NCBI GenBank assembly: GCA_036479435.1
Contig: JAZGFI010000116.1
Span: 1 to 45,667, forward strand
Length of the DNA: 45,667 nucleotides
Direction of reading: 5' to 3'
From: Planctomycetota bacterium
Lineage (GTDB): Bacteria; Planctomycetota; GCA-002687715; DRQF01
Shown: one piece after another, positions 1 to 45,667 of the stretch
Layout of the letters: every line of letters starts with the position of its first letter
How positions within the stretch are numbered: the first letter of the stretch is position 1
The notes under the pieces: generated by a model
Seen by the model: the letters and a program-made list of their open reading frames with translations, nothing else
Told to the model about the DNA's origin: nothing
Database searches by the model: none
Made by a program: the position numbers and the translations under genes

Positions 1-124
1 ACAAGACTCGCAATTCGAAGGCGCTATTCTCCGCATCAAACCTACGCCCCGCCTCTAAACCACCTTTGAGGCTCGTTGGCCTTGCCTGAAGGGATGGCGA
101 GAACCAGCAGATGCGGAATCGCTG
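1..124 (+). mobile_element. End of a multicopy element, probably the right end of an IS1380-like IS (transposase C-terminus plus terminal inverted repeat)
   Basis: Positions 1-124 are the exact reverse complement of 45542-45665. Read inward, one frame gives ...QDSQFEGAILRIKPTPRL-TAA (stop at 56-58), and the shared sequence ends ...GATGCGGAATCGCTG. The terminus CAGCGATTCC resembles IS1380-family CnnnrATTC ends. The repeat is certain; the family is inferred. Confidence 0.5.
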
Positions 125-141
125 GGGTCTCCGTTTTGCAC

Positions 142-169
142 TTGACACGGCCCTCAATTCCGGCACTAT
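142..169 (+). promoter_or_regulatory. Candidate sigma70-type promoter
   Basis: Perfect TTGACA (142-147), 16-nt spacer, weak -10 CACTAT (164-169). It points into a non-coding stretch. Confidence 0.3.
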
Positions 170-353
170 CGAGAAGAAGTGACAAGCGGCGGTTGGGTCT
201 CGGTTGTGTTCTAAAACACTTAAAAACCCTTCCTTCCTCTCTACGCCTGAAATCATTCCAGGGCGCGGCCGTCGTTTGCTTTCTTTCTTCGCTCAGGCTT
301 ATTCAAAAACAACATGAATCGCGCCGCGGGCACCCGCATGTATAGAGCCTTGT

Positions 354-415
354 ACGATTGGCGAAAGCTAATTGTTCTTCCATCACGATTGGCGATAGCT
401 AATCGTTCTTCAATC
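354..415 (+). repeat. Tandem 31-bp duplication, each copy forming a hairpin
   Basis: ACGATTGGCGAAAGCTAATTGTTCTTCCATC (354-384) and ACGATTGGCGATAGCTAATCGTTCTTCAATC (385-415) differ at 3 positions. Each folds into a 9-bp stem with a GAAA or GATA loop. Confidence 0.85.
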
Positions 416-938
416 GAATGCGTATCCGCTTCTCGTTGTCCATCGATGAAAAAAGAAACTGCTTCGCCTTGGCCTTGCCGACTTTGAGGTCGAAGAAGTT
501 CATCTGTCCCGGTTGGGCCTCGTTGAACACGCGGTGAGAGATGATGATCTCTTGTTGAGTTTTTGGAAGCGGGCACTCGAAGTAGAGCCACACTTCAGGA
601 CCGTCCATCTCGAATCCCACCCAACTTAGCTTGAAGGGTTTTTGCTTCAGGTTGAGGATTTCGAACTCTTCATTGAGCCAGCCAAAAATGACGGCGTCGA
701 GACCCTTTGGTTTCGCAAGGTCGATCTTTTTCCCCTGAAGGCGGGCGACTTGTTCTTCGAGTTCGATGGCGTCGAGGCAGAGCGCTAATTCCAGCGATGA
801 TGTCTTTTCGTTCCATTCAGCCTCGCCGTGGGAACTGAGGACCGGATGCCTCGTGGCGGCGAGACAGCAGAGGCTCAAGATGATGAGGCCCAGCGGGGCC
901 AGTACGCGAGGGAACAGCCGGTGGCCCCGCGCACTCAT
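399..938 (-). CDS. DUF6702-like exported protein
   Basis: Signal peptide, then HPVLSSHGEAEWN...LELAL and WVGFEMDG..VWLYFE. It lies directly downstream of an M1 peptidase, the usual context for DUF6702. Start uncertain (938 or 962). Confidence 0.7.
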   Translation of the reverse strand: MSARGHRLFPRVLAPLGLIILSLCCLAATRHPVLSSHGEAEWNEKTSSLELALCLDAIELEEQVARLQGKKIDLAKPKGLDAVIFGWLNEEFEILNLKQKPFKLSWVGFEMDGPEVWLYFECPLPKTQQEIIISHRVFNEAQPGQMNFFDLKVGKAKAKQFLFSSMDNEKRIRIRLKND

Positions 939-961
939 CGAAGTTTGACCCCGTCTCAGCA

Positions 962-3328
962 CTATCGGGAGTTCTCTTGCTCGGCTTTTCGCATCGGATT
1001 GCTGCCCCGTCTGGCTTTGCCTTCCTTGAAGATCTTGAAGCGCGACTTCTTCGCGCGCGGCGGCCAGTGGTTGTTGCTTAGATCGGTGTCGGCCGTCTCA
1101 AGATGTGGGTCAAGCACGATGGCCTTCACTTCTTTGGTCGTGGCGATGAGCTTCGATACGGCCAGGGGGCTTTTGCGCCAGATCTCTGCGGGGATGCGGA
1201 TCTCTTCTTTTTGGCCGTCGACATACTCAAGTTCAAGGATGACCGGCATCACGAGACCGCCGATGTTTTCGAGGTCGATGCGATAAAACAGTCGACGCGA
1301 CTTCAGCAAGGCCAAGTCTTCAGGCTTCATCTTGGCCATCATCTTGTCAAAATTACGGCGCTCGTCGGGGGTGACGTCGAGGGGGTCATAGCGGTTGTAG
1401 AAGTCCAAGACTTTGGCATCGCGGTCGCTGAACTTGGGTTGGTTGCGATTGCGCTTTTCCGAAAGCGTTTCGGGTCGCGCCGCGCGCTCGGCTTTGGACA
1501 GAGCTTTCGACGATTCGGGGTTGAGCTCATCGGGCTCGAACACCGCGACGCCACGAAGGGCGATATCGCAATGATCAGTGCTGTAGAACCAGCCGCGCCA
1601 AAACCAATCCAAGTCGATCCCCGAGGCATCTTCCATCGTGCGGAACAAATCCGCGGGTTCAGGTCTTTTGAACATCCAGCGGCGTGCGTACTCGCGGAAA
1701 GCGAAGTCAAAAAGTTCGCGGCCGAGGATCGTCTCGCGGAGAATGTTGAGAGCCGTGGCGGGTTTGGCGTAAGCGTTTGATCCGAAGTTAAGAAGCGAAT
1801 CCGAGTTGGTCATGATCGGAACTTGGTTTTTGCTCTTCATGTAGTCAACGATCTTGAAGGGCTCGCCACGGCGAGAGGGGTATCCCGGTTCCCATTCTTG
1901 CTCGGCGATGAACTGGACGAAAGTGTTGAGCCCTTCATCCATCCAAGTCCACTGGCGTTCGTCGGAATTGATGATCATCGGGAAGTAGTTGTGACCGACT
2001 TCGTGGATGATGACCGAGATCAAGCCGTACTTGGTGCGTTTGGAGTAGGTGCCGTCTTTTTCGGGTCGCGGCCCGTTGAAACAAATCATGGGGTATTCCA
2101 TGCCGCCGACCGGGCCGTTCACCGAGATGCTGGTGGGGTAGGGGTAACCGAAGGTGAACCGCGAGTAGACATCGAGCGTGTGCACGATGGCCTTAGTGGA
2201 ATAGCGGCTCCAAAGCGGTTCGCCCTCATTCGGGAAAAACGACATGCACATGACGTTCTTGCCCATGACGTCGTGGCCGATCGCGTCCCAGGCGAATTTA
2301 CGCGAAGAGGCGAATGCGAAGTCGCGCACGCGTTCGGCTTTGAAGTACCAGGTTTTCTTGTCGCTGGCGCGGATCTTCTCGTTCTCGCGCGCTTCTGCCG
2401 GGGTCACGATCAAGACCGGCTGTTTGGCGTTGCGGGCGGTAGCGAAGCGTTGCTTTTGCTCGGCCGTCAACACCTCGTCTTGGTTTTGAAGGACGCCGGT
2501 GGCGGCGACGATGTGGTCGCCCGGGACGGTGATGCGCACTTCGTAGGTGCCAAACTCCAGGGTGAATTCACCGGCGCCGAGAAACTGTTTGTGCTGCCAG
2601 CCATTGACATCAGTGTAGGCCGCCATGCGTGGAAACCAGTGGGCCATCTCGTAGATGTAGTTGCCATCGGCTTCAAAGAACTCAGCGCCCGTGCGCGAGC
2701 GCACGACGCTAGAGATGTTGATGTTGTAGCTCCAGTCGAGGCTGAACTTCGTTGTGGCGCCCGGCTTCAAGGGTTGAGGGAGGTCGATGCGCATCATCGT
2801 TTTCACCACGGTGTGCTTGAGCACCGCACCTTTGGCATCGGTGACCTTGCCAATCTTGACGCTGCCGTCGAAGTTCTCGCGCGCGATCATCTGTCGCAAC
2901 TGGTGAACCGACATCTGAGAGCTAGGTCCGCCAGACGTCGCCGTCAGACGCCCATCGCTATCGGGGGCCAAGGCGTTGTTTTCGACTTGCAACCACAAGT
3001 AGCGCAGGGTGTCGGGAGAGTTGTTTTTGTAGGTAATGGTTTCGCGACCCATGAGCCTTTGGTGGTTGTCGTCGATTTCGACGTCAATGACGTAATCCGC
3101 GCGTTGCTGCCAGTATCCCGCCGCGGGGGCTCCAGATGCGGTACGGGCCGCGTTGGGCGTCGGTAAGATCTCTTCTAACTGGCGAAACTTATCGTCGAAG
3201 TCGAGTTTCTCGATCTCTTGCGCCAGTGCCGAAGAAAGGGCGAGGGCGGCAAAGGCGCTGGCGAAGAGCCATGAACAAACAAAACGGCTAAGCATGGGCT
3301 TCGCTCCGAAGGTGCGAGATGGGTTCAT
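962..3328 (-). CDS. M1 family zinc aminopeptidase, exported
   Basis: GGMEYP exopeptidase motif, HEVGH plus downstream WMDEG zinc ligands, N-terminal signal peptide. The start at 3328 overlaps the msrB stop (ATGA). Confidence 0.92.
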   Translation of the reverse strand: MNPSRTFGAKPMLSRFVCSWLFASAFAALALSSALAQEIEKLDFDDKFRQLEEILPTPNAARTASGAPAAGYWQQRADYVIDVEIDDNHQRLMGRETITYKNNSPDTLRYLWLQVENNALAPDSDGRLTATSGGPSSQMSVHQLRQMIARENFDGSVKIGKVTDAKGAVLKHTVVKTMMRIDLPQPLKPGATTKFSLDWSYNINISSVVRSRTGAEFFEADGNYIYEMAHWFPRMAAYTDVNGWQHKQFLGAGEFTLEFGTYEVRITVPGDHIVAATGVLQNQDEVLTAEQKQRFATARNAKQPVLIVTPAEARENEKIRASDKKTWYFKAERVRDFAFASSRKFAWDAIGHDVMGKNVMCMSFFPNEGEPLWSRYSTKAIVHTLDVYSRFTFGYPYPTSISVNGPVGGMEYPMICFNGPRPEKDGTYSKRTKYGLISVIIHEVGHNYFPMIINSDERQWTWMDEGLNTFVQFIAEQEWEPGYPSRRGEPFKIVDYMKSKNQVPIMTNSDSLLNFGSNAYAKPATALNILRETILGRELFDFAFREYARRWMFKRPEPADLFRTMEDASGIDLDWFWRGWFYSTDHCDIALRGVAVFEPDELNPESSKALSKAERAARPETLSEKRNRNQPKFSDRDAKVLDFYNRYDPLDVTPDERRNFDKMMAKMKPEDLALLKSRRLFYRIDLENIGGLVMPVILELEYVDGQKEEIRIPAEIWRKSPLAVSKLIATTKEVKAIVLDPHLETADTDLSNNHWPPRAKKSRFKIFKEGKARRGSNPMRKAEQENSR

Positions 3329-3999
3329 TTGGTTTTGCTGGCGGGGGTCGCAGGAAGGGACTTGGCCGGCCAAGGTTTGCCGGCCGGTACGAAGTTCAAG
3401 GACACTGAGTTGATGCAATGGCGCATGCCGGTTGGCGTCTGGTAGCCGTCGTTGAAGATGTGGCCCAGGTGAGAGGCACAGCGACTGCAGTGAACTTCAG
3501 TGCGAGGGCCGCGTCCTTTGTAGTCGACGGTGGTCTCGATGTGTTTGGAGTTCGCCGCTTCGTAGAAACTCGGCCACCCGGTGCCGGAAACGAACTTTGT
3601 CTTCGAGTCGTAAAGAGGAAGGCCGCACACGGCGCAGAAATAGCTACCCTCTTTTTTGTTGTCCCAGTAGAGCCCTGATCGTGAAGTTTCGGTGTCGGCT
3701 TCGCGCGTCACGGTGCGAGCCTTCTCGCTCAAGTCAGCGGCCATTGCGTCGGCGTCGGCATCTGAGATGCGTGTGAGGTCATGTCCTTCGTAGGAGGGCT
3801 GAGGTCCGGACGAGTCGCCGCTCGCAGGCTTGACGCCCGTCGGTCGCGATATCGGTGTTGACGACAGGGCGCCATTTCCGGCTTGGCTCTCGTCTACGGC
3901 ACTTGAGCCGCAGGCAGCCAACCCGAATAGGCCCAGGGCTAGGCCAAGGGAAAGGGCTAGTTGGCGCGGATTAGATGGGCGTGAGCAATTCATTGGCAT
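3325..3999 (-). CDS. msrB: Peptide-methionine (R)-S-oxide reductase with lipoprotein signal
   Basis: CAVC and CSRC zinc pairs, KFVSGTGWPSF, HLGHIFNDG, RHCINS catalytic motif. Lipobox LAAC. GGAGG RBS before the ATG at 3999. Confidence 0.93.
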   Translation of the reverse strand: MPMNCSRPSNPRQLALSLGLALGLFGLAACGSSAVDESQAGNGALSSTPISRPTGVKPASGDSSGPQPSYEGHDLTRISDADADAMAADLSEKARTVTREADTETSRSGLYWDNKKEGSYFCAVCGLPLYDSKTKFVSGTGWPSFYEAANSKHIETTVDYKGRGPRTEVHCSRCASHLGHIFNDGYQTPTGMRHCINSVSLNFVPAGKPWPAKSLPATPASKTK

Positions 4000-4316
4000 T
4001 GTTACCTCCGCGTCATTGTGGGGGCGAAGCGGCGTTCTGAAAAGTCCAATTGCTACAATTCTCGGCTTCAACAAGGGCTCCGAGGAGGTCTACGCTCCGA
4101 AATCCCCAACCATTCATAGGTACAATAGAAGGCCAGCTTCCCCGGCTGACTTCCTCGAGTGGTGAAAAAAAACAAAATTCGGGGGGGTTATGGTCGAGTT
4201 TTCGTTCTTTTCCCACTGTGAAAAGGACAGGCGCGTCGACTTGGGCTGGCAGCTTGTCTCATCGGGAGTAAGTTCGGCCCGAATCGGCTTGTAAGCATGG
4301 GGAGCATGAACTCGCA

Positions 4317-6461
4317 ATGAAGGCCAAGGGTATCTCCCGTTTCTTGCTGTCTTGGATCACCGTCGTCGGCGTCACCAGCTTGGTGATCAGCCGCGCATCG
4401 GCCCAATTTGCCGGCTCCAAAGATGTCTCGAAATCTGGCTACTCGCTGCCGCAAGTCGATGAGGTGCACCTTCAGTCCTACGAAGACTTCAAAAAGTTCA
4501 TGGCCGCTAAGCAATGGTCGCGGGCTTTTCGATCTATTGCCTCCCAGCTCGATGACCCACCCCAAGGTTGCTTGCCGGTCCTCGCCGGTACGGCATTTTC
4601 CTGGCGCCTGCGCTTGTGGCGGGACTTTGCCGAGATGTCCGGTGACGGGAGGCGAGCCTTTCGTTTGTTCTACGACGCCCGCGCGGGCAAGGCCTTCGCC
4701 CAGGCCCTGGCGCAAGCCGATGTCAAGCAACGCCGGCTCGCCTTGGAGCGGCTCTACTTTTCGTTTTTCGTGACGCGGCATGGCGACGACGTTGCCTTCG
4801 CTTTGGCTCAAGAGGCCATGCGCGCCAACCAGCCGAATGAGGCTCGCGGCTACCTCGAGGCCATCTTCGAATACCATCTCGACTCGGATCTCGACTTGCC
4901 GGTCGTTTTTGCTTTGCACCTGAAAGCTCTGTCCGCGACGTCTGGCAAGGATGAACTGACCGAGGCTGCCGAGTACGCCGAAGACCGCTGCGGCGACGAC
5001 GAGTTCGAGATTGATGGCGAATTGTTGACCCTCGGTGCCTACGCGACAAAGCTCGCGGAGTCTCGCTTGGGCAATGGCGAGCCGGCCCGGGATTATTGTG
5101 ATTTTGAGTTTGGCGACGAGCCGAATCGGCAGTGGACCGTCAAGCTCGATCCCATGCGAACGAACAACAGCCAAGGCTGGATTCCCGTGCTTTCGGTCGA
5201 TTTGCCGGATGTTTGCCTCCATCGCGAACGACTGTTCGCCAATCACGGTGGCGTTCTAAAGTGCTTTGACGCGGCGACCGGAGAGTCCATTTGGTCCAAA
5301 GGCCGCTCGATATCAAATCAGCAGGGGGTTTTGAACGGCCGCTGTTTCGTTGTGCCAGCTGGCGACCATGTCCTGTATTCAAGTCCTCCCGGACTCACTT
5401 TTGCTCGTAAGGGCAAAAAGCAGATTCGCATGAAATGCCTCGACGCGGCAACCGGCGATACGATCTGGTCGACGCGCACAATCGATGGCATCCGGCACCA
5501 CTCTTTGGTGTCGCGCCCTGTGGTTTGCGGTGGCAGAATCTTCGTCGCCGCTTGCCCTCAGGGCGTCTCCAAACTCGAACTCCTGATCTTAGATCTCGCC
5601 ACCGGCGAGCTGGAGATTTCCATTGAACTCGGGAGTCCGGGGCAGATCGGGTCACAGCGCGTGTTTTGGATGGGGCAGAACGCTCCATCTCTGGCCCGCA
5701 TGAGCCCGACTCTTTATGTGATCGATAGCAAGATCTATATCTTGACTGATGGTGGCGCCGTGTTGGCGCTAAACTGGGTAACCCGGCGTTTATTGTGGGC
5801 GCACTTTTACCCCTTGTCGGCTCGAAATGACGCCACAACGTCGCCGGCCAGCGGGATCATTGAAGACAACGTGCTCTACTTTCGGGCCCGAGGTTTGAAG
5901 CGCTTGGTCGCTTTGGATCTCAGCAGCGGTGATCGGCTTTGGGAGCGGTCTTGCCGCTACAACGAGAGCCTGGTCGCCATCGATGAGCATCGTTTCTACT
6001 TGATGGGCCACGGTCTCCGCGCTCTGGATCGGGGGACGCGCGATCCATTGTGGTCAAATCCCGCGATTCGTCGAGGGAGCGGTCCAGGGCGTGTCGTCCA
6101 AACCGACGGCAGCTTGGTCCTCGTTCACCGCAAGAGCGTCTGTCTCGTTGACAAGCAAAGCGGTGACATCTCCAGCTCTTGGCGAAACGTCTTTAAGGCG
6201 GGTTCCAAGCCGGCGGAGACCAAGGACAGCAAGAAGCCCGCGGACGCCGAAGTAGGCGGCGACAAAAACGCGAAGAACGCGGCCAAACTAAAAAAAATCA
6301 AGCGTAAGCTCCGACTCAAGCGGCGTCGCCGCGGAGTTGTTAAGCAAACGATGGGCGGATCTGTCTTCGTCGCTGGCAACCGCATTATCGCGGCCTGCGC
6401 GTCCGGCATCGTCTGCCTGACTGAAGAAGTGAAGTCGGATTCTGAAAAATTAGGGAAGTGA
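4317..6461 (+). CDS. Exported PQQ-like (BamB-type) beta-propeller repeat protein with helical N-terminal region
   Basis: Signal peptide and repeated propeller motifs: CFDAATGESIW, CLDAATGDTIW, ALDLSSGDRLW, ALDRGTRDPLW. Confidence 0.8.
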   Translation: MKAKGISRFLLSWITVVGVTSLVISRASAQFAGSKDVSKSGYSLPQVDEVHLQSYEDFKKFMAAKQWSRAFRSIASQLDDPPQGCLPVLAGTAFSWRLRLWRDFAEMSGDGRRAFRLFYDARAGKAFAQALAQADVKQRRLALERLYFSFFVTRHGDDVAFALAQEAMRANQPNEARGYLEAIFEYHLDSDLDLPVVFALHLKALSATSGKDELTEAAEYAEDRCGDDEFEIDGELLTLGAYATKLAESRLGNGEPARDYCDFEFGDEPNRQWTVKLDPMRTNNSQGWIPVLSVDLPDVCLHRERLFANHGGVLKCFDAATGESIWSKGRSISNQQGVLNGRCFVVPAGDHVLYSSPPGLTFARKGKKQIRMKCLDAATGDTIWSTRTIDGIRHHSLVSRPVVCGGRIFVAACPQGVSKLELLILDLATGELEISIELGSPGQIGSQRVFWMGQNAPSLARMSPTLYVIDSKIYILTDGGAVLALNWVTRRLLWAHFYPLSARNDATTSPASGIIEDNVLYFRARGLKRLVALDLSSGDRLWERSCRYNESLVAIDEHRFYLMGHGLRALDRGTRDPLWSNPAIRRGSGPGRVVQTDGSLVLVHRKSVCLVDKQSGDISSSWRNVFKAGSKPAETKDSKKPADAEVGGDKNAKNAAKLKKIKRKLRLKRRRRGVVKQTMGGSVFVAGNRIIAACASGIVCLTEEVKSDSEKLGK

Positions 6462-6465
6462 AATC

Positions 6466-7278
6466 ATGCTCTTGCACCTGAAAGCATCTCAACTGCTGCC
6501 ACTGTTGCTGACGAAAGTCCTCGTTGTCGGCTTCGCTCTGACCCTCGCTTTGGAAGAGGGGCCACTGCCTTCGGCCCGGCTTTTCGGGCAGGGCATCTCC
6601 GTGAACGGTCATGCTTCGGTCCCGACAAAGGCCGTCCGTCTGGTGGTTCGCGGCAAGCTCGAAGTCAAAGCTGAAATGGCGGGAGACGCGCTGCAAGAGT
6701 TTGCAAATGCCCGGGCTCGAGTCCTAAAGACCCTCGGTGGATTGGAGATTCAGGGCCTGTCGGTTTCCGGTGCCGGTCTCAAAGTGGCCATCAAAGACGC
6801 TGCAGGCGGCGGCCAGCACAATCCCTTCGGCGGGGGTGGCGCAGCCGAGCCCGAGCCCGAGGTGGTGATCACTGAGATGATTGACATCCGAGTTGTGGGC
6901 CTGGACAAGATGGACGACAAGGCCCAACGCAGCCTCATCGCCAAGATTTTGGATGAGAGCAAAGAGGCGGGGCTCGACTTTCTTGGGGGCGGTTCCAATC
7001 AGGTTTGGAACTCGCCACCCACCAAAAAATCGTTGGCGAACCCGGGCATTGCTTACGGTCTTCCTCCGGCCGCGGAAATCGAAGATCAAGCCTTTAAGAT
7101 CGCTTTGGACGATGCTCGTGCACGGGCGGACCGACTCGCTCGTCTTGCCGGAGTAACGTTGGGGCCGGTTACGAGTATTCAAGCTCTGGGCGATGCTCCG
7201 GGGGCGTTAAGTCTTGACGCGAGCGGCGTTCACAAGGTTCAACTCCGAGTAGTTTTTGCAATCGCTGCGGCGAAATAG
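6466..7278 (+). CDS. SIMPL domain (DUF541) protein
   Basis: ISVNGHASV N-terminal strand, ALDDARARADRLARLAGVTLGPVTSI, and C-terminal VQLRVVFAI. Confidence 0.8.
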   Translation: MLLHLKASQLLPLLLTKVLVVGFALTLALEEGPLPSARLFGQGISVNGHASVPTKAVRLVVRGKLEVKAEMAGDALQEFANARARVLKTLGGLEIQGLSVSGAGLKVAIKDAAGGGQHNPFGGGGAAEPEPEVVITEMIDIRVVGLDKMDDKAQRSLIAKILDESKEAGLDFLGGGSNQVWNSPPTKKSLANPGIAYGLPPAAEIEDQAFKIALDDARARADRLARLAGVTLGPVTSIQALGDAPGALSLDASGVHKVQLRVVFAIAAAK

Positions 7279-7290
7279 CGAGAGGACGCG

Positions 7291-8112
7291 ATGTTAGATC
7301 GAATGAACCCGCCTCTCCTCATGTTGCTAACGCTCCTTTTGGGACTGAGCGGCTTGGCCAGTGGCCAGCAAGTTCGAGAGATCATTGTTGCTGGAGCAGG
7401 GCAGGCTCAAGCACCTGCGGATTGGGTTGAGGTGCGAGGGGCGATCAAGCGCGATAGCAGCCTTAGCGGTAAAGCTATCCGCGGCTACGGCAAGTTTCGT
7501 AGGCGTGTTCTCGCCAAACTCAAAGCCGCAGAAATCCTCAATCTTAGCGTGAAGGCCAAGGGAGCTAAGTTCAGTTTCAGCGACTCTATGGCTCACGGCA
7601 ACGTGCTGATCTTGGCGGTCGGCGGGGGTGCTGAAGCCCCAGAAAGTGAACCCCGCATCAAGATCGCGGAAATCGTGGTCTTGCGCCGCGAAGGGCTTGC
7701 GGATCTAAGCGCGAGCGAACGCCGCTCCGCCATTGGCAAGATGGTCGATGCCGGACGCAATTCGGGGCTCAAGTTTAGAGATAAGACCTCCTATGGGTTT
7801 GGAAATGTCATCGCGGCCGGGGGCCTTGTGATGAACGGAGCGGCTATCCAGTTTGATGGAGCCAGAACCCCTAGGCGCGTCAACAATGCGGTTGTCTTCG
7901 GGGTGAACGACGGCAGAGAACTCCAATTTCAAGCGCTGCAGGCGGCCATCGCTGAGGCCAAGCGCCGGGCCGTCCAAATCGCGGCCAGGTCAGGCGTCAC
8001 CCTCGGCCGGCTTTTGTCTCTAAGCGTCACTCAAGGTGAACTCATCGGCGACTCGAACTGTTTGAGGGTCGAACATCGAGTGAAGGTGAAAGCGCACTAT
8101 GCCATCCGTTAA
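7291..8112 (+). CDS. SIMPL domain (DUF541) protein, paralogue of the upstream gene
   Basis: Signal peptide, IIVAGAGQAQAPAD, AAIAEAKRRAVQIAARSGVTLGRLLSL, and VKVKAHYAI. Confidence 0.8.
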   Translation: MLDRMNPPLLMLLTLLLGLSGLASGQQVREIIVAGAGQAQAPADWVEVRGAIKRDSSLSGKAIRGYGKFRRRVLAKLKAAEILNLSVKAKGAKFSFSDSMAHGNVLILAVGGGAEAPESEPRIKIAEIVVLRREGLADLSASERRSAIGKMVDAGRNSGLKFRDKTSYGFGNVIAAGGLVMNGAAIQFDGARTPRRVNNAVVFGVNDGRELQFQALQAAIAEAKRRAVQIAARSGVTLGRLLSLSVTQGELIGDSNCLRVEHRVKVKAHYAIR

Positions 8113-9247
8113 TCGACCGGGAACAAAACTGCGATCCCGGCTCACGCGTCTTGGGTTAGCGCTCGTGCTGTCGCTTGGCTTCGCCTCTAGCAGCGCCTTG
8201 ATGGCACAGAAAGAGAATCCGAAGAACGACCCGGTCCCGATCTCGAAACCTGGTCGATCAAAGGCCCTGCCGATTCTTCCGACCCACATCACGCCGGATC
8301 ACGTGCGCGCCGCCGAGCGCGGACTGAAGTATCTAAAAAGAGTGCAGTCGTCCGACGGTGGGTTCACGGGGACTGCGGATGGCGGCGCTTACCCCATCGC
8401 AATGAGCGCCCTCGCGGGCATGGCTTTTGTCGCCAGCGGGAGTACTTCCAGTCGTGGCCCTTACGCCGACCAAGTCAAAAAAGTTCTGCGCTACCTCATG
8501 CGTTTTCAACGCAAGGAGGGAACGATTAGTGGTCCGACGCAGGACAACGGTCGACCGATGTTTGGCCATGGCTTTGCGTTGTTGTTTTTCGCGACGCTCT
8601 ACGGCATGGAGAACGACAAGGATCTTCGCGAGCGGCTTGCCCTCAAGATCAAACGCGCTGTAGCCCTGACGGCCCGCGGTCAAAGCCGGCAGGGCGGGTG
8701 GCTGTACTTTCCCGGCGGGGGAGACGAAGGGTCGGTCACGATCACCCAGTTGCAGGCGCTGCGCGCCTGCCACAACGCCGGTTTTATCGTGCCAGAAAAG
8801 ACCATCAAAAAAGCCATCAAGTATTTGGAGCGCTGTCGAACTCCCAAGGGTGGCATCAAGTACTCCCTCGCGTCGGGTAATGACACTCGACTGCCAATCT
8901 CAGCCGCAGCCGTGGCTTGCCTTTACAACGCTGGCGCCTACGACTCGAAGTTGGCCAAAGATTGTCTCAACTACGTCTACAAGAAATTCAAAAAGAACAA
9001 GAGCTGGAGCGGCGGAAAACTCGGCGGCCACGCCTACTACGCTCACCTCTACGCCGCGCAGGCGTTCTACACGGCTGGCGACAAGTACTGGCGGGACTAC
9101 TTTCCGAAGTACTCCCGGATGCTTCTTGGACTTCAGCAAAAAGACGGATCTTGGGTTGGCGATGGCGTCGGCCCCGTCTTTGGAACGGCCTGTGCTTTGG
9201 TCGTTCTTCAGCTTCCCTACAAATTCCTGCCCATCTATCAGCGTTAG
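8099..9247 (+). CDS. Prenyltransferase/squalene oxidase repeat (alpha/alpha barrel) exported protein
   Basis: QW-like repeats LKRVQSSDGGF, QSRQGGWLY, QQKDGSW. Signal peptide. C-terminal FLPIYQR. Confidence 0.85.
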   Translation: MPSVNRPGTKLRSRLTRLGLALVLSLGFASSSALMAQKENPKNDPVPISKPGRSKALPILPTHITPDHVRAAERGLKYLKRVQSSDGGFTGTADGGAYPIAMSALAGMAFVASGSTSSRGPYADQVKKVLRYLMRFQRKEGTISGPTQDNGRPMFGHGFALLFFATLYGMENDKDLRERLALKIKRAVALTARGQSRQGGWLYFPGGGDEGSVTITQLQALRACHNAGFIVPEKTIKKAIKYLERCRTPKGGIKYSLASGNDTRLPISAAAVACLYNAGAYDSKLAKDCLNYVYKKFKKNKSWSGGKLGGHAYYAHLYAAQAFYTAGDKYWRDYFPKYSRMLLGLQQKDGSWVGDGVGPVFGTACALVVLQLPYKFLPIYQR

Positions 9248-9256
9248 GAACTCACG

Positions 9257-10318
9257 ATGACAGACAATAAGAAATCGTCGGCCGGACCCGACCTCGCTCG
9301 CCTCGGCGAATTGAAAACCAAGTACGAAGCGGTACGAACCGAGATTGCCAAAGTCATCCTCGGGCAAGACGAAGTCGTAGAGCAGCTGCTCATCTCGATT
9401 TTCGCCAGTGGCCACTGTATTTTGGAAGGCGTGCCCGGCTTGGCCAAGACCTTATTGGTCAGCACGCTGGCGAAGACGATGTCTTTGGATTTCACTCGAA
9501 TTCAGTTCACGCCCGACCTGATGCCTTCGGACATCACCGGGACGGAAGTGATGTTCGAAGACAAAGTCTCGGGCAGCCGTGAATTTAAGTTCATCAAGGG
9601 CCCAATCTTCAACAACGTCGTGCTGGCGGACGAAATCAACCGCACGCCTCCTAAGACGCAAGCGGCCCTGTTGGAGGGGATGCAGGAACGACAGGTGTCG
9701 GCGTCCGGACAGCGCTACGAGCTACCGAAGCCTTTTTTCGTGTTGGCGACCCAAAACCCGATTGAGCAAGAGGGGACCTATCCTCTGCCCGAAGCGCAGA
9801 TGGACCGCTTTTTGTTCAAAGTCGTCGTGGACTACCCAGACCGGGCCGTTGAGCGCGAGGTCTACCGCACGACCACGAGCCAGACTCCCGAAGAGCCTGA
9901 GATCGTTGTCGGCGCCGAGGATATTCTCGAGATGCAGGAGCTTGTCCGCCGGATCGCCATCAACGATACGGTGATCGACTACGCGCTCAATCTCGTTCGC
10001 GGGACGCGCCCCAATGAACCGGACGCCCCGCAGTTTGTGAAAGACTGGGTGCTCATCGGAGCCGGGCCCCGCGGCGGCCAAGCTTTGCTTATTGGCGCGA
10101 AGACGCGCGCGGCCCTCCAGGGGCGGCCCGAGGCGACGATCGACGATTTGCGTGCCTTGGTGAAGCCCGTTCTACGCCACCGCATTATCTTGAACTACAG
10201 CGCCGAAGCCGACGGGCAGAGCCCTGATTCGATGATCGATCGCCTGCTTGACTCGGTTCCCGTCCATTCGTCACCGGAGAACATGGATGAGCGCGTCCAG
10301 CAAGTACTCGAGTCCTGA
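9257..10318 (+). CDS. moxR: MoxR family AAA+ ATPase
   Basis: Walker A EGVPGLAKT, RIQFTPDLMPSDITG, Walker B LADEINR, and ATQNPIEQEGTYPLPEAQMDRF. Confidence 0.97.
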   Translation: MTDNKKSSAGPDLARLGELKTKYEAVRTEIAKVILGQDEVVEQLLISIFASGHCILEGVPGLAKTLLVSTLAKTMSLDFTRIQFTPDLMPSDITGTEVMFEDKVSGSREFKFIKGPIFNNVVLADEINRTPPKTQAALLEGMQERQVSASGQRYELPKPFFVLATQNPIEQEGTYPLPEAQMDRFLFKVVVDYPDRAVEREVYRTTTSQTPEEPEIVVGAEDILEMQELVRRIAINDTVIDYALNLVRGTRPNEPDAPQFVKDWVLIGAGPRGGQALLIGAKTRAALQGRPEATIDDLRALVKPVLRHRIILNYSAEADGQSPDSMIDRLLDSVPVHSSPENMDERVQQVLES

Positions 10319-11267
10319 AGTCCTCGCGCGGATCAGGAGCCTCGAGCTACGTGCCAAGCACGCGGTGCAAGGAACGCTCAGCGGGGCCAATCGCAGTCCC
10401 TTGCTCGGGCAAAGCGTCGAGTTCGTGGACTACCGCGAGTATGCGCCGGGGGATGACCCTAAACGTCTAGACTGGCGGGTGTACTCGCGTAGCAACCGTT
10501 GGTTCGTAAAACTCTACGAAGAAGAGAGCAACTTTCGCTCGACCTTCATTCTCGACGCTAGCGCCTCGATGAAGTACCAGGGTGAAAAATCTGCGTGGTC
10601 GAAGTACGAGTACGCGGCAACTCTCATCGCGTCGATGGCGACGCTCGCAATTGAACAGCGCGACGCGGCAGGTCTTTGGATTTGTGACGAGACCCGAAGA
10701 GAGGCCTTGCCGCCCAAGGCGTCTCGGCTGCAACTGATGAAGCTCATCGACGGGCTCGAGCGATCCGCTCCCGATCGCAAAACGGAATTGGGTTTTGTCT
10801 TGAATCAGGCTGCGGCCGAGTTGCCTCGCCGTGGCTTGATCTTCATTGTCTCGGATTTTCTGACGGATCTTGACTCTTTGTACAAGAGTCTCGGTCACCT
10901 ACAGAGTCGAGCGCACGACATCGTCTTGATGCATGTTCTCGATCGCGATGAGATCAGTTTGCCATTCAAAGACCAGATCGAGTTTCTCGATATCGAAGGT
11001 GAGGATCGAATCATGGCCGAGCCTCGCTATTTCGCGAGCGCCTACGGCGAGGCGATGGAGAAGTTTTGTCGGGAGGTGGAAGGCCGAGCCGGCGACTTCG
11101 GAGCCGACTACTTGTTGATCCCAAGCGACGATGATTTGGGGCGGTCTTTGGCCTACTACCTTCATCGGCGCAAGCGCATCTCGGCCAAGGCGTCGCGGCG
11201 CGGTGGCAACACTCCGGTAACCGGCGGCGGCGTGGCCCGCGTCTTTGGGCGGGGCAGGGCCCAATGA
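10287..11267 (+). CDS. DUF58 domain protein (VWA-like MoxR partner)
   Basis: GQSVEFVDYREYAPGDDPKRLDWR, VKLYEEE, ILDASASM, IVSDF. Follows moxR. Confidence 0.95.
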   Translation: MSASSKYSSPEVLARIRSLELRAKHAVQGTLSGANRSPLLGQSVEFVDYREYAPGDDPKRLDWRVYSRSNRWFVKLYEEESNFRSTFILDASASMKYQGEKSAWSKYEYAATLIASMATLAIEQRDAAGLWICDETRREALPPKASRLQLMKLIDGLERSAPDRKTELGFVLNQAAAELPRRGLIFIVSDFLTDLDSLYKSLGHLQSRAHDIVLMHVLDRDEISLPFKDQIEFLDIEGEDRIMAEPRYFASAYGEAMEKFCREVEGRAGDFGADYLLIPSDDDLGRSLAYYLHRRKRISAKASRRGGNTPVTGGGVARVFGRGRAQ

Positions 11268-13399
11268 GCTTCCTCGCTCCAGCCCTCCTTGGCGGCCTTG
11301 GACTTCTTAGTGTGCCGATCATCATCCACATCTTGAATCGACGGAAATTCCGCGTCGTCGAGTGGGCGCCGATGAAGTATCTGCGCTTGACAGTGAAAAC
11401 GACGCGACGCCGGATTCGCTTGGAGCAGCTCCTGTTGCTTTTGGTCCGCCTTCTTTTCGTGGCGGCACTAATCTTTGCCTTAGCTCGACCGGTGGTGCAG
11501 CGTTCCGGAGCACTTTCCTGGGCGGGCCTCGGGGCTAAGACTTCTCGCATCTTGGTGCTCGACGACTCCTTGAGCATGGGTTCACGGCTTGGCAACGATT
11601 CCAGCTGGCAGCTTTTGCAGTCCGCGGCCCAAAAACTCATTGGATCGATGCCCGAGCAAGACGGCCTAACTCTGATATTGGCTTCGCAGCCCAGCGCTCC
11701 GCTTCTCAGTTCGGCTGCCGTGGGCGAAGTTGAAAATGCCGCCCAACTCGTTGAGGACCTTGAGCTCGGCGACGCCAGCGTTAGTTGGGCCGGAGTTTTC
11801 GAGGCCTTGCAGCGTCTCGTCGAGGGTACGACATACCCCGTCGTTGAGATCACGATTCTCACAGACCTGCGGCGTACCGGGTGGGGCCCGGATGTCGAAG
11901 CGATCGCCCGCGCCATGGCCGCGAAATCACTGAACCTTAGAATCATCGATTTGGGTCTGGCGCCGCGCGGCAACATCGCCCTCATTGGCTTTGATGTGGT
12001 CACGCGGGTTTGTGTGCCGGAAGTCGACGTCTATTTCTCGGCCACCATTCGCAACGATGGCTCGGAGCCCTTTGGTCCGATTGCTGCCGAACTTCTAGTC
12101 GATGATGCGAAGCGCAGTGTTTCGATCCCCCGTATCGCCGCCGGCGAGACGGTAGTGGTGGAGTTGGCGCATCGATTTCGCAAGCCCGGTTTGAAAACCG
12201 TTGCTTTACAGCTACCCGCCGATGATCTACCCGGCGACAACCGCCGCCAACTCGTGGTGCACCTGCGCGAGTCCTTGGACTTATTGCTGGTCGATGGCCA
12301 ACCGTCGGACGAGCCCTTTGAGAGTGAGGTCGATTTTTTGAGTGTGGCCTACACCGTTGGCGATGTGCCCTGGAGAGTGTACGCCGCGACCGATGCGGAG
12401 TGGCTGTCGAATTTGCCGTCCGCCGTCGACCTCACCGTTCTGGCAAACCTAGGTAATCTCACGCCCGAGCACGTATCCGCGCTTGAGGATTTAGTGCGGG
12501 ATGGAATGGGGCTCATGATCTTCCCCGGTGAAGAGAGCGACCTCAGTCTCTACAACACCCTGTTGTGGCGCGAGGGAGAGGGTTTGTTGCCCGCTCGTCT
12601 AACCGGCATACGAGAAGAGGCCGTCGAAGGTATGGCCGTTGAACCCGTCGAGCATTCTCCTTTGCAGGCCATTGCCAAACTCGCGCCGGAAGCCTTGGCC
12701 TCTATCGGTGCCAAACGTTTCTTAGAAGTTGCCATTCCTGCCGCCAGCGACGAAGTGCGCGTGTTGTCCCGCTGGGACGATCAAGACCGCAGCCCGGCGG
12801 CAATCGAACGGCGTTTCGGGAAGGGCCGTGTGATCTTGTGGACGACGACGGCCGACCGTGATTGGACCGATTGGCCGATCGATCCCAGCTTCATCTTGAC
12901 GATGCGGGAGGCGGGATTGGCCACGGCACGGCAGGGCCTTCCCGGCCTCAATTGGGAGGCGGGACAGACGATTCAGATCGATACGAACTCGCGCAGCGTC
13001 GATGACCCTCGGGTCGCGTTGCCTTGGGCGAAGGAGCCCGCCAGATTGTCGTTAGTGAACAAAGATCCGCTGGCCGCGGCGGGCTCCCAGCGTCTTTCCT
13101 ACGCGGCGACGCAGCGGGCAGGAATCTATCGGGCGGAATGGACCGATGAATCCGGAACGCGCATTCAACGGCCCTTGGCGGTTAGCCCGGCCGCGAGCGA
13201 AAGCGATCTGAGGCCGGTGGCGCGAACGGACTTGCTCACTTGGCTGGGAAGTCTCAGCCCCCAATTCGTTCACCATTCTGAAGTCGATGACTTGGTCAAA
13301 GGAGCTGGCCGTGAGATCTGGAGAATCCTCATTGGGTTGACACTCGCATTCCTCGCTCTTGAATCCGGCCTGATGGTCTGGGTGGGAAGAAAGGGGTGA
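11264..13399 (+). CDS. BatA N-terminal / VWA / CARDB-like / GATase1-like membrane protein
   Basis: MSFLAP...PIIIHILNRRKFRVVEWAPMKYL (BatA-type N-terminus), MIDAS-like LDDSLSM, LPADDLPGDN, and a C-terminal TM segment EIWRILIGLTLAFLALES. Confidence 0.88.
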   Translation: MSFLAPALLGGLGLLSVPIIIHILNRRKFRVVEWAPMKYLRLTVKTTRRRIRLEQLLLLLVRLLFVAALIFALARPVVQRSGALSWAGLGAKTSRILVLDDSLSMGSRLGNDSSWQLLQSAAQKLIGSMPEQDGLTLILASQPSAPLLSSAAVGEVENAAQLVEDLELGDASVSWAGVFEALQRLVEGTTYPVVEITILTDLRRTGWGPDVEAIARAMAAKSLNLRIIDLGLAPRGNIALIGFDVVTRVCVPEVDVYFSATIRNDGSEPFGPIAAELLVDDAKRSVSIPRIAAGETVVVELAHRFRKPGLKTVALQLPADDLPGDNRRQLVVHLRESLDLLLVDGQPSDEPFESEVDFLSVAYTVGDVPWRVYAATDAEWLSNLPSAVDLTVLANLGNLTPEHVSALEDLVRDGMGLMIFPGEESDLSLYNTLLWREGEGLLPARLTGIREEAVEGMAVEPVEHSPLQAIAKLAPEALASIGAKRFLEVAIPAASDEVRVLSRWDDQDRSPAAIERRFGKGRVILWTTTADRDWTDWPIDPSFILTMREAGLATARQGLPGLNWEAGQTIQIDTNSRSVDDPRVALPWAKEPARLSLVNKDPLAAAGSQRLSYAATQRAGIYRAEWTDESGTRIQRPLAVSPAASESDLRPVARTDLLTWLGSLSPQFVHHSEVDDLVKGAGREIWRILIGLTLAFLALESGLMVWVGRKG

Positions 13400-13406
13400 T
13401 GCGGTT

Positions 13407-15821
13407 ATGACCCGTCTTTTTGGAAAGCTCTTTGGCTTCGAGTTAGGTGACGGAAGCAGCGATGCGACTTGGCGCGTTGACTGGACCGGTGCTCCGGATG
13501 GCGGCGACGGTGTCTTGTTGGTCATGGTGCTCGTTGGTCTGATCGGCTGGGGAGTGTGGTGGCTATACCGCCGCGATGGCGTGGCTTTGACTCGCCGCCA
13601 GCGGTGGGGCCTCACGGCCCTGCGGACCACAGCCATCGTCTTGGTGTTGATGATGTTCCTCGAACCGGTTTTGGTGAGCGAACGCGAGACCCAGAAGCCC
13701 TCCAAGCTGCTCATCCTTCGCGACGTGTCTGCGAGTATGGATATCGAGGACGGCCTCGAAGACCCCGAGAGCGCTCGAGCGATCGCGGCGGCTCTGGGGC
13801 TTACGAAACCCGAAGCCATCGGTGACAAGAGCCGCCAAGACTTGGTCGATATTGCGCTGAGCGGAGGGCTTGAGCGGGCGCTCGAGAGAGACGGAGACCG
13901 ACAGGTTCAGGTCCACGAGTTTGCAGACCGGTTCTTTTTGGAGCCGGAGACCGACCCCGAATTATCTCGTGCCGCGCGTGATTACACGGCGATCGGGTCT
14001 TCCCTCGAACAAGCCCTTGCGGCCTACCACGGACAGGGCCTCGCCGGGATCTTGTTGATCTCAGACGGCCAATCCAACGCCGGCCCACTTCCGGCTCGTA
14101 GCGCTGAACTTGCAGCAGCGCTCGGCGTTCCCGTTCACGTCTTGGGTGTGGGTGGAAGCAAAGAGGCGCGAAACGCGGCCATCACGAAGGTCGACAGCAA
14201 CGAAGTCACCTTCGTGAAGGACAAGATTCAGATCAAGGTGTACGTCGACGCGCGAGGCATGCCTTCCGAGTCTGCCACTGTTGCTTTGGAGCGGAGTGTC
14301 GACGGCGGCGCTTGGGAGCCTTTACAGAATCAAGAGATCATCTTTGATGAAGCCGGGAAGTTGAGCGAGTTGTCGTTTGAGAGTTCCCTCGACCGACCGG
14401 GTGAGATCCACTTTCGAGCCCGGCTCGAAGACTTGGGCCCCGAAATTACCACCGAAGACAACAGTGCGAGTTCCAAGACCAGAGTTGTTAAGCGCAAGAT
14501 GCGGGTGCTCTTGGTCGCGGGGCTGGCGTTCCCCGAAGTTCAGTTTTTGATCAACACTTTGATGCGGGACCAAAGCATCGAGGTCTCGAGCTGGTTGATG
14601 TTTGCCGAATCTGCCTACAAGCAAAAAGGCAACAAGATCATCACCCGCCTGCCCCAATCCGAAGATGAGCTCGACGAGTACGACTGCGTGGTGCTTTACG
14701 ACACCGACTTGCGCCAGATGCCCGCGAACTTCGGTCGGATGCTGAATGAGTTCGTCGGAAAGAGCGGGGGCGGCTTGGTGTTTATCGCCGGTGAGTCATC
14801 GACGGCAGACTTGTTTGACCGCAAGCACTCGGGGTCCGACGAGATCACGGCCATCCTGCCGGTGGTGCGTGAACCCGGGGTGTTTCAAACTCGCATCGAG
14901 ATGCGGCTTTCAGCGCAGAGCGAATGGAAGTTGGAATTGACGAGGGCCGGAGCGCGCGATTCTTTGTTTCGCTTCGATGACGACCCGGAACGCAGCCGAG
15001 AGATCATGCGCGCCTTGCCGGGGATGTATTGGTATTTTCCGGTCACCCGCGAGAAGCCCGGTGCGACGGTCCTGGCGCGACACGGTGACGCTCGCATGAG
15101 CAACCAGTACGGTCGTCACGTTGTGATCGCGACACAGCTCTATGGTCCGGGGCGCACATATTTTCTGGGTTTGGACAGCACTTTTCGTTGGCGATTTCTG
15201 CGCGAGGCACACTACGACCAGTTTTGGGCTCGCTTGGTGAATGACGCTGGACTAGCCAAGCGACTCGGGGGCCGGCAGCCTTTCACGGTTGCTACGGATC
15301 GCGCGTCCTACGCTCCGGGAAGTGTCGTGACCTTGCAGGCGACTTTTCGCGATATCGACGATCTCGATGTGGGCCGAACGACGATTGTGGGCGAGATCGA
15401 AAGTGGCGACGAAGGCGGTGAATCTTTGTTGTTCTCCGCTGTTCCGGGCGTTCCCGGTAGGTTTGAAGCACAGTATCAGGTGCGGACAAGCGGCCCGCAT
15501 TTTGTGCGCGCCTGGGCTTCCGAAGCACCTCAAGATGGGGCCAAACCGGTGACCTATGAATTTCGGGTCGAGTTTCCGAATCGGGAGCTCGCGGCACCAT
15601 CGCAAGACCGAACCCAACTGGCGGCGATTGCGGCGGCTACGCAAGGCCGTGTCTTTAATCTCGCCGAGATCGACGAGATTCCCGATGCCTTTGCAATCGG
15701 GAAGATCTCGCGCCGGCAGCAAGAGCGGCAAGAGCTTTGGGATGCGCCGATCTTGTTCGCCTTGGCGCTGCTCTTGATCTTCATCGAGTGGTTCCTGCGC
15801 AAGCGATACCGACTGGTGTGA
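13407..15821 (+). CDS. VWA plus GATase1-like (DUF1355-type) membrane protein
   Basis: Two N-terminal TM segments, MIDAS DVSASM and LLISDGQSN, YGPGRT...STFRWRF, and C-terminal TM ...EWFLRKRYRLV. Confidence 0.85.
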   Translation: MTRLFGKLFGFELGDGSSDATWRVDWTGAPDGGDGVLLVMVLVGLIGWGVWWLYRRDGVALTRRQRWGLTALRTTAIVLVLMMFLEPVLVSERETQKPSKLLILRDVSASMDIEDGLEDPESARAIAAALGLTKPEAIGDKSRQDLVDIALSGGLERALERDGDRQVQVHEFADRFFLEPETDPELSRAARDYTAIGSSLEQALAAYHGQGLAGILLISDGQSNAGPLPARSAELAAALGVPVHVLGVGGSKEARNAAITKVDSNEVTFVKDKIQIKVYVDARGMPSESATVALERSVDGGAWEPLQNQEIIFDEAGKLSELSFESSLDRPGEIHFRARLEDLGPEITTEDNSASSKTRVVKRKMRVLLVAGLAFPEVQFLINTLMRDQSIEVSSWLMFAESAYKQKGNKIITRLPQSEDELDEYDCVVLYDTDLRQMPANFGRMLNEFVGKSGGGLVFIAGESSTADLFDRKHSGSDEITAILPVVREPGVFQTRIEMRLSAQSEWKLELTRAGARDSLFRFDDDPERSREIMRALPGMYWYFPVTREKPGATVLARHGDARMSNQYGRHVVIATQLYGPGRTYFLGLDSTFRWRFLREAHYDQFWARLVNDAGLAKRLGGRQPFTVATDRASYAPGSVVTLQATFRDIDDLDVGRTTIVGEIESGDEGGESLLFSAVPGVPGRFEAQYQVRTSGPHFVRAWASEAPQDGAKPVTYEFRVEFPNRELAAPSQDRTQLAAIAAATQGRVFNLAEIDEIPDAFAIGKISRRQQERQELWDAPILFALALLLIFIEWFLRKRYRLV

Positions 15822-15825
15822 GACG

Positions 15826-18009
15826 ATGACCAACAAAGACACAATCGTTCCCCAGGAATCAGCTGGATCGGCATTGCCGCCGGACCTCTTCAGCGACCGC
15901 CTTCGGCGCTTTTCCGCGCGCGTGCGGCGGCTGTTGGCCTTGCGTGGATTGCTGATATTTCTGGCTTGGGCCTTGGCCCTGGCCCTTTTGACTTTCGCCT
16001 TGGACCGCGTTCTTCGCTTGTCGCTCACCGCGCGGACGATCGTGGGACTAGGGGCGATCGCTTGGCTGGTCTGGATTACCTGGAAGGAGTGCTGGCGACC
16101 GCTGGTCGGAAACTGGAGTGGCCTCGACGTCGCCGCATCGCTGGATCGATTGGGGACGGAGTCAAGGGCGCGTACCTTCATCGTGCAGCGCCTTGCAACG
16201 AGTACGCAGCTCGGCGCAGAACTCGATGCACGCAGCAAGACCAGGCCTCACGACGACAGACAATCGCTCGAGTTCATGCGCGAGGCCGTGGCCAAAAGCC
16301 GTCAAGAACTCAACGAGTACGACCTCGATCAACACATCGACTCTCCGCTATTGCGGCGCCGGGTGACCTTGTTGGCCGCGTTAATAGCGCTGCCGCTCCT
16401 CTTGATTTTTGTTGCGCCGGATTCGACCTCGCTTTGGTTCAAGCGCTGGTTTTTGGGGTCTGAAGAACGCTGGCCTCAAGAGACTTACTTGGAGTTGTTG
16501 GGGACGGAGGACGGGGAGATGATTGTCGCACGCTCTGAAGCCGTGGAGTTCAGGGTGCGTGCGAGAAAAGGTAGTGTCGTTCCCGACCGTATTGAGATCG
16601 ACTACGAGTTAGACGGCGGGCCCAGGATTTCGAACAGCCTGACCAGATTCGGGCCCAACGACTTTCGTTTTCAGCTGCCGGGAGTTCGCGACCGAGCCCT
16701 CGTGTGGTTGGTGGGCGGCGACGACCGGGCGGGGCCCTTCACTCTCATCGCCAAGGATCGCCCTCGCGTTGAGAGTTTTAGCGTCCACGCGCAACTAAAA
16801 GCGGCAGGTTCGTCTGAGAAATTCGAGTTTGCGCGCCAGGATGAGTCCATCGCGTTCCGAAAAGACAGCAAGGTCACTTTGCGGGTGCGAGCCAGCGAAG
16901 AGATCGCGGCTTTGGATTTGCGGCAAGAACAAGCCGAGGGAGTGGTGGTTGAAGAACTCTCCGCCTTCGAGCGCAAGTTGTCGTGGAGCCATCTTAGACG
17001 GCGCAATCTAAGCATCGAGTTGGTGAGCCGCGCGACCGGGTTGCGGTCGCGCCCCACAAGTCTCGACTTCGGACTCAAAGAGGACTCGGCTCCTCGGATC
17101 ACTGTAGCGGTTGAAGGCGTCCGAGATCGCATTACCCCGCGTGCTCTCGTCCCCTTGACCGTCGTCGCGCAAGACGACTATGGGCTTTCTGACTTGACGC
17201 TTCATTGGTCGTCGTCGGTCAGTCCGGAGGCCGGCGAGGGAGCCGCAGCGAAGAGTGCTGTGTTATTCAATGCTCCCGATGGTGGCGTCGAGCGTTCAGT
17301 TGAAGAGAAGAAAGAGCTGGATTTGGCCTTGGCATCGTCGTCGGCGTTGAAGCTGGAGCCAGGGACTTTCCTGCGCGTCGAAGCGACGGCAAAAGACCGT
17401 TGCCACTTGGGGCCTCAGACCGGAAAGTCGCGTTTGCGTGTGTTCCGCATTGTGTCTCCCGAACAGTTGTTTCGAGAGATCGCTCTGCGACTGCAGCGGA
17501 CGCGGAGCCGCTTTCGGAAGTCGCGGGATCGCGCCAAAAAGCTGCAAGATGTCTTGGTGCAGGCCCAGTCCGAGTCGAAGGCTTTGGTGGACCCCGCGGA
17601 TGCGCTGCGACGCTTGCGCTTGGTCGAGCGCCAGGTTTGGTCGACCAACCGAGTCTTGGAGGCCAGCATTCGCGAACTTGTCCTGAATCGGCTGGTCGAA
17701 AAAGAAGCTGAGGAGCTTCTTGAGCGCAATGTTCTTCGCCCCCTTAGGCGCTTGCAGAATGTAGAACTCAAAAACCAGCGACGTCAGTTTGAGCGTTTTG
17801 GTTTGGCGACCGCGGATGCACCATCCATGGATGAAATGGCGACTGGGCAGGCTTTAGTCGTAAGGGGGATGCAGCGCGTGCTCGACGGCATGAAACAATG
17901 GGACAGTTTTGTGGACTTGATCAATCAGTTGAATGAAGTGATCAAGCTCCAATCTGGGGTAAGATCAGAAACCCTCGACGCCAAAGGAGAAGCGCAGAAT
18001 GGCAAGTAA
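15826..18009 (+). CDS. Membrane-anchored beta-rich plus coiled-coil protein (DUF4175-like)
   Basis: Three TM segments, AQDDYGL and ATAKD motifs typical of these operons, and a helical C-terminus. Confidence 0.7.
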   Translation: MTNKDTIVPQESAGSALPPDLFSDRLRRFSARVRRLLALRGLLIFLAWALALALLTFALDRVLRLSLTARTIVGLGAIAWLVWITWKECWRPLVGNWSGLDVAASLDRLGTESRARTFIVQRLATSTQLGAELDARSKTRPHDDRQSLEFMREAVAKSRQELNEYDLDQHIDSPLLRRRVTLLAALIALPLLLIFVAPDSTSLWFKRWFLGSEERWPQETYLELLGTEDGEMIVARSEAVEFRVRARKGSVVPDRIEIDYELDGGPRISNSLTRFGPNDFRFQLPGVRDRALVWLVGGDDRAGPFTLIAKDRPRVESFSVHAQLKAAGSSEKFEFARQDESIAFRKDSKVTLRVRASEEIAALDLRQEQAEGVVVEELSAFERKLSWSHLRRRNLSIELVSRATGLRSRPTSLDFGLKEDSAPRITVAVEGVRDRITPRALVPLTVVAQDDYGLSDLTLHWSSSVSPEAGEGAAAKSAVLFNAPDGGVERSVEEKKELDLALASSSALKLEPGTFLRVEATAKDRCHLGPQTGKSRLRVFRIVSPEQLFREIALRLQRTRSRFRKSRDRAKKLQDVLVQAQSESKALVDPADALRRLRLVERQVWSTNRVLEASIRELVLNRLVEKEAEELLERNVLRPLRRLQNVELKNQRRQFERFGLATADAPSMDEMATGQALVVRGMQRVLDGMKQWDSFVDLINQLNEVIKLQSGVRSETLDAKGEAQNGK

Positions 18010-19531
18010 GACGAAGGACAGCGTTCTCTCCATTTTCATGCCACGGGCTGGACAACATTGGATGATCGCGGCCCTTATCTTCGTGGTTTGGTCGTCGATG
18101 GGAATCGCTGCGCTGGCCCAAAACGAAGGCGGCGACTCCAAGGCAAGTGATGAGCATGAGCATGAGCGCCGACGGCAGATTGAATTCCGACAAAAAAAGG
18201 CGAAGGCGAGCATGGAAGAGCTCGAAGTTCGCATGTTTCAGCTGTCGGAGCTCATCCGAAAACTCGAACCCGATCATGCCGCTCGCCTGGTCCTTGGGCT
18301 CCAAAAATCACGTGAAGAGCTGATTGTCGACGAGATGCAGTCGATCTCGAGATTCGTCAAAGAGGGAAAGTTCGACGAAGCCGAGGAAATGCAAAGGCGG
18401 GTCATCTTTCGCCTCAACGAACTTCGGGACCTGTTGTTGTCGACCGATTTGGATTTGTTGTTGAAGCTACAACGGCTTCGAAAGCTCAACAAAGCACTTA
18501 AGAACGTCGAGAAGATCCAGTCGGAGCAAGACCGTCTGGCAAAAGCTGCCGCCGAACTTGCCAAGAAGGAAGAATTGGACGCCGCCGATAAGAAGAAACT
18601 GAAGAAGTTGGCACGGTCTCAGAAGGACAACCGCAAGCGATCCGATTTATTGCAAAGCGATCTCAACGATATCGCCGATGCGGAGATGAAGAGTCCGAAG
18701 GCCCTCAAAAACGCCTCCGAGGAGATGAAGAAGGCTGAGAAGAAACTCAAAGGTGGCGATGCCAATGAGGCCGAGGAGAAGGGCAGTCAGGCCAAGAAGA
18801 AAGTAGACGAGGCCGAAAAGGACATGTCCGAAGCGCGCAAGCGCTTACTCCAAGAGCTACAACCCTTCATCCGAAAGGCCATCATCGAGACCTTGTTGGC
18901 GATGATCGAAAAACAACAAATCATCGACGAAGAGCTGGCGCACCGCAGCGGCAAGCTGAAGGCAAAACCCGGTCGCAAACGGCGCGCCCTCAGCGACAAG
19001 GCCATGACCGACGGCGCCCGCGAAATTCAGACTCTCGCCAAGAATGCGCTGCAGCTCTTAGAGGAAACCGAGTACGCGGCGGCGCTACCTTGGGCCTTGC
19101 GCTACATTCAAGAGTGGGCCGAGCCCAACGTTGGGGCATTTATGAAGGGCTCCTTTGGGCTCGCCGAATTACGACGTGGCAAAAAGATCGAAAAAGACGC
19201 CAAAGAGCTGGTCAGCATTCTCGTCGAAGAGGATCGATTCGCGAAACAAAATGAAGACAAACCCAAGGCGCTTGAGGTCATCAAGCTCTTGGCTGAGCTG
19301 AGGACGTTGCGGCTCCTACAAGATCGGATTCACGCTGATACAACGCTGGCCGACAAAGGCCAACTCTCCGGTCTGAGCCCGGAAGAACAACAGATCCTGC
19401 GGAAAGTGCAGGGTATTCGTGATTGGGAAGTGGTGATCCAAAACATCACTAAAGAGATCGAAAAACGTGGTGGCACTGAGCACCTACGTGGCGATAATGA
19501 GGAAGGTATCGAAGATGATGAATTTTTCTAG
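17999..19531 (+). CDS. Exported or anchored long coiled-coil protein
   Basis: N-terminal hydrophobic segment, then E/K/Q-rich heptads and LLAELRTLRLLQ. Overlaps both neighbours. Confidence 0.75.
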   Translation: MASKTKDSVLSIFMPRAGQHWMIAALIFVVWSSMGIAALAQNEGGDSKASDEHEHERRRQIEFRQKKAKASMEELEVRMFQLSELIRKLEPDHAARLVLGLQKSREELIVDEMQSISRFVKEGKFDEAEEMQRRVIFRLNELRDLLLSTDLDLLLKLQRLRKLNKALKNVEKIQSEQDRLAKAAAELAKKEELDAADKKKLKKLARSQKDNRKRSDLLQSDLNDIADAEMKSPKALKNASEEMKKAEKKLKGGDANEAEEKGSQAKKKVDEAEKDMSEARKRLLQELQPFIRKAIIETLLAMIEKQQIIDEELAHRSGKLKAKPGRKRRALSDKAMTDGAREIQTLAKNALQLLEETEYAAALPWALRYIQEWAEPNVGAFMKGSFGLAELRRGKKIEKDAKELVSILVEEDRFAKQNEDKPKALEVIKLLAELRTLRLLQDRIHADTTLADKGQLSGLSPEEQQILRKVQGIRDWEVVIQNITKEIEKRGGTEHLRGDNEEGIEDDEFF

Positions 19532-20165
19532 GAGACTCGCTGTGCCGCGATTGACACTAAGTGTCGTCCTTGGTCTTTGCGCATCATTGTGGCTGGCTGG
19601 TTCAGTCTTTGCGCAACAAACCGAAGACGACTGCAACGGCCAAGACGGCTGTGATATTTGCAGCAAAGAAGTTCCGGAGCCGATGGCTCCCATCGACGAG
19701 GAAGACCCACTTGGCGATGTCGCCAAACGCATGGGAAAAGTTGCGGTCGATCTGGGCCGGGGGCAGACGGATAAAAAAGTTCAACGCAAGCAACGCGAAA
19801 TCGTCTCGCAGCTCGATACTTTGATCGAGCGCCTGCGCCGCAAGGCGGGGGGCTGAGACAGTGGGAGCTGAAATGGCTCCGGAAAAGGCCGCGGTCGCGG
19901 TCGAGGAAACGGTGGCAACAATCCCAAAAATCCCGCTAAAGAATCCGCGCTCCTAAAGGGCCCGGGTGGAGTGGGCGCTCTGCAGAAAAAGGGCAGCAAC
20001 ACGACTCAGTTCGGCGACTTGCCGCCCAAGCTGCGCGACAAGATTTTGCAAGCGCGCAAACGAGGTTTCCCCAAGGGCTACGAGAAGATCCTCGAGAGCT
20101 ACTACAAGCGACTGGCCAACAAGGCCAAAGAAGCCCGAGAATCCAAAAAGACCAAAGCAAACTAG
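19515..20165 (+). CDS. Putative secreted selenoprotein with two in-frame UGA codons (U114-DSGS-U119), 216 aa
   Basis: ORFs 19467-19856 and 19971-20165 are in the same frame and separated only by TGA at 19854 and 19869. Read-through gives RRKAGG*DSGS*NGSGKGRG...FGDLPPKLRDKILQ...FPKGYEKILESYYKRLA, ending in TAG. SECIS-like hairpins follow. Signal peptide from the ATG at 19515. Confidence 0.7.
19864..19880 (+). promoter_or_regulatory. Candidate bacterial SECIS hairpin for UGA 19854
   Basis: GGAGCU/GGCUCC 6-bp stem with loop GAAAU that starts with G. The loop begins 14 nt after the UGA, which is somewhat short. Confidence 0.4.
19887..19902 (+). promoter_or_regulatory. Candidate bacterial SECIS hairpin for UGA 19869
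   Basis: GGCCGC-GGUC-GCGGUC. The apical GGUC matches the E. coli fdhF SECIS tip, and the loop begins 22 nt after the UGA. Confidence 0.6.
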
Positions 20166-20235
20166 TCACCAAGGGCGCCAGGCACGACGCCGTCACTTTT
20201 CCGTGCCAGGCACCGTACGTTCACGAGAGCCGTTG

Positions 20236-21423
20236 ATGCGTCTAGTCTCTGTTTTTTTGTGCGCCCTGTGGTTGGGCGCACCCAGTCTCTCCGCCCAAAA
20301 AAAGATCCATTACGCCAAGGAGCTTAAGGGCTTCTTCAAGGACGTTGACGCCAACTATCCCTTCTTCAAGTCGAAGGGCATCGAGAAGGATTGGAAGAAG
20401 AGCAAGGCCTCGCTTCGCAAGCGAGCGAAGGCCTGCAAGGACGACGTCACCTTCGTGATGATCGTCAAAGAAGCGATCGACAAACTTCGCGATGGGCACG
20501 CGAGCTTTAGGGCCGTGCGTCCGAAGATGCCTCGAATCGAAGCGGAGTATTTCCCCGGCATTTCGCTGTTGCCCGCTTCTAAGGGCCGAGTTGTGGTGAT
20601 GTCGACCATCAAGGCCTTGGCCAAGGATTTCCCGCCGGGGACCCTCATTACAAAGATCAATGGTAAGGGCGCGCGAGCCTACTTGGATGCGCAATCCAAG
20701 GCGGCTTGGGATCGAGGAGGCTACTTTTCGAGCCCACAGCGGGCGCGCCTCATTGAATACCGCTTGCCATTTCGGGGCAAGCAGGGGGAGTCTTTCAAGC
20801 TTCAGTACCGAAGCAAGAACCGGACTAGAAACAAGAAGTTACGGGCTACTCGGAAAGTGGGGCCTTGGCCCAAGAACTATCATTTACCCGAGGGTTTGGT
20901 GGCCCTTGGCGATTCGATTTTCCACGTCGCCTTGTCGAAAGACCTTGGCTATTGCTGGATGACGGCCATGGGGGCCGCGGCGGAGGAGAACCTGAAAAAA
21001 GTCCAGGCGGCACACCCCAAAGTGGGGTCGTGGATTCTCGATCTGCGGGGCAACAAAGGTGGTGGTTACGCCAAGTCCATGAAGACGACGATCCGAGGTT
21101 TCGGCACATCAGTTGCGGTGATCGTCGACGCCGGGAGCATTTCGGCCGCGGAGACATTTGCGCGCGACCTCGTGGAAGTCTGCCGAGGTCGCCTCTTCGG
21201 GGCCACGACGGCGGGATCATCATCGACGAAACGAGTTTTCGAATTCCCCTCTAAGGTTGCGTCCGTGCGCTACTCGGTGGGAGCCCGCCGCGGCCTCAAA
21301 GGAAAGCCAATTGAGTTCTTCGGAATCCTATCCCACGAACGACTAGAAGCGGATCCCGAAGACTTGGCCGCAGGCCGTAACACCGAGATCGAAGCCGCTA
21401 AGAAGTGGCTCCGATCAAAATGA
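20236..21423 (+). CDS. S41 family peptidase, exported
   Basis: Signal peptide from the ATG at 20236, YPFF..KGI..DW, LRDGHA, ILDLRGNKGG, and SISAAETF. Confidence 0.88.
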   Translation: MRLVSVFLCALWLGAPSLSAQKKIHYAKELKGFFKDVDANYPFFKSKGIEKDWKKSKASLRKRAKACKDDVTFVMIVKEAIDKLRDGHASFRAVRPKMPRIEAEYFPGISLLPASKGRVVVMSTIKALAKDFPPGTLITKINGKGARAYLDAQSKAAWDRGGYFSSPQRARLIEYRLPFRGKQGESFKLQYRSKNRTRNKKLRATRKVGPWPKNYHLPEGLVALGDSIFHVALSKDLGYCWMTAMGAAAEENLKKVQAAHPKVGSWILDLRGNKGGGYAKSMKTTIRGFGTSVAVIVDAGSISAAETFARDLVEVCRGRLFGATTAGSSSTKRVFEFPSKVASVRYSVGARRGLKGKPIEFFGILSHERLEADPEDLAAGRNTEIEAAKKWLRSK

Positions 21424-21451
21424 ATACTCGGTGCCAGGCATCCGCTGGTCA

Positions 21452-22012
21452 CTAATCAAGATTGAAGTAGTGGCCGAGGTCGGCGAGTCTTGGGAATCGC
21501 CGGTCACGGTCGTTGATGACGGCGTCGGTTTCGGCGACGCCCCAGTCGATGCCGAGTTCAGGATCGTTCCACAAGAGCCCGCGTTCTTGTTCTCGCGAGT
21601 AGCGGGCATTCACCTTGTAGAGAACTTCGGTATCGGGTTCGAGCGTCGCGAAACCGTGCGCGAATCCTCGCGGCACGAAGAGCTGTTCACCGGCGGCTGC
21701 GGTTAGCTTGACGGCGACGTGGCGGCCAAAGGTCGGCGAGCCGATGCGGATATCAACGGCCACGTCCAGCACGGAACCTCGGGCGACGCGCACTAACTTG
21801 GCTTGCGCAACCGGCGGTATTTGAAAATGGAGGCCGCGAACCACACCGGCAGCGCGGCTAAGCGAGTGGTTGTCTTGGACGAAGTCGGTGGGCAAGCCCG
21901 CATTTGAAAAAACCTGAGCGTTGAAAGTCTCGCTGAAAAAACCGCGCTCGTCTTCAAAGCGGGGCGGCATGTATATTTTGACCTCATCGAGGTCCGTGTC
22001 GCGAAATGGCAT
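21452..22012 (-). CDS. rfbC: dTDP-4-dehydrorhamnose 3,5-epimerase
   Basis: DERGFFSETF, FVQDNHSLS, GVVRGLHFQ, DVAVDIRIGSPTFG, VPRGFAHGF. AGGAG RBS before the ATG at 22012. Confidence 0.97.
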   Translation of the reverse strand: MPFRDTDLDEVKIYMPPRFEDERGFFSETFNAQVFSNAGLPTDFVQDNHSLSRAAGVVRGLHFQIPPVAQAKLVRVARGSVLDVAVDIRIGSPTFGRHVAVKLTAAAGEQLFVPRGFAHGFATLEPDTEVLYKVNARYSREQERGLLWNDPELGIDWGVAETDAVINDRDRRFPRLADLGHYFNLD

Positions 22013-22094
22013 GCTTGTCTCCTGGGGCCCGACCTTAACTCGGTGCCGGGGCAATATCTCGCGAGGTCGAAAGCTAGAGGAGCCTGTTCGCAAC

Positions 22095-22736
22095 CTACTC
22101 GTATTCCGCCGCTTGCAGCTCCAGTTCGCGATAGATTTCTTTGGGAACTCGCTCGGCGAAGTGGCTTTTGGCCCGATGGTAGCGAACGGCCACGGTGCTG
22201 GCCTCTAGACCCAGGCGCTCTGCGGCCTCTGCATTTGAAAGGCCCTCCATCCCACGGAGTACCAAGACGGATCGGTCATCGTCGCTGAGGCATTGCAGGG
22301 CGTAAGTGATCAGTTGGGCGAGATCGCCTTGTGAGGCGCGACGCACGGCGTCGCGAGTTTCGGCGGGCAGGCGCCTCAGAAGAGAATCTTGGCGCGGGCC
22401 GCGGTCGCGTTGCTTGACCCGGCGAATTTCGCGACGAAGTAGTTCTGAGTGGCGGTTGATCAAGATCTTCGACAAGAAACCGATGATGCAGGGGCTGTAG
22501 CTTCCATTGCGTATTTCGATGTCCGCCAAGCGGGGTAGCGCTACGGCCCAAACGTCGCCGACAAGATCTTCAGCCTCGCTCGAATCGAGGTTCGTTCCGG
22601 TCAGGCGTACCCGTGCTTGGCATTTCAGCATGGGGCTGAACCGGGACACGATCCACTCCAGAGCTTCGGCCTCGCCCGCGAGTGCGAAACGGAACTTCAT
22701 CGTCGTTTCCGACGGCTTGCGACTGTTTGGGTTCAT
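22095..22736 (-). CDS. ECF-type RNA polymerase sigma factor
   Basis: Region 2-like AEDLVGDVW and region 4 LSDDDRSVLVLRGMEGLSNAEAAERLG...VAVRYHRA. Confidence 0.88.
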   Translation of the reverse strand: MNPNSRKPSETTMKFRFALAGEAEALEWIVSRFSPMLKCQARVRLTGTNLDSSEAEDLVGDVWAVALPRLADIEIRNGSYSPCIIGFLSKILINRHSELLRREIRRVKQRDRGPRQDSLLRRLPAETRDAVRRASQGDLAQLITYALQCLSDDDRSVLVLRGMEGLSNAEAAERLGLEASTVAVRYHRAKSHFAERVPKEIYRELELQAAEYE

Positions 22737-22778
22737 CTCCCACCTTCTTCCTACATTGGATCATGGCAGAGATAGTAG

Positions 22779-22811
22779 AAAAAAACGGGTCCGAGCTTAA
22801 GCTCGAACCCG
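22779..22811 (-). terminator. Intrinsic terminator
   Basis: On the minus strand, CGGGTTCGAGC-TTAA-GCTCGGACCCG (11-bp stem with one GU pair) followed by seven T. Confidence 0.85.
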
Positions 22812-22896
22812 CCCCCTCATCGAAGTACGCCTGAGTTATCGCAGTACGGCGGCTGTTGTGCCGAGTTGACCCACCGACCTGTCAGCGTTGGATCAC

Positions 22897-23082
22897 TCAG
22901 AATCGAAGTTGCCAGTCAAATCGCGATTTCCGCGCCGAAGGCCGCCGACTGCGATCAGAGGGTTTGCACTCGAAACTTCGCGCAAGTTGTAGTGTGGGTG
23001 TTTTCACGGTCAACGGCAGAAGTTTAGGGTGCGATACGTGGGGGAAAACCACGGTGCATGACTTGATTGACTGGTCGTTCAT
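22897..23082 (-). CDS. Small hypothetical protein (61 aa)
   Basis: GGAGG 5 nt before the ATG and a terminator downstream. No recognisable domain. Confidence 0.4.
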   Translation of the reverse strand: MNDQSIKSCTVVFPHVSHPKLLPLTVKTPTLQLARSFECKPSDRSRRPSARKSRFDWQLRF

Positions 23083-23233
23083 GATGGCCTCCGGGATGGC
23101 CGCATCGCCTACCGACTTGGCCCTTCCAAAGGGATCAATGACTCGGGAAGGCGATTCGTTACCGAAAAAATCGCAGTTTTATGAAAATGGGATCTCAGAG
23201 CCCGCGAGGAGGCACTCGTGTAGATCTGATGAT

Positions 23234-23908
23234 CTAGTGGAGAGGAGCCAAGAGATAGCCTCGGCCTCGCCGCGTGTGGAGGAGTCGGGGGTGCGGTGCA
23301 CGCTCGATCTTTTTTCGCAAGTAACCGACGTAGACGTCGACGACGTTGCTCGAGGCAGTTGATGTGTCGTCGTAGACGTGCTGCCAGATCTCACTCCGTG
23401 AAACCACCTCGCCCTGACGAAAGGCCAGGAACTCTAAGAGGGCGTATTCCTTGGCGGTCAAAAGAATGACGTCACCGGCCACGCGAACCGACTTGTCTGT
23501 GGTGTTGATTTCGACATGGCCGACCGAAATGACGGGGTCACGTGAGGTGTAAGCTCTGCGAATGAGGGCGCGAACCCGCGCCAAGAGTTCGTCGATCTCG
23601 AAGGGTTTGACGACGTAGTCGTCGGCTCCGCAGTCCAATCCAGCGATGCGGTCTTTGAGGCCGCCGCGCCCCGACAAGATAAGGATTTGGCTTTGGACGT
23701 CGTTGTCTCGTAGCTGGCGGACAACATCCAGTCCACCGATTCGAGGTATATTCAGGTCTAAAACGATGACGTCGTAGTCGGAACTTTGGGCCATCGCCAC
23801 GGCATCGGCACCATTGTCCGTCTGGTCTACGGAGAACTCCTGGTCGATGAGTTCACGAACGACAGCAAGCCGAATGGGTTCGTAGTCTTCAACAACTAAG
23901 ATGCGCAT
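23234..23908 (-). CDS. OmpR-family DNA-binding response regulator
   Basis: RILVVED, YDVIVLDL, GADDYVVKPF, LTAKEYALLEFL, NVVDVYVGYLRKKI, HTRRGRGY. Confidence 0.95.
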   Translation of the reverse strand: MRILVVEDYEPIRLAVVRELIDQEFSVDQTDNGADAVAMAQSSDYDVIVLDLNIPRIGGLDVVRQLRDNDVQSQILILSGRGGLKDRIAGLDCGADDYVVKPFEIDELLARVRALIRRAYTSRDPVISVGHVEINTTDKSVRVAGDVILLTAKEYALLEFLAFRQGEVVSRSEIWQHVYDDTSTASSNVVDVYVGYLRKKIERAPHPRLLHTRRGRGYLLAPLH

Positions 23909-24223
23909 GTGTTTCGTCGCTCGAAATACCTATCGCCGGTCAAAAAAGGTGTCGCCTCGACTAGCGGCTCGCACCTTACTCCTAAGACGTTTCGAATCCC
24001 CCGACATTTCGAATCATGTGTCCGCTTATTTCAGGACAAACGCCAAACTTTGGATTCCGCTTGACACTGATTCTCAGGCCAGATTGATGAGCGTTGAATG
24101 AGGCTAGACCACCGCTCCCTAAGCCGTGCTGAGGAACCGCTTTTCATTTCCTCGACGGATCGCTATGACGGAGTGCGCCTGGTAAACCCAGTTTTGCCGT
24201 TTCTTGTTGAAGGGAGTTGGCCG

Positions 24224-25066
24224 GTGAAGTCTCTTTCGGTTCTGTCGATGGCGTCAGTCAACGATGTCGAGCATGACCCCTTTGCTCATCTGGTCGTGGA
24301 CAATTGTCTCGACACGGAAGATTACCGACAGCTTGCGGCGAACTTCCCGGACCCGGTGCGATTTCAGGCGCCAGGCCTTGTGCTGCAAGCGAATCAAGCC
24401 GTACGCATCCCCGCCAGCACGGTGATCAGCTCCGAGGAGTTTTCGGCGCCGTGGCGTGACTTTTTCCGACACCATACTTCCCAGGATTTTTGGGACGAGA
24501 TCGTCGAAGTCATGGGAGACGCTATTCGAAAACGCCACCCCGACTTGGAGCAAAAATCCGGGCGGCGACTTGAGGATTGGCGAGCGAAGCTGCGCGGCAG
24601 CCCTGGCGTGGCGGATATCGAGCTTGACTGTCTTTTTGTGATCAACACCCCGGCGCAGAAGTTGACGTCGGTGCGTCCGGCTCACGTGGACTTCGAGGAG
24701 AAAGTCTTTGCGGGACTCCTTTACTTGAGGGAGGCGGAAGACCCGACGAGTGGCGGCGACCTCGCTCTCTACAAGTTTCGGGCTCAACCGGCATTCGGCG
24801 GCCACTATGCTCGCCTCAATGACCTTCATGAGACGCATCGGATCGCCTATGGCAGCAATCGATTCGTGGCCTTTGTCAATGGCGAAGACAGCATCCACGG
24901 GGTGACCCCGAGGGCGCCCTCGGACCGAGTGCGACGCTACATCAACTTCATCGCCTGCAGCCCCCACGCGTCTTTTCGGCTGCCCCGACTCGGCCCCCTG
25001 GCGCGCTGGCGGTTTTCGCGTGAGCGAAAACGAACGAAGAGTCCGGGTATCACCCTCGACTCTTAG
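24224..25066 (+). CDS. 2OG-Fe(II) oxygenase family protein
   Basis: DPFAHLVVDNCL, HVD metal ligands, GGDL, SIHGVTPR, RRYINF. Start GTG at 24224 follows AGGGAG but is uncertain. Confidence 0.8.
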   Translation: MKSLSVLSMASVNDVEHDPFAHLVVDNCLDTEDYRQLAANFPDPVRFQAPGLVLQANQAVRIPASTVISSEEFSAPWRDFFRHHTSQDFWDEIVEVMGDAIRKRHPDLEQKSGRRLEDWRAKLRGSPGVADIELDCLFVINTPAQKLTSVRPAHVDFEEKVFAGLLYLREAEDPTSGGDLALYKFRAQPAFGGHYARLNDLHETHRIAYGSNRFVAFVNGEDSIHGVTPRAPSDRVRRYINFIACSPHASFRLPRLGPLARWRFSRERKRTKSPGITLDS

Positions 25067-25175
25067 CGGCCATCTGCCAATTGCTCGGATTTTTCGAATC
25101 CTTCGCTGATCTCCTGCGTTTCGGAAGGAAGCGGACTTGGCCGAACTTGCACGGGACGGTCAAGTCACGCCTAAT

Positions 25176-25213
25176 ACCCCCGATGGTCACGCGACCTTCG
25201 GGGGTGTTTTCTT
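25176..25213 (+). terminator. Intrinsic terminator between convergent genes
   Basis: ACCCCCGA-T-GGTC-ACGC-GACC-T-TCGGGGGT hairpin followed by GTTTTCTT. Confidence 0.7.
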
Positions 25214-25223
25214 AGCTCACGGG

Positions 25224-25811
25224 CTATTCCTTGAAGACGGTATCGACGGCAAGGCCGGCGGCGAGAAGGAGCATGGCCTTGGCGGGGTCCGCGGTATCTT
25301 TAAGTGAGACAATGTAGTTGTCGGCGGAGGAGAAGAGCTCCTTGCCAATGCCAGCCCACTTTTTGGTGATGCTGCCCATTTCGTTCTCATCTTGATCGAG
25401 AAAGCGAAAATTCCAGCCCTTCCAATCGCCTTTCACTGTGGCGACCTCTTGGTCCGAGCTATTGAAAACTCGGAATGCGCCGCCGAGTGACATGAGTTTT
25501 CGCTTGAACCAGCCCACGACTTCGCCATTGGCATCGATGACCTCGACACGCGAGCGTAACAGCGTGAATCCCCGTTTAATCGAAAACAAAAGCTTGCTTT
25601 CATCTTTGGGATCAGTGCCTTCGTAGACCCGAATCTCAGTCGGCAAGGTTTGCTTGTTGATGAAGAACCGCAAGACATGTACGAGCCCGCCCGGGTTCTC
25701 CTTGGCGATCCCGATGGGCTCTTGGGTCTCGGCATCCAAGATGTCATAGGTGTCTGAAAGCTTCAGCATACCGACGTGCTCGCGGATAAAGAAAGTCGTT
25801 CTATTCAACAT
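25224..25811 (-). CDS. Phospholipid scramblase / LURP-one-like protein
   Basis: YDILDAETQEPIG, VKGDWKGWNF, ITKKWAGIGKELFSSADNY, and terminal helix LLLAAGLAVD. Confidence 0.85.
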   Translation of the reverse strand: MLNRTTFFIREHVGMLKLSDTYDILDAETQEPIGIAKENPGGLVHVLRFFINKQTLPTEIRVYEGTDPKDESKLLFSIKRGFTLLRSRVEVIDANGEVVGWFKRKLMSLGGAFRVFNSSDQEVATVKGDWKGWNFRFLDQDENEMGSITKKWAGIGKELFSSADNYIVSLKDTADPAKAMLLLAAGLAVDTVFKE

Positions 25812-26080
25812 GGTTCCATCCTCAGGCCGCATGGTTGCTTCATCTTTCAGCATCGACGCCCCGCATAGGCTAACTGGACTCAAGTTGCCTCATGCTCAAG
25901 CAAAAGATCGCTGTCAACAAGAGATATGTGGAGAACTTTCAATGGAGCGCCACTTCCCAAGTCCATCGCCCTCGCTCCGCAGCTGAGAAGAGAGGCCGAA
26001 GAGGAAAGTACAAAAGAGAAGTTAGACCACCCGACGCAAGTCTGGGTTCGATCTCTGTGAGCTTGACTTTGACCGAGCTC

Positions 26081-26542
26081 TTAGTGGTCGTGGTCGCCGA
26101 GGCTAGGGTTGTAGGTCTTGCCCTGAAATTCAAGCGAGACGCGCATGTTCTCGGGTTCTGTTTTTAAGATGTCGGCCTTGACGTGAAACTCGGCTGATTC
26201 GCCGGAGGCATTGGCGGCGAGAGTCTGAAGGATTTTCGGACCGTCAGCCGTGACAAGTTTCAGGACGGGTGGCTTAGCGATGGTGACCGGCGTCTCGGCG
26301 TCAGGTCCGGTCAGGTACAAAGCGATCGTCCCCGCCTTCAAGTCGTGGAGGATTTCCAAGTGACCGGCGGTGCCTAGCTCGATGAGATGGCCTCCGTTGG
26401 CGCCGTGATCGTGGGCGTGAGCGTCGGCGGTCGCGGGATCTGCCTTGTTGTCCGCATCACTGGCTTTGTCGCCGCAGGCGGTCAACAGCATCGAGAGCGT
26501 AAAGCCCACCGCAATGAGAATTGTCGTCGTCGTGTTCTTCAT
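26081..26542 (-). CDS. His-rich metal-binding lipoprotein accessory to RND efflux
   Basis: Lipobox LTAC, HAHDHGANGGHLIELG, and C-terminal DHDH. ATGA overlap with the pump gene. Confidence 0.8.
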   Translation of the reverse strand: MKNTTTTILIAVGFTLSMLLTACGDKASDADNKADPATADAHAHDHGANGGHLIELGTAGHLEILHDLKAGTIALYLTGPDAETPVTIAKPPVLKLVTADGPKILQTLAANASGESAEFHVKADILKTEPENMRVSLEFQGKTYNPSLGDHDH

Positions 26543-29500
26543 GGATTCAGGTCCTGTTGCGGAGAAGTTTGAGTGGTCGGATAGCCGAGCGAGGGAGCTA
26601 CATCCCTAGTAGACGAATCTTGGGCGAAAAGTTCAGAGTTCTTTGCTTGTTCTTCCAGTAAAAGGCGCTCGGCCTCTTTACCTCCAAAGAGCCAGAAGAG
26701 GCCGGGAGTGACGAGGAAGTCGAGGATGGTGCTCGAAATGAGCCCGCCGATGACAACCGTAGCGACGGGGTAGAGGAGCTCTCGACCCGGCTGGCCCGGT
26801 GCCAGGGCTAGGGGCACGAGCCCGATGCCGCTGGTGAGGGCGGTCATCAAGATTGGAATCGCTCTCTCCTGGCCCGCGCGAATAATCATGGCCTTGGAGA
26901 AGGTCTCGTTCTCTTCGCGCATGAGCTGGAGATAGTGGTCCACCAACAAGATGGCGTTGCGCGTTGAGACTCCCAAGACCGCAATAAGCCCGACCAAGGT
27001 TGCAATCGAGATGACTTGGTCCGTCAGTACGACAAAGGCAACCGCGCCGATGAAGGCAATGGGGCGGCTCACCAGCACCAAGGTTGCTATCGGGATCGAG
27101 CGGAAGTGCATGTACAAAATCAAGAGCATGGCAAGCAAAGAGGCGACGCTCAGGATGGCGATCGTTCGGCTAGCCTCTTCTTGCGCTTCAAACTGCCCAG
27201 AGATCCGGATGGAGTAGCTGCCGGGGAGCCGAGCCAAATCCTCGCGAATTGGCTTTAGAGCTTTCTCAACGTCGGCGACGACATCTCCGAGGGCTCGGCC
27301 TTCGACGTTGTGCTGGACGACGACGCGGCGTTGCACATTCTCGCGGTTGATGTTGTTGGGAGTCTTGGTGATCTTGACCGTGGCGACATCGGACAGCAAG
27401 ACCAGATCCCCGTCGTCCCGGCGTAGATAAAGGTTTCTCAGCTTTTCGAGACTACTGCGATCTTCTTTGCGAAGTCGCACTGCAATCGGAAAAGTGATCT
27501 GGCCGACTTGCATACGCGACACTTCGTGACCACCCATAGCCAAGTTGATGGTTTCGGCGACATCTTCAACGCGAAGCCCCCGCGCGGCGAGGGCCTCGCG
27601 ATTTGGCTTAACCTCGACTTGATCGATCATCACCTGCGGTTCAACGTAGAGGTCACGGATTCCCGCAATCGGCTTGATCGCAGATTCAACTTCCTTTGCC
27701 GTTCGCCGCAGGATCTCGAGATTCTGGCCGCTGATCTTGATGGCGACTGAGGCGGTCACTCCTGAAAGCAAGTGGTCGAGCAAGTGCTTTAGGGGTTGTT
27801 CGGTGGAGGTGATAACGCCGGGGAATTCCTCGGCGCTGCGGTCGCGAATGTCACGTAGTAGCTCCTCACGCGTGCGATTTGAACTCGGGTCAATCGTGAT
27901 GATGGCTTCGGTGACGCTGACTGGCATCACATGCTCATCGCCGCTGGCGCGGCCCGTTCGGCGCCCGACGTGTTGAACGCCTTCGATTCCGCTGAGGACT
28001 TTCTCAAGTCGCTTGCCGAATGCGTCGGAGGTCTCAAGGCTCGCGTCGGGATCGAGAACAAGGTTGGCCTGAAAGGAACCCTCGTTGAACTCCGGAAGGA
28101 AGGCATCGCCGGTGCTTAGGAAGAGCATTAAACAACAGGCGGCGACCGCGAGGATCACGGTGAAAATATGCATGGGCCAAGCAAGGCTGAAGCCCACCAT
28201 GCGCCCCACAACTTTCTTAATGCCGCGCACGAGCCAGCCGCCATACTCGCGCTCTTTCGCCTTGCGCATTCCGAGTAGGTAGTAGCACATGACCGGCGTA
28301 ACCGTCATCGCCACTAAGAGTGACGCGAACACGCTCACGATGTAGGCCAAACCAATGGGAGCGAACAAACGCCCTTCGATACCACTCAGGAAAAACAGCG
28401 GCAGGTACACGACGGTGACCAGCAAGGTCCCATACATGACCGGCTTTCGAATCTCGGAAGACGCTCGAAAAATCACGCCGAGGACGGCCTGAGGTTGACT
28501 CAGATTGGAGTTTTGATGGAGCCGGCGGAACACGTTCTCCACATCGACGATGGCATCGTCGACCAAAGTGCCGATGGCGACGGCAAGCCCTCCCAGAGTC
28601 ATGGTGTTGATCGAAAGGCCGAAGGCATGGAACACCAGGGCGGCGCAGGCCACCGAAAGAGGGATCGCGGTCAAAGTAATGAGCGTCGTGCGGAAATTCA
28701 GCAGGAAGAGAAACAAGATGATGACGACGAGAATGCCCCCGTCGCGCACCGCATCGAAAACATTGTCGATGGCGCGGTCAATGAAGGCTGCCTGTTGAAA
28801 CACGTCGTCGATGATCACGACGTCTTCGGGAAGATCTACTTGGGCGCGTTTGAGCTCGGCATTGATGCGGTTGGTGAGGTCGACAGTGTCGACGCCCGGT
28901 TGCTTTGAGACCACCATGATGACGCCCGGCTTGCCGTTGATACCTGCGTCTCCAGTTCGAATGGCGGCGGGCCCAAACACAACGTCGGCGACGTCGCTCA
29001 GCAGTACGGGTCTGACAGGGTCCGAGCGGACCACCGCCTTGCTGAGTTGCTCCCCCCGCTGAATCAACCCGGGTACGGTTACGACCGGACCCTTAGCGCC
29101 GATGTTGAGGTAGCCGCCAGCGACGTTGACATTGGATTTCAGAACGGTGGCTTCGACTTCGGGCAAGGTGACGTCGAAGGTCCTCAAACTCTCCGAGTTC
29201 ACGATGACCTGGAGTTCGGTGGGTTGGCCCCCGGTAGTGACGACCTGCGCGATTCCGGACAAGGAGAGAATGCGTGGTTTGATATCGCGGTCGATGATGA
29301 GTCGCAGTGCGGTCGGATCTGTTTCGCCGGTCTTGCTTTGAAATCCGATGAGTTGGATTTGCCCCATGATGCTGCTGATCGGGGCCATGAATGGCACCGA
29401 CCCCGAGGGGAGCTTTGCTTTCGCGAGTTGCAGTTTCTCGGCTACGATCTGGCGATCGCGGTAGATGTCGGTGCCCCATTCAAACTCGACGTAGATGACC

Positions 29501-29772
29501 GATAGGCCAGTGCCGCTGGCAGAGCGCACGCGATAAACGCCGGTCGCTCCGTTCATGACCTGTTCGATGGGCCAGGTTACTAGCAGCTCTACATCCTCGG
29601 GCACCATGCCCGGGGCTTCGGTCATGATCGTCACGACGGGGCGATTGAGGTCGGGAAGGACGTCAATCGGCATCTGGGATGCCGTCCACAAACCGTAGGC
29701 TCCCACCATCAACGCCAACACGGCGACGATCATGCGGTTGTTAAGCGAGGCGGCGATGATCTTGTTGAGCAT
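26539..29772 (-). CDS. CusA/CzcA family heavy-metal RND permease
   Basis: PIDVLPDL, TM4 LVDDAIVDVEN, FLPEFNEG, ERAIPILMTALT, GRELLYPVATVVIGGL. 1077 aa. Confidence 0.95.
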   Translation of the reverse strand: MLNKIIAASLNNRMIVAVLALMVGAYGLWTASQMPIDVLPDLNRPVVTIMTEAPGMVPEDVELLVTWPIEQVMNGATGVYRVRSASGTGLSVIYVEFEWGTDIYRDRQIVAEKLQLAKAKLPSGSVPFMAPISSIMGQIQLIGFQSKTGETDPTALRLIIDRDIKPRILSLSGIAQVVTTGGQPTELQVIVNSESLRTFDVTLPEVEATVLKSNVNVAGGYLNIGAKGPVVTVPGLIQRGEQLSKAVVRSDPVRPVLLSDVADVVFGPAAIRTGDAGINGKPGVIMVVSKQPGVDTVDLTNRINAELKRAQVDLPEDVVIIDDVFQQAAFIDRAIDNVFDAVRDGGILVVIILFLFLLNFRTTLITLTAIPLSVACAALVFHAFGLSINTMTLGGLAVAIGTLVDDAIVDVENVFRRLHQNSNLSQPQAVLGVIFRASSEIRKPVMYGTLLVTVVYLPLFFLSGIEGRLFAPIGLAYIVSVFASLLVAMTVTPVMCYYLLGMRKAKEREYGGWLVRGIKKVVGRMVGFSLAWPMHIFTVILAVAACCLMLFLSTGDAFLPEFNEGSFQANLVLDPDASLETSDAFGKRLEKVLSGIEGVQHVGRRTGRASGDEHVMPVSVTEAIITIDPSSNRTREELLRDIRDRSAEEFPGVITSTEQPLKHLLDHLLSGVTASVAIKISGQNLEILRRTAKEVESAIKPIAGIRDLYVEPQVMIDQVEVKPNREALAARGLRVEDVAETINLAMGGHEVSRMQVGQITFPIAVRLRKEDRSSLEKLRNLYLRRDDGDLVLLSDVATVKITKTPNNINRENVQRRVVVQHNVEGRALGDVVADVEKALKPIREDLARLPGSYSIRISGQFEAQEEASRTIAILSVASLLAMLLILYMHFRSIPIATLVLVSRPIAFIGAVAFVVLTDQVISIATLVGLIAVLGVSTRNAILLVDHYLQLMREENETFSKAMIIRAGQERAIPILMTALTSGIGLVPLALAPGQPGRELLYPVATVVIGGLISSTILDFLVTPGLFWLFGGKEAERLLLEEQAKNSELFAQDSSTRDVAPSLGYPTTQTSPQQDLNP

Positions 29773-29783
29773 TTCCGCGGCCC

Positions 29784-31427
29784 CTAGTGACTATGACCGG
29801 CGTGGGCGTCGACCGGTGCGGAATCGCTTTTTAACGCCATGCCCAAGGAGTAGGCCCCGCTCATGACGATGGTGTCGCCGTCAAAGACCTTGGTGTGCCG
29901 GTTGATGGCGATCACCGCGATGCGTTCGTCCTGGAAGACGATTTCGACTTCGAGCGGCTTAAAGGTGTCTCCGTCTGGAATAAACACCACCTTGGCGGGA
30001 CCGTCGTCAGCAACCGCCTCGCTCGGAATGACGAAGACGTTTTTGAGCTGAACATTGGGCACTTGCAGCAAGTACTTAAGGCCGGGACGAAGCTTCCAGC
30101 TGCGGTAACTCATGCCTCGCGCGTCCTGGCGAATGGCGAGAGTCTCGTTCTTCACGCGGACGAAGGCGACGGTGCCTTTCATGCCGTCATCGCTGGCGAC
30201 GTAGTCAATTGATAGCTGACTCAGATTTGGCCCGGCATCTGCGACCAGGGGTCGCGCGTCACAGGGTGTTCCGGCGACGAGCGACTTCAAGATGTCTTGC
30301 TTTTCACCGCCGACGGGCTGAGATTTTAAAAAGAGCTCGCGGGAGTTGAGGAGCGAAAGCAGTTTATCTCCGGCTTTTACCTGAGCGCCGGGCTTGGCGA
30401 AGATGTCGTGGACGTCCCAATCCGGCACCAGGCCATTGGCCGGAGCCCTGATCGAAATCACGGGATCCAAAGCGCGCTGTCGGTGGAGTTCAGCGACTTG
30501 CTCGACGCTGTAGCCCATCTGGATAAGCGCTCCGATCTCCAAAAAAGGAAGGCCTTTCGGATCTTGTTGTTTGACCCACGAGATGAGGACCGGGTGGATG
30601 AGACCTGCGGCGGCGAGTTCGCCGACGGTCGCAATGGTCCATCGATCCTGCTGAAGGCGATTCGGCAGGGCCTCAAACAGGCGTTTGGCGGGTTCAGTCC
30701 ACAGACCGTTCTCGACCAAGGCGCGCATCCAGTTCTCGCGCCCAAGCTTGGGGATGTAGTCGCCGGCAATGATGCTCTTGATCTGCTCGGGAGTAAAACC
30801 GTGCTTGATGAGCTCGTGCTCGGCCTGATCGCGGTCATTCTCGCGGCGTGTTAGGTCGTACTGGAGTTCAATGAGTTTCTGTCGCGGCAGGACGGCCGCG
30901 ACATTGCCAGATCCGCCCGTCGTGAACTTGGAAATTCGTTTGATCTCGGTCTTGAGGATCTTGACCTCGCCTAAGGCCTTTCGAAGTTCGACAACTGTGC
31001 CGTGTACTTTTTCACGCGCGGGTTTGATGACCTCTTCGGTCAAGGTGAGCTTCGTGCGGCTTATGGGATCACGGAGCATCGTAAGCAAGGTGTCACCAGC
31101 CTTGACCATGACCCCGGGACGTACGGCGATCCTGGTGATGCGTCCGCCGATAGGAGCAAAAATCGGAAGCTCCGTGAATTGGGTGGTCTCGATGACCCCG
31201 GGGATCGCGCGTGTCTTAGTAAAAGTCGTTGCCTCTGCGACACCTAAGGTGACGCCGAGATTGCTCAAAGTTTGGGGAGAGAGTTCATCGCCGTGAGGCG
31301 CGGCGGCGTCATCTTCGTGAGCGTCCGTTTTTTCGTTTGATCGAAGAGTCGCCATGCGGCCACCCCAAGCGCCGATCGCCGTGAAGATGAAACAAAAGAG
31401 CAAAAGATCCCAGCGTTTACTTTTCAT
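29784..31427 (-). CDS. RND periplasmic adaptor (CzcB-like) with a long helical insertion
   Basis: N-terminal anchor, IFAPIGGRITRIAVRPGVMVKAGD lipoyl half-motif, VIPSEAV, and C-terminal DAHAGHSH. Confidence 0.88.
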   Translation of the reverse strand: MKSKRWDLLLFCFIFTAIGAWGGRMATLRSNEKTDAHEDDAAAPHGDELSPQTLSNLGVTLGVAEATTFTKTRAIPGVIETTQFTELPIFAPIGGRITRIAVRPGVMVKAGDTLLTMLRDPISRTKLTLTEEVIKPAREKVHGTVVELRKALGEVKILKTEIKRISKFTTGGSGNVAAVLPRQKLIELQYDLTRRENDRDQAEHELIKHGFTPEQIKSIIAGDYIPKLGRENWMRALVENGLWTEPAKRLFEALPNRLQQDRWTIATVGELAAAGLIHPVLISWVKQQDPKGLPFLEIGALIQMGYSVEQVAELHRQRALDPVISIRAPANGLVPDWDVHDIFAKPGAQVKAGDKLLSLLNSRELFLKSQPVGGEKQDILKSLVAGTPCDARPLVADAGPNLSQLSIDYVASDDGMKGTVAFVRVKNETLAIRQDARGMSYRSWKLRPGLKYLLQVPNVQLKNVFVIPSEAVADDGPAKVVFIPDGDTFKPLEVEIVFQDERIAVIAINRHTKVFDGDTIVMSGAYSLGMALKSDSAPVDAHAGHSH

Positions 31428-32863
31428 TTTTTGTGCCCTCCGGTTGAGGCTTGTGCAGCTCTCAGTTTTTGAGGAACTCGAGCAATATCAAGTTCTCCCG
31501 GAATTCGAACGAGGGGTTTGCCGACGCTCATTTCAAGATCTATCCAGGCTTCGCGTTCGGCGAGATTGGCGGCGAGCGCTTCGATTTTCACTTGCCGAAA
31601 ACTTCTTTCTGCGTCGAGGAGACGCAGCGCGTCCGCAGAGCCCGCGGCCATGGATCGGCGCGCGAGATCGATGCTCTTTTTTGCGCTCGGGAGGATCGTG
31701 TCCCGTAGAATCTTGCGCCGTTCCTTGGCGAGTTGCAGCGCCGCAAAAGATCTTTCCACTTCGGCGAGCGCGCGGTTTGCGGCGGCCTCGTAGCGCATTC
31801 GGATCTCCTCTCGTTTTTGGGAAGCTTCCGCGATGGCCTGCTGATTTTGGTCGAACAAAGGTAGCTCGATGCCCAGCGCGAGTCCCAAAACGGTCTTGTG
31901 GTCTCCGGAATCCCCAGCCAACGAGGGGCCGATCTTAAGATCGGGATACTGCTCGGCGATCTCGAGGCGAAGGCTGCACTCGGCCTCTTCATAACGGGCT
32001 CGCAGCCGGGCCAACTCGGGGTGGTTGTCAGTCAAAAGACGTTTGAGGCCTTCGAGGTTGAGGTCGCTTTTTACCTCGAGGGTTAGGCTGTTGTCCGGCA
32101 GCTGCGCGAAGTGGGCAGCGCCAACTCCGACGAGAGCGGCGAGTTCAGCTCTGGAGCGGGCGGATGCAGCTTTGGCCTGGAGGAGTTGAGCCTGCGAGCG
32201 GCCACCTTCCAGTTCGAAGAGTGCCACGTCCAAGGCAGTGGCTTGGCCGGCTTCGACGAGGTGTCGGGCCTGCGAGACCGATTGTCTCGCGGCGGCAGTG
32301 ATCTCGGTTCTGAGGCCCTGAACTTTATGGGCGATGGCGAGCCGTAAATAGCGACGGCGAAGCTCAAGGTAGAGCTCGCGTAGGCTCGCCAAGCCACCTA
32401 CTCGAAGCACCTCGGCGCGGGCTGAATTGAGATTATCGCGTCGCGCGAGTCGGTCGCCCAAGGGGATGGTGATGCCCAAAGATCCAAAGGGCACGACGGG
32501 GTTGACCTCTACGCCGGAGCCAAATCCGAATTCCGGCCCGACTTCGAGGCTCGGGTTCGGCAGAGGTGTCTTCACCTGTGCGCGAGCGTATGCAGTCTCG
32601 TAGGCCGCAATCGTCTCTTTCAGATCAGGGCTGTAGAGTTTCATCCAAGCCGCGGCCTGTGCCAAACTGACGTTGCTGACGAAGGGAAGACGGCGGTCTT
32701 TAGACGCTCTCATCTCATTGTTGTGCCCAGGGTGCAGGCGGGCCCGATCGACGGAATTAAGCGTTCGATGCGGGTCCAGCGGGCGCGGTTCGTAGGACTG
32801 ACAGCCCGAAGAAACGCCAGCTAGGCAAACAAGAATGATGGAGCGGATCGAGTGGCGATCCAA
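31424..32863 (-). CDS. TolC/CzcC family outer membrane factor
   Basis: Lipoprotein signal (SGC), LPNPSL, QYPDLKIG, IELPLFDQNQ. First of the C-B-A gene order. Confidence 0.9.
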   Translation of the reverse strand: MDRHSIRSIILVCLAGVSSGCQSYEPRPLDPHRTLNSVDRARLHPGHNNEMRASKDRRLPFVSNVSLAQAAAWMKLYSPDLKETIAAYETAYARAQVKTPLPNPSLEVGPEFGFGSGVEVNPVVPFGSLGITIPLGDRLARRDNLNSARAEVLRVGGLASLRELYLELRRRYLRLAIAHKVQGLRTEITAAARQSVSQARHLVEAGQATALDVALFELEGGRSQAQLLQAKAASARSRAELAALVGVGAAHFAQLPDNSLTLEVKSDLNLEGLKRLLTDNHPELARLRARYEEAECSLRLEIAEQYPDLKIGPSLAGDSGDHKTVLGLALGIELPLFDQNQQAIAEASQKREEIRMRYEAAANRALAEVERSFAALQLAKERRKILRDTILPSAKKSIDLARRSMAAGSADALRLLDAERSFRQVKIEALAANLAEREAWIDLEMSVGKPLVRIPGELDIARVPQKLRAAQASTGGHKK

Positions 32864-32942
32864 AGGAGTTCTCCGTTTTGATTGGGTTCACGTTCGAATA
32901 CGACCGACATCCGCGACTGGCGGAAGCGGTGATTCGCTGCGA

Positions 32943-33401
32943 TCAAATCAAAAGGACGGAGTGTTGAACTGAATTAGCGAGCCGTGGCGGCGGCGGCCTT
33001 GTGACGGGAGTGGCGTTGGGTTCACCAAGATCCAGGCCGGCTTGCCAATCCCAAGCAAGTGCTTGGTGAGCTGGCCAGCTCTTCCTGTGAGGCCTGCTCG
33101 CCATCGGCACATTGGAAACCAAGAGAAAGTCTGGTTGCTGGCAATGTCGGCAATCTTTGTCGTGATCGTGGTCATGCCCGTGCGGCAGGGATATTTGAGC
33201 AGCTTTACCCACGGCGAGGTGGTGCGAATGGCAGCCCTCATCGTGGGTGTGCAAGCAGGGGGCTGCACCGTCGCACTCGTGAAGCGAGGCGTGGTGCTGC
33301 TGGATGTGAAGGGGAACACTGAAAAAGCACTGGGCCAAAAATGCGATCAGAATCGCCGAGGCGACCGTCGCATGGCGGTGATTTGTAGGATTCCCTTCCA
33401 T
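32943..33401 (-). CDS. His/Cys-rich small protein upstream of the efflux operon (DUF2946-like)
   Basis: Hydrophobic N-terminus, HGHDHDHDKDCRHC, and a late RPPP motif. Confidence 0.6.
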   Translation of the reverse strand: MEGNPTNHRHATVASAILIAFLAQCFFSVPLHIQQHHASLHECDGAAPCLHTHDEGCHSHHLAVGKAAQISLPHGHDHDHDKDCRHCQQPDFLLVSNVPMASRPHRKSWPAHQALAWDWQAGLDLGEPNATPVTRPPPPRLANSVQHSVLLI

Positions 33402-33526
33402 TGCTTAACTATCGGCATCAATGCCAAGACCTGCAAGTGAATTTCAAAATGGCTGTCTGGCACGATGATGGCTGGGCGTTAGTGGCTTAACTTCGAAGTC
33501 TGAGAATAGGTCGTGAAACAACGTTG

Positions 33527-34228
33527 CTAAATGCGGCTGCGAAGCATCACCACTTCGATCTTGCTCAGGCCGGGTGGGTTGTTGGGGCCGGCCTTGCCGA
33601 CTTCGATCTCGATCTCGGTTACGTCGAGGCGGTCCATGTTGCGCAAGGCGCCGTGTCCGGAGATCGGCCAACCGCCGTGTTCGGCGTCCAGCATGGCGAG
33701 ATCGCGAGCCAGGTTACGGTGACGACTAAGAGGCTTGGCGCGACGAATCAAGATGCCTTTGGGCTTGACGGGCTCAACTTGCTTGCCATTGACGGACAGG
33801 AACTCGCCGCCGTCACTCGCGACAATGACCGCTTCAATCGAGCGGCTCGTCTGGTTGTATTGCGCCTGCGAAGTGATGGTGTAAGTACCGGCACCGGCGA
33901 ATTTGGGGGCAATCGCGATGCTGAGGGTTGCGCCCCCCAGCGTTCCCGAAACGACTCCCAAGCCGTCCCCGCCAAAATCGGTTCCCAACCTTAGTTCTGT
34001 GATTGCAAAATCTAGGCCGGATTCGCAGGCCTGGTAGGCGCGCTCATGGGCCAAGGCTGCCGTGGCCGCTTGGTGACGTCCTTGACTCATCATGAGCAAG
34101 ATCGCGCTCATCGACGCCATCGTGAACAACAGCGCTAAGACGACAACGATCATCATCGCTCCGCTTTCTCGCGGATTGGGGCGAGCCATTTGCTCTTGGG
34201 ACCTTGACCTTGTGTGAGCCAGCGGCAT
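33527..34228 (-). CDS. PilX-like minor pilin / pseudopilin
   Basis: RESG-AMMIVVVLALL class III signal without Glu5, and AYQACESGLDFAI typical of the PilX N-terminus. Confidence 0.7.
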   Translation of the reverse strand: MPLAHTRSRSQEQMARPNPRESGAMMIVVVLALLFTMASMSAILLMMSQGRHQAATAALAHERAYQACESGLDFAITELRLGTDFGGDGLGVVSGTLGGATLSIAIAPKFAGAGTYTITSQAQYNQTSRSIEAVIVASDGGEFLSVNGKQVEPVKPKGILIRRAKPLSRHRNLARDLAMLDAEHGGWPISGHGALRNMDRLDVTEIEIEVGKAGPNNPPGLSKIEVVMLRSRI

Positions 34229-34761
34229 CAGTTGCGCAGTCCGGTCGTTGATTCAACGGCGGTGGTAAGCGTTCGCCCGTTCTTGTCGACCTCAGACAAC
34301 TCCAAACGAACGGTCACTATGGAGGAAACCCGCGAGAAGTTGATTCTTTTGAGTCGATGACAAAGGACTCTGACGACACCGCCCTGGGAGCGAACAAGGC
34401 TACCGTCGTCGGCGATGTTGTTGGCATTCGAGTCGACACCAGAAGTGGCATAGCGATAACTGATGATCGGCGACAAGATGACTTTCTCGTTCTCGTAGCC
34501 CAACGGGACTCGGAAGTCGAGGCTTTGTGAATCACCTTCATTGCTAATGGCGACCGTGGTTGCGTCCGCCATTCGGAGTTCTCCAACCAAAGCCTCCAAA
34601 GCCAATCGAGCGTCGCCTTGGATACCACCCATTCGGTAGCTCGATTCTTGGAAGTCCGAAGAGGATTTGAAGAACTGCCCGACGCCAATCAGCACAAGCG
34701 TACACAAGCCCACGGCAATCACCGCCTCCAACAGGCCCATGCCAGTGTCAGAGCGACTCAT
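34228..34761 (-). CDS. PilW/PulJ-like minor pilin
   Basis: G-MGLLEAVIAV prepilin motif with Glu5, and ARLALEALVGELRMA. Confidence 0.75.
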   Translation of the reverse strand: MSRSDTGMGLLEAVIAVGLCTLVLIGVGQFFKSSSDFQESSYRMGGIQGDARLALEALVGELRMADATTVAISNEGDSQSLDFRVPLGYENEKVILSPIISYRYATSGVDSNANNIADDGSLVRSQGGVVRVLCHRLKRINFSRVSSIVTVRLELSEVDKNGRTLTTAVESTTGLRN

Positions 34762-35315
34762 CGTGTAGCCACCAGAGTTACGAATTCCATCGTCGAGGTC
34801 CCTTCCACGCCTTTCCATTCGAGGATGAACTTCGCCGGTAGCAAGGCCACGCTACCGTGGCTTGAGTCAACGGCGCCATCACCATCGCGGTCGCGAAAAG
34901 TGAGATCGTCAGGGAGCTGAGAAGACGGGGTCTTAGCGAGGTCAGCAATCAGCTCGATGGGAAAAGTAACGGAGACTGAGAGGTCTGGTTCGATCTCCGC
35001 CGACTCCTTTTTGGCGGAAGCCCCAAGCGCTGTGATTGTTAAGTCGCTAGTCTTGGCGCGCAGGTCGGCCAAGCTTGCTTTTAGGTCGCCACTAGCTCGC
35101 AGTTCTTCGCAGAGACGCCGCTGAGTGTTGAGGGTCGCAATCTTGGTCTGAATTTGTCGGTCAAGGGCCGCGCAGTGCGCCATCGTGGAGACCGTTCCAG
35201 AGACTCCGATCAGCAACAGGGCGATTGAAACCATGACCTCGATGAGGCTGAACCCACCCTGTGATGAAAAGGGCTCAGTCGGCTTCGTGGGCTTTTCATT
35301 GCGATGAAACAACAA
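34758..35315 (-). CDS. PilV-like minor pilin
   Basis: QGG-FSLIEVMVSIALL prepilin cleavage/methylation motif. Confidence 0.8.
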   Translation of the reverse strand: MLFHRNEKPTKPTEPFSSQGGFSLIEVMVSIALLLIGVSGTVSTMAHCAALDRQIQTKIATLNTQRRLCEELRASGDLKASLADLRAKTSDLTITALGASAKKESAEIEPDLSVSVTFPIELIADLAKTPSSQLPDDLTFRDRDGDGAVDSSHGSVALLPAKFILEWKGVEGTSTMEFVTLVATR

Positions 35316-35490
35316 GTAAATCGTGCCTTTCCGTCAGAGCGTTTCCGGTCCGCTGAATAATTATCGACCGTTTCGTCGCCGAGATTAGGTCAATCTGGCG
35401 ATCTGCCCGCTGGCGAGAGTTGGTGAGCGAAGTGAGTTACACTGAACCCCAAGGGCATTCCTCTCTTTCGATACACTCGGAGGGCTCCCC

Positions 35491-36402
35491 ATGTTTCCTC
35501 GCCATCTGCTCTTGAGCGTCGCCGACGAAGGCGAATTCCAACGCTACAAGTCCCATCTCGCATGGCTGCTCGCGCGCCTCTCAGCGCGCGTGACGCTGCT
35601 CAACTCGAAACCTGTTGGCAAAAAACCGACTCTCGGCGCTGATCCTCAAGAGGGATCGCGCTCGGCTGAAGTCTCTCATTTAGTGGACGACGCGGTCCTC
35701 GGTGAGCACACTGAAGGATTCCTTGAGGTGTCATCTGGGGGCACCTTGCCGGATGTGATCTTTGACTCTGCAGAACGTATTGGCGCCGACTTAGTCGTGA
35801 TGCCGACACACGGTCGATCGGGTTTTGATCGCCTGATTTCAGGAAGCGTTACCGAGCGCGTCGTGCGCGCCTGCCGCATGCCCGTGCTGACTCTCGATAT
35901 CCCGGACGAAGCCGACTCTTTGGAACAAGCGGCTTGTGGCCGCTGCATCGTGCCGACGGATTTTTCGAAGTTCTCGAAGAAAGCGGCGTTCGTCGCCGCT
36001 GACATTGCTTCCAGAATCGGCTGTGGCGTCACGCTCTTTCACGCCGTCGAGCCGCATCCCTACGCGGCGACGCTTGGGGGTGGCTATGCGTCCCTGGATT
36101 ATTCCGTCGACATGACCAAAGTACTGCAGCCGCACTTAGAATCGATCGCCGACACTATGCGATCTCGAGGCGCCGACGTCGACGTCAAGCTCGTCGCGGG
36201 TCCCTTCGTCTATTCGATCGAAGAGTACTGCAGTCAGTACCGCAACCCGCTGGTCATCATGGCCACCACCGGGAGAGACTCTTTGGAGAGTCTGTTTATC
36301 GGCAGCAGTACTGAACGGGTGTTGCGAACGTCGCTCTTCAACGTGCTAGCGTTGCCGGGATCCTCCCTGACGAAACTTGATCCGTCTCAAGGCGACTCCT
36401 GA
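35491..36402 (+). CDS. Tandem-domain universal stress protein
   Basis: ADLVVMPTHGRSGFDRLISGSVTERVVR, VPTDFS, and VIMATTGR...IGSSTERVLR. Confidence 0.93.
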   Translation: MFPRHLLLSVADEGEFQRYKSHLAWLLARLSARVTLLNSKPVGKKPTLGADPQEGSRSAEVSHLVDDAVLGEHTEGFLEVSSGGTLPDVIFDSAERIGADLVVMPTHGRSGFDRLISGSVTERVVRACRMPVLTLDIPDEADSLEQAACGRCIVPTDFSKFSKKAAFVAADIASRIGCGVTLFHAVEPHPYAATLGGGYASLDYSVDMTKVLQPHLESIADTMRSRGADVDVKLVAGPFVYSIEEYCSQYRNPLVIMATTGRDSLESLFIGSSTERVLRTSLFNVLALPGSSLTKLDPSQGDS

Positions 36403-37190
36403 CCCGCGCGACTTTTGCGCGGGTCAAACCTCTGCGCCGGATCTTGTCGGTAGAAAGTCTGAAGTTGCCGGTAAAGGTCAGGGTGCCTTTTTCGTAACTG
36501 CCGCGGTTGTTCGAAGAAGGCCTCGGTAATCACGGCGAAGAATTCCGCGGGATTCGTCGCTCCGTAGGGATCGATCGTGGTGCGGTCGCCGTCGGCGACC
36601 GCGTCCACGAGTTCCTCGAATTCCCGGCTCAGCACGCGCGCCCACGGTCCGTAGGCCGCGCGGTTGGCGAGGCGGGGGGCGCCATCCGTGGAACCCACTT
36701 CATCGTCGAGTTGATGCGCGAACTCGTGCATCACAACGTTGTGGCCGTCGTGAATGTCGGCGGCGTCCGCCTTGACGGTGTCCCAAGCCAACACGACCGT
36801 GCCGCGATGCCATGACTCGCCCAGTCTCGTCTGCAAACTCTCCATGACCGTGCCGTCGGCGAGGTGCTCTTTCGTTTTCGCGACGTAAGGGCTTGGGTAC
36901 ACCAAGATGCGTTTTAAGCTCGGGTAGTACTCGGTCTCGCGGCCGATGAGCAAAAGGCAAGCCTGAGCCGCGATCGTGACGCGCACTACATCGGTGATCT
37001 CAAGGCCCCGCATCCCCTCGAATTCCTTCTCCGCCATGAAAACCTGAATATGGCGGCGAAGCTCCTTCCGTTCGCTGGGATCTAGAACCTCATCGTAAGG
37101 CAAATGCTCTTGAACAATCTCAGCCCAGCGCTCGGGAAAGGGCAGCGCGCGCAGCTTGCGACGTCGGCGACGTCTGAAGAATCCGAACAT
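36387..37190 (-). CDS. M90 zinc metallopeptidase (MtfA family)
   Basis: IAAQACLL, ILVYPS, GESW, HNVVMHEFAHQLD, and YGATNPAEFFAV.TEAFFE. Confidence 0.93.
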   Translation of the reverse strand: MFGFFRRRRRRKLRALPFPERWAEIVQEHLPYDEVLDPSERKELRRHIQVFMAEKEFEGMRGLEITDVVRVTIAAQACLLLIGRETEYYPSLKRILVYPSPYVAKTKEHLADGTVMESLQTRLGESWHRGTVVLAWDTVKADAADIHDGHNVVMHEFAHQLDDEVGSTDGAPRLANRAAYGPWARVLSREFEELVDAVADGDRTTIDPYGATNPAEFFAVITEAFFEQPRQLRKRHPDLYRQLQTFYRQDPAQRFDPRKSRAGQESP

Positions 37191-37248
37191 CTTTGTCTGC
37201 GCTCCGCGGCCCAAGGTTTGGCAGCTGAGCCCCGGGTCGTACCAAGAG

Positions 37249-37740
37249 TCAGCTGTTTTTGTTCACCCAGTTTCCGCGTGGCGATAGGGCGACAACGCGG
37301 AACCAGTAGTCGACCAGATCATGGAGTGCGCCGGCGAGATGATCAAGGTCTGTGGGCTTCGGCATGACCGAGTTGGCTCCCAAGCCCTGTGATATCGCGA
37401 TGGCCCGTTCTTGCTCTGAAGTTGCCAAGGCAATGACCGGAATACGACGGAGATGCTCATTTTCTCGCACGGTCTGAAGGACACGGCCGGCCTCGGCCTC
37501 AGGTATTGCGAGATCGAGGAGGATGAGGTCGGGCCGCGTCCGCAGCGAGTCGTCCGAAGGCGCCTCTCCGCTTTTTAGCATCAGCTGTTCGATGGCCTCA
37601 TGGCTATCGTTCGCGATGTTCAAACTGACTTCGATCTTGCCTTTTTCGATCGCTCTTTTGGCCAGGGTCTGAAACTCTGGGCTGCTCTCTACCAGTAGCA
37701 GCGTTGGGCAAGGGCTTGTCGTGGCGTTGTTCATCATCAT
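37249..37740 (-). CDS. Single-domain response regulator (Rcp1-like receiver)
   Basis: RPDLILLDL, LRRIPVIALATS, GANSVMPKP, LVDYWF. The acidic pocket is degenerate (LVESS). Confidence 0.85.
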   Translation of the reverse strand: MMMNNATTSPCPTLLLVESSPEFQTLAKRAIEKGKIEVSLNIANDSHEAIEQLMLKSGEAPSDDSLRTRPDLILLDLAIPEAEAGRVLQTVRENEHLRRIPVIALATSEQERAIAISQGLGANSVMPKPTDLDHLAGALHDLVDYWFRVVALSPRGNWVNKNS

Positions 37741-38030
37741 CCCTCGCGTTGGCGCACCGTGGTCTGTTGCCGATGAGGCATCCAGATACAGGTTTCCTAC
37801 TTCAATAATCGGTTCGGCCTTCACTGCGCCTTAACAAGAACTTGTTGATGCGCTACGTCGCCTCTCCTTTACCGTGATGGACGGTCCGGTGCCCGCAAGG
37901 CCGCGGGGCTCCAGAGAATCCCAGCTCCCGACCCAAGCTCACGACTCGACCTGGAGATGCTGCGGGAAATCTCCCAGGAGGTCATGAGGCTTTTCGGACT
38001 CCTAGCAACGGTGCGCCGCTTGTCGCTGCC

Positions 38031-39227
38031 CTATCTGTCGCGAGGAACCAGGTGTCTTCGGGCGAAGGGATCGGCGTCTTCGGCCTCGACCATGGATCGA
38101 ATCTGATCGGAGACTTTCTGTTCGCATTGCAGGACTTTGGCCGCCGCCATGGTCCGAGTGTAGGCCTCGGCCAGGTCCCCAGCGCTCGTCTCGAACCCCC
38201 GGCCTCGACAGAACCAATGACAGGCTAAGAGCCCGGCTTGCAAGGCAAAGTCAGGGTTGGGTTCAATGAAGTCACGCGCCGCGCGGCTCAGGGTTGTCGG
38301 CGCGGTGGGTCCGATCTTGGCTAGTTCAAGCGCCTTGGGCAACAGGCCCGCGTCCTTCGCGGAGGCAAACCAGTTGCCCTCTTCGCCGGGCGTTGAGGCG
38401 ATGAGGTCGTCCAAGATGTCCTCTGGTTGCTTGTCTGGATACTTGCGAATGACCTTTTTGAACCATGCCTTGTAGGTCGTCGACTGCGCGTCGGCGAGGC
38501 CGTAACGCCGGTAAGCTTCATCGATCATCCCCGCTGAGAGGAGGATTTGTTCGCAGAACTCATCCATCTCCGCCTCGCCCTGCCCGGATTTTCGCAGCCC
38601 TTCCGCTTGCCGGAGCGCTTCGGCCATCTTCCCTTGGTTCACCAAGGCCTTTAGCGCCCACTTGCGATAGGGCCAAAAAAAGCTGTTGGCTGCAAGGTCA
38701 ACGAGTTCGTCGTAGCGCTCGGCAGCATAAAGCGCACTCAAACAGATCGACGTTCCTTTGTAGTGGATGTATTCCCCCGGCTTCGCTTTGAGCGCGCGTT
38801 CGGAAAACGGGTAGCACTGGTCGGCCCAATCGGAAGCGGTTTTGCGGTCGGCGCAAAGATCGCCCCAGTGTTCATCCAAACTCTCGATGTAGGGGATGCG
38901 GTCTTGCTGGTGGGCCTCGTAGAGTCTCTCCAGCCATTGCCTCCTCGTTTTTTCATCGGCCGGAGCTTTGGCAATGATTTGGCTTAAGGCAACCACCGCT
39001 TTTGAAACGGCCGTACCAATCGAGCCCGAAGAAGAGTCAACCGCTTCGATGGCGGGTGAGACTTTCTCCAAAAAAAGAACCGCTCCCTCGCCTCCCAAGA
39101 TCGGGTCTCGCCGCGCAACCTTCTTTATCTCAGAAACGGCCTCGCGAATTCGAATCATCGCCGGCCGAGACTTCCATCCGTAGGCGCCCTTACGAAAGCG
39201 GGGGGAGAATTCCCATTTGTGTTTCAT
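38031..39227 (-). CDS. Hypothetical all-helical protein
   Basis: Clean 398-aa ORF with a TPR-like helical pattern. No function recognised. Confidence 0.75.
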   Translation of the reverse strand: MKHKWEFSPRFRKGAYGWKSRPAMIRIREAVSEIKKVARRDPILGGEGAVLFLEKVSPAIEAVDSSSGSIGTAVSKAVVALSQIIAKAPADEKTRRQWLERLYEAHQQDRIPYIESLDEHWGDLCADRKTASDWADQCYPFSERALKAKPGEYIHYKGTSICLSALYAAERYDELVDLAANSFFWPYRKWALKALVNQGKMAEALRQAEGLRKSGQGEAEMDEFCEQILLSAGMIDEAYRRYGLADAQSTTYKAWFKKVIRKYPDKQPEDILDDLIASTPGEEGNWFASAKDAGLLPKALELAKIGPTAPTTLSRAARDFIEPNPDFALQAGLLACHWFCRGRGFETSAGDLAEAYTRTMAAAKVLQCEQKVSDQIRSMVEAEDADPFARRHLVPRDR

Positions 39228-39494
39228 CGAATCTCAGCATTCATGTTGGCGGTTATGGCTCGAAGGGCCATGGGATCGAGCTTCTCGTTCGCAGAAGGCT
39301 AACCAGCCGGAGGTGCCCTTCCGCCTCTTCATTCCGCAGGGGCGATTCTAACGGCCTCAGGGCCCCAATTTGATCAGCAACAGCCCTGCCCAGAGTGAGC
39401 ACTTTGCTAGAAGAGTGTTCAGGAAGCTCCTTTGCATGACCATTATTACCAAAGCATGGTAACATTTCAGGGGACCCCAGTCAGGAGCACCACC

Positions 39495-39746
39495 ATGGGC
39501 AAGAACACCAGTATCAGCCTCGGCGACCACTTCGAGGGCTACATCGCCGCTCAGGTCGAGACCGGGCACTACGGTAACCGAAGCGAAGTCATTCGTGATG
39601 CGCTGCGCAACCACGAGGAGAGACAGCACAAAATCGAGGCGCTTCGCCAAGCTCTGATCGAAGGCGAAGAGAGCGGGCCTTACTGCCCGTTCGACATGGA
39701 AAAGATCATCGCCTCGGCGCGCAAGAAGGCCGGGCTAGATGCGTGA
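39495..39746 (+). CDS. parD: ParD family antitoxin (RHH)
   Basis: KNTSISLGDHF...GHYGNRSEVIRDALR...LRQALIEGEESG. AGGAG RBS. Overlaps parE. Confidence 0.92.
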   Translation: MGKNTSISLGDHFEGYIAAQVETGHYGNRSEVIRDALRNHEERQHKIEALRQALIEGEESGPYCPFDMEKIIASARKKAGLDA

Positions 39747-40029
39747 GGTCGTCATCCGACCCCGCGCGTTCGACGATCTCGAAAGTATCTGGCTCTACAC
39801 CTACGAACAGTGGAGCGACAGCCAAGCAGCGCACTACCTAGGGCGGCTGAACGAACGCATCACGGAATTGGCGGAGACGGCAGAGCAGGGCAAAAGGTGC
39901 GATGTCATCCGGGAGGGCTATCACTCGATCCACGTTTGCCGTCACCTCATCTTCTACACTCTCAATGACGAGATGGTCGGCATCGGGCGTGTACTTCACG
40001 ATCAGATGGACCTAAGCCGTCATCTCTAA
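39739..40029 (+). CDS. parE: ParE family toxin
   Basis: RAFDDLESIWLYTYEQWSDSQAAHY, HLIFY, and RVLHDQMD. Confidence 0.92.
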   Translation: MREVVIRPRAFDDLESIWLYTYEQWSDSQAAHYLGRLNERITELAETAEQGKRCDVIREGYHSIHVCRHLIFYTLNDEMVGIGRVLHDQMDLSRHL

Positions 40030-40135
40030 CCAGAGAACACAGCTTCGTTCTTTTGGAGCACTTGCTCCTATCTTGCAGTCTTGGCTGTCGATAGCTTGAC
40101 ATTGCAGCTGATCCCTTGCCTCGGCCAAACCGGTC

Positions 40136-42502
40136 ATGTCTTTGCAATCTAGGAGAGAATTCGTGGCGGATGAACTTGATGAAACCCAGTTTTTTCGGCG
40201 GAGACTGGTTGGCGCTCTCGAATCGATCGATCGCCCGAGCGAAGTTTGCACCGCCGGTGATCGGCCGCTGGTTATGCCCGGCTTGCAGGTCGAGGGGCTT
40301 GGTTCCTTGGGCTTACCCTTGGGGAAAGCACAGGCGTCCGAGCTAATCAAGCTCTGTCGGCAGGCTCCCTACGGCAAGGGCACTGAGACCTTGGTCGACA
40401 AAAAGGTGCGGCGGGTTTGGGAACTTGACCCCAGCAAGTTTAAGCTTACGAATCCCGAGTGGGATAAGTTGATCGCATCGATCATCGACGATGTCAAAAA
40501 AGATCTAGGTCTAGAGGATCGAGAACTATCAGCCCATCTCTACAAACTTCTGGTTTACGAAAAGGGGAGCTTCTTCTTGCCGCATCGAGACGGTGAGAAA
40601 CTCGATCGCATGGTGGCGACTTTGGTGGTTGCTTTGCCCTCAGTTCACGAAGGTGGCGAGCTGGTCGTGTCGCACGACGACGTTGAACACGAAATCTCGT
40701 TCAAGGGTGCCGCTTCCGGCCTCAAGCTAAGCTACGCTGCGTTCTACGCCGATTGCGAGCACGACGTTCGTCCTTTGACCCGCGGCCATCGCCTTTGCTT
40801 GACCTACAACGTCACCTTGGCCAAGTCGCGAGGCAAAAAGGGCATCGCCGCACCCTCTTACGTCGAAGCGACGGCTGCGATTGGAGAGTTGGTTGGGACT
40901 TTTTGGGAGCGGTCGAACCTGAAAAAGATCGCGGTGACTCTCGATCATCGCTATACAAAAGACGGCCTCAAGCTCGACCGGCTTAAGGGCGTTGATCGGG
41001 CGCGGGCCGATGTTTTGTTCGAAGCGGCAAAGAGTGCCGACTGCCATGCTTACCTTGGGCTCGTGACGCTTTATCAAATGGGGAGTGCGGAAGGCGAAGA
41101 CATGGGCCGCCGCCACTCCTCTTGGCGGGAGAAAAGGTACCAAGCGTCTCAAGGTGAGCATCACATGGGCGAGATCTATGAGGATAGCTTTTCGATCGAT
41201 CATTGGTCTGATCGCGCCGGCCGCAAGGTAGACCTCGGCGAGATCACTGTCGAGGACGACGAGATCATCTCGGGGCAAGCCCTTCTCGACGGCCCTCCTA
41301 GCGAAGAGGACTTCGAGGGTTTCACCGGCAACGCGGGCATGACTTTGGAACGTTGGTATCGCCGCGCGGCCATCGTGATTTGGCCGCGGCAACATCACTA
41401 CGCAGTTCTGAGCGCAGCGGGAACCACGGCGTCGATCGTCAGCCTAAAGCCCATGGTCGAAAAACTCGGCAAGGCCAAGGGAGTTCGTCGTGAGCGACTG
41501 CTCGCAGATTGCTTGGACTTTGCTGCTTTTATCATCAGCTCTTGGGATGCTACGAGCGGGAGCAGGCGCCGCACTCAATCCGACACGATCCGAGGGAGCT
41601 TCCTTCCGATTCTGCAGGAGTTGGACGACCCCTCACTCGTCAAGCGTTTCTTGTCGCTCGTCGTGCAGCACGACAACGAGCTTCAGGTTGATGCGTCTTT
41701 CGCCAAATTCTGCGGCCGACATGGTTGGGGCCTCTTTGAAACGGAACTCCACGACATCATTAACTTGGTCAATGCTGATAACGTCGTTCGTAACGCTGAG
41801 TTTTTGGTGACGTTGTGTTTGGCGCGCGACAAGAACGAAGATCGTCTTCAGCTCTGCAACAATCTTGCGCAGCTGGCGGTGGAGTCTTTGCGGAGTTTCG
41901 ACGAGGACCCCCAGCAAAAAGCTTGGCAGCGTTTTGGGATCAAGCGGTCGCAGTTGTTGAGGTCCTTGGCCCAAGCACTCCTTGCGGTCGAAGCCAAAAA
42001 GCCCCTTGCCGCACTCATCAAGCACTCTTTCGCCCGAACTGAGGATTATGATCTGATCGACACCCATCTTCCTGCGATTTTTGCTCTCGAGAAGTGGCTT
42101 GCGAAGCATCCCATTTCCAACGTGACGATCAAGTCTTGGCTGTGCCGTTGCCGAGAAACCTTGGAGAAGCGAACGGCCACCGCCCCTCAAGAACCCACAG
42201 ATTTTCGTCGCCCCAGTGAGCTGTCGTGCCACTGTGCAGACTGTCTAAAACTCAGCGAGTACCTGTCCGATCCCGCGCAAAGCGAGGCCCGCTTTAGCGT
42301 CAACGAGCGCCGCCGCGACCATCTCGAAGGGACCATCGGTAGCAGCCGGAGCGATTGCAGCTACGAGACAGAGCGCCGCGGGAGCCCCCACACGCTAGTC
42401 TGCACCAAGAACACGGCATCGTACGACCGGTCGTGCAAGACCTATGAACAAGACACGGCGAGCTTAGAGCGCATCATCCGCATCGAACGGAGCCTTGCCT
42501 AG
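40136..42502 (+). CDS. Large 2OG-Fe(II) oxygenase domain protein with C-terminal helical and Cys-containing region
   Basis: LYKLLVYEKGSFFLPHRD, GGELVV, FYADCEHDVRP..GHRLCLTYN, and C-terminal CHCADC and GSPHTLVCTK. Confidence 0.85.
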   Translation: MSLQSRREFVADELDETQFFRRRLVGALESIDRPSEVCTAGDRPLVMPGLQVEGLGSLGLPLGKAQASELIKLCRQAPYGKGTETLVDKKVRRVWELDPSKFKLTNPEWDKLIASIIDDVKKDLGLEDRELSAHLYKLLVYEKGSFFLPHRDGEKLDRMVATLVVALPSVHEGGELVVSHDDVEHEISFKGAASGLKLSYAAFYADCEHDVRPLTRGHRLCLTYNVTLAKSRGKKGIAAPSYVEATAAIGELVGTFWERSNLKKIAVTLDHRYTKDGLKLDRLKGVDRARADVLFEAAKSADCHAYLGLVTLYQMGSAEGEDMGRRHSSWREKRYQASQGEHHMGEIYEDSFSIDHWSDRAGRKVDLGEITVEDDEIISGQALLDGPPSEEDFEGFTGNAGMTLERWYRRAAIVIWPRQHHYAVLSAAGTTASIVSLKPMVEKLGKAKGVRRERLLADCLDFAAFIISSWDATSGSRRRTQSDTIRGSFLPILQELDDPSLVKRFLSLVVQHDNELQVDASFAKFCGRHGWGLFETELHDIINLVNADNVVRNAEFLVTLCLARDKNEDRLQLCNNLAQLAVESLRSFDEDPQQKAWQRFGIKRSQLLRSLAQALLAVEAKKPLAALIKHSFARTEDYDLIDTHLPAIFALEKWLAKHPISNVTIKSWLCRCRETLEKRTATAPQEPTDFRRPSELSCHCADCLKLSEYLSDPAQSEARFSVNERRRDHLEGTIGSSRSDCSYETERRGSPHTLVCTKNTASYDRSCKTYEQDTASLERIIRIERSLA

Positions 42503-42592
42503 TTCAAGGACTGCGCGCCAGGGAACATCGAGGCCCTGTGCTATCTGCTGATTTGCTACGATCTTTAGGACTTCAGCCGCAGAGGACTCTCC

Positions 42593-43456
42593 ATGATGAA
42601 CACCCTAGGCCTGCTCTTGTTCTTTCTGTTCGCTGCATCGCTTGCGGCTCAAGAAAAAGCGCCTTCCGAGTTCACCGTTGATAGAGCCGGGGGCGGCCTT
42701 TGGGAATGGAAGGTTTTCAAGGCTCACAAGTGCGAGCACTGTCCCGACAACTCGAAGTTTCCCAAGTTCTGTCTTGAGTGCAAAAAGAAGAAGAAGAAAA
42801 ACTGCGCGACCTGCAAGCCCCTCAAACACCTTAAGCCTTGCTGTACTAAGTGCGCCGGCTCCAAAAAGGTCACGAAAGATCCGGTCAGAAATCTGGCCTG
42901 CCCGCAATGCAACGCGAAGAAGGCGACACCATGTCCTTTTTGTAAGGGCGGCGGCGTCGTCAGCGTTGTCGGCGGATCGAGTGGCGGCAACAAGTGTTTT
43001 TGCTGCAACGGCAAGGGAGTCTTCAGGTGTTCCCTTTGCCGGGGGAAATGCTTCGTTCCCTTTCCCAAAGTCAACGGCAATGACTTTCGAAAGGCCAGGA
43101 GACTCGCGATCGAAAGGCACCTAAAAGGACTGAAAGCGGCTGAAGTGACGCTCGGTTCTTTGGGAGACCGAGGCGTGACCGACACCAAGACGACGGATAT
43201 CTACGCCAAAGTTGCCAAGAAAGTTCGCACCGTCTTGCCCGCAGCATCCGTGCAAGCCAAGGGCCTCAAGAGCATCATGAAGAACCTCGCGAGGGCGCAG
43301 CAGTACGAGAACTACAGCGCCAGGTTCGAGGCAGTGATGGATACCCACCAAAGCGCGATCAGCGAACTCTTGGACGAAAACATCCGCCTCACCGAACTCG
43401 CCTTGAAACGCCTCCTTCACAACGAGCGCATCAAGGCTGAAAGCTCCAAGGAGTAG
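42593..43456 (+). CDS. Exported Cys-rich protein with DnaJ-type zinc-finger repeats
   Basis: Signal peptide and eight CxxC motifs, including CPFCKGGG and CFCCNGKG. Confidence 0.75.
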   Translation: MMNTLGLLLFFLFAASLAAQEKAPSEFTVDRAGGGLWEWKVFKAHKCEHCPDNSKFPKFCLECKKKKKKNCATCKPLKHLKPCCTKCAGSKKVTKDPVRNLACPQCNAKKATPCPFCKGGGVVSVVGGSSGGNKCFCCNGKGVFRCSLCRGKCFVPFPKVNGNDFRKARRLAIERHLKGLKAAEVTLGSLGDRGVTDTKTTDIYAKVAKKVRTVLPAASVQAKGLKSIMKNLARAQQYENYSARFEAVMDTHQSAISELLDENIRLTELALKRLLHNERIKAESSKE

Positions 43457-43838
43457 TCACTGCAAGACGGCGTGCTTGGTTTCCTCGATAGAAAACTTCG
43501 GTGGGCAGATCCATGAATCCGGCTGGCCAAGCAGCTCAATTTTCACGAACTGTTCGCTTGTAAGTCATTGAAAAGTGGATGTTTAAAGCACTCGTGATCC
43601 TAAGGAAAGAGTTTTTACCTTAGACCATCGATCTTCGAGGGTGTTGCATGATGAATGCCGCCATCGAGGGTACTCGTCGCCCTCGATTCCTCTCTTGTCG
43701 CTGGCGTTCTTGAAAATGGAGACCTTCCTACTCTGGTTGAGCGCTGTGCGAGGGTTTCTTCGCCGTGAGCGGAGTTAAGTTGGCGGACTGAGTTAGTTGC
43801 GGCAAAGAATGCAAATGAGACGGGAATAAGGACCGACG

Positions 43839-44159
43839 ATGTACGACGACGAGTTTGACCTTGAAGCCCACTGGGCCGATTGCCATGGCTGTGATTCGTT
43901 CATCCCTGTAGATGAGGTCGGACTCTGTCGGGATTGTTCCGTAAAGCTTGAGCGTGATTTGCTTCGGCAGCGCGACTGGGTGTACTCGTCGTGTTGTTAT
44001 GGCGTGCCCAACGACAAACGCGAGGAGCTTCGCCTCTCGGTGATCAAAAAGCACGGAGCCGCCTTAGAGTTGCTTGCCCCCGACCCGAAGACAGCCGCAG
44101 GTAAAGACCGGAAACGCCAGCGCCAAAAACGCAAGCCGCAGCAAAAGAAAAACCGTTGA
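43839..44159 (+). CDS. Small hypothetical zinc-ribbon protein
   Basis: TAAGGA RBS, CHGC...CRDC, ERDLLRQRDW, and a basic tail. Confidence 0.65.
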   Translation: MYDDEFDLEAHWADCHGCDSFIPVDEVGLCRDCSVKLERDLLRQRDWVYSSCCYGVPNDKREELRLSVIKKHGAALELLAPDPKTAAGKDRKRQRQKRKPQQKKNR

Positions 44160-44274
44160 GCTTGTCGATTGGACTGGGATAGGCGGGATCAGCCCGGATG
44201 TCGAGTTTCTTCTTGACCTGAGAGTTGGCGCTTGCTGGCCCCGGCAACGAGTCGACTCTCGCCTTGGGTTAGTC

Positions 44275-44727
44275 TTAGATGGCGACTAGCTCTTGAAGGC
44301 TTTTTTCGTTGTCTCGAATCGCTTCGCGGGCTAGCTCATAGCTGGCTTCCACTTCGGGCTCTGCCTCTGGACTCTTGGGGTGCTCTAGACCTGAGAGGAG
44401 GTTATTGACCATAATTTGAACTTTTCCGATTCCATCGAGATCGACTTGGACTTCCATGCGGCGAGGGCGTCCGGTGTGAGTGCCTTCGAAGATAGTGATT
44501 CCCTTGTTGTCGTCGTCATTGATCGGTGTGTCGTCGATCGGTTCATCGTCCATGTACTCAAAATCGACCACGAGCGTGCCAGAACTAGGGTCGTAGCTGC
44601 ATTTGAGCGTCTCTGGGAAAAAGTAAGGCGAGAGGTGAACCTTAATGTCGAGGCCCTTATTGACGATCTTCGAACTCCGAGGTTCCCGAAATGCGCTGAG
44701 TACCAGCGTCTTGGTTTGATTTGTCAT
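44275..44727 (-). CDS. Hypothetical acidic protein, weakly DUF2283-like
   Basis: SYDPSSGTLVVDFEY resembles the DUF2283 YD...LYI pattern. ATGA coupling to the upstream gene. Confidence 0.6.
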   Translation of the reverse strand: MTNQTKTLVLSAFREPRSSKIVNKGLDIKVHLSPYFFPETLKCSYDPSSGTLVVDFEYMDDEPIDDTPINDDDNKGITIFEGTHTGRPRRMEVQVDLDGIGKVQIMVNNLLSGLEHPKSPEAEPEVEASYELAREAIRDNEKSLQELVAI

Positions 44728-45497
44728 TTCTGGGCCTCCAGAATCTTTGTCGTCAGTCGCTGAGCTCGGTGAAAGCCACCGCTTCGGTCTTCCAGCTTTC
44801 CAATCGTAACTCCCTCGGGGTCGACGGAATCAAGAACAAGAACTCCCCAACGCTCGCCGTGGACTTGAATGGTTCCACCGCCGATACTTCGGGCTGCGTA
44901 GTGGTACTCCTTGATGTTCTCCTCGGAATCGTAGGCTTTCTCCGCATACACAGCAAAGTTCACTGGAGCACTGTCATCGGAAAGCCCCGGTAGATTCGTG
45001 ACGGCTTCGAGCCCTCGGCAATACGCTTGCCCCACAACTCCTTCGCATTCGCGGTCATCATATTCGTTTACGTACCAAACCCGCCTGGGGGCCGGAGCAT
45101 CTAGCGGCCACCGAAGTCTTGGTACGAGCTTGTGGGTACAGTTGCGAGCTTTTCCTCGACGAAGCCATGGCGGAAGCCAAAACTTACGAAGCTCGAACAG
45201 GGTAATTCTGTGCTGCATGTCGCTACGCCCCTGTAGCCGGCTGGTTGCCTTGGACCAAACGTCTCGCCAAACGACCTCAAAGACCCCTTCGAGTGGAGCC
45301 TTCGGATTAGGCCGTGGTATGGTTGCGATGGCCTGCGTGGTCATGGCCAAGGCAGCAATTCCCAAGGCGATTGTCCGGGTCAACATGCCGAAAGAATGAG
45401 GCCATACTGCGAACGCCCAACTGCAGACAACGGGAATCGCTCGCAAGGTGAATTGAATCCAAGTTGCCCGAGTTCTCTTCTTCCAAATCTTCGCCAT
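44724..45497 (-). CDS. Two-TM protein with putative GAF-like C-terminal domain
   Basis: Two hydrophobic segments, EGVVGQAY, and RSIGGGTIQVHGERWGVLVLDS. The true start is likely the ATG at 45497, because the longer ORF begins inside the repeat. Confidence 0.65.
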   Translation of the reverse strand: MAKIWKKRTRATWIQFTLRAIPVVCSWAFAVWPHSFGMLTRTIALGIAALAMTTQAIATIPRPNPKAPLEGVFEVVWRDVWSKATSRLQGRSDMQHRITLFELRKFWLPPWLRRGKARNCTHKLVPRLRWPLDAPAPRRVWYVNEYDDRECEGVVGQAYCRGLEAVTNLPGLSDDSAPVNFAVYAEKAYDSEENIKEYHYAARSIGGGTIQVHGERWGVLVLDSVDPEGVTIGKLEDRSGGFHRAQRLTTKILEAQK

Positions 45498-45541
45498 GCT
45501 GGAAGCGTAGCAAGTGTTCGAGAAACAGGGCGCGCTAACGA

Positions 45542-45667
45542 CAGCGATTCCGCATCTGCTGGTTCTCGCCATCCCTTCAGGCAAGGCCAACGAGCCTCAA
45601 AGGTGGTTTAGAGGCGGGGCGTAGGTTTGATGCGGAGAATAGCGCCTTCGAATTGCGAGTCTTGTTG
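45542..45667 (-). mobile_element. Second, inverted copy of the element end (probably IS1380-like)
   Basis: 45542-45665 is the reverse complement of 1-124. Identity stops sharply at CAGCGATTC. Confidence 0.5.

Follow-up and report, generated by a model that had tools for sequence, protein, structure and literature searches.

Bacterial genes decoded by a bSECIS element (for example SelD and FdhA; PMC13188914) carry an in-frame UGA codon for selenocysteine (Sec) and, 3′ of it, a hairpin for which that 2026 inventory gives a consensus: a stem of 4–16 bp, a loop of 3–9 nt with G in the initial two positions and then G or U, a spacing of 16–37 nt and an energy of −7.5 kcal/mol or lower. Table 1 of the same inventory includes TsoB (NF045694), a rhodanese/DsbD fusion-like selenoprotein with two Sec residues in a UxxxxU motif. 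S9 Table of PMC4807772 lists a 'hypothetical' split selenoprotein candidate from a planctomycete, with a Cys homologue, which may or may not belong to the family considered here. The Bat (Bacteroides aerotolerance) operons have a proposed, unproven tie to periplasmic reducing power, and bat mutants of Leptospira showed no oxidative-stress phenotype (PMC3557215); no selenoprotein or Cys-motif protein of Bat operons is described in the literature that we searched.

The locus described here lies in a 45 667-nucleotide stretch of planctomycete DNA (the window) and combines features of these systems. Residues 1–216 of an exported protein, with predicted Sec at positions 114 and 119, are very probably encoded by a single gene (19515–20165); this assessment refers to a Sec-decoded selenoprotein gene and not to its role. 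A preliminary description of the DNA had proposed a 216-residue exported selenoprotein with two closely spaced Sec residues, a prediction that is strongly supported; those of its proposed checks that were run all favoured it.

Gene layout, predicted protein and operon

The forward-strand frame from ATG 19515 to TAG 20163–20165 contains exactly two internal stops, both TGA, the second of which lies 15 nt 3′ of the first, giving U-x4-U spacing and the motif G-G-U-D-S-G-S-U-N-G-S-G in the translated protein (Table 1). Downstream of residue 119 there is no Met, and the sole in-frame start listed is GTG 19971 (ORF 19971–20165, 64 aa), 5′ of which no ribosome-binding site is evident in the sequence. 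An AlphaFold helix at residues 13–29 falls within the N-terminal leader (...SVFA/QQ), and the orthologues also have hydrophobic N-terminal leaders, ending in A-x-A/Q (the slash marks predicted cleavage). The preliminary description had reported the same frame and an identical translation, the lack of a downstream ATG, the poor ribosome-binding site at GTG 19971, the signal peptide and a position at the end of a MoxR/VWA operon, and our ORF list, structure model and Pfam assignments of the upstream genes agree with it on each point.

Table 1. Features of the operon and of the predicted selenoprotein gene (coordinates in the window)
Feature	Coordinates	Strand	Basis or remark
MoxR (AAA_3)	9257–10318	+	Pfam
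DUF58	10248–11267	+	Pfam
BatA_N/VWA	11264–13399	+	Pfam
Three ORFs	13407–15821, 15826–18009, 17999–19531	+	ORF list
Shine-Dalgarno-like AGGAAGG	19500–19506	+	8 nt 5′ of ATG; read from sequence
Whole gene	19515–20165	+	216 codons including two predicted Sec UGA codons, then TAG
Signal peptide, residues 1–33	19515–19613	+	Predicted cleavage ...VFA/QQ; read from sequence
Helical hairpin, conserved, residues 65–112	19707–19850	+	pLDDT 93–97
UGA1, predicted Sec codon, residue 114	19854–19856	+	Aligns with Cys or TGA in relatives
Small hairpin GGAGC-UGAAAUG-GCUCC	19864–19880	+	UGA2 inside loop
UGA2, predicted Sec codon, residue 119	19869–19871	+	Read from frame
SECIS-type hairpin GGCCGC-GGUC-GCGGUC	19887–19902	+	Loop 19893–19896; −10.4 kcal/mol
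Motif NP-x-x-P-x3-S-x4-GPGG, residues 137–152	19923–19970	+	Family alignment
C-terminal two-helix domain, residues 171–215	20025–20159	+	AlphaFold and family alignment

In the AlphaFold model (mean pLDDT 71.9, pTM 0.37) a disordered linker connects two helical hairpins. The first hairpin ends with the family anchor L-D-x-L-I-E-x-L, and the predicted Sec pair is located at the very start of the linker, which is Gly-rich and of low complexity. The NP-x-x-P-x3-S-x4-GPGG motif, with the family-invariant columns S144, G149, P150 and G152, is encoded between the UGA codons and GTG 19971, and the C-terminal domain carries the motif L-P-P...R...F-P-x-G-Y-E...Y-Y-x-R-L-A. A Foldseek search of the PDB with the model returned no match at E ≤ 0.001 (best E 3.5), so that this arrangement of two helical hairpins and a disordered linker gives no lead on function.

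The genes for MoxR (AAA_3), DUF58 and BatA_N/VWA adjoin on one strand, as in Bat or MoxR-VWA operons. The three ORFs that follow them match no Pfam or NCBIfam family significantly, BatB, BatC, BatD and BatE included; the last overlaps the start of the selenoprotein gene by 17 nt, and the 510-aa upstream ORF is orthologous to the gene located 5′ of the selenoprotein gene in the related genome G021. In 12 of 80 MoxR loci a family gene is found 9.5–10.9 kb downstream of moxR and is last in the gene order; as judged from these loci, members of this large, unnamed family stand at the conserved end of Planctomycetota operons of the MoxR/DUF58/BatA type. The operon ending with this gene is stress-linked.

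The UGA site in contigs and homologues

Contigs of sequencing runs from three studies span 19400–20300 with 0 differences at depths of 8–77, and the contig of a fourth run, covering both TGAs (19823–19973), also has 0 differences; the GCA_036479435.1 assembly itself may derive from two of these runs. The genome is a 299-contig draft, in which an assembly or sequencing error could in principle have produced both TGAs, but the probability of this is negligible in view of the agreement among the contigs and the presence of the same feature in relatives.

A phmmer search of 1.84 billion representative proteins gave 1305 matches at E ≤ 1e-3, of which 193 reach E ≤ 1e-10; almost all matches are single ORFs aligned over query residues from about 50 to 205 and hence spanning both halves. 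It superseded a word-indexed homologue search at similar length, which had found nothing; a related-loci search with the protein itself as query likewise returned no relative. These matches bear on a reading of the locus as two small genes, one for a secreted protein of 113 residues that stops at TGA 19854 and one for a protein of 64 residues that begins at GTG 19971. Standard ORF calling yields just those pieces, and public proteins include a 57-aa call identical to residues 57–113, a 101-aa relative that stops at residue 113 and C-terminal pieces of 65–76 aa. The homologues, however, are overwhelmingly single ORFs over the junction, the codons of the invariant S144, G149, P150 and G152 fall in the interval from the second TGA to GTG 19971 and would therefore be left untranslated, and the GTG has no evident ribosome-binding site; we consider two genes extremely unlikely.

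Cysteine is the usual partner of Sec at corresponding positions. In the family alignment the column directly after the helix is Cys in 61 of 145 rows and the next motif column in 38 of 145, one of these being the query, whose U is stored as C; many members have C, CxxC or a double CxxCxGxG at the TGA site. An internal TGA occurs there in 20 of the 150 family matches listed (401 phylum genomes), and additionally in genome G012. The TGA forms comprise U-EGGS-U in G003 (56% identical), U-SGGG-U in G340, three U in G021, U-x4-C in G336 and G270, CPDCGKGG-U-SG-C in five genomes of one genus, and a TGA within a run of Gly codons in G399. The gene selA is present in 20 of the 21 TGA-form genomes (19 of 20 besides this one) compared with 290 of 401 overall. 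Near the helix end, 48 of 80 loci rows have neither Cys nor Sec, and the site can therefore not be essential to the role of the family as a whole.

The closest pair of genes gives a dN/dS of about 0.28 after the TGAs and 0.48 before them; by this estimate constraint downstream of the TGAs is no weaker than upstream of them. Decay into a pseudogene would require two nonsense mutations in a Gly-rich stretch (GGA to TGA is one step), with the downstream half untranslated. The TGAs do lie in a low-complexity Gly/Ser region, and that of G399 stands amid Gly codons, but 20 other genomes, drawn from many genera, have a TGA at this very site, conservation extends over the downstream half with a dN/dS no worse than that upstream, a SECIS-type hairpin follows, and selA is present in 20 of the 21 genomes, making decay barely credible. 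The results thus bear out several expectations of the preliminary description: the contigs read TGA and not TGC, TGG or GGA, full-length homologues are undivided genes that have Cys at the corresponding place, or a TGA there in other genomes, its recognition of the downstream tail as the C-terminus of single-ORF proteins matches phmmer alignments over both halves, and the dN/dS-indicated decay that it had named as a refutation is contradicted.

Hairpin and selenocysteine machinery

The preliminary description had stated that bacterial Sec is encoded by UGA with a hairpin immediately 3′ of it and had not located one. A SECIS-type hairpin with a 6-bp stem follows UGA2 at a distance of 21 nt and UGA1 at 36 nt, and it fits the bSECIS consensus as given in PMC13188914. 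UGA1 has no model-fitting hairpin of its own and relies on the 36-nt spacing, at the edge of the 16–37 nt range. The GGUC loop resembles the GGUCU loop of the SECIS of the genome's own selD, a gene that itself has one in-frame TGA, 32 nt 5′ of that loop. The small hairpin that encloses UGA2 is kept in G003 with the same Ser codons; as a SECIS for UGA1 it was rejected because its loop begins 12 nt after that codon and lacks a G-G/U start.

Among relatives, 9 of 18 Sec rows have a GGU-loop hairpin of at least 5 bp, as against 2 of the 14 Cys rows and 1 of the 48 that carry neither residue, and hairpins of at least 6 bp number seven against a codon-shuffle mean of 0.83 and maximum of 4 (300 shuffles). 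A scan with a consensus model restricted to simple, contiguous stems matched 13 of 27 UGAs compared with 20 of 434 mock positions; the remaining 14 UGAs of relatives, including those of the five genomes of one genus, have no fitting hairpin of this kind. For the three UGAs of G021, the clear hairpin is 61 nt from the first and 46 nt from the second. In one stem pair, two synonymous substitutions replace C-G by U-A between G003 and G021, and in an ungapped alignment the GGUC-loop and G-GUU-C hairpin types stand in different registers, on non-homologous codons. Relative to shuffled sequences, folding of the complete 60-nt region is improved only modestly (z −1.64), an outcome to be expected where glycine codons are rich in G+C.

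The genome search for Sec genes suggested in the preliminary description recovered the complete set: tRNA-Sec scores 67 bits (gathering score 47) and is called SeC(tca) by ARAGORN, and selA (526 bits), selB (357 bits) and selD (372 bits) all exceed curated cut-offs. TGA is also an ordinary stop in this organism, ending half (11 of 22) of the window's long ORFs, and an organism-wide reading of TGA as Gly or Trp was rejected on this ground. These observations weigh against readthrough of the UGAs as another residue, either through such a reading or through insertion of Cys, Trp or Arg by a near-cognate tRNA. Glycine would suit the Gly-rich context, and the inserted residue is not nameable from sequence; besides the usage of TGA as a stop, however, which extends to the G003 orthologue, the aligned residue of relatives is Cys, and the genome has the complete Sec machinery as well as a SECIS-type hairpin at this gene. 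Readthrough as a non-Sec residue is highly unlikely.

Under the selenoprotein reading, a ribosome would reach UGA 19854 and then UGA 19869, and the hairpin at 19887–19902 would recruit SelB with Sec-tRNA(Sec), so that Sec is inserted in place of termination; a single hairpin would serve both UGA codons. When selenium or SelB is limiting, a truncated product of 113 residues would be expected.

Comparison with known systems

At the level of the protein, no Pfam family is matched at E ≤ 0.01 and no NCBIfam family at E ≤ 0.1, and a Pfam scan of 40 family members at E ≤ 1 gave no shared family. No counterpart was found among the 119 prokaryotic selenoprotein families of Table 1 of PMC13188914, the comparison covering the rows, all but a few, that are defined by Pfam, TIGRFAM or NCBIfam models. 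A lead from the protein Atlas to DUF4175 (PF13779; 0.76), obtained with a natural Cys homologue, was rejected, as none of the 40 members matches it at E ≤ 1; the Atlas otherwise returned just unnamed Planctomycetota clusters for that homologue. On the neighbouring ORF 18158–18844, DUF4175 gives a weak match (E 0.03, 12.7 bits) below the cut-off. The earlier suggestion that the selenoprotein is new to its family accords with the lack of a Pfam or NCBIfam model and of an entry in the tabulated part of the 2026 inventory, and the locus would thus add a selenoprotein family outside both. Roughly one in ten of the sampled genomes that bear the family has a TGA form, and selA was found in 290 of the 401 genomes of this phylum. 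Because gene callers split these genes, their proteins are absent or truncated in databases.

In common with the bSECIS-decoded genes of PMC13188914, this gene has an in-frame UGA, Cys homologues, a G-G/U loop 16–37 nt downstream and a genome with selA, selB, selC and selD. Unlike them, it combines a pair of UGAs, 15 nt from each other, with a single clear hairpin, and its Sec residues would lie in a linker, disordered and rich in Gly, of a secreted helical protein and not in a known redox fold. The family would be one of a small number of bacterial examples in which two or three Sec residues stand a few positions from each other, apparently sharing one hairpin. TsoB, as known from its row in Table 1 of that inventory, shares the U-x4-U spacing and the two Sec residues, whereas the two are unrelated in sequence, the present protein having no NCBIfam match at E ≤ 0.1, and differ in their domains and gene neighbourhood.

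A further resemblance concerns the site itself. The DnaJ-type zinc finger is a repeated CxxCxGxG. Two such motifs stand at the site in some relatives (CPDCKGGGCKKCGG in G040, and similarly in G354 and G213), and in one genus U replaces the third Cys. The present protein, with U-x4-U-x-G-x-G, has in contrast no two CxxC pairs and lacks the repeat, and none of the 40 members scanned matches a DnaJ-type Pfam family.

As to role, we tentatively suggest that the U-x4-U loop may be a redox-active or metal-binding site, through which a periplasmic part of the MoxR-VWA system might act on or sense a substrate; its location in a disordered linker and not in a thioredoxin-like fold weakens the catalytic redox reading. 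Doubtful at present is the fuller proposal that one SECIS decodes two UGAs 15–18 nt apart (perhaps three in a relative), and that the resulting diselenide or selenolate-chelate loop might be the working redox or metal site of the periplasmic arm of the Planctomycetota MoxR/DUF58/BatA system.

The operon resembles the Bat operons in its MoxR AAA_3, DUF58 and BatA_N plus VWA genes and in its exported or membrane-bound components, and is unlike them in that Pfam and NCBIfam gave no Bat family for its last four genes. The role of MoxR/DUF58/BatA-type operons is still termed elusive, and the Sec/Cys motif would suggest that thiol/selenol redox or metal chemistry takes place in the periplasm. If a single SECIS and a working U-x4-U site were indeed combined here, they would supply a concrete chemistry for the long-unexplained Bat-type operons.

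Reading frame and conservation across the two TGA codons

The candidate gene is a single frame running from an ATG to a TAG (20163–20165), and re-translation recovered the same start, stop and two TGA codons as the preliminary description, the latter being its sole interruptions. An AGGAAGG box ends 8 nt upstream of the ATG, which overlaps the end of the upstream ORF by 17 nt, an arrangement common inside operons. The ORF listing also bears out the account of the downstream half: no Met follows residue 119 and a GTG at 19971 is the only in-frame start. Assembly error does not account for the TGA letters: runs of three studies yield contigs across 19400–20300 with 0 differences (depths 17, 77 and 8), and a contig of a fourth run covers 19823–19973, also with 0 differences. 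Two of the four runs are possibly those from which the assembly was made, and independent weight lies with the other two. In the contig of one run (X7, depth 5) an additional T follows position 20251, in the opening part of the next gene region; strain variation or an error is the probable cause. Of the 22 long ORFs in the window, 11 end in TGA as their normal stop, and UGA is therefore no general amino-acid codon in this organism.

Searched exhaustively with phmmer, a set of 1.84 billion representative proteins yielded 1305 matches with E ≤ 1e-3 (193 with E ≤ 1e-10), nearly all of 170–260 aa, or of 340–400 aa with an N-terminal extension. The full-length single-ORF homologues that had been anticipated are thus present, each aligning as one stretch (query residues about 50 to 205) that spans both TGA codons. 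The list also contains a 57-aa protein identical to residues 57–113, a 101-aa relative whose last residue matches query residue 113, and C-terminal-third pieces of 65–76 aa; these short proteins are the fragments expected where gene callers stop at Sec codons. The invariant columns of a 40-sequence alignment include Ser144, Gly149, Pro150 and Gly152, which are encoded between the second TGA and the GTG and are therefore made only if translation passes the TGA codons. Pseudogene decay of the downstream half, raised at the outset as an alternative, was weighed by codon comparison of the three closest orthologues (this genome, G000, and two other Planctomycetota genomes, G003 and G021). Downstream of the UGAs dN/dS is about 0.28 (G000–G003), 0.26 (G000–G021) and 0.54 (G003–G021), and upstream it is 0.48, 0.27 and 0.88, respectively; the values are rough because synonymous sites are near saturation, but the downstream half is nonetheless not decaying.

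Positions of the features discussed, in window coordinates and protein residues

Feature	Window position	Residues	Basis
MoxR (AAA_3)	9257–10318		Pfam match
DUF58	10248–11267		Pfam match
BatA_N + VWA protein	11264–13399		Pfam match
Upstream ORF	17999–19531
DUF4175 match (PF13779, model positions 532–746)	18158–18844		Below threshold, E = 0.03
Candidate selenoprotein gene	19515–20165	216 codons	Translation
Leader helix		13–29	AlphaFold2
Cys cluster, C-N-G-Q-D-G-C-D-I-C	19632–19664	40–50	Translation
Helical hairpin		65–81 and 87–112	AlphaFold2, pLDDT 93–97
Disordered stretch		113–170	AlphaFold2
First TGA	19854–19856	114	Translation
First RNA hairpin, GGAGC-UGAAAUG-GCUCC	19864–19880		RNA folding
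Second TGA	19869–19871	119	Translation
Second RNA hairpin, GGCCGC-GGUC-GCGGUC	19887–19902		RNA folding
Two C-terminal helices		171–183 and 189–215	AlphaFold2
Downstream ORF, same strand	19966–21423		Peptidase_S41 match, E = 1.6e-12
REP-like repeat, about 40 nt	20174–20215

The TGA site in relatives and the Sec machinery

A MAFFT alignment of 145 family members has Cys in 61 rows at the column directly following the conserved helix (L-D-x-L-I-E-x-L-E-K-x) and in 38 rows at the next motif column, one of these 38 being the query with U stored as C. The site reads C, CxxC or CxxCxxC in many rows and has none of these in many others. Genomes of the phylum were searched whole with stops read through, and the family profile was found (E ≤ 1e-5) in 195 of 401. 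All TGA-flagged matches (56 of the 150 listed) were fetched and read: TGA is a plain terminal stop in 36, and among the matches listed 20, from 20 genomes including this one, have an internal TGA close to the helix end, a few residues away at most. Both Cys and TGA, the residues foreseen for homologues, therefore occur at the site. The two closest orthologues share the feature, with K-K-R-U-E-G-G-S-U-S-G-S-G in G003 (same family, 56% identical) and three TGAs, G-G-U-D-G-S-G-U-D-G-D-G-A-U, in G021 (same order, 50%). Other genomes carry U-x4-U (G340), U-x5-U (G378), U-x4-C (G336 and G270), U-x3-C (G128), U-x4-C-x2-C (G339), U-x6-C-x2-C (G122) or a single U (G134, G087, G399, G042 and G305), and a C-U form (G012) was found only with a single-protein search. 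Five genomes of one genus (loci L086–L090 and L118) have C-P-D-C-G-K-G-G-U-S-G-C, in which TGA replaces the third Cys, a pattern that may point to a metal site of four ligands, one of them a selenolate. Some members (L022 in G040, L097 in G354 and L098 in G213) have a double CxxCxGxG at the site, which we take to be the DnaJ zinc-finger motif. G270 has two tandem family genes (contig C131:11480–13029; L063 and L071), one with G-G-U-S-G-D-G-C and the other with neither Cys nor TGA at the site.

Each Sec gene sought on the strength of the preliminary description was found in this genome: tRNA-Sec (67 bits against a gathering score of 47; called SeC, anticodon tca, by ARAGORN), selA (526 bits), selB (357 bits, both parts) and selD (372 bits). 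The tRNA-Sec, selD and selA genes lie side by side on contig C117:33648–36236 (L001, L008 and L017). selD is itself a selenoprotein gene: its in-frame TGA falls at the customary S-S-G-G-U-A-A-K position and is followed by a hairpin with apical loop GGUCU 32 nt past the UGA. From this gene set the organism is predicted to be able to make selenoproteins. selA (E ≤ 1e-30) was detected in 290 of the 401 sampled Planctomycetota genomes, and Sec use looks very common in the phylum. It was detected in 20 of the 21 internal-TGA genomes, the exception (G340) being only 67% complete; because the relatives are not independent, this co-occurrence is used to check consistency rather than as a statistic.

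The probable insertion hairpin

Bacterial Sec decoding depends on SelB bound to a hairpin (SECIS) just downstream of the UGA. The RNA past the two UGAs folds into two hairpins. The first, with the second UGA inside its loop, is kept in G003 with identical Ser codon choice; it was rejected as a SECIS, its loop starting 12 nt past the first UGA and lacking the usual loop start. The second has an energy of −10.4 kcal/mol alone, and its loop lies 21 nt past the second UGA and 36 nt past the first. As given in the available text of a 2026 review (PMC13188914), the bacterial consensus is a stem of 4–16 bp, a spacing of 16–37 nt, an energy of −7.5 kcal/mol or lower and a 3–9 nt loop with G within its first two positions followed by G or U; both UGAs fit it with this single hairpin.

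Relatives have a G-GUU-C loop on a 7–8 bp stem 22 nt (G003 and G305), 25 nt (G378) or 28 nt (G021) after the last UGA, or a GGUC loop 21 nt after it (G042). In G336, which has U at the first position and Cys at the second, a GGUC hairpin lies 39 nt past the UGA, which suggests that a far spacing is workable for the first codon. These hairpins overlie differing residues (R-G-R-G, R-G-S-R-P, Q-G-G-R-P, S-S-G-S-E and L-A-G-S-A), each centred on a GGU glycine codon, and one stem pair differs between G003 and G021 by two synonymous changes, C-G to U-A. After exclusion of loci duplicating the same gene and of partial matches (L113, L117 and L027 among them), a GGU-loop hairpin of at least 5 bp occurs within 165 nt of the helix end in 9 of 18 TGA rows, compared with 2 of 14 Cys-only rows and 1 of 48 with neither; at 6 bp or more there are seven TGA rows, against an average of 0.83, and at most 4, over 300 codon shuffles. 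A stricter scan, by the criteria of the review, placed a suitable hairpin after 13 of 27 UGAs and after 20 of 434 mock positions in TGA-free relatives. The other 14 UGAs, including those of the five one-genus genomes and the first two of G021, gave none in this simple contiguous-stem scan, and the whole 60-nt region folds only slightly better than shuffles (z = −1.64), which counts against the SECIS reading. Two or three Sec residues apparently share one SECIS; here one hairpin would serve two UGAs 15 nt apart.

Operon, predicted structure and comparison with known systems

The MoxR, DUF58 and BatA_N/VWA genes head the operon; the three ORFs after the BatA_N/VWA gene and the candidate have no family match in Pfam or NCBIfam. 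The best MoxR relatives among named genomes are from Phycisphaeraceae, Phycisphaera and Phycisphaerae assemblies (64–66% identity), and on this basis the organism is taken for a Phycisphaerae-like planctomycete. Of 80 loci fetched around MoxR relatives, 12 have a family member on the moxR strand, 9.5–10.9 kb downstream of where moxR starts, and many of the remaining loci stop earlier or belong to other phyla; the corresponding distance in the window is 10.3 kb. Upstream of its selenoprotein gene, G021 has the orthologue of the 510-aa ORF of the window (34% identity, E = 1e-49), and the G003 locus has the same upstream protein, as judged by eye. The upstream ORF has a weak DUF4175 match, and in many relatives an upstream gene gives a second, weaker match to family-profile positions about 40–120; these neighbours may have a helical module in common, or both may derive from one long DUF4175-like protein. 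Shortly 3′ of the stop codon is the REP-like intergenic repeat, with 38 matches in the genome including itself, often in facing pairs; mapped runs show a spike in depth there, together with numerous short contig ends. With its listed GTG as candidate start, the Peptidase_S41 ORF would overlap the last part of the selenoprotein gene, in a different frame.

AlphaFold2 with the 40-row alignment gave a model with a mean pLDDT of 71.9 and a pTM of 0.37, and Foldseek found no match in the PDB at E ≤ 0.001. In the predicted layout both Sec residues begin a flexible Gly-rich linker just past the second helix of the hairpin. The Cys cluster at the mature N-terminus is absent from the aligned G003 and G021 orthologues, and its residues could be partners for the two Sec in this species only. 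The site is a Cys/Sec motif of varied form beside a rigid helix of an exported protein. It is a double CxxCxGxG in some members, a single Cys in others and absent in many, which agrees better with an accessory site for redox chemistry or metal binding than with a catalytic centre common to all. For Bat operons, the available text of PMC3557215 gives a proposed reduction of damaged periplasmic proteins or export of reducing power in Bacteroides, and in Leptospira no oxidative-stress role, with Bat function termed elusive. A redox or metal role within a periplasmic MoxR–VWA assembly, the two not being separable, is our tentative reading, at somewhat less than even likelihood.

The candidate matched no Pfam, TIGRFAM or NCBIfam model, the scan covering all but a few cd- or PTHR-only rows of the table of 119 prokaryotic selenoprotein families and subfamilies with domain models in PMC13188914. 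The available text of that review describes none of the 119 as a protein of a MoxR/VWA operon or as a secreted helical protein rich in Gly. A full-text literature search for 'selenoprotein' with 'MoxR' returned nothing relevant (one paper on an unrelated subject), and 'Planctomycet' is not mentioned in the article text, as distinct from the supplementary family tables, of the deep-Sep and BSepDB papers. S9 Table of a 2016 Planctomycetes genome paper (PMC4807772), as far as that source was available, lists one 'hypothetical' selenoprotein candidate. Within these searches the novelty guessed at earlier holds, and comparative sequence evidence gives good support to 19515–20165 being a real selenoprotein gene of an uncatalogued family. 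Its distinguishing features are a Sec cluster apparently dependent on one SECIS and a conserved place closing a Bat-type operon. Closely spaced Sec pairs themselves have precedent, since the review, in the part available, lists U-x4-U for TsoB, the same spacing as here, and a few families with UxxU.
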